The position numbers and the translations under genes were made by a program. Below are positions 1-64,000 of a DNA stretch of 64,000 nucleotides, piece after piece. A model generated the notes under the pieces. That model was given only the letters and a program-made list of their open reading frames with translations. It searched no databases and was not told the origin of the DNA. The DNA is from Macrostomum lignano (lineage: Eukaryota). The stretch covers positions 198,648-262,647 of the forward strand of contig NIVC01001018.1 in assembly GCA_002269645.1 (NCBI GenBank). The letters are read 5' to 3'. Each line of letters opens with the position of its first letter. Positions within the stretch are counted from its first letter, which is position 1.

Positions 1-59
1 GTCTGTTGTATGCAAGTGTACGTGTATAAAGTGCCGGATCCAGATGGGATGAGAACACC

Positions 60-320
60 TCCTTGTTCCACTGATCTTTTGATGGCGCCGCCCCCTTCCT
101 GATCCTCTTTGATGGCGCCGCCCCCTTCCTGATCCTCTTTGATGGCGCCTCGCCCTTCCTGATCCTCTTTGATGGCGCCTCGCCCTTCCTGATCCTCTTT
201 GATGGCGCCTCGCCCTTCCTGATCCTCTTTGATGGCGCCGCCCCCTTCCTTATCCTCTTGAACGGTGCCGCGCCACCCACTTCCTGATCCTCTTTAACAG
301 CGCCGCGCCCTTCCTGAGCC
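60..320. repeat. 30-bp minisatellite
   Basis: About 8 units of gatcctctttgatggcgccgcccccttcct and variants; ends approximate. Confidence 0.9.
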
Positions 321-864
321 TCTGATTCCCTGGTCCCTCGAAGGGCCAAAGCTTCTAATAGTCTACAGAGATTACCTGCTCGTTCGATCCACACCTGCTT
401 ATTTTATAGCAGATGTTGCCGTCTTACTGTTTTACATGACTCGACCAAAAATATTACTTGCAGTAGTCAAACAAAAATCCTAAACATCACGCCATCCACA
501 TAATAATAGCTACATTCTGAGTTGCTTTTCTGTTATTTGCCCTCTGTTATTGCTGCTTTTATTACTCACCGATCGTTTGTTATGCATGAATTATTTTAGT
601 AGTAGGTATATTAATATTGATTTTATAGAGTGGTGATAGCTGCAAGGCTTGAGACTGTGATGGTCTGCTTAATCTCTCTTTACTGTGGTAAATGCAATAA
701 ACTATTGTTTTGCAACACCGAACACATCTAATAAATGTGCCACACGGTTGCCATACCATACTCGACGCCGTCTTCTCAAAATTAACTAGTAAAGGCAAAA
801 AATTAAATTGACAAAGAACGGGTATTTGAAACCTTTGTGCTTTAAGAATGCATAATTAATAATT

Positions 865-1059
865 GATGTGCAACCGACAGCTCAGCCGTAGCTTTTTTTG
901 CGCAGCGCATCTGAAGGCTGCGTACGGCTGTTCAGTCCAAGGACGCCAATGCAGAGTTAAGTGTTTTGCTCAAAGGACCCGAATTGCTTCGACTGGTTAG
1001 GGAATCGAACCCCCGACCTTTAGTCGCGAGTCCGACGCTCTAACCTCTGGGCTACAACC
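865..1059 (-). mobile_element. tRNA-derived SINE
   Basis: Minus strand reads ggttgtagcccagaggttagagcg (A-box-like) ... ggttcgattcc (B box), then gtcctttgagcaaaacacttaactc, resembling conserved SINE central domains. Anticodon and acceptor stems do not pair. 3' end approximate. Confidence 0.65.
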
Positions 1060-1805
1060 TTTTTGTGTTTACGTAGTTCATCTGAGAAATTAGACAATCC
1101 ACTACACTAAAAATAGGTTTTTCTATGTACCTGTGCCGGTATGTATGAAGGCCTGACATCTATACAGATTGACCAAGGATCAGCTTCATGTATTGAATTC
1201 GATTTTGTGAATTCCGGTTCGGAATTGTAGTGAACACGTGCCGAGTCTTATACTGCTGCTGACGTCGGTGCGCCCTGGGATGCTGACTTTCAAATACTCG
1301 GTCGGTTTTGTGGTGCTCCAAGGTTTGCTGGCAGGGTGTTTGCAATGGGAGCACAGATATTACAGCCAGAGAATTAGCAACACGGCCTGATTTTATTTAA
1401 AATTGATCTCAGATCTGGCATCTGATCTTATTATCAGTGGCTTTCGGGTCGACCTGATATTAACTGCGAGTTCATCCCGTTTACTATCCGGTACAACGTC
1501 TAAAATGAAATGACTAGCGAGCAATTATTTTTTTCGGGTTTACCATGGCGACCCCATCCGGATATAGGAAAACTTCTGTTAGCAATCGGCATAGAGACGT
1601 AGTGGCAGTGGCCTGAAAAAACTAAGTCAGTAAAGTCAAGGATCCTTCAATTCCCAGGTAGCTTTTTTTCATCCAGACCAACGATTTATTAAAGCGAGTT
1701 AATCATCAGCTTCGCAATCTGGTTTTCTAATTCAACACGATCGCCTCAGACCATGCGGACTAACAATAGACCAGTTAAGTTCGCCAGTAAGTCCATAGCT
1801 GCACT

Positions 1806-3697
1806 TCAATCGTCCTCAGCCGCATCGCCGCCAGCCAGGTTGCCCTGCAGTTTGGCCAAGAAAGTGGCCTTCTTTTGCTGCACCCGGTTGCGCTTCTGCT
1901 CCCGGGACATCTTCTTCCGGCCGTAGCGCTTCGGCTTGGCGCCATCGGCTGCTGGCGCTTTCTTTTTCGGCGCCTCCGGCTCCGGCTTGGCGCGGATAGC
2001 GGCGTGCGCCTTGGTGTACATCTGTTCGATGCTGTTCTCATCGACGCCCTTCTTCAGATAGTCGGAGAACTGGCGCTGATAGGCCTCCTCGTCGTCGGAC
2101 TTCAACGAGCGCATGTACTCGGCCACGTGCAGGCCGAGGATCTTCTTGCGGTGCTCCTCGGCGCTGTGGATCAAATTTAGTTTTATGTATTGTTTGTTGC
2201 TAATAATAATAATAGATTAGGCCCATTTTTCCACATTGTACGAGCCAAAAAATGAGTCGTACATCAAAGATGAGTCGTACATCAAAGATGAGTCGTACAT
2301 CAAAGATGAGTCGTACATCAAAGATGAGTCGCACATCAAAGATGAGTCGTATATCAAAGATGAGTCGTACATCAAAGATGAGTCGCACATCAAAGAATGA
2401 TGAGTCGTATATCAAAGATGAGTCACACATCAAAGATGAGTCGTACATCAAAGATGAGTCGTACATCAAAGATGAGTCGTACATCAAAGATGAGTTGTAC
2501 ATCAAAGATGAATTGCACATCAAGGATGAGTTGTACATCAAATAAGAGTCGTACATCAAAGATGAGTCGTACATCAAAGATGAGTTGTACATCAAAGATG
2601 AATTGCACATCAAAGATGAGTCGTACATCAAATAAGAGTCGTACATCAAAGATGAGCCGCACATCAAAGATGAGTTGTACATTATCAGTCGTTGGATTTG
2701 ATGATTTATTCGATAGCGGTAAACAACTCTATGTACTCTATACGCTACAAGAATGCGCCCAGTTTTTGCTTAGCCTATATATAGCCTTCATATTACTTAA
2801 TGCAAGGATATTACGCTTTTGTAAGATCCTATCACATGTACAAACAGCTCCAATTACATGCAGGTGGAGTAAGTGTTGGTGCTTTTCTGCGTTGAGGTAA
2901 AACAAAGTGTATGAAAGTGCGCACATGAGGATTTTTGTATGTGGCTGGCTACCGGGGGCCGGGGTATCCCGGTGAAGGACCTGAGTTCGATTTCGCGAAC
3001 GGCCACATTAATTTGCCCACAAGTCACAGTGTGAAAAAGTATGGCCGCGCGAACAAGCATTTACTATGGATGGTAAAAAAGGAAAAATTACTAGTATGCA
3101 ATAGAATCTACTCAAAACTGCTCACCTGTACTGCTTAGTCGCGGCGCTATAGCCGGGGAAGCGCTTATTCGAGTGCGGGATGTCCAACCCACCGTCGACG
3201 GCGCCCTTGAGCGCGCCGAACACGCGCGCCCCGGTGGTGGTGCGCACCAGGCCGACGTCCAAGTAGCAGCGGAACGCGCCAGGCTGACCATCCGGGCTTT
3301 CAACGATGAACTCTTCGCCGTCGGCTTTCTCTTTGCCAACGTAGATTGAGTCCAGCTTGAGCTTCTTGATCATTCGCCTGGCCAGCAGCAGGCCGGTGGC
3401 GTAGGCCGAGGCGTAGTTCTTCAGGCCGACCTTCACGCCGTAGCGGGGCAGCTCGTGCGCGTAGGCCGAGCAGATCACGTGATCACCTTCGATTCTAGCA
3501 TAGACAATCTGGCAGATGATGTCCTTGTTAGTGAATCGGACAACCATTCGGTACTTGGGCGTGTTGTACTTGTTCTTATCCTGCCAGATCAGCCTCTTCC
3601 TGGCGTAATAGTCGGTTTTACCCTGGCGACGCCTCTTAAACTTGACCTGATACCGCTTGAAATAAGCGGTGGTCTTGGTGATCTTGATGTAGCCCAT
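1806..3697 (-). CDS. RPL5: 60S ribosomal protein L5 (uL18); exons 3697-3126 and 2163-1806, 309 aa
   Basis: [36 protein letters not shown] ... [16 protein letters not shown]; the TAC AG|gtgag ... ccacag|C GCC join restores [12 protein letters not shown]; AATAAA at 1690-1685. Confidence 0.97.
2252..2680. repeat. 18-bp minisatellite in RPL5 intron
   Basis: About 23 units of gatgagtcgtacatcaaa. Confidence 0.92.
2817..3006 (-). ncRNA. candidate intronic H/ACA-like snoRNA
   Basis: Hairpin GTGGC...GCCAC (3006-2941), H-box-like ATACAA (2940-2935), second stem ATCCT...AGGAT, ACA at 2822-2820; second hairpin is atypically long. Confidence 0.3.
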
Positions 3698-4211
3698 GGC
3701 CCTGAAAGTTTTTGTTTAAATACGAATTCTTGCAGCAGATTGTATCGATTGTTTTCAATAACTTGTGGAAATTATCAATAGTAGAAATGGCTGAGTGATT
3801 CCAATAGTTACTCTAATGCTGTGCATATTTTATTATCTGCCATGTAAAGGATGCCCAGTTTATTTTTTTATTTTTACTTTTTTGGAATCTGTCTGAACAC
3901 ATACATATACCTATATATGCATTGAACTTTTTTTTAAAACTAATTAAGTTGGATTCTTTTAATTGTTAATGTAGCTAATGTCTAATCTACAGTATTGATA
4001 AAAGTTTATCTTTAAACAATTTAAAATGATGAATTATTATTTAGACAATTTAGATTTATACCTAGACTTAAAAGTTCAGATTATTAGTAAAAATGCAATT
4101 GAGAATTTTCATAGACAATAAGATGATAATATAAAACATATATTTTTCAAATGTTCAATAGCTAAGCATTGCATCGAAAATTTTTTAATATTTTTCATTA
4201 ATTTAATTATT

Positions 4212-5450
4212 GGACGGTTGGCAACCTCAAGCCCGCAGGCCACATCTGGCCTGCAAAGACTTTCTATGTGGCCCACAAACTTCCTCTATCTTCATTACTA
4301 TAATCTGGCCCACACCTTTGTAATGTAGTAGGGCATTATTTTAGGAACGGGAATTAGTAGCGAAGCAGAAATGCTTTTGCCTACTGTCAGTAGTTTAGGT
4401 TTGGGAAAGTAATTAGAGCAGGGGAAAATCGCTAGTTTTTGGGATTCTCTAGAAGTATAGAACAGTTTGGGGCTTGGGAAAGCAGATTTTTCGCTGGCTG
4501 GCGGGCGATCTCAGAAATTAGGAAGGTAAGAGGCAGGGAGTATTGGGAAAATTTTAAGTAAAACTGTCGAGGTAGTTGATGACAAAACAGTACACCTACA
4601 GGTAGTCAATGCCTGACATTTTGCACCAACCATTGCATGCCATTTTCATTTTGTTTTTTTTGAAGTATAAAACTTTTGTTAATTAATTCGGTTTTTCTGA
4701 GTCAATCCTTTGTCTCTACAATAATAGGACTAGGGAAACAGGAAGCCTGGTGGCAGCGAATCTACCAATCTCAACCAGTAAAATCCACTAATAAGAAATC
4801 CTTAGCAAATAAGAAAACCAGTAGCCGAAACCGCAGGTGCACGACTTGTCCAGTAATAACTTCATTGTTTGGCCCATTAAAGTTTTGTGCACTGAAAATG
4901 GGGAATTTCTTTCCTCAATTGTCAATTTTATAAATGACAAATTAGTAATGAGACAAACTGAGTGTGAGTGGCTGTTTACAAAGTCTAGACAGACAGCACA
5001 TCAGTTCAAACTTACAAATAAAATAGAAATAGGGGAACTGGTGGAAAAGGAAAGTGAGGTGGTGGTGGGCCAACATGGGGGTACAAATGTAGTACATTGA
5101 TAGGGCTGACTGTGCAGCAGATTGAGCAGAATCAGACTTTCTAATAATGCATCAAATATGATAAACTTGTGTTTTAATTCTGTTTCTTCAGTATCATATA
5201 TTTTAGCCTATCAGTGGCACAATTAGAAATTTGTTGAGGGGGGGCAGATTTTGGAGGGTAGACCCAAGGGGTAGATTCTAGAGGGTAGACCCAAGGGGTA
5301 GATTCTGGAGAGTAGACCCAGGGGGGGCAAATTCTGGAGAGTAAAGACCCAGGGGGGGGGGGGCAGAATAATGGGAGGTGACCTGTGGCCTGTGATCTTG
5401 AACTAAAAACCTTATCTAGCTCTCAGGTAGAAAAAGGTTGCCAACCCCTG
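4212..5450. mobile_element. hAT-like non-autonomous element (degraded)
   Basis: ggttggcaacct (4216-4227) inverted at 5435-5446; right end ...ccaacccctg; left subterminal gcccgcaggccacatctggcc typical of hAT MITEs. No TSD recovered. Confidence 0.5.
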
Positions 5451-6534
5451 ATCTACATGCTTGTGTTTGTTAAGGGTGACATTTGCAATCATCTTTCAGA
5501 TGGCCTCCTACAATAGCTTTCTACAAAAGATACTAGATGCTATGACTATAGCTAAGGCCCCAAAAGACAATGACTCTAGTGAGTTTTTGCTTTCCTATTA
5601 TACATAGGACTATGAAAAAGGATAAAACATAGAAAAGGTCAAAGAGGTCTAAGAAGTTGCAAACAAAGATCACAATCACAAGGGAATAGATTCCATAATG
5701 CAAATGCTAATAGTACTCATAATGCTAAGCAAAGTTTAGCAAAAATTACCAAGCTTATATACTACCCATAGTTTAGAAAGCAACCTGCATACAGGCACCA
5801 AGATTTCCTGGCATACAACAAGGGCATACAACCTGGCATACAACTTCTATTTTAGTATACAATTAGCATACATCCCAATGCATATGACAAAATAGAAAAT
5901 TTTTAGCTTACATCTATGGCATACCTATGTATATGTTAGGATCAAATGGTGACTTTATATAAAATATGCTACATGTAACATTGTCAACATGGAGCAAGGA
6001 ATAATAAAAAACAATTTAAAACTTTGTGCCCTAAAAACATATTTTTCTCAATTCTTAACAAAAATAAAGTATTTAAATTACATCTTTTGTAATTGTTTTT
6101 TCTCTATGCACATTGTAAAAAGCATATAACTTTGGCATATATAGGCCTAGTTGAAAACATTTTTGTCCCAATGTATAAATGTAGTCTTATACATTTTTTT
6201 CTATTAAAACTGACATATACTAATATACAATCCAAACTATGGTATACTACTAGGCTGGACATCTAAAATGCATTTTGTTTTTTATTTATACTAATAGCAG
6301 AGTAATAAATATGGTTTCATTTGTTAGCTATGAATTTTAGGCTTTAGCCAAAATGCCTTTGATAAATGCTTTCTATTAGCATTAGAAGACTATCTTAATA
6401 AATTATATAAATACAATCTTTAAAGATTATATAATATGCAACCTATATATTTGGAATAAAAGGATAACAATAATGATAAATACCTTTAGTTCTAATAAAG
6501 AGTTATTTGATAAACGGATAGTGATAGATTCAGT

Positions 6535-8835
6535 GGTTCCTAGACACTTTGTCATCTTACCACTTTGTCATCCATTCTTATTGTTGGACACTTTGTCATC
6601 TACTCCCTGGACACTTTGTCATCCACTTTTTGTATGAAAAACTTTGCTATATTAACATGTATTCTCATACATGCAACTATATAGCTATATAACTATATAA
6701 AGATAAAGATTAAACATTATACATGTATATGTATCTACATATAGTCGCCCTCCTCCTTTCATATTCAGGGCTTGGGACCAGACAATGGTGGAGTCACAAC
6801 CCACAAAGATAGTCATTAAATACTGTAATTTATAGCTACATATAGGCACAAAGATCAAAAAGTTCACAAAGCACAAAGAGAATAGCATAAAGACCTATAC
6901 ATTTAAATTATTGCAGAATTAATTCAATCTTTTCCTTCTATATCTAATATTTGTTTGTTTGTTTGTTTGTATGTCGATAACGGCTAGCAGCTTTCCCTAT
7001 TGGAATAAGTTGACAAAATGTGGACAACCATCTGTTGCATTTTTGGATTCTTTTGGTGTCGCATCAGGCAACATTGGTGTCAAGTAATATGTCGCGTCGA
7101 GCGACACTGTGGAAACCTGGTGTCGTTATGCGTTGCATTGCACAATGCGACAGTGTGGCAACTTGGTGGCTGGCGTTGTCACGTATTGCGTTGCAGCCTG
7201 GATCTATAGCCAAAACTAGTTGCAAACTGTGTTTCATTGTAATATGTTCATGGTTGTTTCTTGGTATTTAAATGTTTTAAACATGTTTGATAATAACTAG
7301 TTCTTGAATTGTTCTTTTTTATTTTGACGGTATAATAACTAATACTTCAAATATAATTTTTAGAAATGTTACCTGTTAGTTACAATGTGTGCGCTGTTTT
7401 TCTAAGTGTTGTACCTTTGTTGTTTTACTGTTTATTGTTTTTTAATTTCATTTATTTTTCTGCAAAATTGAAAAGAATACTCTCATCCCTTGCCCCATGG
7501 TCTTGGTGTCAGGAGTAAATGGCAGAACGGGAATTGTCAATTGCAATGTGGCTGCTGTGGCATCCTCCCCCCCCCAGTCATTTGGTCAACAGACATCAGT
7601 GTTGTGTCACTCGTCGCCGCCCCCTAGTCAACAAAATTTGGTGTTGCGTCGTGCTTTTGAAGGCACAATTTTGGCACCTGTGTTGCATGTCCACAGGTTT
7701 TTAAAACTTATTCCAATAGGGGTGGCTTTACCTGTGGCTGGATGGCTGGCGGCTCTACCTGCGGCTGAATGGCTGGCGGCTCTACCTGCTTCTGGACGGC
7801 TGGCAGCTGTACAGCTGGCGGCTCACCTTGACAGCATGTGCAACTCCATGGAAAGTTCCCTTGGCTAGACAGCTCTTGATATTTTTCTTTAGAAATTCCT
7901 ATGCCACAACACAGACAATGGTGCTGCCATTGCTGACAAATGTCACATTGAAGCACTTGATATTTTTTGCTAACTGGCTCTTGGCAAAAATGCAGATATC
8001 TGCCATTTCACTTATAAACTAGCTGTTTCTTACATGTATTTGCTTTTTATATGTGATTTCATGCACCATTTTATAATAGAATTCTGGATAGGAGTAGGCT
8101 GGCCACTTCAGTCTTGAGAGGTTAAAGTGAGCATCTTTATACCTGTACCTTTCTTGGATCCACCACTGTGGTTAGTTGGTTGGAGAATTGGCACATTGCA
8201 CTTATAGACATAAATGCATGTATGGCTTAGTACATTTAGGGGGTGAAAACACTCTAGCTTAGACTGTATGCATATAAAGGGTTGGTTAAGTCCCTGCAGG
8301 TAGAGCAAGGAGAAATCCATTATGTAACATCACTTTAGCTCAGATTGTATGGGGTTGTGATTCAAGGGTTGGTTAATTTCCTGCAGGTGGAGCAAGGAAA
8401 AATCCATGGCCACATACTTTGTTGCCTCCCCTGGGTTATAGAAGTGATAATGCCAATTTTAGGTTTTAGCAAGGAAGCAAAAATAATTATTAGAGCTTGG
8501 CAAGTTTGAACATAGAATAAAATTACAATGAGCACTAGGCCCTAGTTTAGTATCTACATGTACATTGTACATACTTGTACATTAAAATGTGCGTATGCAA
8601 ACTACATATACATTGTGTACATTGAATGCCAATTATAGTGACAAGTTGAATCTCTAAGTGTGTATTTAATCTTATATTTTACAGACTAAATTAATTGAGT
8701 AACAATTTATAATAATAACAATCGAATAATAATTTACAGCCTTGGGATGATCTTGGGATGATGAAATGTCCTCAAAATTTGGTCATTTTGTCATTGAGAT
8801 GACAAAGTGATTAGATGATGAAGTGTCCAGGAGCC
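6535..8835. mobile_element. TIR DNA transposon relic (Mutator-like by inference) with 8-bp TSD
   Basis: 38-bp imperfect TIRs (32/38 matches, starting ggttcctagacac / ggctcctggacac), flanked by gattcagt at 6527-6534 and 8836-8843; subterminal cactttgtcatc repeats. Confidence 0.8.
7708..7956 (-). pseudogene. PHD-finger-like fragment inside the 6535-8835 element
   Basis: MLQCDICQQWQHHCLCCGI...WSCTCC resembles the C-terminal half of a PHD finger (CxxC..W.H..C...W.CxxC). Confidence 0.55.
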
Positions 8836-10113
8836 GATTCAGTTTTCAATAGATGTAGGGAATAAATTGGCACAAATATGAAAAAAGATTAAAGTTTTAT
8901 TATGGGTAGGCCTATTTAGTTTCAAATCTATTATTATTGCATCAATATTTATAAATATGATTGATTAGGCCTAAACATGATAATTAAATACAACCATAGT
9001 TATTAGTATTATTAATTTGCTAATTCATGGTTCAAAGAAATTGAAATTGATAGGCCTATAATAGAGATTCAATGTTTTGGCCATCTTGGTCTTAAGTTAC
9101 ACCCTTTCAAGTTTCAACCCACAAACTTTTTAACTTCAACTAGCCTTAGGAAATATGCCATAATAAAAATCTTAGTATTTCTGTTGAATTTGAAAATTCA
9201 AATTCAAACTTAAAATTCAAACTTCAAACTTAAATTCTAATTCAAGTTTAAAATGCAAACCTGCAACACTGGTGCAACACCTGGTCTTGGACCTGGTTCT
9301 GTCATCAACACCTAAACCTGGCCATTGAAAGAAGCAGCAGCAGCCACCCAATGCGAAACCTAATGCAATGGAGTGCTAACTTGCTCTTTCTCTAAAACAT
9401 CTTGCACTTTGTTCAAGAAGCGATAAATGAGAATGATCAGGCGCAGAGGCCACAACTTGGCTCTTTCGGTCCATGAATCTTGAGCAACGTGATGACTGAT
9501 GAGCAAGAGAAAGAAGCAGGTAGCAAGTCCAAGTACGAAGAATACTTGAACGCCATCTTTGGGCAGTCTGTGACAGTTCGCAAAGACCTGGAGTGCCGAG
9601 ACCAAAGCCAAGGCAAGGCCAAGGGGACTTATTTAGGCCCTAATGTAAAATTTGGCAATAGTGCACAAATATAACCTATACCAAATCTCAATTTACTTAT
9701 CACATACCCTTTGTTCTAAAGTTTGGCATAGGCCGCATAGCATACGTTACATCAGATGTCATTCAGCGACTTGAAAAGATGAAAAATTGTGTTAAGAAGC
9801 ATAATTTAAAATTAAATAACACACGAAATTGAACATTATATGTGCAATGAGTATAACAATGCAAATACCATAGGGCTTTTAAAAAGATGCTCTAAGGTCA
9901 AAATAAGACAGAAGGAAATAATTTAAGAAGTTGTTTACATTTACTTTCTGAACTAAAATATTTTGAGGGTTTTGCTTAAAGATTGAACTCTACCGGGTGC
10001 ATTGACTTACTTTGACTTAGCTGCAGGGTGGTCCGTAGACACAGCGGGGAGGCGAGGGTCGCCCATTCCGCTAGCCCCTGAAGGCCCGCAGACAGGCAGA
10101 GGCGTGGGGCCGG

Positions 10114-13100
10114 TCAGGGTGGTCCGCCGGTCCGTCCTGCAGCGTGATCTTCCGTTGGGAAGAAACTGGCTCGTCTAGTCGCCCGAAGGAACTGGATGAG
10201 CCGTGGGATGCTGTCGGGCTGGCAGACCTCGTCAATGGACGGGTTCGGCCCGAGGTAGCGTAGCCGGTCTCTGTTAAAGAAAGGGCAGTGACAGACAAAG
10301 TGCTGAGCATCTTCATTGTCGCACTCGCAAAAGGGGCAAATTTCGCTCTCGAGGTCGCCTCGGAGGAAGCAGTGCCTGGCGAGGTAGCCATGGCCGGTAA
10401 GGGTCATGACAAGGGCTCGAATATCCTTCCGATTCTGGTTCAGAAGGATGTTTCTGAGCCTGTGAGACGGGCAAGGAACCGCGGCACGAGATTGCCGGCA
10501 GTTTTGGGTGCCCGCCCATCTGTCCCTGTGGAGGGAGTCAGCCCAGTCGTCGATCTGACGATTGATGACTGTCAAGGGCATAGGGACCAGGGGGGCAGGG
10601 CCGAAGAAAGAGCCAGAGCCGCCCCTATTGGCGAGGGTGTCTGCCAGCTCGTTCCCCGGAAACCCTGCGTGCCCTGGGATCCACTTCAGCCTGACAGTAT
10701 TGCTTCTGGCCAGGAGGTTGAGCTGCCGGGCGCAGTCGGCGACTGTCCGGGAGATCGTTGTGGTGTGGCAAAGGGCCTGTAAGGCCGCTTGGCTGTCAGA
10801 GTGGATGACAATAGTCTTTCCTCTCGTAACCTTGGCGTTCAGCTCTGCAGCGCAAGAGCTGATGGCAAGGACTTCGTTCTGGAAGACTGTGGAGAGTCTA
10901 CCAGTGTGCTGGGCATGCGTGGCAATTACGCGGCCGTTGATGATGATGCAGACCCCAAAGCCGGCGCGACCGTCTTTGATGGATCCGTCCGTGTAGCAAT
11001 GGACCTCCTGGAAATTCCAGTGGTCATTGGCAGCATCCCTAGAGGGGATGGTGACCTTGTAGCGCTGAAAGAGGTTGAGAGTGCGGGGTTCGCCGTCAGA
11101 TAGGACGTGGAGCCCGCCGCTGTCTCTCAAGTCCTTGAGGCAGAGGTCAGCGTGGGGCAGAAGCTTGCGCTTAGCCATGGCCCTATGGGGCTGGATTCGA
11201 ATGCCAGCGTCAGCTAGACGGCGGGCAGTCTTAGCCGCTTCCCTGCGGACAAAGATGTCCAGCGGAGGAATGTTGAGGAAGGCGTTGAGGCCATCGAAGG
11301 GAGCAGACGGAGGGGCGCTCATGATCGTGCGACAAGCGCGCCCTTGCGCTCTCCTGAGAGCCTCTAGACAGGTCTTTATCTGCAGGGCGCTAGCCCAGAT
11401 CAGGCCGCCATACGAGATAGCGGGCCTAACCATTGCAGTGTAGATCCACCAGAGGCGCTTGGGGGTGAGCCCCCAGGTGGTGCCGACAGCCCTGCGCAAT
11501 TGCGCGAGGACTGCGAAGGCCTTTTTGGCTTTTGTTTGAACGTGGGGTGACCAGTTCAGCCTGTGGTCCAGGGTAATACCCAGACATTTAGTCTGCTTGC
11601 AGAAGGGGATTTCCCTTCCGTAAAGCGTGAGCGGCCGAATCTGCCACTTGGTCCTGCTGGTGAACATGATCGCTGCGGTCTTAGTCTCAGAGAGCCTTAA
11701 ACCACAGCGGTCCGCCCATTGCTCAGCAGCGTAGATGAAGTTCTGAAGAAGGTCCCTGAGGGTATCAGGGGACGGACCAGATGCCACCGCGGTGACATCG
11801 TCCGCATATCCAACTTTCAGAATGGGGTCAGGCCGAACAACCCGGAGGAGCTCATCGATGACCATATTCCAGAGAACTGGAGACAGCACCCCACCTTGCG
11901 GGCTACCTTTGCAGACGGGGACCGTCCTCTGGTAGCCCAGCAGACTGGCGGTGGCCGTGCGATGGCTGATCATGTACATGATCCATCTGGTGAGATGTGA
12001 GTGCGTTAGCCTCTCACAAAGAGCTCTTCGGAACGCCTCAAAGAGGACGTTATCGAAGGCGCCAATGATATCCAGGAAGATCCCCAGAGCAAAGCCATTA
12101 CCAAGCACGGCCTTCTCGAGTTTATCGACCAGGACGTGCAGCGCGCTTTCAGTGGAGCGACCCGCCCGAAAAGCGTGCTGGTTCTCGCTGAGAGGTTTGT
12201 TCTTCAGCTCAACAGAGAGAAGGCGCCAAAGCACCAGTCTCTCCATCAGCTTGACCAGGGAGGAGGTCAAGCTGATCGGTCTGAAGGATTTGATAGAATG
12301 GTAGTCCGAGCGGCCTGGCTTAGGGATAAAGATCACCTTTGCCTCGGTCCAAGCCTGTGGGACATAACCAAGCGTGATGCATGCCCGAAGAAGGCTGCAA
12401 AGTTTGCGCAGGAAGCCTGGGCATTTAACCGCCTCTCTTAGAAGGGCCGGTACAATGCCGTCGGGTCCTGGGGCTTTGAAAGGCTTGAAGGAATTTGCCG
12501 CTCTCACAATGCGGTCCTCCGTGATGATAGAGGCAGCCAGCGCGTGACCTCCCTCCGAGTGATCCGGAGTGGTCTGGTTAGCTGGCTCGTTGGGGAAAAA
12601 CGCAGTGAGCATTACATCAAGCGTTTCCCCTGGGTTGTCCGTGGACGTACCGTCGGTGCGTTTGACCGAGGAGAGCTTAGACATTTTGTCCAGCGTGAGC
12701 GCTTTCACAACTCTGGAGGTGGGGCGTGAGCCCTCTAGCTCCTCACAGTATTGTCGCCATTTTTGAGCCTTTGCATTCCTAACCTTCCTTTTAAACTCAT
12801 GAATTGCTTCATGATAGGCGGTTTGGTCTGCAGGGCTCTTAGTTTTAGTTGCTCTGCGGTGGAGTCTCTTAGCCCTGCGACGGAGGTTGCCGAGCTCGGG
12901 ATTCCACCACGGCGCTGATTTTTTCCCTTTATAGGCTTTTAAAGGGCAGGACGCCTCAAAGGCGGCGGTTAGCGTCTCTGTCAAAACAGTCGCGCACTCA
13001 TCCGCCTCTCGGCACGACGTGATCGTGGATGGTTGGCCAGGAGACCGATGGAATTCCTTCAGGGCGAGCCCGAAGGTTTCCCAATCCGTATTTCTGGCGT

Positions 13101-13818
13101 TCCGTCTCCACGTAACACGAGTTGCGCTACGCGCGGCCATTAGGTTGAAGGAGATGAACTTGTGATCCGAGAGTGAGGACACTGGAAGCACCCGCCACGC
13201 TCCAATACTCTGGTAGAGTCTGGGCGTTGCGAGCGTAGCGTCGATCACCTCCGACCACCGTCCGTTGTCAAAGGTAGGGGTGGACCCAGAGTTGCAGAAC
13301 TCGAGGGTCGTAGAGGCAACGTAGGCTAGGAGGTCTTCGCCTCTCTGATTAATGCCAGTGCTGCCCCAGTGAGTGTGGTGGGCGTTGATGTCGCCGGCAA
13401 CCATGAGCTCGTAGTTTTTGGCAGAGCAGAGCTCTACCAGCGTAGCGAGGGCTCTGGGGACGACCGCAGCATCGCCTGGTAGGTAAACCGAGGCAATGAG
13501 GGTGGTCTTCCCAGGAAGAAGGTCCTCGGATTGGATGACGCAGATGTCCCTGTTGGACAGGTCCGATCTGAGCCACGCACTGAGCGTTTTGCTCGCAAAG
13601 ATGCAAGCTCTGGGAGGCTGGTTGGCCTCGCGAGGGTAAGTATAAAAACAATTGTAGCCAGCAGGGGCGTTTTGAGGCTTACCTCTGAGAGTCCAGGGTT
13701 CCTGGACGAGGATGAGCCCCGGCTTGTCGAGCTCGGCGTAACGCATAAGGTTGACCGAGGCTGCGACGCAGTGCTGCAGATTAATCTGCAGGCAATGGAT
13801 TCCTTGGTTGCTGATCAT
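10114..13818 (-). CDS. retrotransposon ORF2: APE endonuclease, reverse transcriptase, RNase H, C-terminal CCHC (1234 aa from ATG 13818)
   Basis: EN: QINLQH, LVQEP, GDINAHH, SDH. RT: GPDGI, FRPISLTS, FLDIIGAFD, PQGGVLSP, YADD. RNase H: YTDGS, SDSQAAL, WIPGHAG..GNELAD. CPFC..EDAQHFVCHC. Uninterrupted frame. Confidence 0.96.
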   Translation of the reverse strand: MISNQGIHCLQINLQHCVAASVNLMRYAELDKPGLILVQEPWTLRGKPQNAPAGYNCFYTYPREANQPPRACIFASKTLSAWLRSDLSNRDICVIQSEDLLPGKTTLIASVYLPGDAAVVPRALATLVELCSAKNYELMVAGDINAHHTHWGSTGINQRGEDLLAYVASTTLEFCNSGSTPTFDNGRWSEVIDATLATPRLYQSIGAWRVLPVSSLSDHKFISFNLMAARSATRVTWRRNARNTDWETFGLALKEFHRSPGQPSTITSCREADECATVLTETLTAAFEASCPLKAYKGKKSAPWWNPELGNLRRRAKRLHRRATKTKSPADQTAYHEAIHEFKRKVRNAKAQKWRQYCEELEGSRPTSRVVKALTLDKMSKLSSVKRTDGTSTDNPGETLDVMLTAFFPNEPANQTTPDHSEGGHALAASIITEDRIVRAANSFKPFKAPGPDGIVPALLREAVKCPGFLRKLCSLLRACITLGYVPQAWTEAKVIFIPKPGRSDYHSIKSFRPISLTSSLVKLMERLVLWRLLSVELKNKPLSENQHAFRAGRSTESALHVLVDKLEKAVLGNGFALGIFLDIIGAFDNVLFEAFRRALCERLTHSHLTRWIMYMISHRTATASLLGYQRTVPVCKGSPQGGVLSPVLWNMVIDELLRVVRPDPILKVGYADDVTAVASGPSPDTLRDLLQNFIYAAEQWADRCGLRLSETKTAAIMFTSRTKWQIRPLTLYGREIPFCKQTKCLGITLDHRLNWSPHVQTKAKKAFAVLAQLRRAVGTTWGLTPKRLWWIYTAMVRPAISYGGLIWASALQIKTCLEALRRAQGRACRTIMSAPPSAPFDGLNAFLNIPPLDIFVRREAAKTARRLADAGIRIQPHRAMAKRKLLPHADLCLKDLRDSGGLHVLSDGEPRTLNLFQRYKVTIPSRDAANDHWNFQEVHCYTDGSIKDGRAGFGVCIIINGRVIATHAQHTGRLSTVFQNEVLAISSCAAELNAKVTRGKTIVIHSDSQAALQALCHTTTISRTVADCARQLNLLARSNTVRLKWIPGHAGFPGNELADTLANRGGSGSFFGPAPLVPMPLTVINRQIDDWADSLHRDRWAGTQNCRQSRAAVPCPSHRLRNILLNQNRKDIRALVMTLTGHGYLARHCFLRGDLESEICPFCECDNEDAQHFVCHCPFFNRDRLRYLGPNPSIDEVCQPDSIPRLIQFLRATRRASFFPTEDHAAGRTGGPP

Positions 13819-13820
13819 TA

Positions 13821-15286
13821 TCACGCAGTTGGGGAATCGTTGAGCAGGTCATCCTCCTCCTTTTCAGTGGTGGGTGACCCGCAGACCTCCATGGGAGTTT
13901 CAGCGTCCTCAGCAGTTAGGGTGGCTGTGGAGTCCTCCGCGGACGTGAGCCCAGCGTGGACGTTACCGTCGCCTCCCCTGCGTGCTTCGGTGCTGTCACT
14001 GCCCGTCCCCTCTGCCTCGTCGGTCAGGTCGATGCGGGTGGCGCCAGCCTCCTGGTGAGTCACAGACTCGAACCAGTCGGTCGGAGCCTCCCCGCTTAGA
14101 GTCTGGCCTTCTGGCTGTTGGGGTGGAGCGCGAGAAGCGCGGGCCCGCTCACGATGCGCACGAAGGTTCTTGGCCTGGTCCAGCGCGCGCTGGATCAGGC
14201 CGGACCTCCGGGTGCTCCTGGCGGGTCTGCGATTGCGATTTCCGGTTTCAGCAGCGCGAACTGCCTTACCGGGCATAGGATCGGCCGTTTGCCTCGGCTT
14301 CTTTGCCGGAGGAGCCTGGGCCCCAGTTCCGGTTTCGGAAGCTTTGGCATTCTTGGCTTCATCAGCTTTCCGCTCCTCGCAACGGAGGATGGTCAGCTGA
14401 GTCAGACCAATATGAATTGTGGACTTAGGCGGCAAGCGCTTAGCCCAGTCATCAGAGAGCCCTAGGATCACCGTAGCCCCCTTCTCCTTGCGGGAAGTGG
14501 CGTGGTGTAGGAGCCCGTTGACCTCAAGGTCGGGGTGCAGCTTTAGCAATATTTGCCTAAGCTGATCTCCGGACTTAATGGCACTGCCGGCCGGGATCCA
14601 GACGCGAAAGCGCTGGGTCTTCTGTCGTTCGCCTTCGCTGGCGAAGACGAGCTTGCCGAGCTTCTTGGGCCAGTTCAGCTTTGGCAGAAGCTCGCGTAGA
14701 TTGCGGCTGCTCTCCTCCGAGCTGCACCAGATGAAGATGCAGCCGTCGGTCTTGGCAGACTTGACCACGCTCACAGGGCGGCCCGCCAGGAGCTGGTCGA
14801 TGAGCGCAGCATCGATGGTGCGCCAGGCACTGTCGAGCTCGTCGGCCGTGAGGTCCTGCTCTTCCCCGAAGACGATGACCGCCGGTTGGAGCTTGACCTT
14901 TGAGGCGTAGTTGGTGGCGGCGGTTCCCGAAGGCCCGGCCGCGCTTGTAGCAGATATACTGGGTGGCTCACCAGCGGGGGTTGTATCCTGGGGGGCAGGG
15001 GTTGCTGTGGTTCCTTTCGGCCAACAGCAGCCTCGCCCTCCCTAGGTTCCCCCTCCGCCGGTGGCCGGCCCGCAGTACCCCGTAGTCGCCGTCGCCGCTC
15101 GTTGCGGCGTTCGTTGCGGGTGCGTCGGGCTTCAGCGGAGGGCCCGGTTGCGCGTGCGGGCATGTCACCGGCCGAGCCGGCGGCAAGCCCATCTGCCCTC
15201 GGTGGGGCGGCGCTGGTGCCAGAGTCACCGGCCGGAGTTGCCGGGGCCCCGGCTTCAGCGGGGTTGAAAGAGGCGGATGACGCCAT
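13821..15286 (-). CDS. retrotransposon ORF1 (about 488 aa) split by one frameshift near 14990
   Basis: ATG 15286 frame (MASSASFNP...) joins the frame ending at 13821 (...NYASKVKLQPAVIVFGEE...SVVKSAK...DSPTA*) if one base is added, e.g. to the C6 run near 14990-14995. Confidence 0.7.
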
Positions 15287-15511
15287 AGCTGAAAGCGGGA
15301 AGGAGTGAGCAGAGTCACAAAAAAAGAGGAAAGAAGAAAAAGAAAAGGACCGCTAGCGACCGGACAACCCCCCGGCCTTCCAGCCCATCGGCACGGTCAA
15401 ACACCTTAGGCATTAGGGGGTACGTTAAGCAGTACCACGGCCTGCAGGCTGGCAGGCCAGACCCGCATACCCAAATTTGGCCGAAGCCACTGGATGGGTC
15501 GCCAGCGTCGG

Positions 15512-15756
15512 AGCCCAGTCTGTCCAGCAGCCCTAGGGTCTGCCTTGAACACACGCGGGACGAGTACCCTGGGTCGACTTGTGAAACAGCGTGAGGGGGG
15601 GGGTCTGCGGCTGCCAGCGGCAAATAGCGGGTGCAGACCTCCCTCTCCAGCCTTGACCTGCTGAAGATAGGGGCAGGCGTGAAGCATCGCAGACCGTAGC
15701 CCATAGGCCTGGTCTGTCTCATACTTCACTGGCGTGCTGAATACACCTTCGCGTGC
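15512..15756 (-). ncRNA. HDV-like self-cleaving ribozyme candidate at the retrotransposon 5' end
   Basis: P1 GCACGCG (15756-15750) pairs with CGCGTGT (15557-15551), including G1-U wobble; L3 TACTCGT; P1.1 AC/GT; P4 hairpin; J4/2 CAGA with putative catalytic C at 15522; P2 CCCAG/CTGGG. Confidence 0.7.
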
Positions 15757-18422
15757 CTACCGGGTGCATACTTTGGGCTATCCATCTGGGGCACAGAAAG
15801 ATGTGCGAGGCAGGTAAAGCCATATTATTATACTAGTTTTTCAGCGATAATGAGCCAAGTAAAGGCTTTGTGTACTGATTTTACTAGTAGATACTAGTAA
15901 ATTATCTCCGCGTGTATGTTGTGAGCTGCGCCGATCACGGGCCCCTTGACCCGGCACTCTCCGCCTATCCTCTCCCTGCCGCTGGTTCATTCTGGTCGGC
16001 CTCCGTCTTAAGCTGCCATTCTTTATCTTATTTTTCTCGCTTTCATTTTCGCGTCTTGGCGTCAAGCTCTCAAGATCTCTCTCGTTTGGCCTAGCCCAAA
16101 GTCTCAGAGCGGAGGCCGCGGTTAGAATTAAGCCTCCCCCCCTTCTTTCTCTCTCGCCCTTCAGCTCTGAGTTTTGCCCCTAACCCCCAGCTAAGGTTGC
16201 ACTTAATATAATAGTCCTGCGTACTATACTTTATGTTGTACAGTGTGTTGTAGTCTTCTTGGTTATACAAGTATATACATGTACATGTATGCATGGAAAT
16301 TTGTGTAGTTGGCTGATAAATCTCGTTTTATGCATGTTTCTCTTGTGCATGTTGCATCCAAATTTATTTCATCACCCTTCTGTGCTCTTTATTTTCTCTT
16401 TCCTTATTAATAATTGCTTCTATCAATTGCTTTTCAATCATAAAATCGTGTATACACTGGTGGAACTCGTGAAAAGGGGATTTAATTGTGGTCGCAATTT
16501 TGCTGCAAAATTCATACTATACATATGCCGGACAATTAATTACCTCAAATTGCTATGCAATTTAAGGATTATTATAGAACACATTTTTGGTTGACCTGAT
16601 GATGAGGTAGATTCAATTAAAGACAGTTTTTTAATAGAGCCTGTAAAGTTAAAAATCATGCAATGATAGCAGCTGAACCAAATTAAGCTAGCTCTATCAT
16701 TTTCTGCAATAAATTTCCCATTTCCTTTTGATAAAAGATCCTCGCTCTATATTTATGCGATTCTTTTATGGTAAATAGAGTTTTACTGGGTTTATGCACA
16801 TGCCCTACATGATTTTGAACCATATGCAAAAAGTTGATCGATAGTACTGTATGGTGAGGAGAGCTTCGAAAAAGTTGCTTCATCGGATATTAGCAATGCA
16901 ACTATGCAAAGTGTGTCTAAATGACATGTATATGACCAGCCTTCACTGGTAAAAATACCCGTACTTTTAACTAATGGTTCTTTAAATTAAGATGAAAACG
17001 AACTGCAGGTAATACACTGTAATTGGAGGTTCAACGCTTTTATAATATACATCTTTGAATTGCCGCGCGCGGTATACATAACTATAATTGTGGGCTGCAG
17101 TCTACTCTCCAGAATGGACGGTAGCTAAGTAAATATAAAACAACGCCTGATCCCATCATATATTCCGATACGCTGCAACCAGCTCAGGAAAAATTCAAAT
17201 CCCAACTTTAGCCCTATAGCTTTACATGCTTATGGCAGTACGCGCACAATTTATGTCAACAAAGTCAAGTTTGCATTAGATAATTCTCAACCAGCTAGTG
17301 TAAATAGCAGAGCTTGTAGCAGTGCCGTTTTGGAAGTACGAAGTTAATCTACATGTATAAGTTTAGGAACTGACATTATTCACCATGGCTATAATGTGTA
17401 TTTGAAACCTTGGCAACATGCAAAATTTAGTGCAAAAATAAAATTCTCATCGATGACTCAATTTTCGACAACAACTGATTGCTATGAGATAGAGTGAAAT
17501 TTATTGTCGAATATATATATAATATCAATCTTCTAAAAGTCCTAAAACAAAAAGCTTTATACGTCCAACAATAGGGTGAAACAGACACAACCCATTCTTT
17601 GGCTGATTGGCCAAACAGAGCGATACTAAAGTTTAAATTATAAACTACTAAAGGTGAATTTAGAAAAGGGAACAGATCGATAAAACAGCATATTGTTGTT
17701 TGCCGATGCTTTTGGCTCATTTTTTATGTCTAATATTATAAGCAGATTTAGTGGCACCTGTACAGAGTGGCATCATATGTTAAGGATTTTCTGTTGCCTC
17801 TAGAAGGGGCAATTCACCTGCACAGCATAAAGTAGAAGGGCACTAACACTTGCAAATCGTTGCTTCTAATTGTTTCTAAATAGAATGTCCCGCTGTTCGA
17901 GTATACAATAAGTATAAAATAATTCACATTCTATGGTTAGAAGGTCCGAGGCTGTACTTAATAGTCTAGAGGCAAGCGAAGCAAGGACTTATAGATTATG
18001 ACCATAGAGTATGACCATAAACTTTTTAACAATACGAGTATATGACCATAGACTATGACCATAGACTATTTAACCTTAGAGTAATTTAACAAAAATGTAA
18101 ACGTTTATATAACTTTAACTATAATTTTACCATAGACAATAGACAAATATTAGCTTGAAAAATACGTGAACCAAACCTTGGACAAAACCCACGGCTTCTA
18201 TTTGCTTCATTTAAAATTCGAAATTTATGAAAGCGAGATACTGTTTCTTTCTCGCTAATGCATTTTGAAGCAAAAACCGGTCAATATCTACAGGGAACTT
18301 GTTTTCATGATTTGCAATTGTATCGTCCTACTTTGATAGCTCGTAGTTATCCATAAATGAAGATTTCGCACAATAGGAGTTCCCAGGGGCACCACCTGGA
18401 GCTTGAAACTCAATCGAAACCT

Positions 18423-19472
18423 TTAGTTGGTTCTCGTCCGGCCCTTGTGAGGCACCTGATCTTCCTCCTGATGCCGTCGTTGGTGATGTTGCCTTCGCTG
18501 TTGCTGCTGCTTCCGCTGCCGATGCTCCTCGACGGAATCTTCGTCAACATCGCTGCCGCCGTCGCATTCGATGCCATCCTCGTCGCTGTCCTCTTCGCCA
18601 GGTTGATGAGCAGCCGCCGGCTTCGCCCGGCCTAGCGGTGGCAGCCGACGCGGCACGATGAAACCTTCGTGCGACTTCGACAGTCCCGTGGTTGGATGAT
18701 GCGGCTGCTGCTGCTGCTGCTGCCTTTGCCTGTCTGTGTCCGTAACTTCCACCCGAACTGAGTCCGTTTTGTACTTTTGCAACAGCCGCGTTGAGACGTC
18801 CTCCGGACCGCGAGAGTGCGGCTGCCAGCCTGAAACGGCGTCGCTTTGAACCGACGACGAGTGATTGCTGCCGCCCTCTCTGGCGTGCTGGAAGTCGTCC
18901 TCCGTGAACATCAGGCCGCCGCCGCCGCCGCCGCTGCTACTGCTGGGATGCCGGTCTCGTCGTTGATACGAATGCGGCACGGCACTGGCACCGGCCGCGC
19001 CCCTCGGCGAGATGGCTGCCAGATGGTGCTGATCGTCGTGTCCGCCTGAGGCGGCGTAGCGCGGACTGCCGCCACCTGCTGGCGTCCTCGGCGTCCTCGG
19101 CGTCCTCGGACTCTCCGCCTGCGACGGGGCCCGGCGCCGGAGATCGACAGTTTCGTCCAGCTCGGCTGGCATCGCCGACGGCAGCTGCTGACCGTTGGCA
19201 GCGTCGCCGCCGCCCCAGGTGCTGCTCCGCGACTGTCGAACCCGGCCAGTGCGCTGGCGCGCGGGCTCGCGCGGCGACTCCTCGGACTGCTCGCGGAAGC
19301 CGTCGTAGACGCTGGTTGGCTGCTGCGAACGCCTGACTGGATGGTGCGGCAGCTGCTGCTGCTGCTGGAGCTGCGGCTGCGGCTGCTGAGTCTGATAGTG
19401 ATGTGGCTGGCCGCGTCTGTCGCCAAGAAGGCCGCTAGCGGAGATTGACAGCTTATCAAAATGCCGATCCAT
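18423..19472 (-). CDS. uncharacterised low-complexity Q/S/G-rich protein (349 aa ORF, possibly one exon)
   Basis: GC-rich ORF with composition like the other host exons; no domain recognised. Confidence 0.6.
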   Translation of the reverse strand: MDRHFDKLSISASGLLGDRRGQPHHYQTQQPQPQLQQQQQLPHHPVRRSQQPTSVYDGFREQSEESPREPARQRTGRVRQSRSSTWGGGDAANGQQLPSAMPAELDETVDLRRRAPSQAESPRTPRTPRTPAGGGSPRYAASGGHDDQHHLAAISPRGAAGASAVPHSYQRRDRHPSSSSGGGGGGLMFTEDDFQHAREGGSNHSSSVQSDAVSGWQPHSRGPEDVSTRLLQKYKTDSVRVEVTDTDRQRQQQQQQPHHPTTGLSKSHEGFIVPRRLPPLGRAKPAAAHQPGEEDSDEDGIECDGGSDVDEDSVEEHRQRKQQQQRRQHHQRRHQEEDQVPHKGRTRTN

Positions 19473-21724
19473 TTTTAAGCGTTCTCTGGTCAGCTTTGGG
19501 AATCCACTGTATACTGACTGAACTCACTGTGCTTAAAAGTGACTACAAATTGACGTCGTTGAATCTGAAAACATTGGCTTCGCTGAAGAGGCCGCTTGAC
19601 CAGAAAATGGTTTGCTCCAAATTTTATTGTTCTTGCAAGCCAATGCCGAAGCTGCTTTTGCTGCTTGCTGGCTGCCCAGCGAGTCCGCATCAAACTCAGG
19701 CTCCCCCTGTCACACCAGCTGGGCCCGGCCAAACACGCTCTAGAAATTCCCTTCCCCCCCCGCTTCCTCTCCTCTCCATTTCTCCCTCGCCCACTTCGCT
19801 CCCCTCGCACTGTATGCCTTCCCGCCCAGCTGTACCACCAACTGATTGTACAGCCACCTGCTATTCAGGGGAGAATCAAACTCATGAGAGATGGCGAAAT
19901 GGCGGTATAAAGCCCATGCAAGCCTATTCTTAACCATCACACTTGCGTCCTTTTGTACTTCTCAGCCCTCTCCCTCTCTCTCTGGTCTTTCTGAGATCCC
20001 CCATCTCATTGGCTCATGTAATGACAGTGGGAAAAACAGTGCAATTCATTCTCTATTTTATGCAAGCACGGGAGCTGGGAGTCCAGTGTTTCACAGGCAG
20101 CTTATGTAGGTGAATTCTAGTAGGGATAGGGAAGCAAGTATTGGAAAAGAGGGGTGAGTAGAGGAACTTACTAGTCAACGTACAGCCTTCTCCCCCTACT
20201 CTTTACTCTTAGTTTCCTAGACAACAGAGACAAATATTTTATAACAGAGCTATAGGCCTTCTTTAGAAGCACATTAGCTCTCGCCTCTCGCTGTGTCTCT
20301 CAGGTAGTAACAATGCAGTTTTAGCTTAAAATTTTTAGTACCATGATAGTTTTACTTCTTTATTATAGTTTCTGTATAAAGTCTGGTGTTTGCCTATACT
20401 AGTAATAAGTAGTAAGATTTTTTTTGTAGTTTTTACTGAATTGTGAAACTTAAATCTTATAACTTGAATTATCATAACTCGTAAATTCGTAAATGGCAGT
20501 TTTTTTCAGGCTGTTCTCACCGTGGATGGAGAATAAGTGGTCAGAAATCTTGGCTCCACTCCATCCTACTGACCAAAGGACAAAAACTTGACTTCGCTGA
20601 CTTTCGAGGCTCTGAAGAGAACCCAATTTGGCAAAGAGATTTCAAGTTGAAAGCAAGCGCTTGGTAAGAATTATCTGCACTCGCGCAAAAGCTCAGATTA
20701 GCTTAATGAGCATTTCTGCTTTTTTCCATAGACACTACCACGTCTTTCTGAGACGTTAGTAGCACGAATTCAAAATGAAAATATCCAAAAACGAAGATGA
20801 AAAATTATTTTCAGTGATATGTGAGGTTGTGTAACAGTACCCCTGACCTTTGCGCACGTTTCTTGCTGCAGCTCCTGAATAAAAACAGATATCAACATGC
20901 TTTTAACTTCATTTTCTTCGTGACAAAACTTCCTTTCATTTGACACCAAGGGCGTGAAACATCATGGCTCCGTTGAAGAGCTACGTTAGACATTCCGGGA
21001 ACTTTTGGGACACCCCTCGTATATTGGATATTAACAAAATAAAATCCCGGAGAACGTAAATAATACCCCTGTTTAATTCCTTTCTTTGTTGTCTCCCCAA
21101 CGGGGGCTGATTGTTAGTTAGCTTTCTAAAAATAAATCCGTATTTCTAATTTAAAGTAGAATAAATCTACTATATCAGATACTAGACTACTTGTATTGTA
21201 AGTAGTACCGTCTGCGAATTTTTTATATGTAAGCAAAAAGGCAGCGAAATCGCATGTAAATATTGCCTGCATTTATTGCTATTTTATTTCATAGGTTTCT
21301 GCGGAACTGTTTATTTAATTGTATAAAATTTGAATTAGCTATATAGTAAAAAAATCAGGTAAGAAATGAACAAAGATTGTTAAAAAAAGTATTTTCATTG
21401 AGTAGAATTGTTGAGTACGAGAAGTGCTTTCAACAGAAATCAGTTGTCATAAATATCTATTATATTTCGATATTTGCAGAAGGGAATGTTATGAGAGCTA
21501 TAACCGTGCTAATTAGCAATGTATTTTTATGTGCATATTATAGTAGTATCAAAACTTTTGCGTGTGTAACATTTAATGTCTTGTGTTGCTAAATAAATGT
21601 TTATACAAGATTCGAAGCAAAGTACGAGTTTATACACTGTAGACTTCTGCTGCCAAGCTGATTCACGGTTAAGGAGATTCTCAGATGCCTGCAATCGTGT
21701 TCAATCTGGCTGTGTAACACTGAG

Positions 21725-22370
21725 GGGAGGGTAGGGGTTGGGAGTGGGGCGGCTGGGAAACTGAGGTAAGGGTAGGGTGGGGAGAGTGAGGTGGCTGTGA
21801 AACTGATGAGGGTTGTTTAGGGGTTGGGGGAATGAGGTGGCTGGGAAGCTGAAGGGTTGTTTAGGGGTTGGGAGAGTGAGGTGGCTGTGAAACTGATGAG
21901 GGTTGTTTAGGGGTTGGGGGAATGAGGTGGCTGGGAAGCTGAGGGTTGTTTAGGGGTTGGGGGAGTGAGTTGGCTGGGAAGCTGAGGGTTGTTTAGGGGT
22001 TGGGGAGTGAGGTGGCTGGGAAGCTGAGGGTTGTTTAGGGGTTGGGGGAGTGAGGTGGCTGGGAAGCTGAGGGTTGTTTAGGGGTTGGGGGAGTGAGGTG
22101 GCTGGGAAGCTGAAGGGTTGTTTAGGGGTTGGGGAGTGAGGTGGCTGGGAAGCTGAGGGTTGTTTAGGGGTTGGGGAGTGAGGTGGCTGGGAAGCTGAGG
22201 GTTGTTTAGGGGTTGGGGAGTGAGGTGGCTGGGAAGCTGAGGGTTGTTTAGAGGTTGGGGGAGTGAGGTGGCTGTGAAGCTGAGGGTTGTTTAGAGGTTG
22301 GGGGAGTGAGGTGGCTGTGAAGCTGAGGGTTGTTTAGGGGTTGGGGGAGTGAGGTGGCTTGGAAGCTGAA
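21725..22370. repeat. 42-43-bp G-rich minisatellite
   Basis: About 14 units of gaggtggctgggaagctgagggttgtttaggggttgggggagt. Confidence 0.92.
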
Positions 22371-22565
22371 GGGAAGATATTGCATGAAGTGGTGCCATTA
22401 AAATTGGTGGCTGGGATTTCAAACAGAGTAAGGTAGGTGTTTGAAAAGAAAACGTAGCGTGTGCGATTGTCGATTGATAACTTTTAGTGTTTATTTTAGC
22501 AACTTCATTATCTGTGATCTAGAATAGACATCAATTCAAAATTTTCGTTGATGCGTCGGATAATC

Positions 22566-24851
22566 TTAAGAAACGTGCATCGAACTTCCGGTCACGAAAC
22601 CTTTCGGTCCGTGGTTCCGCGTGTAGCAGCCGCGGCAAAACACTTGGCCCTTGTGCTCGGACTCGCCGCCCGGTTCCAGCGGCTTGGAGCAGTCCTCGCA
22701 CTTGAAGCAGGCCCGGTGAAACACCCGTCCAGTGGCCTGGAGGCGCTCGTTGAAATACACCGAGCCGGAGCAGCGGGAGCACTTCTCTCCGCCGCCGCCG
22801 TACTTGACGGCGCTTGGCGAAGGTCTGGCCGTGGCGACATTTTCAACGTGGTTCCTGACCAGTGCGAGATTGAAAATAAATAAGTTGGATCAGTCAGTCA
22901 GTCAGTCAGTCAGTCAGTCAGTCAGTCAGTCAGTCAGTCAGTCAGTCAGTCAGTCAGTCAGTCAGTCAGTCAGTCAGTCAGTCAGTCAGTCAGTCAGTCA
23001 GTCAGTCAGTCAGTCAGTCAGTCAGTCAGTCAGTCAGTCAGTCAGTCAGTCAGTCAGTCAGTCAGTCAGTCAGTCAGTCAGTCAGTCAGTCAGTCAGTCA
23101 GTCAGTCAGTCAGTCAGTCAGTCAGTCAGTCAGTCAGTCAGTCAGTCAGTCAGTCAGTCAGTCAGTCAGTCAGTCAGTCAGTCAGTCAGTCAGTCAGTCA
23201 GTCAGTCAGTCAGTCAGTCAGTCAGTCAGTCAGTCAGTCAGTCAGTCAGTCAGTCAGTCAGTCAGTCAGTCAGTCAGTCAGTCAGTCAGTCAGTCAGTCA
23301 GTCAGTCAGTCAGTCAGTCAGTCAGTCAGTCAGTCAGTCAGTCAGTCAGTCAGTCAGTCAGTCAGTCAGTCAGTCAGTCAGTCAGTCAGTCAGTCAGTCA
23401 GTCAGTCAGTCAGTCAGTCAGTCAGTCAGTATTTGTTCAGCTCAGCACAGGAAATATTTGTTCAAAGAAAATGTGTTATTTGAGAGAAATTTGTCACGTG
23501 CCGTGGTCGGCACAAGGACTTCTAGACTTCTAGAAGTCCTTGGGTCGGCAGGGTGGCTTCTCAGAGAAAGCCAATGGAATGAGAAATCTCTCAGGTTTCC
23601 GCCAAAGCAAGCAAGTGTTGCTTGTGTGTCACAATTAACACTCATGGCGTTTGTCCCGCGAGGCTTGTTCTCTTTGCCCAACGCGAATAAAATTAACAAT
23701 GTGACCGCATTGAGTCATGAGGTACACATTTGGAGAGAGAATCAAAAAGATAGACGGAGAAAGACTTGCTGCCAGTTTGTCTTTAGCAAAGTAGTATTTA
23801 AGTAAACAAGAAGCAAGGCTCTGCATATTGGCATTGCCAGTGTCTGAGGAACTCGACCTGTTGTGCAATTTTAGCAGCTGAATGCAAGGAGAAGGCAGGA
23901 AGTTCGTGTTTCACTTGCTATATGACGAATTGGAGCCTTTACATGTATGCCAAGCTATATTGCAATATATTAGCACAGGAAATCAAATGCCTCAAATTCC
24001 ATTATACATGCTTAGTGAATAATTCAACCAAATTCATTTATCTCCGCAACTGCTCACTTTTCTAAGTCATTTATTTTCGATGCAAAAAATATTTTATAGA
24101 AAATTTAAGAGGTCGAATTGAATCAGGTACGCAAATTGAAAAACGAAACATTCGGTTTGATGAAATCGAATTGTAGAACTAGAAAGTGCAAATTATTTTA
24201 TGGGCGTGTGTTGTTTTAGTTTGACTGCTGAACCTTTCCTGTCACTTTTAAGTCTCAAGCTTTAATCACTTACTTTTGAACCGAAAAGCTGAAATAATAT
24301 TTGATCAGTTCCGAATACATGTAAAAACGAAATGCACGAAGTTAATAAAAATGATTAAACGATTATAGTTGGTTTCTAAGGCCGTGATTTAAAGAGAACT
24401 ATGCACTCACGGCTGCCCCTCTGATTGCAGTCCGGCGGCTCCGCCAGCAAAGCCGTATCCTTTAGGACCGAAGTTCTTAGCGTAGCAGGCCCGGCAGTAA
24501 ATCCTGTCCTCGTGGTCGTTCACCGTCGATGAGTCAAGCAGCTTATTGCACAGGCCTAATAAAGTATAAGATTTAATCCTCACAGTCTTTCAGAGATATA
24601 AAATTAAGAATCGCTTCATTTGATATTTCCTGATCTCGCGACTTTTAAGTAGTAAATATGCAATCTCTGCTACAATTAAATCGTGAGCATAAACTTGTTT
24701 TTTAATCCAAAAAGGGAAATGCTATAGAAATTTACTTACAGCATTTCAGACAAAATTTGTGGTACGAATTCCTAAGACATTTCACTTCCTCCGCAAAGTA
24801 CACTTTCTTCTTGCAGGCTGGGCATGTAGGTGAGCCACCAAATGTAGGCAT
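22566..24851 (-). CDS. cysteine/glycine-rich two-LIM protein (CSRP/muscle LIM family); exons 24851-24740, 24555-24411, 22854-22566; 181 aa
   Basis: MPTFGGSPTCPACKKKVYFAEEV..HKFCLKC | LCNKLLDSSTVNDHEDRIYCRACYAKNFGPKGYGF | GGGGEKCSRCSGSVYFNE..HRACFKCEDC..FCRGCYTRNHGPKGF. GT-AG junction phases are consistent; AATAAA at 22495-22490. Confidence 0.93.
22890..23430. repeat. (GTCA)n microsatellite, about 135 units, in CSRP-like intron 2
   Basis: Perfect tetranucleotide run. Confidence 0.98.
23513..23542. mobile_element. 30-bp transposon remnant (16+14 bp of the termini of the 26350-27400 element) with 8-bp TSD
   Basis: caaggacttctagact+tctagaagtccttg flanked by ggtcggca at 23505-23512 and 23543-23550. 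Confidence 0.85.
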
Positions 24852-25701
24852 TGTATTAGAAATATATTGTGATTGAAAGTTTTAGTAGATTTTTTAACTA
24901 AGCTATTGTACGCAATTTAAATAGCAGAAAAAAGAGAAGCAATTCGCACTACGAGATGCATGCTGAAATTTCTATCCGCGCATTATTAAATCGAATTTTG
25001 CCAAATTTTGTTTCCGTGAAAAATATTAAAACAATAAAAATATATTCAAGAAAGATTTAAGAAATTTATAACCGCGGTACGAATCTGAGTAATTTAGGAT
25101 TTTCTATAACTTTCTTCGGTTAAAATTGTTAAAACAATTAAAATAAAGCCCGGAGCTTTGAAACTACACTTTTGTAACCCTTTAGCAAGGACCTAAGGTC
25201 CTTGCCTTTTAGTAATTAGTTAGTATGCACGTATCATTTTTTGCACATACTTACAACCGTTGTGCTGCATCAGCTTTTGTTTTTACTTTGTAGCTTAGCT
25301 ATACATGGTTATAATTAGCTAAGTGAGTCTAAGTCTGGGAGTACAATATAACTGATTTTTGTGCATTTTTGCCTCCTACTGCCTTGTAAACTTATATTAG
25401 GCTATATAGGCTTAGTCTATACTTCATAATCAAAATATCCAAAATTTTCACATTTGTCATGAGTATGGCCTTGGCCTACCTAGGGCTTGACTAGGGTTTA
25501 GCTTTATTTAATAGATGTTTGCCTACCTGTAACGATGTCGTTAGCATCGTAAATTTTTAGGTTCTATCAAAAGTTTTTTTCGATTAAAGTTCAAAAAAGT
25601 TCAAAAAAAGCATTATTACTTTTTTGATAAGTCATCTTAGGTTTTTTGATAAGTCAACCAGAATTTCCCGCCAATTTAAATTGTCGCCTCGCTCTCATTT
25701 T

Positions 25702-25863
25702 GCTTACCAAAGTAATCTCGCAATTAAAGCTATACCTCGTAATTTGTACTCATTTTTGTATTAATATTTATACTCGTTGTTAGTTGTTAGTCGTCACTTT
25801 TCGTCCAAAAATACCGTAAAAATTCTGGCGCGCTTTCAAATACTTTATCTTTTACAATAACTC
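25702..25863 (+). repeat. 162-bp direct repeat, copy 1 (copy 2 at 27697-27858)
   Basis: gcttaccaaagtaatctcgc...tacaataactc, near-identical in both copies. Confidence 0.9.
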
Positions 25864-25907
25864 TAGAAATTTTCTACTCAAACACCGGCCAAAAAAATCC
25901 ATGGAAA

Positions 25908-27482
25908 ATGAATGTACTAAAGAAACTAGAAAGTATAGACCTAAAAGCACTAACTGAAGATAAACTTTCCCAAAGCTTTAATAACGAGAAATACCTAGTG
26001 AAAAAGCACCTCAAGATACACAGAGAAAGAGAACTTAGCCAAAAGCTAGAGAATCAGCAACATATTAAACTCTACAAAAACGCCTATCTCTACAAAAAAA
26101 TCTGCAGGCCCGACCTTTCAGATTTCTTTCCATGTACATTTAGAAACAAAAAATTCTTAACAACCCTCCTAAAACTGAAATGCGAGATTACACCCAACTT
26201 TTTTTCTCAAGAACCATGTAAAATGTGTGGAGCGCGAAATGGTTCTGACATTCTACACTACTTGACCGAATGTCCACAAACTGAAGAGATCAGGAAAAAA
26301 TACTTCTGTCAATACCTCTTAAATAGCAATCAAATACACAAGATAGGATCAAGGACTTCTAGACTAACAGGACGTAAAACTCAAAGATCGTGCAATTTTT
26401 TGGAGGCCACGATTTCCTGGAAAAAATACACTGCGAAGATAGGAAAAAATCAGTTTTTCGTCACAAAATCTGTGATTGTATTTGATCTGGGGCAGTGAAG
26501 ACTACCATTCTTTTAATTTAACATGCACGATATGTTACTCTATTATATTTTCATATAGCTGTGTAGTAAAGTTTTCATTTTCATATTGTTTTCACTTTAT
26601 TTCATAAGCCCAAAGTTGCAAACTCACAAGTGGCATTAGCCAAATATCAAATTCAAGAAAAGAAAAGCTATTCAAATTTGTAATATAATAATATTTTTAG
26701 CCTTTAAAATAAAAATTATAAAAGAACTAATCAATGTTTTTTCTTATAGATACCTAGTAAAAATGGTTAGGGCCTATTTTTGTGATTAAGTCTATTCTTC
26801 TTAAATCTTAGTCCTAAATATAGGCTTGGCTTAAAAACTGATAATACAGCTTTCTCAAGCCTAGGTAACCAACCATATGAAACTATGTATTGGTAATCTA
26901 TATATAATAAAAAAATCTAAATATACTAATCTTTAAGTCATTGTCTAAATTTAATTACTTATTAGGCTAGATAGTGTAGTGATAGGACTAGTTCTAGTAG
27001 GCCTAGGAATTAGTATAGTTACTAAACCTACAATAATAGCTTAAGACTAAGAGTACCTACATGCAATGTTTTTATACTTTATTTTAAAAAGAACAACACA
27101 AAAAGTTTGGCTAATGCCACCTGTGAGCCCGCAACTTTGGGCTTATGAAATAAAGTGAAAACAATATGAAAATGAAAACTTCACTACACAGCTATATGAA
27201 AATATAATAGAGTAACATATTGTGCATGTTAAATTAAAAGAATGGTAGTCTTCACTGCCCCAGATCAAATACAATCACAGATTTTGTGACGAAAAACTGA
27301 TTTTTTCCTATCTTCGCAGTGTATTTTTTCCAGGAAATCGTGGCCTCCAAAAAATTGCACGATCTTTGAGTTTTACGTCCTGTTAGTCTAGAAGTCCTTG
27401 GATAGGATATGCTACAAATGAAAAAAGAGTCAGAAAAGAGCTCACTGGTGTAGCTAAAATATATGAAGTCATGAATAGCTAA
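25908..27482 (+). pseudogene. 3' fragment of a non-LTR retrotransposon ORF2, interrupted by the 26350-27400 insertion
   Basis: CKMCGARNGSDILHYLTECP knuckle; removing the insert and one TSD restores ...QIHKIG|YATNEKRVRKELTGVAKIYEVMNS*. Confidence 0.6.
26350..27400. mobile_element. non-autonomous long-TIR element (P/Galileo-like by inference)
   Basis: About 295-bp TIRs (26350-26644 and 27106-27400) starting CAAGGACTTCTAGA; 8-bp TSD gataggat at 26342-26349 and 27401-27408; AT-rich non-coding core. Confidence 0.92.
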
Positions 27483-27696
27483 AACAGTTAAACAAACTGA
27501 ATCAGATACATCAGCAGTGTAACAAATCCGCTTTTCAGTTGTTTATTCATTTACTGTCTTTTTTAATTTCCTATATTTAAATCGTCGTTATTCGTTAAAA
27601 GTAAAATTCTTTCGAAGTATTGTTTATGTTCGTTTTTCACGCTTTGAAATATCACGCGCTTTCAAAAATACTACATCTTTTTTTTTTTACAAACTC

Positions 27697-27858
27697 GCTT
27701 ACCAAAGTAATCTCGCAATTAAAGCTATACCTCGTAATTTGTACTCATTTTTGTATTAATATTTATACTCGTTGTTAGTTGTTAGTCGTCACTTTTCGTC
27801 TAAAAATACCGTAAAAATTCTGGCGCGCTTTCAAATACTTTATCTTTTACAATAACTC
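27697..27858 (+). repeat. 162-bp direct repeat, copy 2
   Basis: Matches 25702-25863. Confidence 0.9.
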
Positions 27859-27859
27859 A

Positions 27860-28105
27860 GCAAATCGTCGTCAAATCGTCTTTATAAACTTCTATATTCG
27901 AAAATTCCAAATACATAGCTCTATAATATATTGGCCAAACAGGCTAATTGCCTGAGCCAAATTCTCTTACTACTTTATTAACTCGAGCGGCAAATCGTCG
28001 TCAAATCGTCTTTATAAACTTCTATTTCGAAAATTTTTCCAAATACATAGCTCCATAATATATTGGCCAAACAGGCTAATTGCCTGAGCCAAATTCTCTT
28101 ACTAC
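27860..28105. repeat. about 130-bp tandem duplication
   Basis: gcaaatcgtcgtcaaatcgtctttataaacttctat...aaattctcttactact occurs twice. Confidence 0.8.
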
Positions 28106-28256
28106 TACTACTACTTTGTTTCTACAGCGGAGTTAGTTTCTTGGCGTTTTGTCTCTTTACTAATAATATAATTAAATAATTAAATAAATAACTAGTCGGT
28201 AATCACATCTCGATCGAACTCGCTACGTCATATACCTATATTTCTGCCAGACCATT

Positions 28257-29099
28257 TGTGACGTTGTCAGTTTAAGGTGGTCCCGAAAAGGGCCGTTGGA
28301 CTGCTGGTTTTCCATAGTCATTCAACCCTTCAGTTTCACCGCTTCAACTAAACTTTTCCATTCGTTTATTGCGACGTTTACTTGTAGTAGTGCCCAACGA
28401 TTTTGTGGCAATTTATAATTCATTGTATATTTTGCTATCCTCTCTCGCCACCGTATAAAATTGGCACGATCGATAATTTTAAGTTCTCTCGCCAGCCAAT
28501 GAAATCACTCGTGTTCGCGCTACCCCCCTCTGCGCTCTTTTATTAAACCCCCCCGCCTGGCGGCGGGCACTCCACGCTCCCCTCGCTCTCTCTCGCTCCT
28601 CTCTCTCCGCTTGCTCCTTGTTTCCTTCCCTGCGGCCTCTTAGCTGTCTTATCTGTTTGTCTGGCTGCCTCGAGCCTCCTTATTTCTCACCACGGCCCTT
28701 CTGTCTGGGCCAGCCTGCTCACACACTTACTTGACTGTTTCACGCCACGACCGACGCCAACTCACCACTACGTTTCACTGCCTTCACGGTGCTCATAGCC
28801 ACTGCTCACGTCACGTCGCCATTGTGTCATTCGCCTGCCACTTGACTTCATATCCAAATTATATTCAACCCATTGCTGCAGCCGCCAGTGCCCAGAAAGC
28901 TATAGTCTGTTTATTGCCAGTAACAACCAAACTTAATACTGATATTAACAATAAAGACAACTACGGCAGTTCCTGCCTTTATCGCCAAGTGCTCCGCTAC
29001 AAAATCCGCTTTACAAGAATTGACTTCAACTTATTTTGGGACTAAAACGGCCCTTTTAAGGGTCACCGCATAGCTGGCCGCTACGCCAATAACGTGACA
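28257..29099 (+). repeat. 5' LTR
   Basis: tgtgacgttg...aacgtgaca; same length as the 3' LTR, no differences seen by eye. Confidence 0.95.
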
Positions 29100-29105
29100 T
29101 AATTT

Positions 29106-29122
29106 TGGAGGTCCCACCGAGA
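29106..29122 (+). promoter_or_regulatory. primer-binding site, tRNA-Thr-like
   Basis: tggaggtcccaccgaga 6 nt after the LTR; begins TGG (complement of CCA). The tRNA identity is from recall. Confidence 0.7.
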
Positions 29123-31726
29123 CTCCTACTCAGCACTGCCGGCTCGCAACTAAGTCAGCACCACCGAGACTCCTACTCAGCACTGCCGGCTCGCAACTAA
29201 GTCAGTCCCACCGAGATTCCTACTCAGCACTGCCGGCTCGCAACTAAGTCAGTGCCATCAAGACTTCTGCTCAGCCCTGCCAGCTCGTAATCAGCGCCAT
29301 CAAGACTTCTGCTCAGCCCTGCCAGCTCGCAACCAAGCGTCAGCAAGATTCTGCTCAGCTCTGCCGGCTCGTGACTGAGTGCCGGCCTGCCACGTTTCTG
29401 CCTGACGGTCCGCAAGGCTGCGAGAGCCTGTGCCACGCCTGAGGTTCGGTCCGCAAGGCTACGAGAGCCTGTGCCACGCCTGAGGTTCGGTCCGCAAGGC
29501 TGCGAGAGCCTGTGCCACGCCTGAGGTTCGGTCCGCAAGGCTACGAGAGCCTGTGCCACGTCAGGCCCAGGGGTCCTGACTGCTCGGCCGGTCTTCGCTC
29601 GTCGCCGCGAGTCGTCGCTGGTCGTCGCCCTGAGCAACGCGCGCTGTCAACTGCGTTGAGCTCGAGCTTACGCTCTGCCAAGATAGCTCCGCTGCGTGTG
29701 CCAAGCCACGCCAGGTTACGCTGTGCGCTGATTGTTTGTAGGGACTATTGCCTGACAGTTAGTCTGGGTGGTTTGCGTGATAGGACTCTCCCCTATTATA
29801 GGCTTTTTGCGGTTTGCCCCTGTCAGGCACGTTTTTTGTTAGTAGGACGCAATCTCTCTCGTCTCTCTCGCGTCGTCAACCTCAATTCGTTCTCTCTGGA
29901 ACCTTACTCTCACTCGTGGTTGCTCCGTTCGCCTCACTCGGGCTCCTGCCTGAGCTTCATCTCGCACAATGTCCGGCAACGGGGAAGACTTCGGCATGGC
30001 GCCTCCCGAGCCTGTGGCGGACCCAGTCGCCGCACAGGCAGTTAATCCACCAGCCCCAGCCACTGAACCCAGACCCAGCTATGGGCGCCCCATCTGCCCA
30101 CCCGTTAGGTACCGGGCGTGCCAGGTGTCCGGCCTGCTCCAGCTGTAGGGTGGCAAGCATTAGTTTGCTCACGCCCTGGGCAAGGCGTTAAACTACCTCC
30201 TGTGGCCCCTGTTGGCCACGGGTCCCTGTGGCCCCGCTGTTCTCCGCCTTCCGCGCCGGTTCTCTCCTTCCTGCCTGTTGGGCGCTTCCGCGCTGGTCCT
30301 CTCCCCCCTGTCTGTTGGGCGCTTCCGCGCCGGTTCCCTCCCTTCTGCCTGTTTGGCGCGCTGCGCCGTTCTCCGCCTGGCGCGCTGCGCCGTTTCCTGC
30401 CTTGGCGCCCCTGCGCGTCTCCGCCTGGCGCGCTGCGCCGTTCCTGCCTGGCGCGTGGCGCCGTTTCCTGCCTTGGCGCGTAGCGCCGTTCTCTGCCTTG
30501 GCGCGTGGCGCCGTTCCCTGCCGTGGCGCCCTGTCGCCGTTTCCTGCCTTGGCGCGTGGCGCCGTTCTCTGCCTTGGCGCGTGGCGCCGTTCCCTGCCGT
30601 GGCGCCCTGTCGCCGTTTCCTGCCTTGGCGCGTGGCGCCGTTCCTTTGCCTGGCGCGCTGCGCCGTCCTCTGCCTTGGCGCTCTTGCGCCGTTCTCCGCC
30701 TGGCGCGCTGCGCCGTCTCCTGCCTTGGCGCGTTGCGCCTTTCTCCGCCTGGCGCGCTGCGCCGTTTTCTGCCTTGGCGCTCCGCGCCGTCCTGTCTCCG
30801 CCTTGGGCGCTCCCTTGCCGGTTTCTCCCTCCCGCCTGTTTGGCGCGCCGCGCCGTGTCCCGCCGCCCTTGGCGCTTGTCGTCGTTTGCCCGCAGTTGTC
30901 CGGACTGTGTCTCTGTTTCGTGCCTCTGCTCTGCATCTTTTGCCTCATCCGTCTTGTCACCTTTGTTCTGTGCTCCTTGCCTCATCTGTCTTGTCACCTC
31001 TGTTCGTCCTGTCGTTTTTTTGTGCGTTTGCGTGCCCCGCGCGCTCCGCTCTGCGCTACTTTTGTAACCAATGTTATTCTCACTGCCATACCTACGTTGA
31101 CTTTGATTTTCACCATTCATCTACCTGTATTCATTATTTACTGCAGTCTGTTCCTTTGTTTTCGTATTCCCCTTCAGCCTCTTCACTTCTTTTTGCGAGC
31201 GTGTGAAACATCCCATTTTGTTGCGGTGCCGGACCTCGAAAGCCGGGCGCCATAGGCGTTTTTCAACGCTCTTTCTTTTCTCTGTGCCTGTTTTTTTTTC
31301 TTTGCGCCTCTGTGCGCGTGTCTGGGCGGCGCCTGCGTCCCATTGGGGGCGAGCCCATGCGGTCCACCGGGACCGGCCCAGCTGTTGAGCCGTTTGTCGG
31401 CTGGCTGCACCCTGCAGCGGATGCATTCTGCATCGTTTACACACCTTCACTCCACTGCTTCCCTCGCGTGCTAGCTCTTCTTTGTAATGTTCTGTAACTT
31501 TCTGTAATCCTACCACCTGTTCTGTAATTTGACTTCGATTATTCAGCCACTCATAAGCCTGTGGGTTAGTAATCCCTAAAGCCTCCAGTAATCATATGCT
31601 CATACAAACTGACTCAACCCCACTGTAATTCATTCTACTGTAATTTCATTTGCTGCGGTCATGCTGTGTTTTTCTTGCCGTCACCCCGCGTGTTGGTTTT
31701 CTTTTTGCGCGACCCTATCCTTTTTC

Positions 31727-31740
31727 GGAAGGGAGGCGAG
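31727..31740 (+). promoter_or_regulatory. polypurine tract
   Basis: ggaagggaggcgag directly before the 3' LTR. Confidence 0.8.
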
Positions 31741-32583
31741 TGTGACGTTGTCAGTTTAAGGTGGTCCCGAAAAGGGCCGTTGGACTGCTGGTTTTCCATA
31801 GTCATTCAACCCTTCAGTTTCACCGCTTCAACTAAACTTTTCCATTCGTTTATTGCGACGTTTACTTGTAGTAGTGCCCAACGATTTTGTGGCAATTTAT
31901 AATTCATTGTATATTTTGCTATCCTCTCTCGCCACCGTATAAAATTGGCACGATCGATAATTTTAAGTTCTCTCGCCAGCCAATGAAATCACTCGTGTTC
32001 GCGCTACCCCCCTCTGCGCTCTTTTATTAAACCCCCCCGCCTGGCGGCGGGCACTCCACGCTCCCCTCGCTCTCTCTCGCTCCTCTCTCTCCGCTTGCTC
32101 CTTGTTTCCTTCCCTGCGGCCTCTTAGCTGTCTTATCTGTTTGTCTGGCTGCCTCGAGCCTCCTTATTTCTCACCACGGCCCTTCTGTCTGGGCCAGCCT
32201 GCTCACACACTTACTTGACTGTTTCACGCCACGACCGACGCCAACTCACCACTACGTTTCACTGCCTTCACGGTGCTCATAGCCACTGCTCACGTCACGT
32301 CGCCATTGTGTCATTCGCCTGCCACTTGACTTCATATCCAAATTATATTCAACCCATTGCTGCAGCCGCCAGTGCCCAGAAAGCTATAGTCTGTTTATTG
32401 CCAGTAACAACCAAACTTAATACTGATATTAACAATAAAGACAACTACGGCAGTTCCTGCCTTTATCGCCAAGTGCTCCGCTACAAAATCCGCTTTACAA
32501 GAATTGACTTCAACTTATTTTGGGACTAAAACGGCCCTTTTAAGGGTCACCGCATAGCTGGCCGCTACGCCAATAACGTGACA
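31741..32583 (+). repeat. 3' LTR
   Basis: Matches 28257-29099 at offset 3484. Confidence 0.95.
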
Positions 32584-32664
32584 CATTTGTTTAACCTATA
32601 TCATAACCTATATCATTTGTTTAATGCCAGACTTTTTTCTTGATTGCCTTTATTAGGCCTATGA

Positions 32665-32992
32665 GGCTATGTATATCTCAGTAATCACATGTGTACCAGG
32701 AAGAACATGGCATTGAATCAAAGGTAGCAGCATTGCAGCGGTGTGGTTAGGGCCTAGGAACAGCAATCATCACACACTTCCTGGTACCACGTTCAACCAT
32801 GCCAAATACCCACTGTCCAGGCCAGTGGGCACCTTGGTAGTACTTTTGGTGAAAGAAGTAGGATTTGTCTATCTCTACATCTTTACCAGGACCACCTAGT
32901 TCCACTGGATGGTCAATTAGGTACTGAGAACAGATGTCCCTGATGAAGTTTTGCCAGTTGACAATAGCATTATGACCAATGTTGCATTGTTG
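32665..32992 (-). pseudogene. Merlin/IS1595-family DDE transposase fragment
   Basis: Manual translation: VNWQNFIRDICSQYL..ELGGPGKDVEIDKSYF...QWVFGMVERGTRKCVMIAVP, frameshift, NHTAAMLLPLIQCHVLPGTHVIT; catalytic positions degenerate. Confidence 0.85.
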
Positions 32993-35900
32993 TTAACACT
33001 CATCTTACTTTGCTTCTATGACTATAGCCAACTACCAAATGAGATACTAGCTTCAAAGTATCTTAGCTGCTACTGCAGCATAAGATGACTAGCTTAAAAA
33101 ATAGCCTTTCTGAATTGACACCTGGGCATGAAAGCTGGTCCATAGTCCCGAGTATGCTTAATGCACGCGAAAATAATTTTTGCCCTTGCACGCTACACGC
33201 GGGAGGTCAAATCACATATACACCCCATGCATGCCGAGCTAAATGACTTTTTAAATTTAAATTTTAGATTTTTTTGATTTAAATTTTTAACAAGAGATTT
33301 AAAATTCAAATAAAGAAAAAAACTATCCATTTGACCATAGTAAACTAGGACAGGTGAGTGGCAGCAAGGGATCTAGATCTACCGATCTATTTACATAAGC
33401 AGTAAGCTTTGCATTGAATAATTAATGCAAGACACACTTTCAAATAAAAACGAAAAAAATACTTACAAAATACTTTAGTTTGTATTTATTATATACTGTT
33501 TTATAATTCCTGAAAATTGTTTTGCATCACACAAAAATTGTTTTCCTTATTGCAGATACACAAAAAGATCTCTCATTATGCACATTGTGTTATTATCGTG
33601 AGACATTCAATTTAAAATAAAAAATTTGTCGTTACCAAAAATGTGGAGTGAATAAAATATTTGCGCAGCGCATGCCAAAATAATTTCCGCCTCTTGGCTG
33701 CATGCTGTGCACGCTGTATATAGCTGCCTGGGACCTTGTTGCATCGCATGCGAGAATTTTCCTCACAAAACAGCATCTTTGGGAGTATAGCAGCTGGTGC
33801 ATGCCCATGCCAGTCTATCCAAAAATTGGTCACCTTACCTAGGGCCTATATGCCATTGCAATGGCATTTGTGTTGCCATTATATTGCCAGCGCCACCTCT
33901 ACCGCATGTCAAGCATGACACCATTAGTTTTCAATAAGATACATGGTATGTTGCCATTTAGTTGATAATGTCTCGAGGTGTTGTCATAATAGTGGCATAG
34001 CTCTAGTGCAAGACGCACTTGCCTAGGGGGTACCATAAATGTAGGTGCTGCAGGGCAACCATCTATGTCATTGAATATAATTGTATGTTTTTTAGCAAGC
34101 TGACTAAAAACTTAAGAAGACTTATAAATTATTTTTTATACCCCCTTCTAGTTTTCTAGTGATATCCTTGCAGTTTTAACCATAGACAATTGCTAAAAGA
34201 CAGTTGTTGCTTCACTTTCTTACACGCCTTGGCACAATTTCAATTTCATGCTTTTATAAATGCTACAAAGGTTTTCATGTCATACTATTATTATCGTTTT
34301 TTGTCATTTTAAGTTAGTACTGTTCATATTCAAACAGAAAATTAAATTGTTTTTCTTAGAACACACAAATTTTAAAATGGCATAGAAATTTAGATTTTCA
34401 CATACAAATAAAGAATAAAAGAGGCCTTCTATATATTAAATAATAAAAATAGGCCTAATAACTTTTAAATGATTAATTTTAATTATCATATAATAATTAA
34501 CTTTTCAGACTAATAATAATAACCACAGTCTGGATCATGTAACATACACCTGAAAATTTAGGTATGCATTGGCTTTGCAGGCCAAAAGTTAGGTATACAC
34601 ACTTGGCATGCATGATTTGTAGGAAAATAATTTGCATGCATACCTAGAAGCCTAGCATGCAATGTATACAATCAGGCAAAAAAGTTGGGGCCTAGTGTTA
34701 AGTGGAAAAAGATTGAAAAGTTTATTTTTAAAAATAAATTTCAATTTAAGCTTTCCAGTTTTAAGTTTATAATAAAAAACTTAAAAAATGTTTTTACATA
34801 TTGATTTTTTTGCATTGTAAATAATATGGAATACTTTTAGACACAGTGGCTAGTTCTATAATGTTGGAGCATATAAGCATAGCTGCAATGTCTATAGGCC
34901 CTAATGTTAAGCATACATGGTAACTACTGTTGCTATAAATTATGGCAATAAATGTGTAGGTATTGTAGACATGGCTGCTGTCTCTAGTATAAGATGCATT
35001 TTTTATTGTATGGACACAGTCACTGATTTGCTATGTCTATAAGTTCTAATATAGATATAGTAGCCTAGCCATGTCTATAAGTATAGACTTAAGCACTATT
35101 AGAAACATGATGGCCATGTCTATAATCCAAAAACTTATAGAAATGGTGGTTGTGTCTCTAAGTGTGGTATAAATAATACTATATAGACAAGAAAGAAAGT
35201 TAAATAATCAACTGAATTATTAGCCAAAAAGGGTCCTTTATGGTTACACAATTCAAAAAAGGTTATTTATTTTTGAATTGTTGAAAGTGAAAAAAGGTCA
35301 ATTATTATTGTAACACTAGCCTAGATTTGAGAATATAGACATGCATTTAATTTTTTTGGTATATTTATAATACCAAATTGTTACAAATTATAAGTTTTTG
35401 TTTAGGCATGCACCTAGCATGATCCAGCCTATAGAATAATAGTGTATATAAATATATTGTATTGGTAAATATATTGTCTCTAGACAAGTAATTCCCATAT
35501 ATTAAAAGTAAGTTTATAGATATTTTTATTTATAAATGATTGATTTTTAAAAAAGTAAATGATAAGATAAAGATATCAAACTACTTTGAATTTAAGACAG
35601 TCTAAATCTACCTAGCAAACTTAATATAAATAATAAAATATAAGAGTAAGTAAATGAGTTGTCTCTATAAAGGTTTTTGATAGTGCTAATTTCAAATTGA
35701 AACTTCATTTTTATATAGGCCCTTAGCTTTAACCCAAGTCCTAATTATATTTAGTTTAAAGCCAACCACTAGGGTATAAGAAATAAAATAGGAGGTTAAG
35801 TTACTTAATGTAAGGACCTAAGGAGATTTTTTAATGGGATTGATTCTATTCTGAAAAATATTTAAACGTGATTCTAAGGAATATTTAGGGGAAATTCTAA

Positions 35901-36811
35901 GGAATGTTTAAGGGTGTTGGGTGATTTTGAGGGATATTTAAAAGCAATTCTAAGGAAAACAAAAGATGATTCTTGGGGTTTATGTAGTGACTAAAAATGG
36001 TTTATTTAAAAAAAGAAGCAGGAAATAAAATATATATTCAAATGATCACTAAATAGCTAATAATTTTTTAGTTAACTTAAAAATTCCTTATTGGCAAATG
36101 TGACAAAAACCAAACCATGTAGTATAAAAATTAAAGTTGATATGATTTTGAAAATAAGGTTAGTAATTTGTTTACTATGCTATTAATGTTCTTTACTATG
36201 CTTTATAGTTTATCTAGGCTATGTAGAGTTATTGCTGGCATCATTTAGCTATTTAGATATTTAGCAATTTTAGGATTATTTTCATATTTTTAACCATTAT
36301 ATAAACAATTATATAAATAGCACTGCAAAACAAAGTCAACAAAACTGCTAAATTACTGGCATAGCTTTAATAGAACCCCATAGGTACATGTTGCAAGTTG
36401 AATGCAAAATAGACTAAAATATAAGTTATCATGTTGTCTGAATGTCTTTCAGAGCATTTTAAACATGTATAACAACAAACTACTGATTACTATCTCACAA
36501 TGCAATATTTTTATAATGCCAAGTAGCATTTCTCTTGCCTTAAAGATTATAAAAAGTGGCTGCTGCAAAAGTTTCTACAGTGAATTTGTTTTGTTGTTCA
36601 TAGTTTTAGAAAAGCAAAAAATACTAAATTAGCATATCATTCTTTTTTTGTAAAATGGACCTTTTTGCAATTGCAAGTCCAAAGAGTGCAATTTTTTGGA
36701 CCTCTCTTGGACTTTTATGATTAACAGTGTGCTAAGTTTGGAAGATGGTTAATAAGATGCAACCTAAAATTTACATATAATAATGCGAATTCTTCTCACA
36801 GCTGGTGGCCC

Positions 36812-38740
36812 ATGGACAGCGGACAATTTACCGAAGACATCAGTCGCCAAATGCGCATACCAGATAGGCTGGGCCCAATGGCAGACAGGGATTATGAAGC
36901 CCTCCACACTGACACTGATGGCGGCTTCAGCCGTGCCGCACAGCAACAGCCCGCGTTTCTCGGCGCTCTCGATTTGATGAGCGTGCCGGATCGACTGCTA
37001 GCTACTTTGTGCCCGCGCCAGCCGACGATTTTAACAATACTTATCGTAGTTACTATAGCGACGCCAGGGCTGACGCGGGCGGCGGGGCTAAGCTTGCGGA
37101 CCCGGCTCTGACTATTGATACACCGCCAGCCACCATCACTCTGGACAAGGTGCGGTATCCGGACTTCCCAGCCTCCGATGAGAGCAGCTTGTGAGTTCAA
37201 TGCTCGCATGATTGCTAATTGACTGCCTGCTGAATTTAAACCTCTTATGGGTTTTTTTCCAAGATAAATAGAATCGCCCCACCCCCATCTCAATAATCGC
37301 CCCACACCCATCTCAATAATCGCCTCACACCCATCTCAATAATCGCCCCACACCCATCTCAAGAATGGCCCCATCCCCATCTCAAGAATGGCCCCATCCC
37401 CATCTCAAGAATGGCCCCATCCCCATCTCAAGAATGGCCCCATCCCCATCTCAAGAATGGCCCCATCCCAATCTCAAGAATCGCCCCACACCCATCTCAA
37501 GAATCGCCCCACACCCATCTCAAGAATGGCCTCATCCCCATCTCAAGAATGGCCCCATCCCCTCCTCAAGAATGGCCCCATCCCCTCCTCAAGAATGGCC
37601 CCATCCCCTCCTCAAGAATGGCCCCATCCCCTCCTCAAGAATGGCCCCATCCCCATCTCAAGAAGTGCCCCATCCCCATCTCAAGAATGGCCTCATCCCT
37701 CCTCAAGAAGTGCCCCATCCCCTCCTCAAGAAGTGCCCCATCCCCTCCTCAAGAAGTGCCCCATCCCCTCCTCAAGAAGTGCCCCATCCCCTCCTCAAGA
37801 AGTTCCCCATCCCCTCCTCAAGAATGGCCCCATCCCCTCCTCAAGAATGGCCCCATCCCCTCCTCAAGAATGGCCCCATCCCCATCTCAAGAATGGCCTC
37901 ATCCCTCCTCAAGAATGGCCTCATCCCTCCTCAAGAAGTGCCCCATCCCCTCCTCAAGAAGTGCCCCATCCCCTCCTCAAGAAGTGCCCCATCCCCTCCT
38001 CAAGAATGGCCCCATCCCCTCCTCAAGAATGGCCCCATCCCCTCCTCAAGAAGTGCCCCATCCCCTCCTCAAGAATGGCCCCATCCCCATCTCAAGAAGT
38101 GCCCCATCCCCATCTCAAGAATGGCCTCATCCCTCCTCAAGAAGTGCCCCATCCCCTCCTCAAGAAGTGCCCCATCCCCTCCTCAAGAAGTGCCCCATCC
38201 CAATCTCAAGAATCGCCCCACACCCATCTCAAGAATGGCCCCATCCTAATCTCAAGAATCGCCCCACACCCATCTCAAGAATGGCCCCATCCCCATCTCA
38301 AGAATGGCCCCATCCCCTCCTCAAGAAGTGCCCCATCCCCTCCTCAAGAAGTGCCCCATCCCCTCCTCAAGAATGGCTCCATCCCCTCCTCAAGAAGTGC
38401 CCCATCCCCATCTCAAAAATCGCCCCATCCCCATTTTAATAATCAATCCATCGCCATCTAAAGAATGGCCGCAGGCAAGAAGAAGCGCCGCAGGCTGAGC
38501 AGCCGGCAGCGTCCGGCCTCGCCGCCCAGCAACAGCATCTACGAGTTGGACGATGACGCAACAGTGGCGCCGACAGCTCTGGCGGCCTCCAAGCTGGCCA
38601 AACTGCAGCGTCGCGTTGAAGCGCTGGAGTCCGAGAGCCGGAAGCGGCGTCAACTGGAGATGGCGCTGTACTCGGCTTTGGGAACTTACCTGCTGTTGAA
38701 ATTGGCCAGTTGGCTAGTGGCCAGCGGTGCAAATCGATAA
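36812..38740 (+). CDS. MFF: mitochondrial fission factor-like; exons 36812-37190 (one frameshift near 37005) and 38464-38740; about 218 aa
   Basis: FTEDISRQMRIPDRL and LMSVPDRLL repeats, LTIDTPPATITL, coiled coil KLQRRVEALESESRKRRQLEMALYS plus C-terminal TM; TT|gtgagt ... ctaaag|A junction is in phase. Confidence 0.82.
37270..38440. repeat. 23-bp minisatellite filling the MFF intron
   Basis: About 50 units of ctcaagaatggccccatccccat and variants. Confidence 0.95.
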
Positions 38741-39439
38741 GCTCCATTTGATTTCGTTTCGCCCGCCGCCCACAAAGTTGCAATCGTCATCATTTTCGCG
38801 CGCTTTCTTTCGTTTCTTAGCCCGGAACTATCGAGTGCTTTTTTGCTCGGACCTTTCACGAATAATTATTAAAAATGTAGTTCTCCATTATTTTTCACTA
38901 CTAACAGTAGTAGATATCAGTAGTAAATATCGATTGGTGCAAAAGATACGAGTGTGAATAACATTTTCAGTTTAGTGTGAAACCCAATAAAAGGGTCTGC
39001 CGTGCTTCCTTTGTATTGTCATTATATTTTACGGTACGTTTAAAACAAAAATGTTTACTTGTTTTTTCATTAATTTTATTCAACAGAAAGCGCCTAAAAG
39101 CTATGGCTATTTTGAGAGAACTTTCTTTTTATAAAGTACTTCAAATCGCAATGTACGATCCATTGTGCGCCCACTGCTCAACAAAACCAACAAGAGGCTT
39201 TGAATAATAAGCGTATTAGATTTTTTTAATCACATTTTGGTTGCAATGATTTCTAACACTGCCTTACTGTTGCCAGTTAACTTCTGCGGCATGGTATGCA
39301 TTTTTTACCTACTCCTGGCTACTCTTATAGCTGCTGACTGAGCACCAGCCTACTGACAGAGACTTGGCCACTCACTCACCTATTCACTCATAAAGCATCA
39401 TTAGGTGTCGCCCTTACTCTGAGACCCACCCTCAGTCTC

Positions 39440-39810
39440 AGATTCACTGTCTCGCTCTGGGGTTCCCTATCTCACTCTGAGATTCTCGATCTCACTGAGA
39501 TTCACTGTCTCATTCTGAGACTCACTCTCCCACTCTGAGACTCACTCTCCCACTCTATGACTCACTCTCCCACTCTGAGACTCACTCTCCCACTCTGAGA
39601 CTCACTCTCCCACTCTGAGATTCTCGATCTCACTGAGATTCACTCTCCCACTCTGAGACTCACTCTCCCACTGTGAGATTCACTCTCTCATTCTGAGATT
39701 CACCGTCTCGCTCTGAGATTGGCCCTCTCTAAGATTCATCTTGTTCTAAGATTTACCCTCTCATCCTGAGATTCACCCTCTCACCCTGAGATTCACCCGC
39801 ACTCTGAACC
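39440..39810. repeat. 20-bp degenerate minisatellite
   Basis: ctctgagactcactctccca units, ending just before the acceptor at 39832. Confidence 0.85.
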
Positions 39811-39861
39811 GGACTACTGCCCTCATTTGCAGCCCACACACCGTCGCGTAGCCATTAGAAG

Positions 39862-41546
39862 ATGTTCGGCAAGAAGAAATCAGCCCCAGGAGCGAAGCCA
39901 AAGCTGGACGATAACGCCAAGGCTGCCGTCATGGCCACCGCCGGATTTGACGGCTCGGGTGGTGGAGGCAAAACTGGGGCTGGCGCCGGGGCCAGCGCAT
40001 CCGGTACGCAGGCTGCGGCGGCTGGCGGTGCGCAACTGCTGAACCAGGCTCTGGAGCGGTACAGCGTGCGAATGAAGCGATTTTGTAAGGCCGGCGCTAT
40101 CTTGGCCGGAATTGGCATCGTTATCCTGCTGGTTGGAGCTCTGCTGGTCCACTTCTTTAAGGGCCACCTGTCGTCTAATACGTGGAAAAGGTTTGCGGTG
40201 GAGAGGGTTAGGGTGTGGGCTGGCGGGTGGGTTAGGGTGTTAGCTGGCGGGTGGGTTAGGGTGTGGGCTGGCGGGTGGGTTAGGGTGTGGGCTGGCGGGT
40301 GGGTTAGGGTGTTAGCTGGCGGGTGGGTTAGGGTGTTAGCTAACGGGTGGGTTAGGGTGTGGGCTGGCGGGTGGGTTAGGGTGTTAGCTGGCGGGTGGGT
40401 TAGGATGTTAGCTGGCGGGTGGGTTAGGGTGTTAGCTGGCGGGTAGGTTAGGGTGTTAGCTGGCGGGTGGGTTAGGGTGTTAGCTGGCGGGTGGGTTAGG
40501 GTGTTAGCTGCCGGGTGGGTTAGGGTGTTAGCTGGCGGGTGGGTTAGGGTGTTAGCTGCCGGGTAGGTTAGGGTGTTAGCTGGCGGGTGGGTTAGGGTGT
40601 TAGCTGGCGGGTGGGTTAGGGTGTTAGCTGGCGGGTGGGTTAGGGTGTTAGCTGGCGGGTGGGTTAGGGTGTTATCTGGCGGGTGGGTTAGGGTGTTAGC
40701 TGGCGGGTGGGTTAGGATGTTAGCTGGCGGGTGGGTTAGGGTGTTAGCTGGCGGGTGGGTTAGGGTGTTAGCTGGCGGGTGGGTTAGGATGTTAGCTGGC
40801 GGGTGGGTTAGGGTGTTAGCTGGCGGGTGGGTTAGGGTGTTAGCTGGCGGGTGGGTTAGGGTGTTAGCTGGCGGGTGGGTTAGGGTGTTAGCTGGCGGGT
40901 GGGTTAGGGTGTTAGCTGGCGGGTGGGTTAGGGTGTTAGCTGGCGGGTGGGTTAGGGTGTTATCTGGCGGGTGGGTTAGGGTGTTAGCTGGCGGGTGGGT
41001 TAGGGTGTTGGCTGGCGGGTAGGTTAGGGTGTTGGCTGGCGGGTAGGTTAGGGTGTGAGCTGGCGGGCGGGTTAGCGTTTGTTTAAGGTGTGGTAGTTAA
41101 AATTCACATGCACACCCCAATGTCTCTGTTTGCAGAATTCCGGGCATTTTCGGCATCGTATTCCTGCTGCTCAGCCTGCTGATGCTGGGCATTGCCATCC
41201 TGCTGCTTGTGTGCGCTTATCACCTGATGAAGAATCGGGACAGAGACGTGAGTGAATATTTAATATTGTATAGGCTTAATCGGGTTGAGTGAATGCGTGT
41301 AAATTTGCACTCACCCTACTAACAGTAGTAGCAGCAGTAGTAATTCTCTAAACTGTGCGCAAATTTCTTCAGTCGGCTTCGCCTTGCGTGAACCTACAAC
41401 CGCCGCAGCCGGGCAGCCTACCGGACACCGCCTATCCCAAACAGGAGGTCCCCAAACAGAAAGGCGCCGGTGACGCTTCGGCTCCAGACGACGAATCGGC
41501 GCCGCTTCGTGCTACTGAAGAGGCGGAAGCGGAGGCGACTGCGTAG
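39862..41546 (+). CDS. uncharacterised two-TM membrane protein; exons 39862-40190, 41136-41247, 41373-41546; 204 aa
   Basis: GT-AG junctions in phase; hydrophobic segments AGAILAGIGIVILLVGALLV and IFGIVFLLLSLLMLGIAILLLVC; AATAAA at 41603. Confidence 0.85.
40203..41075. repeat. 24-bp G-rich minisatellite in intron 1
   Basis: About 36 units of gggttagggtgttagctggcgggt. Confidence 0.95.
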
Positions 41547-42054
41547 AGTCGTAGACGCAGTGCGGAGCAGACACTACCGGGTTTACTATAATAATGTTTA
41601 CCAATAAAAAGCGTATATATCCGGTATATATAAATATTCATAATATACTCGTAAAATATTTTTTGTTTTCTGTTTGCCTTTTGTCTTACTGCTATTATTA
41701 ATTCTATTTTTTGCGGTTTATGTCTAAAGCTGTTCATGGGAGCAGCTAACCAAAAGTTCATCTGCACTGGAATTAATTCAGGAATCTTCCTTTGCTAGTT
41801 CTGTCTTGAGAGTTGATTGGACTTTGAAGTTAGAGTGCTTATAAGCGAATGGAAAATAATTTTAATAATTTACCTTTTGTAAATGTTTGTATACTTAGCA
41901 TAACTTGATTTTCATACAAATTTCTAGTTATTTTATTTAAATTTGTATCCACTTAGTTTTTCCGTCGATATCATTTATAGTTTCGGCTATATAATAAAAT
42001 GCAACTAATTTTCTTGGTTTTCTCGCTATTATTACCAGCTTTGTAAATTAAGGC

Positions 42055-42400
42055 ATCAATGAAAAAATTGTAGCCGGGAAGAGGATTGTTACATTAAGGG
42101 TTGGGTAAGAGTTTGTCGCGGGAGAGAGCGTGTACATTGAGGGTGGGGGTAGGAGCTTGTCGCGGGAGAGAGCGTGTACATTGAGGGTGGGGGTAGGAGC
42201 TTGTCGCGGGAGAGAGCGTGTACATTGAGGGTGGGGGTAGGAGCTTGTCGCGGGAGAGAGCGTGTACATTGAGGGTGGGGGTAGGAGCTTGTCGCGAGAG
42301 AGCGTGTGTAAATCGAAGTGGGGGTAGGAGCTTGTTGCGGGAGAGAGCGTGTGTACATTGAGAGTTGGGTAAGAGTTTGTCGCTAGAGAGTGTGTAATCG
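42055..42400. repeat. 44-bp minisatellite
   Basis: gtaggagcttgtcgcgggagagagcgtgtacattgagggtgggg units. Confidence 0.88.
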
Positions 42401-43199
42401 TTACGTTGAAAATATTGAAATATTGAAAATATTGAAAAATTGTTACGTTGAAAAATTTTCGTTATCAACAGTATTTTCCTATCAGGTCATCTTTTGTAAA
42501 ACTACCATTGCAATCCCATTTGTACGAACAATACATGGCTATTTAGCTCTATAATTTTTTAATGCAATTTTTGAAATTTTCCTTTATATTTCTAAGCCTT
42601 TGTTCGAAATGTTTAGTTCTTCTAGCTTAAGAATCTGCATGGCCTTAAGCTACCCAGTTTTATATATCTAAATATACATTTCTCAAACGCTGTCTAGTCA
42701 GCCAGTCAGATATTTTTAGCAATCTCGCTTTGTCGGCTTTCTTCGCTTGGTGCGACCCGTGCCGACTGTAACTAAAAAAATTTTGGTAGAATTTTTTTAA
42801 TGCCGATAATAAATATTTAACTTTTAAACCTGGCGAATTCAACGCCTCGTATATAAAAGCACCTTTTTAAAGCGTGTATCCAATCAGCTTTAGCTTTTTT
42901 TAAGCTTCAACATGGTTTCTTTTCATTGACAACATCGGGGCATGCGAGCCGAGGGGAGAGTATAAATATGAAAAGCTTCAAGTGCAATTCATTCTATCAA
43001 GTGTCATTGCGGGGCTACACTTGAAATATTGTAAATGCCGTGCTTATATACCTAATCTAAAGGATACAAACAAGAGAACTTGCTTTATTTTATATCATTT
43101 AACCTGATTGTACTTGTACTATTAGTACTATTAATATAAATAAACTACATGTAATTCAGTAAGAAAACGGATTTATTCAGCGTTTCAATGAACAGTAGA

Positions 43200-43990
43200 T
43201 TTTTTTGCTGCGCCTTACGAGAGCAACACTGGCACACGAAATTCCAGAACACGGGATAACTTTTTGTTCCTCACCTTCTCAAACTTGAATCAAGTTTCCA
43301 ACCCTCCGGACCGTGAGATATTCAGAGATTCTGCCGGTCGGATTTTTTCCATAAGCGCCAGTGTATTCAGTACAACCCCTGTGCGCCAACCAGCACTGCA
43401 CCTCAGTGCAGCCTTGCCAAGCCTCCAAATTACATCAGCACGTCGACCACATGTGTCTGCAACAGCTCTGACTTCGTTGGTCACTGGCTTTTACCCAGAC
43501 AGAGCTTCTGGACCTTTAAAAGGTGACACCAGGTGACTATGGACACGCTGTTGCAAATTTGCAAAATCGAGTTTCGCTGATCAAGCCTCGACAGTGGGCA
43601 TGATAACATAAATCTGACGTAGTTGCTAGAGAAATTTGCAACAGTGTGCCATAGTCCCCTGGCACCACCTGTTGAAGGTCCAGAAGCTCCGCCTGGGTAA
43701 AAGCCAGTGACCAACGAAGTCAGCTGATGCGCATGTGGTCGACGTTCTAATTAAATTTGGAAGTTTGGCAAGGCTGCACTGAGGCGCAGTGCTGGTTGGC
43801 GCACAGGGATGTACTGAATACACGGGCGCTTATGGGAAAATCCGACCTTCTGGCAGAATCGTCGAATATCTCGACGGTCCGGAGGGCTGGCGACTTGATT
43901 CTTGTTTGAGAAGGCGCGCAACAAAAAAGTTAGCCTGTGTTGTTGAATTTTGTGTGCCTGTTTTGCTCCGTTTCGCCGCAGCAAAAAATG
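43200..43990. repeat. imperfect long inverted repeat (about 360-bp arms, about 70-bp spacer)
   Basis: 43200-43560 matches the reverse complement of 43630-43990 with scattered substitutions and indels. Confidence 0.85.
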
Positions 43991-44149
43991 GTTAGGGGGG
44001 GATTCCCCCTCCGCCCTTGGTAGTTCGACGGGCGGAATAATGGCTTGGTATTCCTATTTTTAATAAGAAAAGCGATCAGATCAGCTCAATTTTTTACATT
44101 GATCCTGCAATTAACTAAATGCTGTTGGTGCGGCTTTGGTACCGTGCCG

Positions 44150-45065
44150 TTTAGCGGTTAAGCCCACCCCTACTTCCTACCCTGCTGTCGCTGAACCGCT
44201 GCTGTGTTGGCTGTTGGGGTGGGTGCGGTTTATCGATTATCTGGCCGGCCCTCAGCCCCACCCCACTCCTAGGCCTTCTTCCTGGCCTGCTGTGTTGGGG
44301 TGGGTGCGGTTTGTCGATTATCTGGCTGGCTCTCAGAGCCCCAACCCCTCCTAGGCCTCCTTCCTGCCCTGCTGTGTTGGGGTGGGTGCGGTTTGTCGAT
44401 TATCTGGCTGGCTCTCAGAGCCCCAACCCCTCCTAGGCCTCCTTCCTGCCCTGCTGTGTTGGGGTGGGTGCGTTTTATCGATTATCTGGCCGGCCCTCAG
44501 CCCCACCCCACTCCTAGGCCTTCTTCCTGCCCTGCTGTGTTGGGGTGGGTGCGGTTTGTCGATTATCTGGCTGGCTCTCAGAGCCCCAACCCCTCCTAGG
44601 CCTCCTTCCTGCCCTGCTGTGTTGGGGTGGGTGCGGTTTATCGATTATCTGGCCGGCCCTCAGCCCCACCCCACTCCTAGGCCTTCTTCCTGCCCTGCTG
44701 TGTTGGGGTGGGTGCGGTTTGTCGATTATCTGGCTGGCTCTCAGAGCCCCAACCCCTCCTAGGCCTCCTTCCTGCCCTGCTGTGTTGGGGTGGGTGCGTT
44801 TTATCGATTATCTGGCCGGCCCTCAGCCCCACCCCACTCCTAGGCCTTCTTCCTGCCCTGCTGTGTTGGGGTGGGTGCGGTTTGTCGATTATCTGGCTGG
44901 CTCTCAGAGCCCCAACCCCTCCTAGGCCTCCTTCCTGCCCCGCTGTGTTGGGGTGGGTGCGGTTTATCGATTATCTGGCCGGCCCTCAGCCCCACCCCAC
45001 TCCTAGGCCTCCTTCCTACCCTGCTGTCACTGAACCGCTGCTGTGTTGGGGTGGGTGCGGTTTAT
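44150..45065. repeat. 163-bp tandem repeat made of two related subunits of about 82 bp
   Basis: ORF track repeats at offsets 44382, 44545, 44708, 44871. Confidence 0.92.
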
Positions 45066-45294
45066 CGAATATCCTCAGCTTTACCTTATCGCTATTGATT
45101 TGAAAATAGAATCAGACAAAAGCCACGATCAGTTTGCAAGTATAATCCAATCAATAATATAAAATGCATTACAAAGAAGGCGCAGTCGCAAACTTAATCC
45201 AATCCGTTTTATTATTTTTAGTTTCGCACAAAGCTGAAAGGATGGCAGCGTACATAGCATGATTTGCCGCAGATAGTGAGAGATTTAAAACATT

Positions 45295-46813
45295 TTAGGC
45301 TGACGGCACCTTGGCGTACTGGAAGTCCGATCCTGTCATGTAGTCGGCAATGTCTAGTGCTACAACGCAGCTCTCGCGAACCAGAATCTCCGGGTCAGTC
45401 AGGTATTGCCGGAGCAGTTCGACGCAGCGCGGCGTGCCAATGGCGCCGAGAGCTTCAGCTGCCTCGTGACGTACCATGCCGTGCTCTGATTGGTCAGTGA
45501 GGCGGCCAATCAGGGCCTCCATAGAGCTGGGATGGCCAAGCTGGCCCAGTACGAAGGCGACCTCGTGTCGTAGCAGAGCGCTCTCCGGGCAGGTCAGGGC
45601 GGCGCTAAGGCCGGCCACCGCCTCTTCGGCTGACTGGCCGTCTGGCGGCCCAGCGAGAGCAACGTTGCGCAGGCCGAACATCGCACAGTAGCGATCGTAC
45701 AGGGGCGCGGATGGGTCCGACTGCAGCGGCGGAGTGGGATGGAACTGATATAAGATGGATCTGGTGTAGGGTTGTAGGGTGGCTAAAGTGTTAAGGGATC
45801 AGGCTTGGGATGAGTTGGCTGTGGGATGGATCAGGTGTGGCATGGACCAGGTGTGGCATGAATCAGGTGTGGGATGGATCAGGTGTGGGATGGACCAGGT
45901 GTGGCATGAACCAGGTGTGGGATGGATCAGGTGTGGGATGGATCAGGTGTGGGAAAGACCAGGTGTGGCATGAATTAGGTGTGGCATGAATCAGGTGTGG
46001 CATGAATCAGGTGTGGGATGGATCAGGTGTGGGATGGATCAGGTGTGGCATGGACCAGGTGTGGCATGAATCAGGTGTGGCATGGATCAGGTGTGGCATG
46101 AATCAGGTGTGGCATGAATCAGGTGTGGGATGGATCAGGTGTGGGATGGACTAGGTGTGGCATGGATCAGGTGTGGCATGAATCAGGTGTGGGATGGATC
46201 AGGTGTGGAATACTCCCCAAGCCAGAGGTCAGAATCCGGCGCCTACAAAGCCCAGAGCGCGAGAATTGTCACTCACCAGCCTCTGGGCCATGGCGGCCAC
46301 AGACTCTGAGGCTGAGGCAGGCGGCGTGGGATCAACAGAAGCGCAGGCGGCCACGGCGGCCGACACTTCCTCGGGTCGGGCGGTTTTCAGCCAGGCAATC
46401 CGCCGGACAGCCAGTTGGCAGGTCTCGGCCAGCTCCTGCTCTGGGGAGTCGGTCAGCTCGGCCACCGCGGCCAGCGCCTCCTCGGTGCCGATTGCGCCGA
46501 GCGCCTCGGCGGCCTCGTGCCGGACAATGACCGGCTGAGCGGGGTCGGCCAGCACGCGGCGCAGGATTGCTGCAGAGGCCGGGTCGCCTTTCTGACCGAG
46601 TACGTAGGCCATCTCGTGCTTCAACAGTGCGGACTTGTCGGTGAACAGGGCGGCGCCAATCAAGTCGACGGCGGCCGGCTCTCTGGCGTGGCGCAAGCCG
46701 AACAGGCAGCGGTACTTTTCTACTAGGGGAGTCCGCTCGCCAGCCAGCTGCTCGCCCCAGCTGCGCAGAGTGGCCTCATCCACTGGCTTGATGTCTACAG
46801 CTGCTGCGCTCAT
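45295..46813 (-). CDS. DOHH: deoxyhypusine hydroxylase; exons 46813-46277 and 45720-45295; 320 aa
   Basis: Four HE motifs: LLKHEMAYVLGQ, IVRHEAAEALGAI, LLRHEVAFVLGQL, MVRHEAAEALGAI; RL|gtgagt ... ctgcag|SDPSAPLYDRYCAMFGLRN. Confidence 0.96.
45790..46210. repeat. 16-bp minisatellite in the DOHH intron
   Basis: caggtgtgg(c/g)atg(g/a)a(t/c) units. Confidence 0.92.
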
Positions 46814-46959
46814 GACGTCGCTAAGCTGCAAGGAGAAGTATGTGACAAGCTTTTAACACTTCAAGCGTGTACCAGCTGGCATCCTGGTTTTCTATCTGAC
46901 ATTTTGAATTTCAAACGAGATTCTGACGCTTAAGAAAGCCAGCATTAATTGGTTACTTG

Positions 46960-47400
46960 CCAATTCAGCCAATCGGAGGCAGACACGTCATGAAATAGAG
47001 TCTAGCCTATTGACAATCTATCCAATCCGCGACAGACACGTCATTAAATAGTCTAGCTAACCTAGCCAATCAGATACAGACACGTCATTAAATAGTCTAG
47101 CTAATCTAGCCAATCCGAGACAGACACGTCATTAAATAGTCTAGCTAACCTAGCCAATCAGATACAGACACGTCATTAAATAGTCTAGCTAATCTAGCCA
47201 ATCCGAGACAGACACGTCATTAAATAGTCTAGCTAACCTAGCCAATCAGATACATACACGTCATTAAATAGTCTAGCTAACCTAGCCAATCAGATACATA
47301 CACGTCATTAAATAGTCTAGCTAACCTAGCCAATCAGATACAGACACGTCATTAAATAGTCTAGCTAATCTAGCCAATCCGAGACAGACATGTTATAAAA
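46960..47400. promoter_or_regulatory. 44-bp tandem array of CCAAT-N9-ACACGTCA units upstream of DOHH
   Basis: About 10 units, e.g. agccaatcagatacagacacgtcattaaatagtctagct. The repeat is certain; its regulatory role is inferred. Confidence 0.6.
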
Positions 47401-47559
47401 TAGAGTCCAACCAAGCCAAACAGAGACAGACCCAATTTACGCTCGTATTGTAAATTATATGAAGATTAAAACAAAGCTATCACTATCATACGCAGACACA
47501 TTGATGTGCAGGTTATACTAGCATGGTATCTAAATTATAGCTTAATAACCATAGACTCC

Positions 47560-49860
47560 AGCCTTAATCCGTAACGGGGTCAACCCGTTCTAAAGGGACA
47601 ACCAAGCAACCAAGAAACGCCAAGGGTCTGACACCGTAGCTCAATAGGCTTGAATCTCTCTGGGGATATTGGAAAAAAGGAAGAAAAAAGGAAGACGAGT
47701 CCCCAAGAGATAGACAGAGAGGAAAAGGGCGAGATGGCAACGGAACAGGAGGGGAGAGGAAAGAGAGAACAGGAAAAGCGCAAAAATCCAATAAATCCAA
47801 GTCTCCACGGATATCGCCAAAGAAAAAGCAGCAGATAGGCAGGCAAAGCTAGAAGCACCAGACCCAGCTCGATAATTGTCCAGCAAGTGCCCCGCCCCGT
47901 CCGCTCCCAGCCAACACATCCAACTCTTGAGCTTGGAGGAGGGGGCGGGGTCGAGTCGAGGGGCGACCCAAGCCGAAGAAATCGTAGGTTTTCGGGTGGC
48001 AACGGCAATGGGACTGTCGAAGAAGTACTTTGGGAAGACTTGAAGGAGGGAGAGAGAGTAGGGACGGGAGGGAGGTGGGTGGGGTTCCCCCTCCCCTCCC
48101 CGATCTTGATTAATGCAGCCCGATGGTTCTCAGAAATCCACGACTCCTCTTACTTATTGCCTGGAAACTTGCAGCCAAGCCCAACTGGTTCGCGTCCTTG
48201 GACCCGCCTAACCCTATACTTAAAGATATATTTAAGGCTGGCTGGCATGCATTGAATGACTCTTCGGTGGCGGCTGACGTGTAGATAGCCGCACTCGATG
48301 GAAGCCCAGCTATAGAGGGGATCGGAGAGAGCTGCGACAGGAGAAACTGAGTGCACCTCTCTGCACATTAGTGCACTTCTCTCTGTCTACCCTCCCCCTG
48401 TCTGGCTGACTCACTGTGTGTGCGAATCCTTATCCCAGTCACCCCCATGGCTCCCATCCCTGTACTGGAGGTCCCGGCACAACTGACACATACAGCGCAC
48501 GCTGCATGCCCCAATAGCTGCTGAATTTAACTGGGAAATGGGATGTCTATTTATAACTCAGGAGCAAAGAGGACGAGGGGGGGGGCGATTGACCCGGCTG
48601 GAGAGAGATGAAAGACGCAAAAGTTGGCCCCCTTTTTTAAGTGTGAATCCCAATACGAAGAAGCCGAAATTGGATAACTGGAAATAATTGGCTGTGTTAG
48701 ATTTCCGCTGGGAATAAGAGCATTTAAGCGAGGTAAAAGGGGAGATTCTATTCGAATGTAGGACATTATAACTTTAGACTGGCACCCATACAGAGTAAAA
48801 TAGCGTTCGTTTGTACGATTGATTGTCTCCCCGCTGCATCTGTTGGCAGAGTGCACTGAGACAAAAGGTCTAATATAAACAGCATGGATATCTGCTTGGA
48901 TTAACTCCCACCACTAGCCTCTTTCTAACTACCTGCAGCAATACAACCAACAAATGAATGCACAGATAAGAAGCTAGAGAGCCTTGGCTTAGCAGCGGGA
49001 AGCCAAATAATAGCAGCACAGAGAATGCGGGATGCCGCCCGGTGGGGAGCCGCGGCAAGACAGTGGGGACAAGGGGAGAGCGAACCAGCATAAGAGGGAT
49101 AAGAGGAAGCGGTATACGGGGGGGGGGTTAGCGGGCGCAAAAGTACTGTTGAGAGGAATAAAATTTGGCGCAGAGCTGGATGGAAATATGGAGGATAAAT
49201 AAGGATGCATAGAGACTGGCAGACGGACAGGCAGTTGCAGAAATGATAGGGAGCGCGGTGCTTGCATACAGAAGAATGGAATTTTCATATATGCACTGCG
49301 CTGCCTCGTTGGACAAATAATCATTAAGTGCCAGACAAAAGGAGAGAGAGGGGGGACAGAGCATAGGAAGCTGGGGGGGGGGAAACAGAGCCCCAGCGAG
49401 ATAATCCGGCCGATTCAGTAGGAAAGAGGAAATCGGGAAATGCTGATAACGATGAGCACTATAGCGCCCGCAATACACAGGCTCGCATGGCATGAAAAAT
49501 CTGGCAAGCAGCGTCTCAGTTCACACAAGCGCAGCGAGCCTGAGAAAGGGCAGCTGGAGCTTTGATGAAAGAAGATGGAATGGTCCAAGTGAGAGGAGCT
49601 GGGAGAAGCAGCCAAGCGAACGACCGGAGAGCCGGAGATGGAGGAAATGGCGATGCGAGGAGGCCGGCGAAGAACCGGGCTACATATACCGCATGTCTAG
49701 CAGGCACACGGATGGAAATTCGATGGGATAATCGCAGGGCCAGCTCGAGCCTGCCAGCTGTCACGCACAGCCAGGCGTGTAGGTAGCAATACTGAGTAGC
49801 AAGAGAAGCAATCATTCCCCCGAAACCGCGCTATCACTGGACCTGCTCTTATTGAACCCC
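47560..49860 (-). mobile_element. possible heavily decayed non-LTR retroelement
   Basis: Weak RT-like traces in broken frames (PQLPMLCPPSLSFCLALNDYL..CIYENSILLYAS versus PQGSVLSP.LF...INDL..LYADD); boundaries uncertain. Confidence 0.3.
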
Positions 49861-49904
49861 GAAAAAATTGCTTAGAAATAAAGATATGCCTAAGCTTAAT
49901 CCAT

Positions 49905-50260
49905 GCAAATCAATATCCAGCATCGAATCTGGAGGTCAGGAGCCCCACAGCTTCATATCCAGCATCGAATCTGGGAGTCAGGAGCCCCACAGCTTCATAT
50001 CCAGCATCGAATCTGGGAGTCAGGAGCCCCACAGCTTCATATCCAGCATCGAATCTGGAGGTCAGGAGCCCCACAGCTTCATATCCAGCATCGAATCTGG
50101 GAGTCAGGAGCCCCACAGCTTCATATCCAGCATCGAATCTGGAGGTCAGGAGCCCCACAGCTTCATATCCAGCATCGAATCTGGGAGTCAGGAGCCCCAC
50201 AGCTTCATATCCAGCATCGAATCTGGCGTCAGGAACCTCACAGCTTCATACCCAGCATCG
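49905..50260. repeat. 42-bp minisatellite
   Basis: About 8 units of atccagcatcgaatctggaggtcaggagccccacagcttcat. Confidence 0.92.
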
Positions 50261-52254
50261 AAATTTTGCACTAAAACGGGAGTAAGCAACGCATGAGGTC
50301 AATAAGCAGCCTCGAATCGGGGTCATATTTAATTTAACCGAAGAGTGTCACGCGAATTGTCGAAATTTTAGCTACGGAAATTGAAAAAATACACGAATCC
50401 ATAGGGAAATTTTACTTTGCACGGCAGTCCCAGAGGAGAAGCAGGATCCCAACCCAAGCATTGCGATCCCAGTGGTAAAAAAGTAACATTCGATTAGGTT
50501 TCGCTACTAAAGCCGTTACTAAGGCGTAACAGATTGCTCCATTGCATCGCTAGTATAGTTTCTGCCCTCGCGTCTTCATCGAGAACAGGGAATCTATAAT
50601 GTATTTTGTGGTTTAAAAATAGCAGCCAAGTAAGTTTACTGCAAATACGACCTCGTATTCTGCAAGAGTTTCCATTTTTTGCAAAAAAAAATTTTTTTAC
50701 TCTGCTCAGAATAAATTTTGCTGGCTTCTGCTTCCGCATGGATGCACCAATTGATTATGAATCCTAGTAAGTTAATATTTCCATCCAACCCTAGTATATT
50801 TATCGATTCCTCTGTTGGCTTCCGAAACACATACGGACAAAGTCGAGAGGAGGCAGATCGAATTTTCTTTAGGAGAAGCGCCATCATAAACAAAAAATAC
50901 GACACGCACAGCCAACAAAAGGACATACTCATACCTCAACCGTTGTATAAATGTCATCCGGCCTTGCTTTCAATTAAAAAAAATTATTTTATCACACTTG
51001 AAAAACGGAGAGTGCCTCTTCTCTTTTCTATGGACTGCTCTGTAAGACACTTTAGCTGAGAGGCCAGATAGGTTAAACACAGCGGCGGAGAAAAGAAACT
51101 CCCGAGGGTAGAGAGTGAGTAGAGCATGAGAGCAAGAGACGAAATGAGCGAAAGCGGAAAGGTGGCCCAATAAAGGAAAGCTGTAAAAAATGAGCCGACC
51201 AGCCTGAAACTGATGGAAGCATAAATCAAGCCGCACAGTGAGCACAGGGGCGCCGTGGATATTCTGAGGCTGCGCTGGAGATGGGAGCTCAGGATGAGAA
51301 AGCGGCTAGCTAAAAAGAGGCTGAGGAAATGTGAGCCGGGTCAGGGGGGGGGGGTGAGTTTGGATCCCAGTGCTCTTTCTCCAATTTTTCTGTGGGCGCA
51401 ACTTGACCAAATGCACTCGCACACACACACACAAGCACACTGCTCATGGACTGCACACTGAGCACTCAGATTCAACGAACCACACCTACATTTGCCAGTC
51501 TAAATCGGTTCTGCACCCCACAATGCAGCCCTTAGACTCATCCGACCAACCTCCCTGCTTTGAGTCTCCTTCCACACAGACTGGGCTGAGGACCCACGAC
51601 ACCGGCTCAAATTCGCGAAATAACATTAAGGAGTCGCTGGCCCATCCGCTTTCTGGACAGGCTCTCGCCACCTCCCTCGCCCTGGCTTTGCTTTCTCCCT
51701 TTCCACACTTCACTCAGTGCGACCAAGAAGTATAAAGAACGAAGGGGCGGAGGCGGAGACGAGAGAGACGTATAGAGAAAAGAGCAGGGCAGAGGACTAC
51801 AAACTGCATCAGGCAGGGATTGCGAGGGCTCGGAGGACTCTTTGGGGGGTTGCGGGCACAGCAGGGGGTTGGGGAGGTCGACACTGGCCGAATGCAAATT
51901 CCATCATCGGAATCAGAAATCCGTTTCTCTCCCATATAGCCATTTGGACTCTCGCACACTAGCTATAACGCCTCAGCTTTAGGGGTTAAGGCAAGAGAGG
52001 GCACTCTTTTATCGTTATTTCCAAACCATCAATGAGAATTCGAGTTCGAGGACTAAAAATTAAGGGGAGACTGGAAGAGGAAAGACTACTGGGGAGATAA
52101 TGCTTTGGTGAGACATTTTTGCAAGCTCGAAATTTGGAAGTTCAGAGCTCACAAGTTAGAACTCTCATTAAGTTGAAATTACGCAAAAAATGGTGAACTT
52201 TTTAGCTCGTGAAGGATTCTATAGATGAAATCAAATTTCGAGCTAGTAGAGGAG

Positions 52255-52660
52255 TGTATCTATCAATGATGCCCTTGAGTTAGTGGAGGAGTTCATCTTC
52301 CAATGATGCCTTTTAGTTCGTGGAGGAGTTCATCCTCCAATGATGCCTTTTAGTTCGTGGAGGAGTTCATCTTCCAATGATGCCTTTTAGTTCGTGGAGG
52401 AGTTCATCTATCAATAATGCCTTTGAGCTAGTGGAGGAGTTCATCTACCAATGATGCCTTTTAGTTCGTGGAGGAGTTCATCTATCAATAATGCCTTTGA
52501 GCTAGTGGAGGAGTTCATCTACCAATGATGCCTTTTAGTTCGTGGAGGAGTTCATCTATCAATAATGCCTTTGAGCTAGTGGAGGAGTTCATCTACCAAT
52601 GATGCCTTTGAGCTCGTGGATGAGTTCATCTACCAATGATGCCTTTGAGTTCGTGGAAGA
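52255..52660. repeat. 37-bp minisatellite
   Basis: About 10 units of tggaggagttcatctaccaatgatgccttttagttcg. Confidence 0.9.
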
Positions 52661-54544
52661 TTTCGTGGTGGAGACCGCAAGTTGTTACATTACTTGTTTA
52701 TCATCGCACTCCATCTCCATGGACATAAAAAAATGCATGCCTAAAATCACAAATTCAATGCCTGTAGTTACAGTAATGGGGTCAGATCGACTAAATCCCA
52801 TATTATTTACTATCGCAATCTTAGAGTACTATTTAGACATAACATCACTAAAAAGATAGAGAAAAGATAAAAAACGATACGTTCAAAAGATTGAAGAACT
52901 GATAGCATGAACCGAAGCATCGAATAAAGATAGCTCCTATCGCGTTCAGAAGTAGCTTAAATCAAATGTTTCGTTGCACTTATGCCACAGAAAGCAGTCA
53001 GTAGAGTCTAAGAATCGCAGCTACTATACTCATGGATAATAGATGAAGGCCAAAGCGAACTCCGAGTTAGAAGCTTGACATGATTGAGCCGATACCGAGC
53101 ATGCAGGGTTTGATTAGATATCGAAGGAGCCTAGTAAAGACAAATCAGTATATAGGCTCCAATGCATAGGTAATAAAATCATCATAACATTGAATCCATA
53201 ATTTATTAAGAGCTACAATAGTACTAGATCTACACTATGAAGAAAAATATAGCATATGATACACTATAATTGAAAACGGCTATTGAAAACGGTCATACTC
53301 GTAAATATAATACAAGGGTTTTAAACTGCCACAACGACCTTTTAATCCTTTGTACGCTGTATCTGGAAGATTGACTAAAACCTTACACCCAAGATTTCAT
53401 GAGCAAAACTCTAGATTAATGTTGTGCAGCCTTGGAATCGAACCAGCTCATGCCTTGACCGATCAGATGATGATACAAACGGATTAACAGTAGAAATAAC
53501 AAGCCATTTTCCGCCCGTGGAACTAGCAAGGGAGTCCCCTGACATTTTTGGAGACGCGATGAATAGGTGAATGAACGGAAAGTCGTCTTGGTTTATTAAC
53601 GACCCCTTAGTAGCAAACTGAAATGCTAAGAAACGGACACAAGCAAGTTTCTGTTGTGTATGAGAGAGAAACTTTTCTTGCTCAAGTTCCGGATCGCAAT
53701 TAGGGCCCTTCAGGTCAGTGGGCTGCACGGGGACGAGAGAGTGGAGCTGGCTCTCTCGCCTGCCTTCGATACTTAGGGGACACTCGATCCCAGATTAGCG
53801 TCGAGAACCCCCCCCCCCGATACACTGTCCGCATAGCTAGCTCAGAATATAGTCTGACTGGCTGAGTGGCCGAGCGACTCCGGCCCTGTGCAGTCCCTGT
53901 CCAGCCCCATGCCTCTTAAGCTCTCCATTCATGATCGAACAAAAATTCTGCCGTAATCCGATAGGAGGTCCCAACCCCGAACCGAAGTCCCGTATATACT
54001 TTTTCTCCCCCCCCCATAGTCTAAATACCACGTCAAACCCGAGTCCCCAAGGTGACACTTTTTTAAAGCCCGGATCTCTTCTCTGCTGCATCCTGCTCGG
54101 AGATGATGAGGCCCTAAACTAATCCGGCTAAGGTACGGGATTTGAGGGAAGTGACGAGCAACTTTAATGAAACTTGACTACGATGCAGACTTAACTAACG
54201 ACTATGGCTAGAAATTCGCGTAAAAAGTGAAATAAAGCACAAAGAGTTCATGATTAAATGGCCAAAAGATATATATTTTCCTGACTCAAAGAGGTTGCTG
54301 AGCAAAAATGAAGAACAAAAACAGAAAACGAAAAAACACAGCAGCAAAAATGCAAAAGAATTATTTTTTAAAATAACTATTTTTTTAGAAAAAGCAACGG
54401 GAAAAACTTGTTTGCAATAAAATGCAGAACGATACATAACGGTAACAACTATTGTGTGGATTTGAAACAAAAAACAACAAGCAAAACACACCAACTTTGA
54501 TTAGTTTTTGATTACCTACTTATTTTTAGTAATCTTGTCCATAC

Positions 54545-55393
54545 TCAGTCGCTCTCTTCGCTATCATCAGCATCGTGCGACAGACGAAAGGCCAGCCGAG
54601 TGCAGCGCCGACAATTGGCCGCCGCATTCAAAGCCGGATCCAGCGCGTCCGGGCTCATCCAGGCAGCTAATTCCAGCAGCACGTCTAACGCGTCGGTGTT
54701 CAAATCCGTCAGCTGGCGTTCCAAAGCCTCCAGCTGGATGGCCAGGTTAGCCAGCTCCTCGCTAGCCTGACCATAGTAATCGCGCGGATCAGCGTTGGCG
54801 AAGGCGTCCAGCTGAGTCAGCTGCTTCCGCAGAGCAGCAGCCGCCGCCACCGCCGCCTGCCCGCCGGAAGCGGCGGTGGCTTCTTCGCATAGCGACAGCC
54901 AAGCCGACGGCAAAGCGGAATTAGCGGCCGGCGTTGCAGTCGATTCCGAAGCGACCGCAGGCGCCCGATTCGGTATCACCTCGATCAGGCGGTGGCCCGC
55001 ACTGCCGCCGGCTGTTGAAGCCGACGCAGGCCCGGCCGCCGGAGTTGACTGGCGCGATATCGCCGCCGACGAGGCCTGCGACGACTCCGAAGAATCTGAT
55101 GAAGATTCAGACGGCGACGGCGATTGCGATACCCTGACTGTGGAAGATGGCGCCGTTGACAGATTCGCCGTCGCGGCGCCCCGACGAGACACAGCGAAAG
55201 GCGATGCCATCAACTGCGGCGATGCGGCAGCGGCAGCGGTCGAGGTCGACGAACTCGGCCTAGTTGTAGTCGACGAATTGTCGCGGACGACGCGGGTTCG
55301 AGCAATTAGATCATCGATTCTTCGCTTGAAATCGGCCGCTTTGGGAGCTTGTGGTTGCTGCGGCTGCTGCTGTTGTTGCTGCCTCCAGTCCAT
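54545..55393 (-). CDS. uncharacterised intronless protein (282 aa; S/T/A-rich middle, predicted helical C-terminus)
   Basis: GC-rich ORF; acceptor tatttttcag 22 nt before the ATG; no family recognised. Confidence 0.7.
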   Translation of the reverse strand: MDWRQQQQQQPQQPQAPKAADFKRRIDDLIARTRVVRDNSSTTTRPSSSTSTAAAAASPQLMASPFAVSRRGAATANLSTAPSSTVRVSQSPSPSESSSDSSESSQASSAAISRQSTPAAGPASASTAGGSAGHRLIEVIPNRAPAVASESTATPAANSALPSAWLSLCEEATAASGGQAAVAAAAALRKQLTQLDAFANADPRDYYGQASEELANLAIQLEALERQLTDLNTDALDVLLELAAWMSPDALDPALNAAANCRRCTRLAFRLSHDADDSEESD

Positions 55394-58300
55394 TGCGGCT
55401 TCGTTCGTTTTTTGGCTGAAAAAATAATAGTATAATCATAATGAAGCATTGGAAGACGAATAGGAAGTGACGGCATGGTAGGACGATAGGACGATTTCTA
55501 CAAGCAGATTCTAAGCACTAAAAAGCTACTAGACACGGTGGGACTAAAGACTAAAGTGTGCTGCAAAATGCTGTGAATCTGCTATACACTTACACAGTAG
55601 GCCAAGCGATTCTTCAAGGGGTGCGGCAAGAAGCTTTTAGAAATTTAGAAAGGATTGGCGGGATGAATGCTGAAAAATGGGGGACGGCAAAAACGCCGAC
55701 CTTGACAAGGAAATTCCGAAAGCACGCAGATGCGTCTTGCTTCTAGGAGGAAAAGACATTTTATGCGACGCATTTATTTCAAAGATAGGTAGATTCAAGC
55801 AGAGAAATTCTGCAATTAAGTAACATTTTTCAAGACGAGGAGCTACGCCTCAGTCACAGTGGGGATACTTCTTCCTTGGGGTTAGTTAGCAAAGTAAAAA
55901 GCAAAACATGCTTGGTAAAGTTCACTTTCAAGGTTGCAAGGAGAGGAGAGGGCTGAAAATTTATGTATTTCTTGCATCGACACAGTAGGCCGAGAATTTC
56001 CCCGGAATAACGAAACCCAACTTGAGTTGAGAGCCCTTGAGGCGCCCACTTTAGTCCGGCACTCGGCTGCGAGGATGGCGAGCAAATTAAAAAGTGCGAA
56101 TGCAATTCGAAGCATGTACAGCTGAATCTGGGAGCCCTGCCCGGCATGCAAGACTCAACGTCTAATTGGAGAGGCTTCTCGAGTCGACTTGATTTTGCTG
56201 CATTGCAACAGTGTAGCTATCATGCTTTGCGAGACGTAGATTATCCACTCAGCCTGCCCCAATGGCACTTCTTAAACCTCTAATTCCTAGGCATTCGACA
56301 GTCAGGCACAAGTCTATTACTATAAAATCTGGCACGGAAGGGTTGGAAACACGACAGCGAGTCAAGTGGAGTAGCATGTAGCACGAGGTTTGCGTGTGGT
56401 CTTCCTATATACCATCACTAATCTCCACCTAAGTATGCCACTTAGGGATGGACTGAGAGACCGAGAGGATGAGGGTAGCATTGGCAAGATAGGAATACAG
56501 CTGCAGCAACAACTGGACACGTCATGGGACGCGACATGACCGGGCGGGGGAGATCTGTTTAGGCGGACAAAACTCTGCATGGCCAGGGAATTCAACTGGT
56601 GGCAAATAGAAAGCAAAACGGGTGACCACTCTGCGCGCCCACGCTTGCTAGCCTAGGGAGACGGGACGAAAGGATTGGAAAATATTTGAGGGAGGGGGCT
56701 GTGGCGCAAGCTGTCCCAGATAATGGGTCAGATATAGCATCGTCAATATATGCATAGGAACTTTGGGCGGGAACAAAAATGGAAGAAACCAATAGTGCAC
56801 AGACATATTTAGTTAGAGGATCCATCCGGGTAGGGGCTTGGCAAATGAGGGACAGACAAGCCAGTCAGTCCAACTAAGAGGGGGGAGACCAGAGGACCAA
56901 AAAAACTGTTTGGAGGGAAGCAGTGAAGCTTCCTCCTATCCACACCGTCCGGATTGTTGGGAACCGTGGAGGCAGCGTGGAGAGGAGAGACAAATCAGCA
57001 TTCAAGGCCGGAGCGGACAGCCTATCAATCGGCAGCGGAGGGATAGGGTGAGGACGAAAGAGCCCGATCAGCTTTCATGGGCTCACCTTTCCCCCTATAG
57101 CCCGAGACCCAACTCCTCCCACCAGCTACTTCGCCATCGTCGAGCATCTCTCAAACTGCAAGCGACTGCGCTTAAGAAACGTCAGCCAACAGTGCGGTAT
57201 CCATACAATTGGAAAGAGAATAAAAGCAATAACCCTCCACCTCCCCTTTGTATTTAATTTCATCCTTGGAACTGAAAAGGAAGGCAGTGGCTAATCGTGC
57301 AACAAGGAGACGACAAGTATAAAGCAGTCACAAAATATCATCCAAGTTTCAAGCACGAATCAGGTACGAAGCAGTAGTCATTGCAGCTCACCGTAGAGTC
57401 TGCATTGAAAATTTACATATCTCCTCTACATATATCTCTCCGTAGGCTGCGCATGCTGATCGATTTGCCCTTCGTTTCCATCCTGTTGCACTGCGCTTCC
57501 TCTCTCGTTATTTGAGCCTGCGAGAAGCTGATTCCTCCCGCCATCATAAACATTCGACTCCATCTCTGCACTGAATTCATTGATCTCGCGACCGAGTGCA
57601 CACGAAGTTTTAACGATTGCACTAAGGGTCAACCACAAACTTACCCTCCTGCATTTATAGACTGCGGAGCTAGCGTCGCCCGCCAAGAGCAAGAGCAACA
57701 GAGGTCGCCACTTAGCCCCTGTCCACCGACGGGAAAATCAGCAGCTCAGTAGATCGACCAACAGCGGCATCTGAGAAAACTATGCCAAATATTTTCGTGA
57801 AAGCCACAAGCGCAAAGTAATCACCAAAAGTGGACACGAAATCGCGATGAAAAATTGTTTGATGCACGGACGGCTTGAAAAATTCGCTCAATCCATCTGC
57901 TGCCTTGTGTCATGAGATCAGCCAATCTGCTCCTTTTTCTAGGAACCATTGGATTTATAAATATTTGTGAGTATTATTAGCTGCTTCGATGAAATCATTC
58001 ATTGCTGAAAATAGACAAGCCCATATGAAAAAAGGGGGGACGTAGAGCGCATCCAAGCTAATATTTGGCTAGAGGCGCAGGGATCAAGACACAATTAGTG
58101 GCAGTGACACACGCTACCAAAGTTGCATTAGATTTCTAGTTGAAAATCAGTCATATCTGGGCTATTCCGCAGTTTTGACATGCGGCCTCGTTCCGCTCAC
58201 ACGAGTTTGCAGCATCGATCAGTCATTTTTAAAGTGCAGCAGCGTTTGGAAGGGAGAATCATTTGATGCTCCTCCTGCCTCAGTTTCCGCGGCTAGCACA

Positions 58301-59021
58301 ACATGGACTACAGTAACGGGAAAAGGCAAGCAGAGCAAGGGAGCAAGCTCGCTTGTGTGATTTCGGTAGCAGCAAAGCAATCAAATCAGCTTTGCAGTTC
58401 AGTCCGGCATATCCAAAGCCTTCGCTGGCAGCTGAGCGCATAGAGGCTAGGATGGGAAAGGGTAAAAGAGAAGCAAAGCTTTGCCCAGTCATGGACGGAT
58501 AGTTAGAGACGGACGACACCTCGAGATCCGTCAAGGTTAATGACCGGATTCGGCTTGGAGGACGTCAGGAGGCACGCCCGTGTACCAGATGGGAATAAAG
58601 AGTACGGGTTGAGCAGGGGTTTTACATGCCCGTGTCGGTCGAGCGTGAGTCGAACCAGGGAGGGGGGCGCTAATTTGACAAGACCAGCAGCGCCCAGACG
58701 GCCGACTTTGCAGGGAGAAGGAATGGGAAGGGAAAGGAATCACCCTTACTCAAATTTCCTTTTCGGATTTTTGTTCAGGACTGAATATTCTGTCTTCAGG
58801 GAAAAAACTACTGAGAAAGCCTTTGATAGACGAGATTAAATAAGCAAGAAGGCTAAAAATCAATAAATGGATTACTATTGGCTCTTATTAAAGAAGACAC
58901 AAAATGCTTCACCTTCAATCATTATGCGTTATGTCGAATTTGAACTGAAAAATCTTTAAATTTTTTATCTTTACGGACTAAAGACATTCGATTAAATTGA
59001 ACTATTACAGACGAGGATCTA

Positions 59022-59555
59022 ATGGGAGACGACGATATCTCCCAGTTTGACGCGTCCGACGCAAAGAAACTGCAGAAAAAGTTCGGAGTCAAAGAAAAAC
59101 GCTCTGCAATACGCAAACTGAATCCGCAAAGCGAGCTGAAGGAACACTTTGAGGATTACACAGAAGAGTTGGTCGAATTCTTGAAGCGGCCACTATTCCG
59201 AAGTTTAAGAAATTGCGGCAAAGTAAGCGAAACTGGCTGCAACTGTCTAAAGCTGATCTGCTTCGGTCAAGCAGAATGTGTGCTCAATGTAACATCGACT
59301 AAACTGTCGGAAGGCAAAAAGAACAATGGACCGGTTCACCTGCCTGCGGACGATCCGAGATACGTTTATTACGTAACTAGCAAGCGACTGCGAGCCAGGC
59401 ACAACAGTGGAGCGCCTTGGCAAGAACAAAATTCAGCAGCAGAAGCAGCAAGAGCTGCGGAAGAGAAGTCTGAGCGCCAACAGTTTCTTAAGTGCCGCCA
59501 GACGACTATTAATCCGTATGTGCTGTGCGACTGTAAAAAGTACACTAGACTATAA
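59022..59555 (+). CDS. possible coding fragment (177 aa, K/E-rich, CxC motif); may be transposon-derived
   Basis: Protein-like ORF preceded by tattacag; no family recognised. Confidence 0.3.
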   Translation: MGDDDISQFDASDAKKLQKKFGVKEKRSAIRKLNPQSELKEHFEDYTEELVEFLKRPLFRSLRNCGKVSETGCNCLKLICFGQAECVLNVTSTKLSEGKKNNGPVHLPADDPRYVYYVTSKRLRARHNSGAPWQEQNSAAEAARAAEEKSERQQFLKCRQTTINPYVLCDCKKYTRL

Positions 59556-62500
59556 AACCTTAATTATAGCGACGGCGTAGATAGAATAAACAGTTTTCGA
59601 TACGCTAGGTGCTACACGTAACTTGAACTTGTAATTATGTTACACTACAATACACCTGCTATACTTATTGCACAACTTCACAAATTAGTCAAGGCTATTT
59701 AAGCAATTACCTGTTTAAAAAGTGTTCCTTTCAATACAGATTGCGCCAATGCTAGAAACTTATTATTGATATTATAAGCACGAAACAAAATATAAATAAA
59801 TAAGACTATTTTATTCATTGATATCAAATGTTGTAATGCAATGATATCCTAACATAAACATAAACTACGATTATTAGTGAATCATATTATTTTTTTACTC
59901 TTAAATCTAATAGCTAAAATTCTGATACACTGAACTGGGGCCTCTCGCATGTGTAGACATGCTTAGAGTTTAAAGAGGCACAGTTTATCGCGATGTAGCA
60001 ATAAGCGTGGCTCTAAACATCTTCCACTGCGCATTAGTCTAATTGTTTAAAGCAGTGAGTGCAGTATTTCGCATAAATCTATCCTCTAGAGAGATTGTCG
60101 GCCTACAGGGCCTATTCCACTTTGCAGATAGGTAATTGTAGCTGAATTACGACCGTGAAACTGGAGCACACGAACAGCAAGGATGGATACGTAAATCCGG
60201 CAATTCGCCACAAGGCTTAGAGCAAATACTCCACTTTGCTGGCGTCGACGGCGACGCTCACAATGCATAGCTAATCTGGTTCTGAAGCCTGATTACTCCT
60301 CCCTTACTGGCCCACTTATCCCTAGCCAGCCATGCAGTTTCGGTAAATCGCTGAATGAGGTCCACCAGACCGAAAAAAACCCAAATGGGCTGAACCGATG
60401 TATTATTAGCAGACAGACGACAGATGGAAGACAAGCAAGTTCACTTAGGAAAACTGCGGGAGATCTTTACAGTCGATAGCAGTGAAGACTGCATGTCTAC
60501 ACAGATAGAAAGAAACACGCAAAATAATTTACACGCGACAAATACAGCTGCTACTGTTAAAGAAGAAAGACTTTATTGCTTAAACTTTCCTGGCGGGTAA
60601 CTTTTATTGAGTAGAAGCGCATGCACTAAAACGGGAAAAAGCAATCAAAAAGGAAAGTTCGTAGAATGCGTGGTATTTTCGTAGAAGTTGTTGTTAACTT
60701 TCAGCAATTCTATGCATCCAAAAAACTCTGTTGCTATGAATGAGATTAGTTGCTCACTGACCGTAACTCTTTGCTCCGTCGCAATCTTGCTAGTGAATCC
60801 AGGGGGAAAGTGTGGCATTCCTTATCATCACACATTTGCGAACGGATTAAGTCGGCGAATTAAACCAGTCTTAACCGTTAAGCCTAGTAATTGAAAATAG
60901 GAATTCAAACTGACGGAATTGAGATGAAAAGTATATAAATATAAGGGAGCTAGCTGTCAACAAAGAATATGCACAAAATAGTAAGTCTCATGCCGAGTTA
61001 TGCAGATCTCATATTGAATCGGGGAGCACTGAAAAGTTAAGAACTGCTGGATGAAAGAAGACGCGCTGGCGAAATCCCAGTTTAGCGAGAAGCCAAGTGA
61101 AACGAATCAGTTAATTAAAGACTGGCGAGGGAACCACCTCAAAAGATTCAACTGCAAAGCCTTTGCTCCACCAAGTCCAATTATTGCACGAGACAGAGAG
61201 AGGAAGAGAGCACGGGCGCAACTAAACGGAAAATGATGCACACGAGGCAGCAAAGCGAGCAGAAGCAGAGAAGGCTTGGATCGAAAGCTTAACCCAAGAA
61301 ATTAAATACCTAGATAGAGGCAACAGACGGCTAGCTTTCAAGTTATTTGAGTTGAATGAAGAAACGGAAAGAAGGAAAGCAATGTTTAACACAAAATCTA
61401 GCTGATGAAAATGCTAACCCTGATAAAATACACTACTCACAGACCTATGGTACTTAGTTTAAAATTTGCATACGAATTTAGCGCTGCAGTGAGGGGCTGT
61501 AACTAAATATATATACAGGAGACTATACTTTGCTGCTTCCATTGCTTTATGAAAGAGATAGGAATGGGAAATAATCAGCTACCAAGCCCGAGGCGATACA
61601 GTTGGTGATGGAAAGGTGTAAAAGTGCAATGATTGACAGTTTACTCTCTAAATGGAGAAGCCCGCCAGCAGGAAAGAGAATAATTTTGATAGCAAAAGAG
61701 GGCGAAAACAGCCCACCCAGTGCCAATGTCTCCCTGCATTACGGCTGTTTGCTATCAGCTAACTGTTGTGGAGGCAGCTCTACTCAGCTATAATGCTATT
61801 TACTCATCTCACACTGGCAATTCGGATATGCGATTAAGAAAGCTTTTTCTGTCCACCATCGTGAGCTGTAACAGAAAAGCAGAACGAATTTTTTGGGGAA
61901 AAAAGTGTAAAAAATCCGGCAAAGAATGCAACTGTGTAAAACGGGAAATGTAATGGGCAATTCACTAGAGCTGCACTATTGACGGATCTAGCCAAAAATT
62001 CTTGTTCCGGGTGAGAAAACAGGGCAGACAGTAACCTTACAATGTAGTATAGCTTTTGACAGCCTATCTGAGAATCCTCCATACGCTGCCTGCGAGGGGC
62101 CATGGCTGCATCTTCCTTTAGTCTATGGAACTGCATGGACCACAAAAGCCAAAAAATGATAAAAAATAGACCATTTCAAAGATCTTTTTGGAGTCCAATA
62201 AAAGTTGCGAAATACAAACACTACTTATAGTAACAAGCTAAGGAATCAAAACAATCATTCAATTTTTCAGCATCTAGACATAGGTCAGGCAATTTCAATA
62301 AAATTGGACATAATATACTACTGTTAGTGAGTATCAATATGATATAAATTATGCTCAGAATTGTCAAGAATTGTCAACTGAATTTTAACTGTTAGCGTTA
62401 AAAGGATTTATTTACATAGTCAAAAAACGAATTAGCTTGTATATTTGAATTACTAAGATACCCTGGGTATTTAAGATAAGATTTAGATAAGATAAATTTA

Positions 62501-64000
62501 GTTTTTTTTATATCTTGCACTACTGCTATGATAAAGTCAATGGCAGGAGAGTAGTATATAATAATGATTGTAGAGCATTATATTACCATTCAGAACAATC
62601 TAACAATGCTATTCTATGCTATGCTATAGTTATACTTAAATTTTTACCATTTTTAGCAATGATCAGATTTAGATACCAATATTACAAATAAGCTATGCTA
62701 GCAGATTGATATAAGATAGGAAACTAATACTAATAGTAGGAGTGCCAAGCCATTTTTCAATCTATTTTAAACCATTTTTACTCTACTACCTAATACTTTG
62801 TACTATATTTGCCAAGCCTTCAAGCTTTAAATCATATTAGCACATTATTAGTATTGTTGTTTGCCATTAGTTTGTTTATATTAACATATCTATATCATCT
62901 GATAGTTCACTCTTTGGTGGCCTATTCTAAATGTGATAATTAAACTAACAATAAAATAAATTATTTAATAATCTATAGCCTAAGAATAAAATAAATAAGG
63001 TTTAATGTTATAATATTTGAATATTAGTCAGTTTAACAATACACTTTTATAATGCATAGGCCTTAAAGCAAAAGTTGGAAAAGCAATATATTATATACCT
63101 AAATTGTTAGGTAAGTCCACAGATACTATAACCATAGATAGTTCACTCTTGTTTAGATTTTTGCAACTACTCTTTGGTTAGTAGTGTGAATGAACATAGA
63201 TGCATCAAATGATCTAAAATAGGTAGCAAAAGTGATGTATTGTTGTTTTTGTGTCAGCTTAGTCACAAAATCATACCTACATATAAGCTTTCAAAACATC
63301 AAAGTTGAGTTCACTCCCATTTGTGTTGCAGACACACAAGCCTCTTTTGCAACTAAGTGCCAGATCAATGAATTCCAGTTGAAGCAGATGTTGCCATTCA
63401 CTAGCAACCATATGGTTGCTAGGAAAAATATGTAACCAAATGGGTATCACTTCATTTGATCTTATGAAAATTGAATTTTTGCACCTATAGGCACAGTAGT
63501 GCCAATTGCATCAAAATTCATTTTTGGAGCAACTAGCAATTTTTCTTGCCATTTGCATGCTGATGCTTATCCAAAGAGTAGACATTTTTTGAGCCATAGA
63601 CTATAACACAAAAAATGGCTTAACTCAATGCAGAGTGAAATATATAGTGTTTTATTATCTGTGGGTAAGTCTCCTTATTTTATTGGTATTAAAATTATAA
63701 TCTTAATATTATTATTATGGAAGATCCAAAATTTCCCTCCAATAGAAGAAGAATAGTAGTCTATAGTTTTAAATTATTTATATATTAGCTTAAATGCAAT
63801 GCAAATGCAAATGCTATCCATGAGCATAATTTTAGCTAAGGCCTATTATATAATATTGTTTAACACAAAATCTATCTAAAAAATTTATTACAATTTCTAA
63901 ATTCATCATATGATCAATAATCTTGTTTTCAGTCACATATTTTCTTACCTTTATAAATTTGTCTTTTAGGCTATATAAAGCTGTTGAAACCGCAGATTTT

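Follow-up and report, generated by a model that had tools for sequence, protein, structure and literature searches.

A predicted HDV-like self-cleaving ribozyme at the 5′ end of an I-like non-LTR retrotransposon of Macrostomum lignano

The first 243 nucleotides of a non-LTR retrotransposon of Macrostomum lignano probably encode an HDV-like self-cleaving ribozyme that has been passed down in a clade of I-like elements with RNase H, a reading to which we assign a probability of about 0.8. From sequence comparison, a genuine HDV-like 5′ ribozyme is well supported by fold and descent, and the odds that the copy described here is still active are roughly even. The copy lies in a 64,000-nucleotide stretch of contig NIVC01001018.1, the whole of which is called the window below. 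All HDV-like parts could be located in HDV strand order within element nt 1-243 (window 15756-15514, minus strand).

The element and its boundaries

The element is a non-LTR retrotransposon of 5,755 bp that lies on the minus strand (15756-10002) and makes up the whole of a GC-rich block. A perfect 13-bp TSD, ATGCACCCGGTAG in the minus-strand reading, brackets it at 15769-15757 upstream and 10001-9989 downstream, both copies being read directly as the same sequence. The upstream copy is followed by G15756 where the empty site would have A, which fixes the 5′ boundary of the element to the base. As the first-pass annotation had proposed, G15756 is both the first base inside the TSD and nucleotide 1 of P1, and the TSD boundary and the fold agree to the base.

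The APE/RT/RNase H content, a separate ORF1, the TSD and a tandem-repeat tail class the element as an I-like, RNase H-bearing non-LTR retrotransposon. ORF2 (10114-13824, minus strand) is intact and encodes 1236 aa with AP-endonuclease, reverse transcriptase, RNase H and a C-terminal CCHC, matching Pfam PF03372/PF14529, PF00078 and PF00075. Its best named matches are M. lignano gene models; it is 98% identical to one M. lignano protein across 43% of the query and 78% identical to a second. Exact look-ups of the ORF2 protein and of the 78%-identical one found no entry for either. Given the perfect TSD and the intact ORF2, the insertion is young.

ORF1 (13821-15286, minus strand) starts with an ATG at 15286, 228 nt downstream of the folded 5′ end, and is split by one frameshift. 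The frame changes within element nt ~716-800 (window 14957-15037), the ATG frame being open until element nt 984 and the downstream frame, which is the homologous one, being open from nt 716 onward. In the closest relative, L001, the homologue of ORF1 is one unbroken 525-aa ORF. With ORF1 frameshifted, the window copy is probably not autonomous, and blastn and tblastn found no second copy of the element in the 64-kb window. At 13821-13824 (minus strand) the stop of ORF1 and the start listed for ORF2 share the letters GUGA, the first ATG of ORF2 being codon 3; this overlap could reflect termination-reinitiation or another non-standard start of ORF2.

The 3′ UTR (10002-10113, minus strand) ends in TAAGTCAA-AG-TAAGTCAA without poly-A. 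Members of the clade end in short tandem repeats, likewise without poly-A: two copies of TAAGTCAA in the window (10002-10030, minus strand), (TAAGG)n in the relatives L005 and L011, and (AAGAG)n in L014. In distant relatives a conserved 3′ UTR motif, GGGGATGCGCAYTGGGCC...GGCCTCAGCGC, precedes the tail repeats.

Elsewhere in the window minisatellite arrays are unusually abundant, their periods ranging from 16 to 163 bp and their copy numbers reaching ~50 (for example 2248-2682, 21732-22369, 37270-38432, 40205-41075, 44212-45027, 45820-46208 and 47018-47431), and most other GC-rich blocks and long ORFs of the window are such arrays and not genes. A (TCAG)135 microsatellite with 100% matches (22890-23430) creates the 357-aa ORF at 22732-23805, which is spurious and matches Pfam repeats weakly. 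A 200-aa ORF at 46229-46831 (minus strand) matches the HEAT-repeat Pfam PF13646 (E=3e-16) and may be a host gene exon.

The 5′ fold and its competitors

Window positions are obtained here as 15757 minus the element position, and all parts of the fold lie on the minus strand. The nested double pseudoknot order of HDV is present, P1-(J1/2)-P2-P3-L3-P3′-P1′-P1.1′-P4-J4/2-P2′. The 5′ strand of P1, GCACGCG (15750-15756, nt 1-7), pairs with CGCGUGU (15551-15557, nt 200-206) through a G1-U206 wobble and six further pairs, and its G15756, element base 1, is the predicted first nucleotide after cleavage. A J1/2 of 176 nt (15574-15749, nt 8-183) follows, structured and self-closing in MFE folds, and leads into P2, in which CCCAG (15569-15573, nt 184-188) pairs with CUGGG (15514-15518, nt 239-243) at the 3′ end of the ribozyme. 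P3 consists of GG (15567-15568, nt 189-190) and CC (15558-15559, nt 198-199), closed by L3 UACUCGU (15560-15566, nt 191-197), whose 3′-side C and G stand at the HDV-conserved L3 positions. Its A15565 and C15564 form P1.1 with the GU at 15549-15550, giving the pairs A15565-U15549 and C15564-G15550 (A192-U208 and C193-G207). J1.1/4 and the P4 hairpin, UCAA-GGCAGACC-CUAG-GGCUGCU-GGA (15523-15548, nt 209-234; RNAfold -8.9 kcal/mol), pair as GGCAG(A)CC-CUAG-GGCUGCU, and J4/2 CAGA (15519-15522, nt 235-238) provides C15522 (C235) as the candidate catalytic cytosine. P1 with its wobble, P2, P3, L3, P4 and J4/2 CAGA had all been listed by the first-pass annotation and are all present, and the J1/2 that it had put at about 170 nt measures 176 nt.

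An alternative register is just as valid, with a P1 of 6 bp, a P3 of 3 bp (GGG 15567-15569 with CCC 15557-15559) and a P2 of 4 bp (CCCA-UGGG). The spacing from L3 to P1.1 is 9 nt rather than 10 in both the window and L001, which leaves either P1 7/P3 2 or P1 6/P3 3, and at the P2/P3 junction the window is 2 nt shorter than L001, which results in the 2-bp P3 or the 4-bp P2. Since L001 has the same 9 nt, the short P3/P1 stack is a lineage trait and no lesion of the window copy. P3 had initially been taken to be one pair short unless a C was missing; the 9-nt stack bears out the shortness, and it falls within the P1 range of 6-7 bp that is reported for R2 ribozymes (PMC3774820).

How often such a fit arises by chance was estimated by dinucleotide shuffling of the 5′-most 557 nt, P1 being anchored at base 1. 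An HDV-like match appeared in 25 of 3000 shuffles (0.8%) with a P3 of 3 bp and in 116 of 3000 (3.9%) with a P3 of 2-3 bp. The single-sequence fit alone is thus suggestive, interesting and non-conclusive, and because a chance match occurs in ~1-4% of shuffles for one sequence, the case depends on the relatives. A permissive descriptor run over 128 kb (both strands) found three further weak cores elsewhere, with ~0.8 expected from shuffles (0.4 per 64-kb strand). Very permissive descriptors were discarded (353 matches versus 257 in shuffles).

In an unconstrained, pseudoknot-free calculation the MFE of nt 1-243 (-97.0 kcal/mol) prefers a local hairpin at nt 198-243 (15514-15559, minus strand) that ties up P1′, P1.1, J4/2 and P2′, including the putative catalytic C. 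Forcing P1 and P3 gives -93.2 to -93.8 kcal/mol, 3-4 kcal/mol above the pseudoknot-free MFE, and P2 would contribute a further -4 to -7 kcal/mol to the forced fold. According to these models, the hairpin could be an inactive conformer that competes with the ribozyme fold. For L001, L005, L082 and L011 the pseudoknot-free MFE gives P1 back. A second GCACGC lies inside J1/2 at element nt 20-25 (15737-15732, minus strand) and could pair with P1′ through the same 6 bp; L082 also repeats its P1 5′ strand within J1/2 (GGGCGC, nt 772-777), and L001 has no such repeat. The duplicate strand could be due to chance or could serve a competing or regulatory pairing.

When J1/2 is folded alone, its MFE structure is a closed multi-branch domain in all five long-J1/2 lineages, with few unpaired bases beside P1 and P2. 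A ~51-nt hairpin at window 15729-15679 is conserved in L001, and RNAalifold finds 36 consensus pairs in the J1/2 of the window and L001, six of them compensatory. Peripheral 'P1.2' domains speed large HDV-like ribozymes by drawing P1 and P2 together in a 'pinch' (PMC4908430), and silkmoth R2 ribozymes require part of J1/2 (PMC3774820); the window J1/2, as modelled, matches both the pinch role and the silkmoth requirement. The partial sequence conservation of J1/2, its 51-nt hairpin and the second P1 strand in the window and L082 would also suit a regulatory or dual-function module, that is, an internal promoter or protein platform combined with a switch between the cleaving fold and the 198-243 hairpin. 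We regard such a module as quite unlikely; if it existed, it would amount to a promoter-plus-ribozyme system like that of L1Tc Pr77 in a metazoan LINE clade. A conserved 5′ module of ~70 nt, possibly a promoter, has been described in Nimb-clade LINEs, an RTE and mollusc SINEs (PMC4758252), and the 5′ module of the window may be the same or related.

Relatives, covariation and model searches

The sole usable close relative from the ORF2 search was L001, a Logan contig with an ORF2 61% identical to that of the window; P0002, P0006 and P0007 offered no usable 5′ sequence. Two ORF1 protein searches for close relatives were run, of which the first returned nothing beyond ORF1 of L001 and a single chimeric gene model from M. 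lignano, and the second was empty. The L001 contig starts exactly with the homologue of G1, and the 5′ UTRs of L001 and the window can be aligned over ~260 nt.

We placed the HDV pairs onto a MAFFT alignment of the window and L001 that had been built from sequence alone. All 14 scored pairs form in both sequences, none being broken, and five of them show double compensatory changes. From window to L001, positions 3 and 4 of P1 change from A-U to C-G and from C-G to U-A, one P2 pair changes from C-G to U-A, and both pairs of P1.1 covary, from A-U to C-G and from C-G to U-A. One other P1 pair changes from G-U to G-C. As a control, the 3′ partners were shifted by 1-3 columns, which gave 21-54% pairing and 0-1 double changes. 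The first-pass annotation had proposed an HDV-like double pseudoknot with its cleavage site at element base 1, a reading that the 14 of 14 pairs kept in L001 and their five compensatory changes back. At the level of sequence, these comparative data lift the fold well above chance. The alignment is ambiguous between P4 and P2′, where the window has GCUGCU-GGACAGA-CUGGG versus GCUGCU-CUGAG in L001, and for this reason C15522 as the catalytic base is a model.

An ORF2 profile scan of metagenome contigs returned 80 more distant loci at 28-39% identity. Four independent lineages, L005/L053, L014, L082 and L011, proved to have clean HDV-like motifs when a descriptor was applied to the regions upstream of ORF2; their ORF2 is 33-35% identical and their motif lies 1.68-1.87 kb upstream of the ORF2 match (1.93 kb from G1 to ORF2 in the window). 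With a descriptor taken from literature-conserved features, the regions upstream of ORF2 in relatives yielded six cores versus 0.2 in shuffles. L021, L019 and other 6-mer, GU-rich descriptor matches were dismissed as noise.

L005, which is the same locus as L053, has at 2130-2329 a P1 of G7/C7, L3 UCUACGU, P1.1 CU/AG, J4/2 CUGAU and a J1/2 of 135 nt. The L014 motif (575-759) combines P1 GGGGGG/CCCUCC, L3 GCCUCGU, P1.1 CC/GG and J4/2 CUAAAC with a J1/2 of 103 nt, and that of L082 (706-944) has P1 GGGCGCG/CGCGCCC, L3 UCCACGU, P1.1 CC/GG, J4/2 CGAAAU and a J1/2 of 150 nt. L011 (848-966) is compact, with P1 GGCCCUC/GAGGGCU including a G1-U, L3 UCCACGUU, P1.1 CC/GG, J4/2 CUAAAU and a J1/2 of just 9 nt.

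Several features recur across these lineages, the window and L001. P1.1 is Watson-Crick in all six, and the canonical CC/GG occurs together with J4/2 CUAAA/CGAAA in three of the distant lineages. It had been suggested earlier that a compensated AC/GU pair replaces the usual CC/GG in the window, and the covariation agrees: P1.1 is AC/GU in the window, CU/AG in L001 and L005, and CC/GG in L014, L082 and L011. The L3 pattern N-NN-N-CG-U is present in 6/6 lineages, the first base being U in five and G in L014, and so is a C at the equivalent place of J4/2 (CUAAA, CGAAA, CUGAU, CUGCU and CAGA), where the window-L001 alignment is ambiguous. P4 differs in length among the relatives. A table of the six lineages has double changes at 15 of 16 pairs and pairing in 98.9% of its cells, values that come from an alignment fitted to structure and are non-independent.

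As for the upstream boundaries of the relatives, the composition of the L005 flank shifts at G1 and the AT-rich flank of L014 stops at G1. No TSD could be established for the relatives, whose contigs end in the 3′ tail or which have a short TSD or none. Reading by eye, we noticed directly upstream of the L014 ribozyme, at 480-574, a putative decayed reverse-transcriptase motif from another retroelement (..VPQDWKLAK..IFKKGKK..); if it is real, L014 would be a nested insertion with its boundary at the predicted cleavage site. L005 and L014 also have a recognisable common J1/2 sequence, with a covarying closing stem (CCAUG/CAUGG versus CCGUGG/CCACGG).

Searches with curated models covered the Rfam families RF00094, RF01787, RF01788, RF02682, RF00622 and others, and the 176-nt J1/2 lies outside what these models permit. 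At gathering score, Rfam had no match in the window or in 20 related loci, and at E<=10 a 601-nt region and an 81-nt core region of the window gave spurious miRNA matches or none. The lineage with the compact J1/2, L011, produced sub-threshold matches to RF02682 (25.7 bits, where the gathering score is 44; E=0.006), RF01787 (E=0.074) and RF00094 (E=0.72). These three HDV matches are in register with G1, two starting right at G1 and one 2 nt upstream. Curated covariance models fully miss HDV-like ribozymes with a long J1/2.

We also built a covariance model, R1, from five relatives (pseudoknot-free core, N-padded, P4 truncated, 0.81 bits per position). Run over the 64-kb window with filters on or off, it missed the ribozyme site, which it scores at 0.8 bits. 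We take this failure to reflect a weak model and a divergent core and not to be a refutation, yet it is a genuine negative result. A DNA pattern derived from the conserved J1/2 hairpin gave chance bacterial matches only among genome contigs and none among viral contigs.

Mechanism, alternatives and known systems

In the mechanism we propose, which is the one accepted for dispersed LINEs of this kind, the element would be transcribed by read-through from upstream, or with any 5′ leader, and its 5′ 243 nt would fold co-transcriptionally to the nested double pseudoknot. P1 would stack on P1.1 and P4, and P2 on P3, with the far ends of P1 and P2 kept together by the self-closing 176-nt J1/2 domain. 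C15522 in J4/2 would then catalyse a presumably Mg2+-dependent scission 5′ of G15756, and the product, a 5′-OH RNA starting at element base 1, would become the template for reverse transcription, the upstream fragment ending in a 2′,3′-cyclic phosphate. The predicted cleavage site would coincide with the TSD boundary because the cDNA copies an RNA starting at element base 1. By analogy, the folded 5′ end may possibly assist ORF1 translation as well, a role also suggested for R2 and for L1Tc (review: PMC6765202).

The alternative that survives best is that the ancestral ribozyme was active and has decayed in the M. lignano family or in this copy, the G15756 end then stemming from an internal promoter or a master copy. 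We consider it unlikely. Decay would fit the position of the window core as an outlier to the relatives' model (0.8 bits), the loss of 2 nt from the P2/P3 junction as compared with L001, together with the altered J4/2, the hairpin that pseudoknot-free folding favours by 3-4 kcal/mol, and the frameshifted ORF1. However, the pairs of P1, P1.1, P2 and P3 are all intact and five have been compensated since the split from L001, which argues for continued selection on the fold; moreover, the perfect TSD and intact ORF2 mark a young insertion, and active R2 ribozymes tolerate a 6-bp P1, P3 mismatches and an absent P4 (PMC3774820).

It is very improbable that there is no ribozyme at all and that the structured 5′ UTR serves as an internal promoter or in translation, a flexible search having fitted HDV pairing to it by chance: the permissive descriptor, its chance rate of ~1-4% for one sequence, the silence of Rfam on the window and the three other weak cores in 128 kb against ~0.8 expected would allow it, but five compensatory changes, both long-range pseudoknot helices included, appear in a structure-blind alignment, the nested architecture, the L3 C/G and the J4/2 C recur at a homologous position in four more lineages, and one of these (L011) has Rfam HDV-family matches in register with G1.

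An HDV-like ribozyme inherited at the 5′ end of these elements would be a new example of the known 5′-ribozyme principle and not a new principle, apparently new for this flatworm lineage. The degree of novelty had been overstated earlier, as 5′-terminal HDV-like ribozymes and J1/2 regions of hundreds of nucleotides are documented in R2, R4/Dong, Baggins, RTE and L1Tc. The accompanying statement that 5′-end HDV-like ribozymes with a long J1/2 are known from R2 and other non-LTR clades is documented, and the supposition that this variant had gone undescribed in this lineage apparently holds: our literature search found no report linking Macrostomum lignano, retrotransposons and ribozymes, and none on HDV-like ribozymes in flatworm elements other than R2. 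The finding leaves the established view of RNA processing by such elements unchanged and extends 5′-terminal HDV-like ribozymes to I-like LINEs of a free-living flatworm and their relatives in environmental metagenomes. It offers a natural series for the tolerance of the core, in which P1.1 is CC/GG, CU/AG or AC/GU and the length of J1/2 varies between 9 and 177 nt, and for M. lignano, a model of regeneration and the germline, it predicts uncapped 5′-OH retrotransposon RNAs from read-through transcripts.

The window ribozyme resembles CPEB3 and HDV in its L3 pattern (UACUCGU in the window, UUCACGU in CPEB3 and UCCUCGC in antigenomic HDV), in the GU or GG after P1′, in the G1-U wobble and in a J4/2 starting with C. 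Unlike the window ribozyme, CPEB3 and HDV are compact, intronic or viral, and sit at no retrotransposon 5′ end.

At retrotransposon 5′ ends, HDV-like ribozymes are on record for R2, R4, Dong, Baggins, RTE and L1Tc (PMC3774820, PMC3185411, PMC6765202). The Pr77 ribozyme of L1Tc/ingi (L1TcRz), like that of the window, is HDV-like and occupies the first nucleotides of an RNase-H-bearing LINE; it cleaves at +1 and has a non-canonical P1.1 of a single pair, but unlike the window ribozyme it is compact, at 77 nt; it also serves as an internal promoter (PMC3185411). The Baggins1 (LOA clade) and RTE ribozymes belong, as does that of the window, to dispersed, non-site-specific APE LINEs, which are presumed to need read-through transcription and self-processing of the 5′ end (Ruminski et al. 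2011, cited in PMC6765202; PMC4908430). In drz-Agam-2-1 a structured J1/2 (P1.2) activates the core by joining P1 and P2 (PMC4908430). Compared with Baggins1 and RTE, the window element is apparently of a different clade and has no sequence similarity, and its J1/2 is larger (176 nt, multi-branched) and part-conserved between lineages.

A close likeness in architecture is found in R2 of Drosophila and of silkmoths and the honeybee, the latter two with a very long J1/2, where the ribozyme is again a 5′-terminal double pseudoknot with a P1 of 6-7 bp (PMC3774820). In active R2 ribozymes P1 has 6-7 bp, commonly 6, J1/2 ranges between 23 and more than 700 nt and P4 is variable, and the L3 C/G is conserved in HDV-like ribozymes (PMC3774820); the P1, J1/2 and P4 of the window are within this documented range. 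R2 and the window are alike in a J1/2 of hundreds of nucleotides, a variable P4, the L3 C/G, a catalytic C (a candidate in the window) and compensatory changes in P1, and the R2 J1/2 has a functionally needed sub-region (PMC3774820). Drosophila R2 is cleaved precisely where the element begins (PMC3774820), as is predicted for the window element. Unlike the window element, R2 is without AP endonuclease and RNase H, inserts in 28S rDNA only and is co-transcribed with rRNA, whereas the window element encodes APE-RT-RNase H in a two-ORF layout, occupies a non-rDNA site with a 13-bp TSD and builds its P1.1 from an A-U and a C-G pair.
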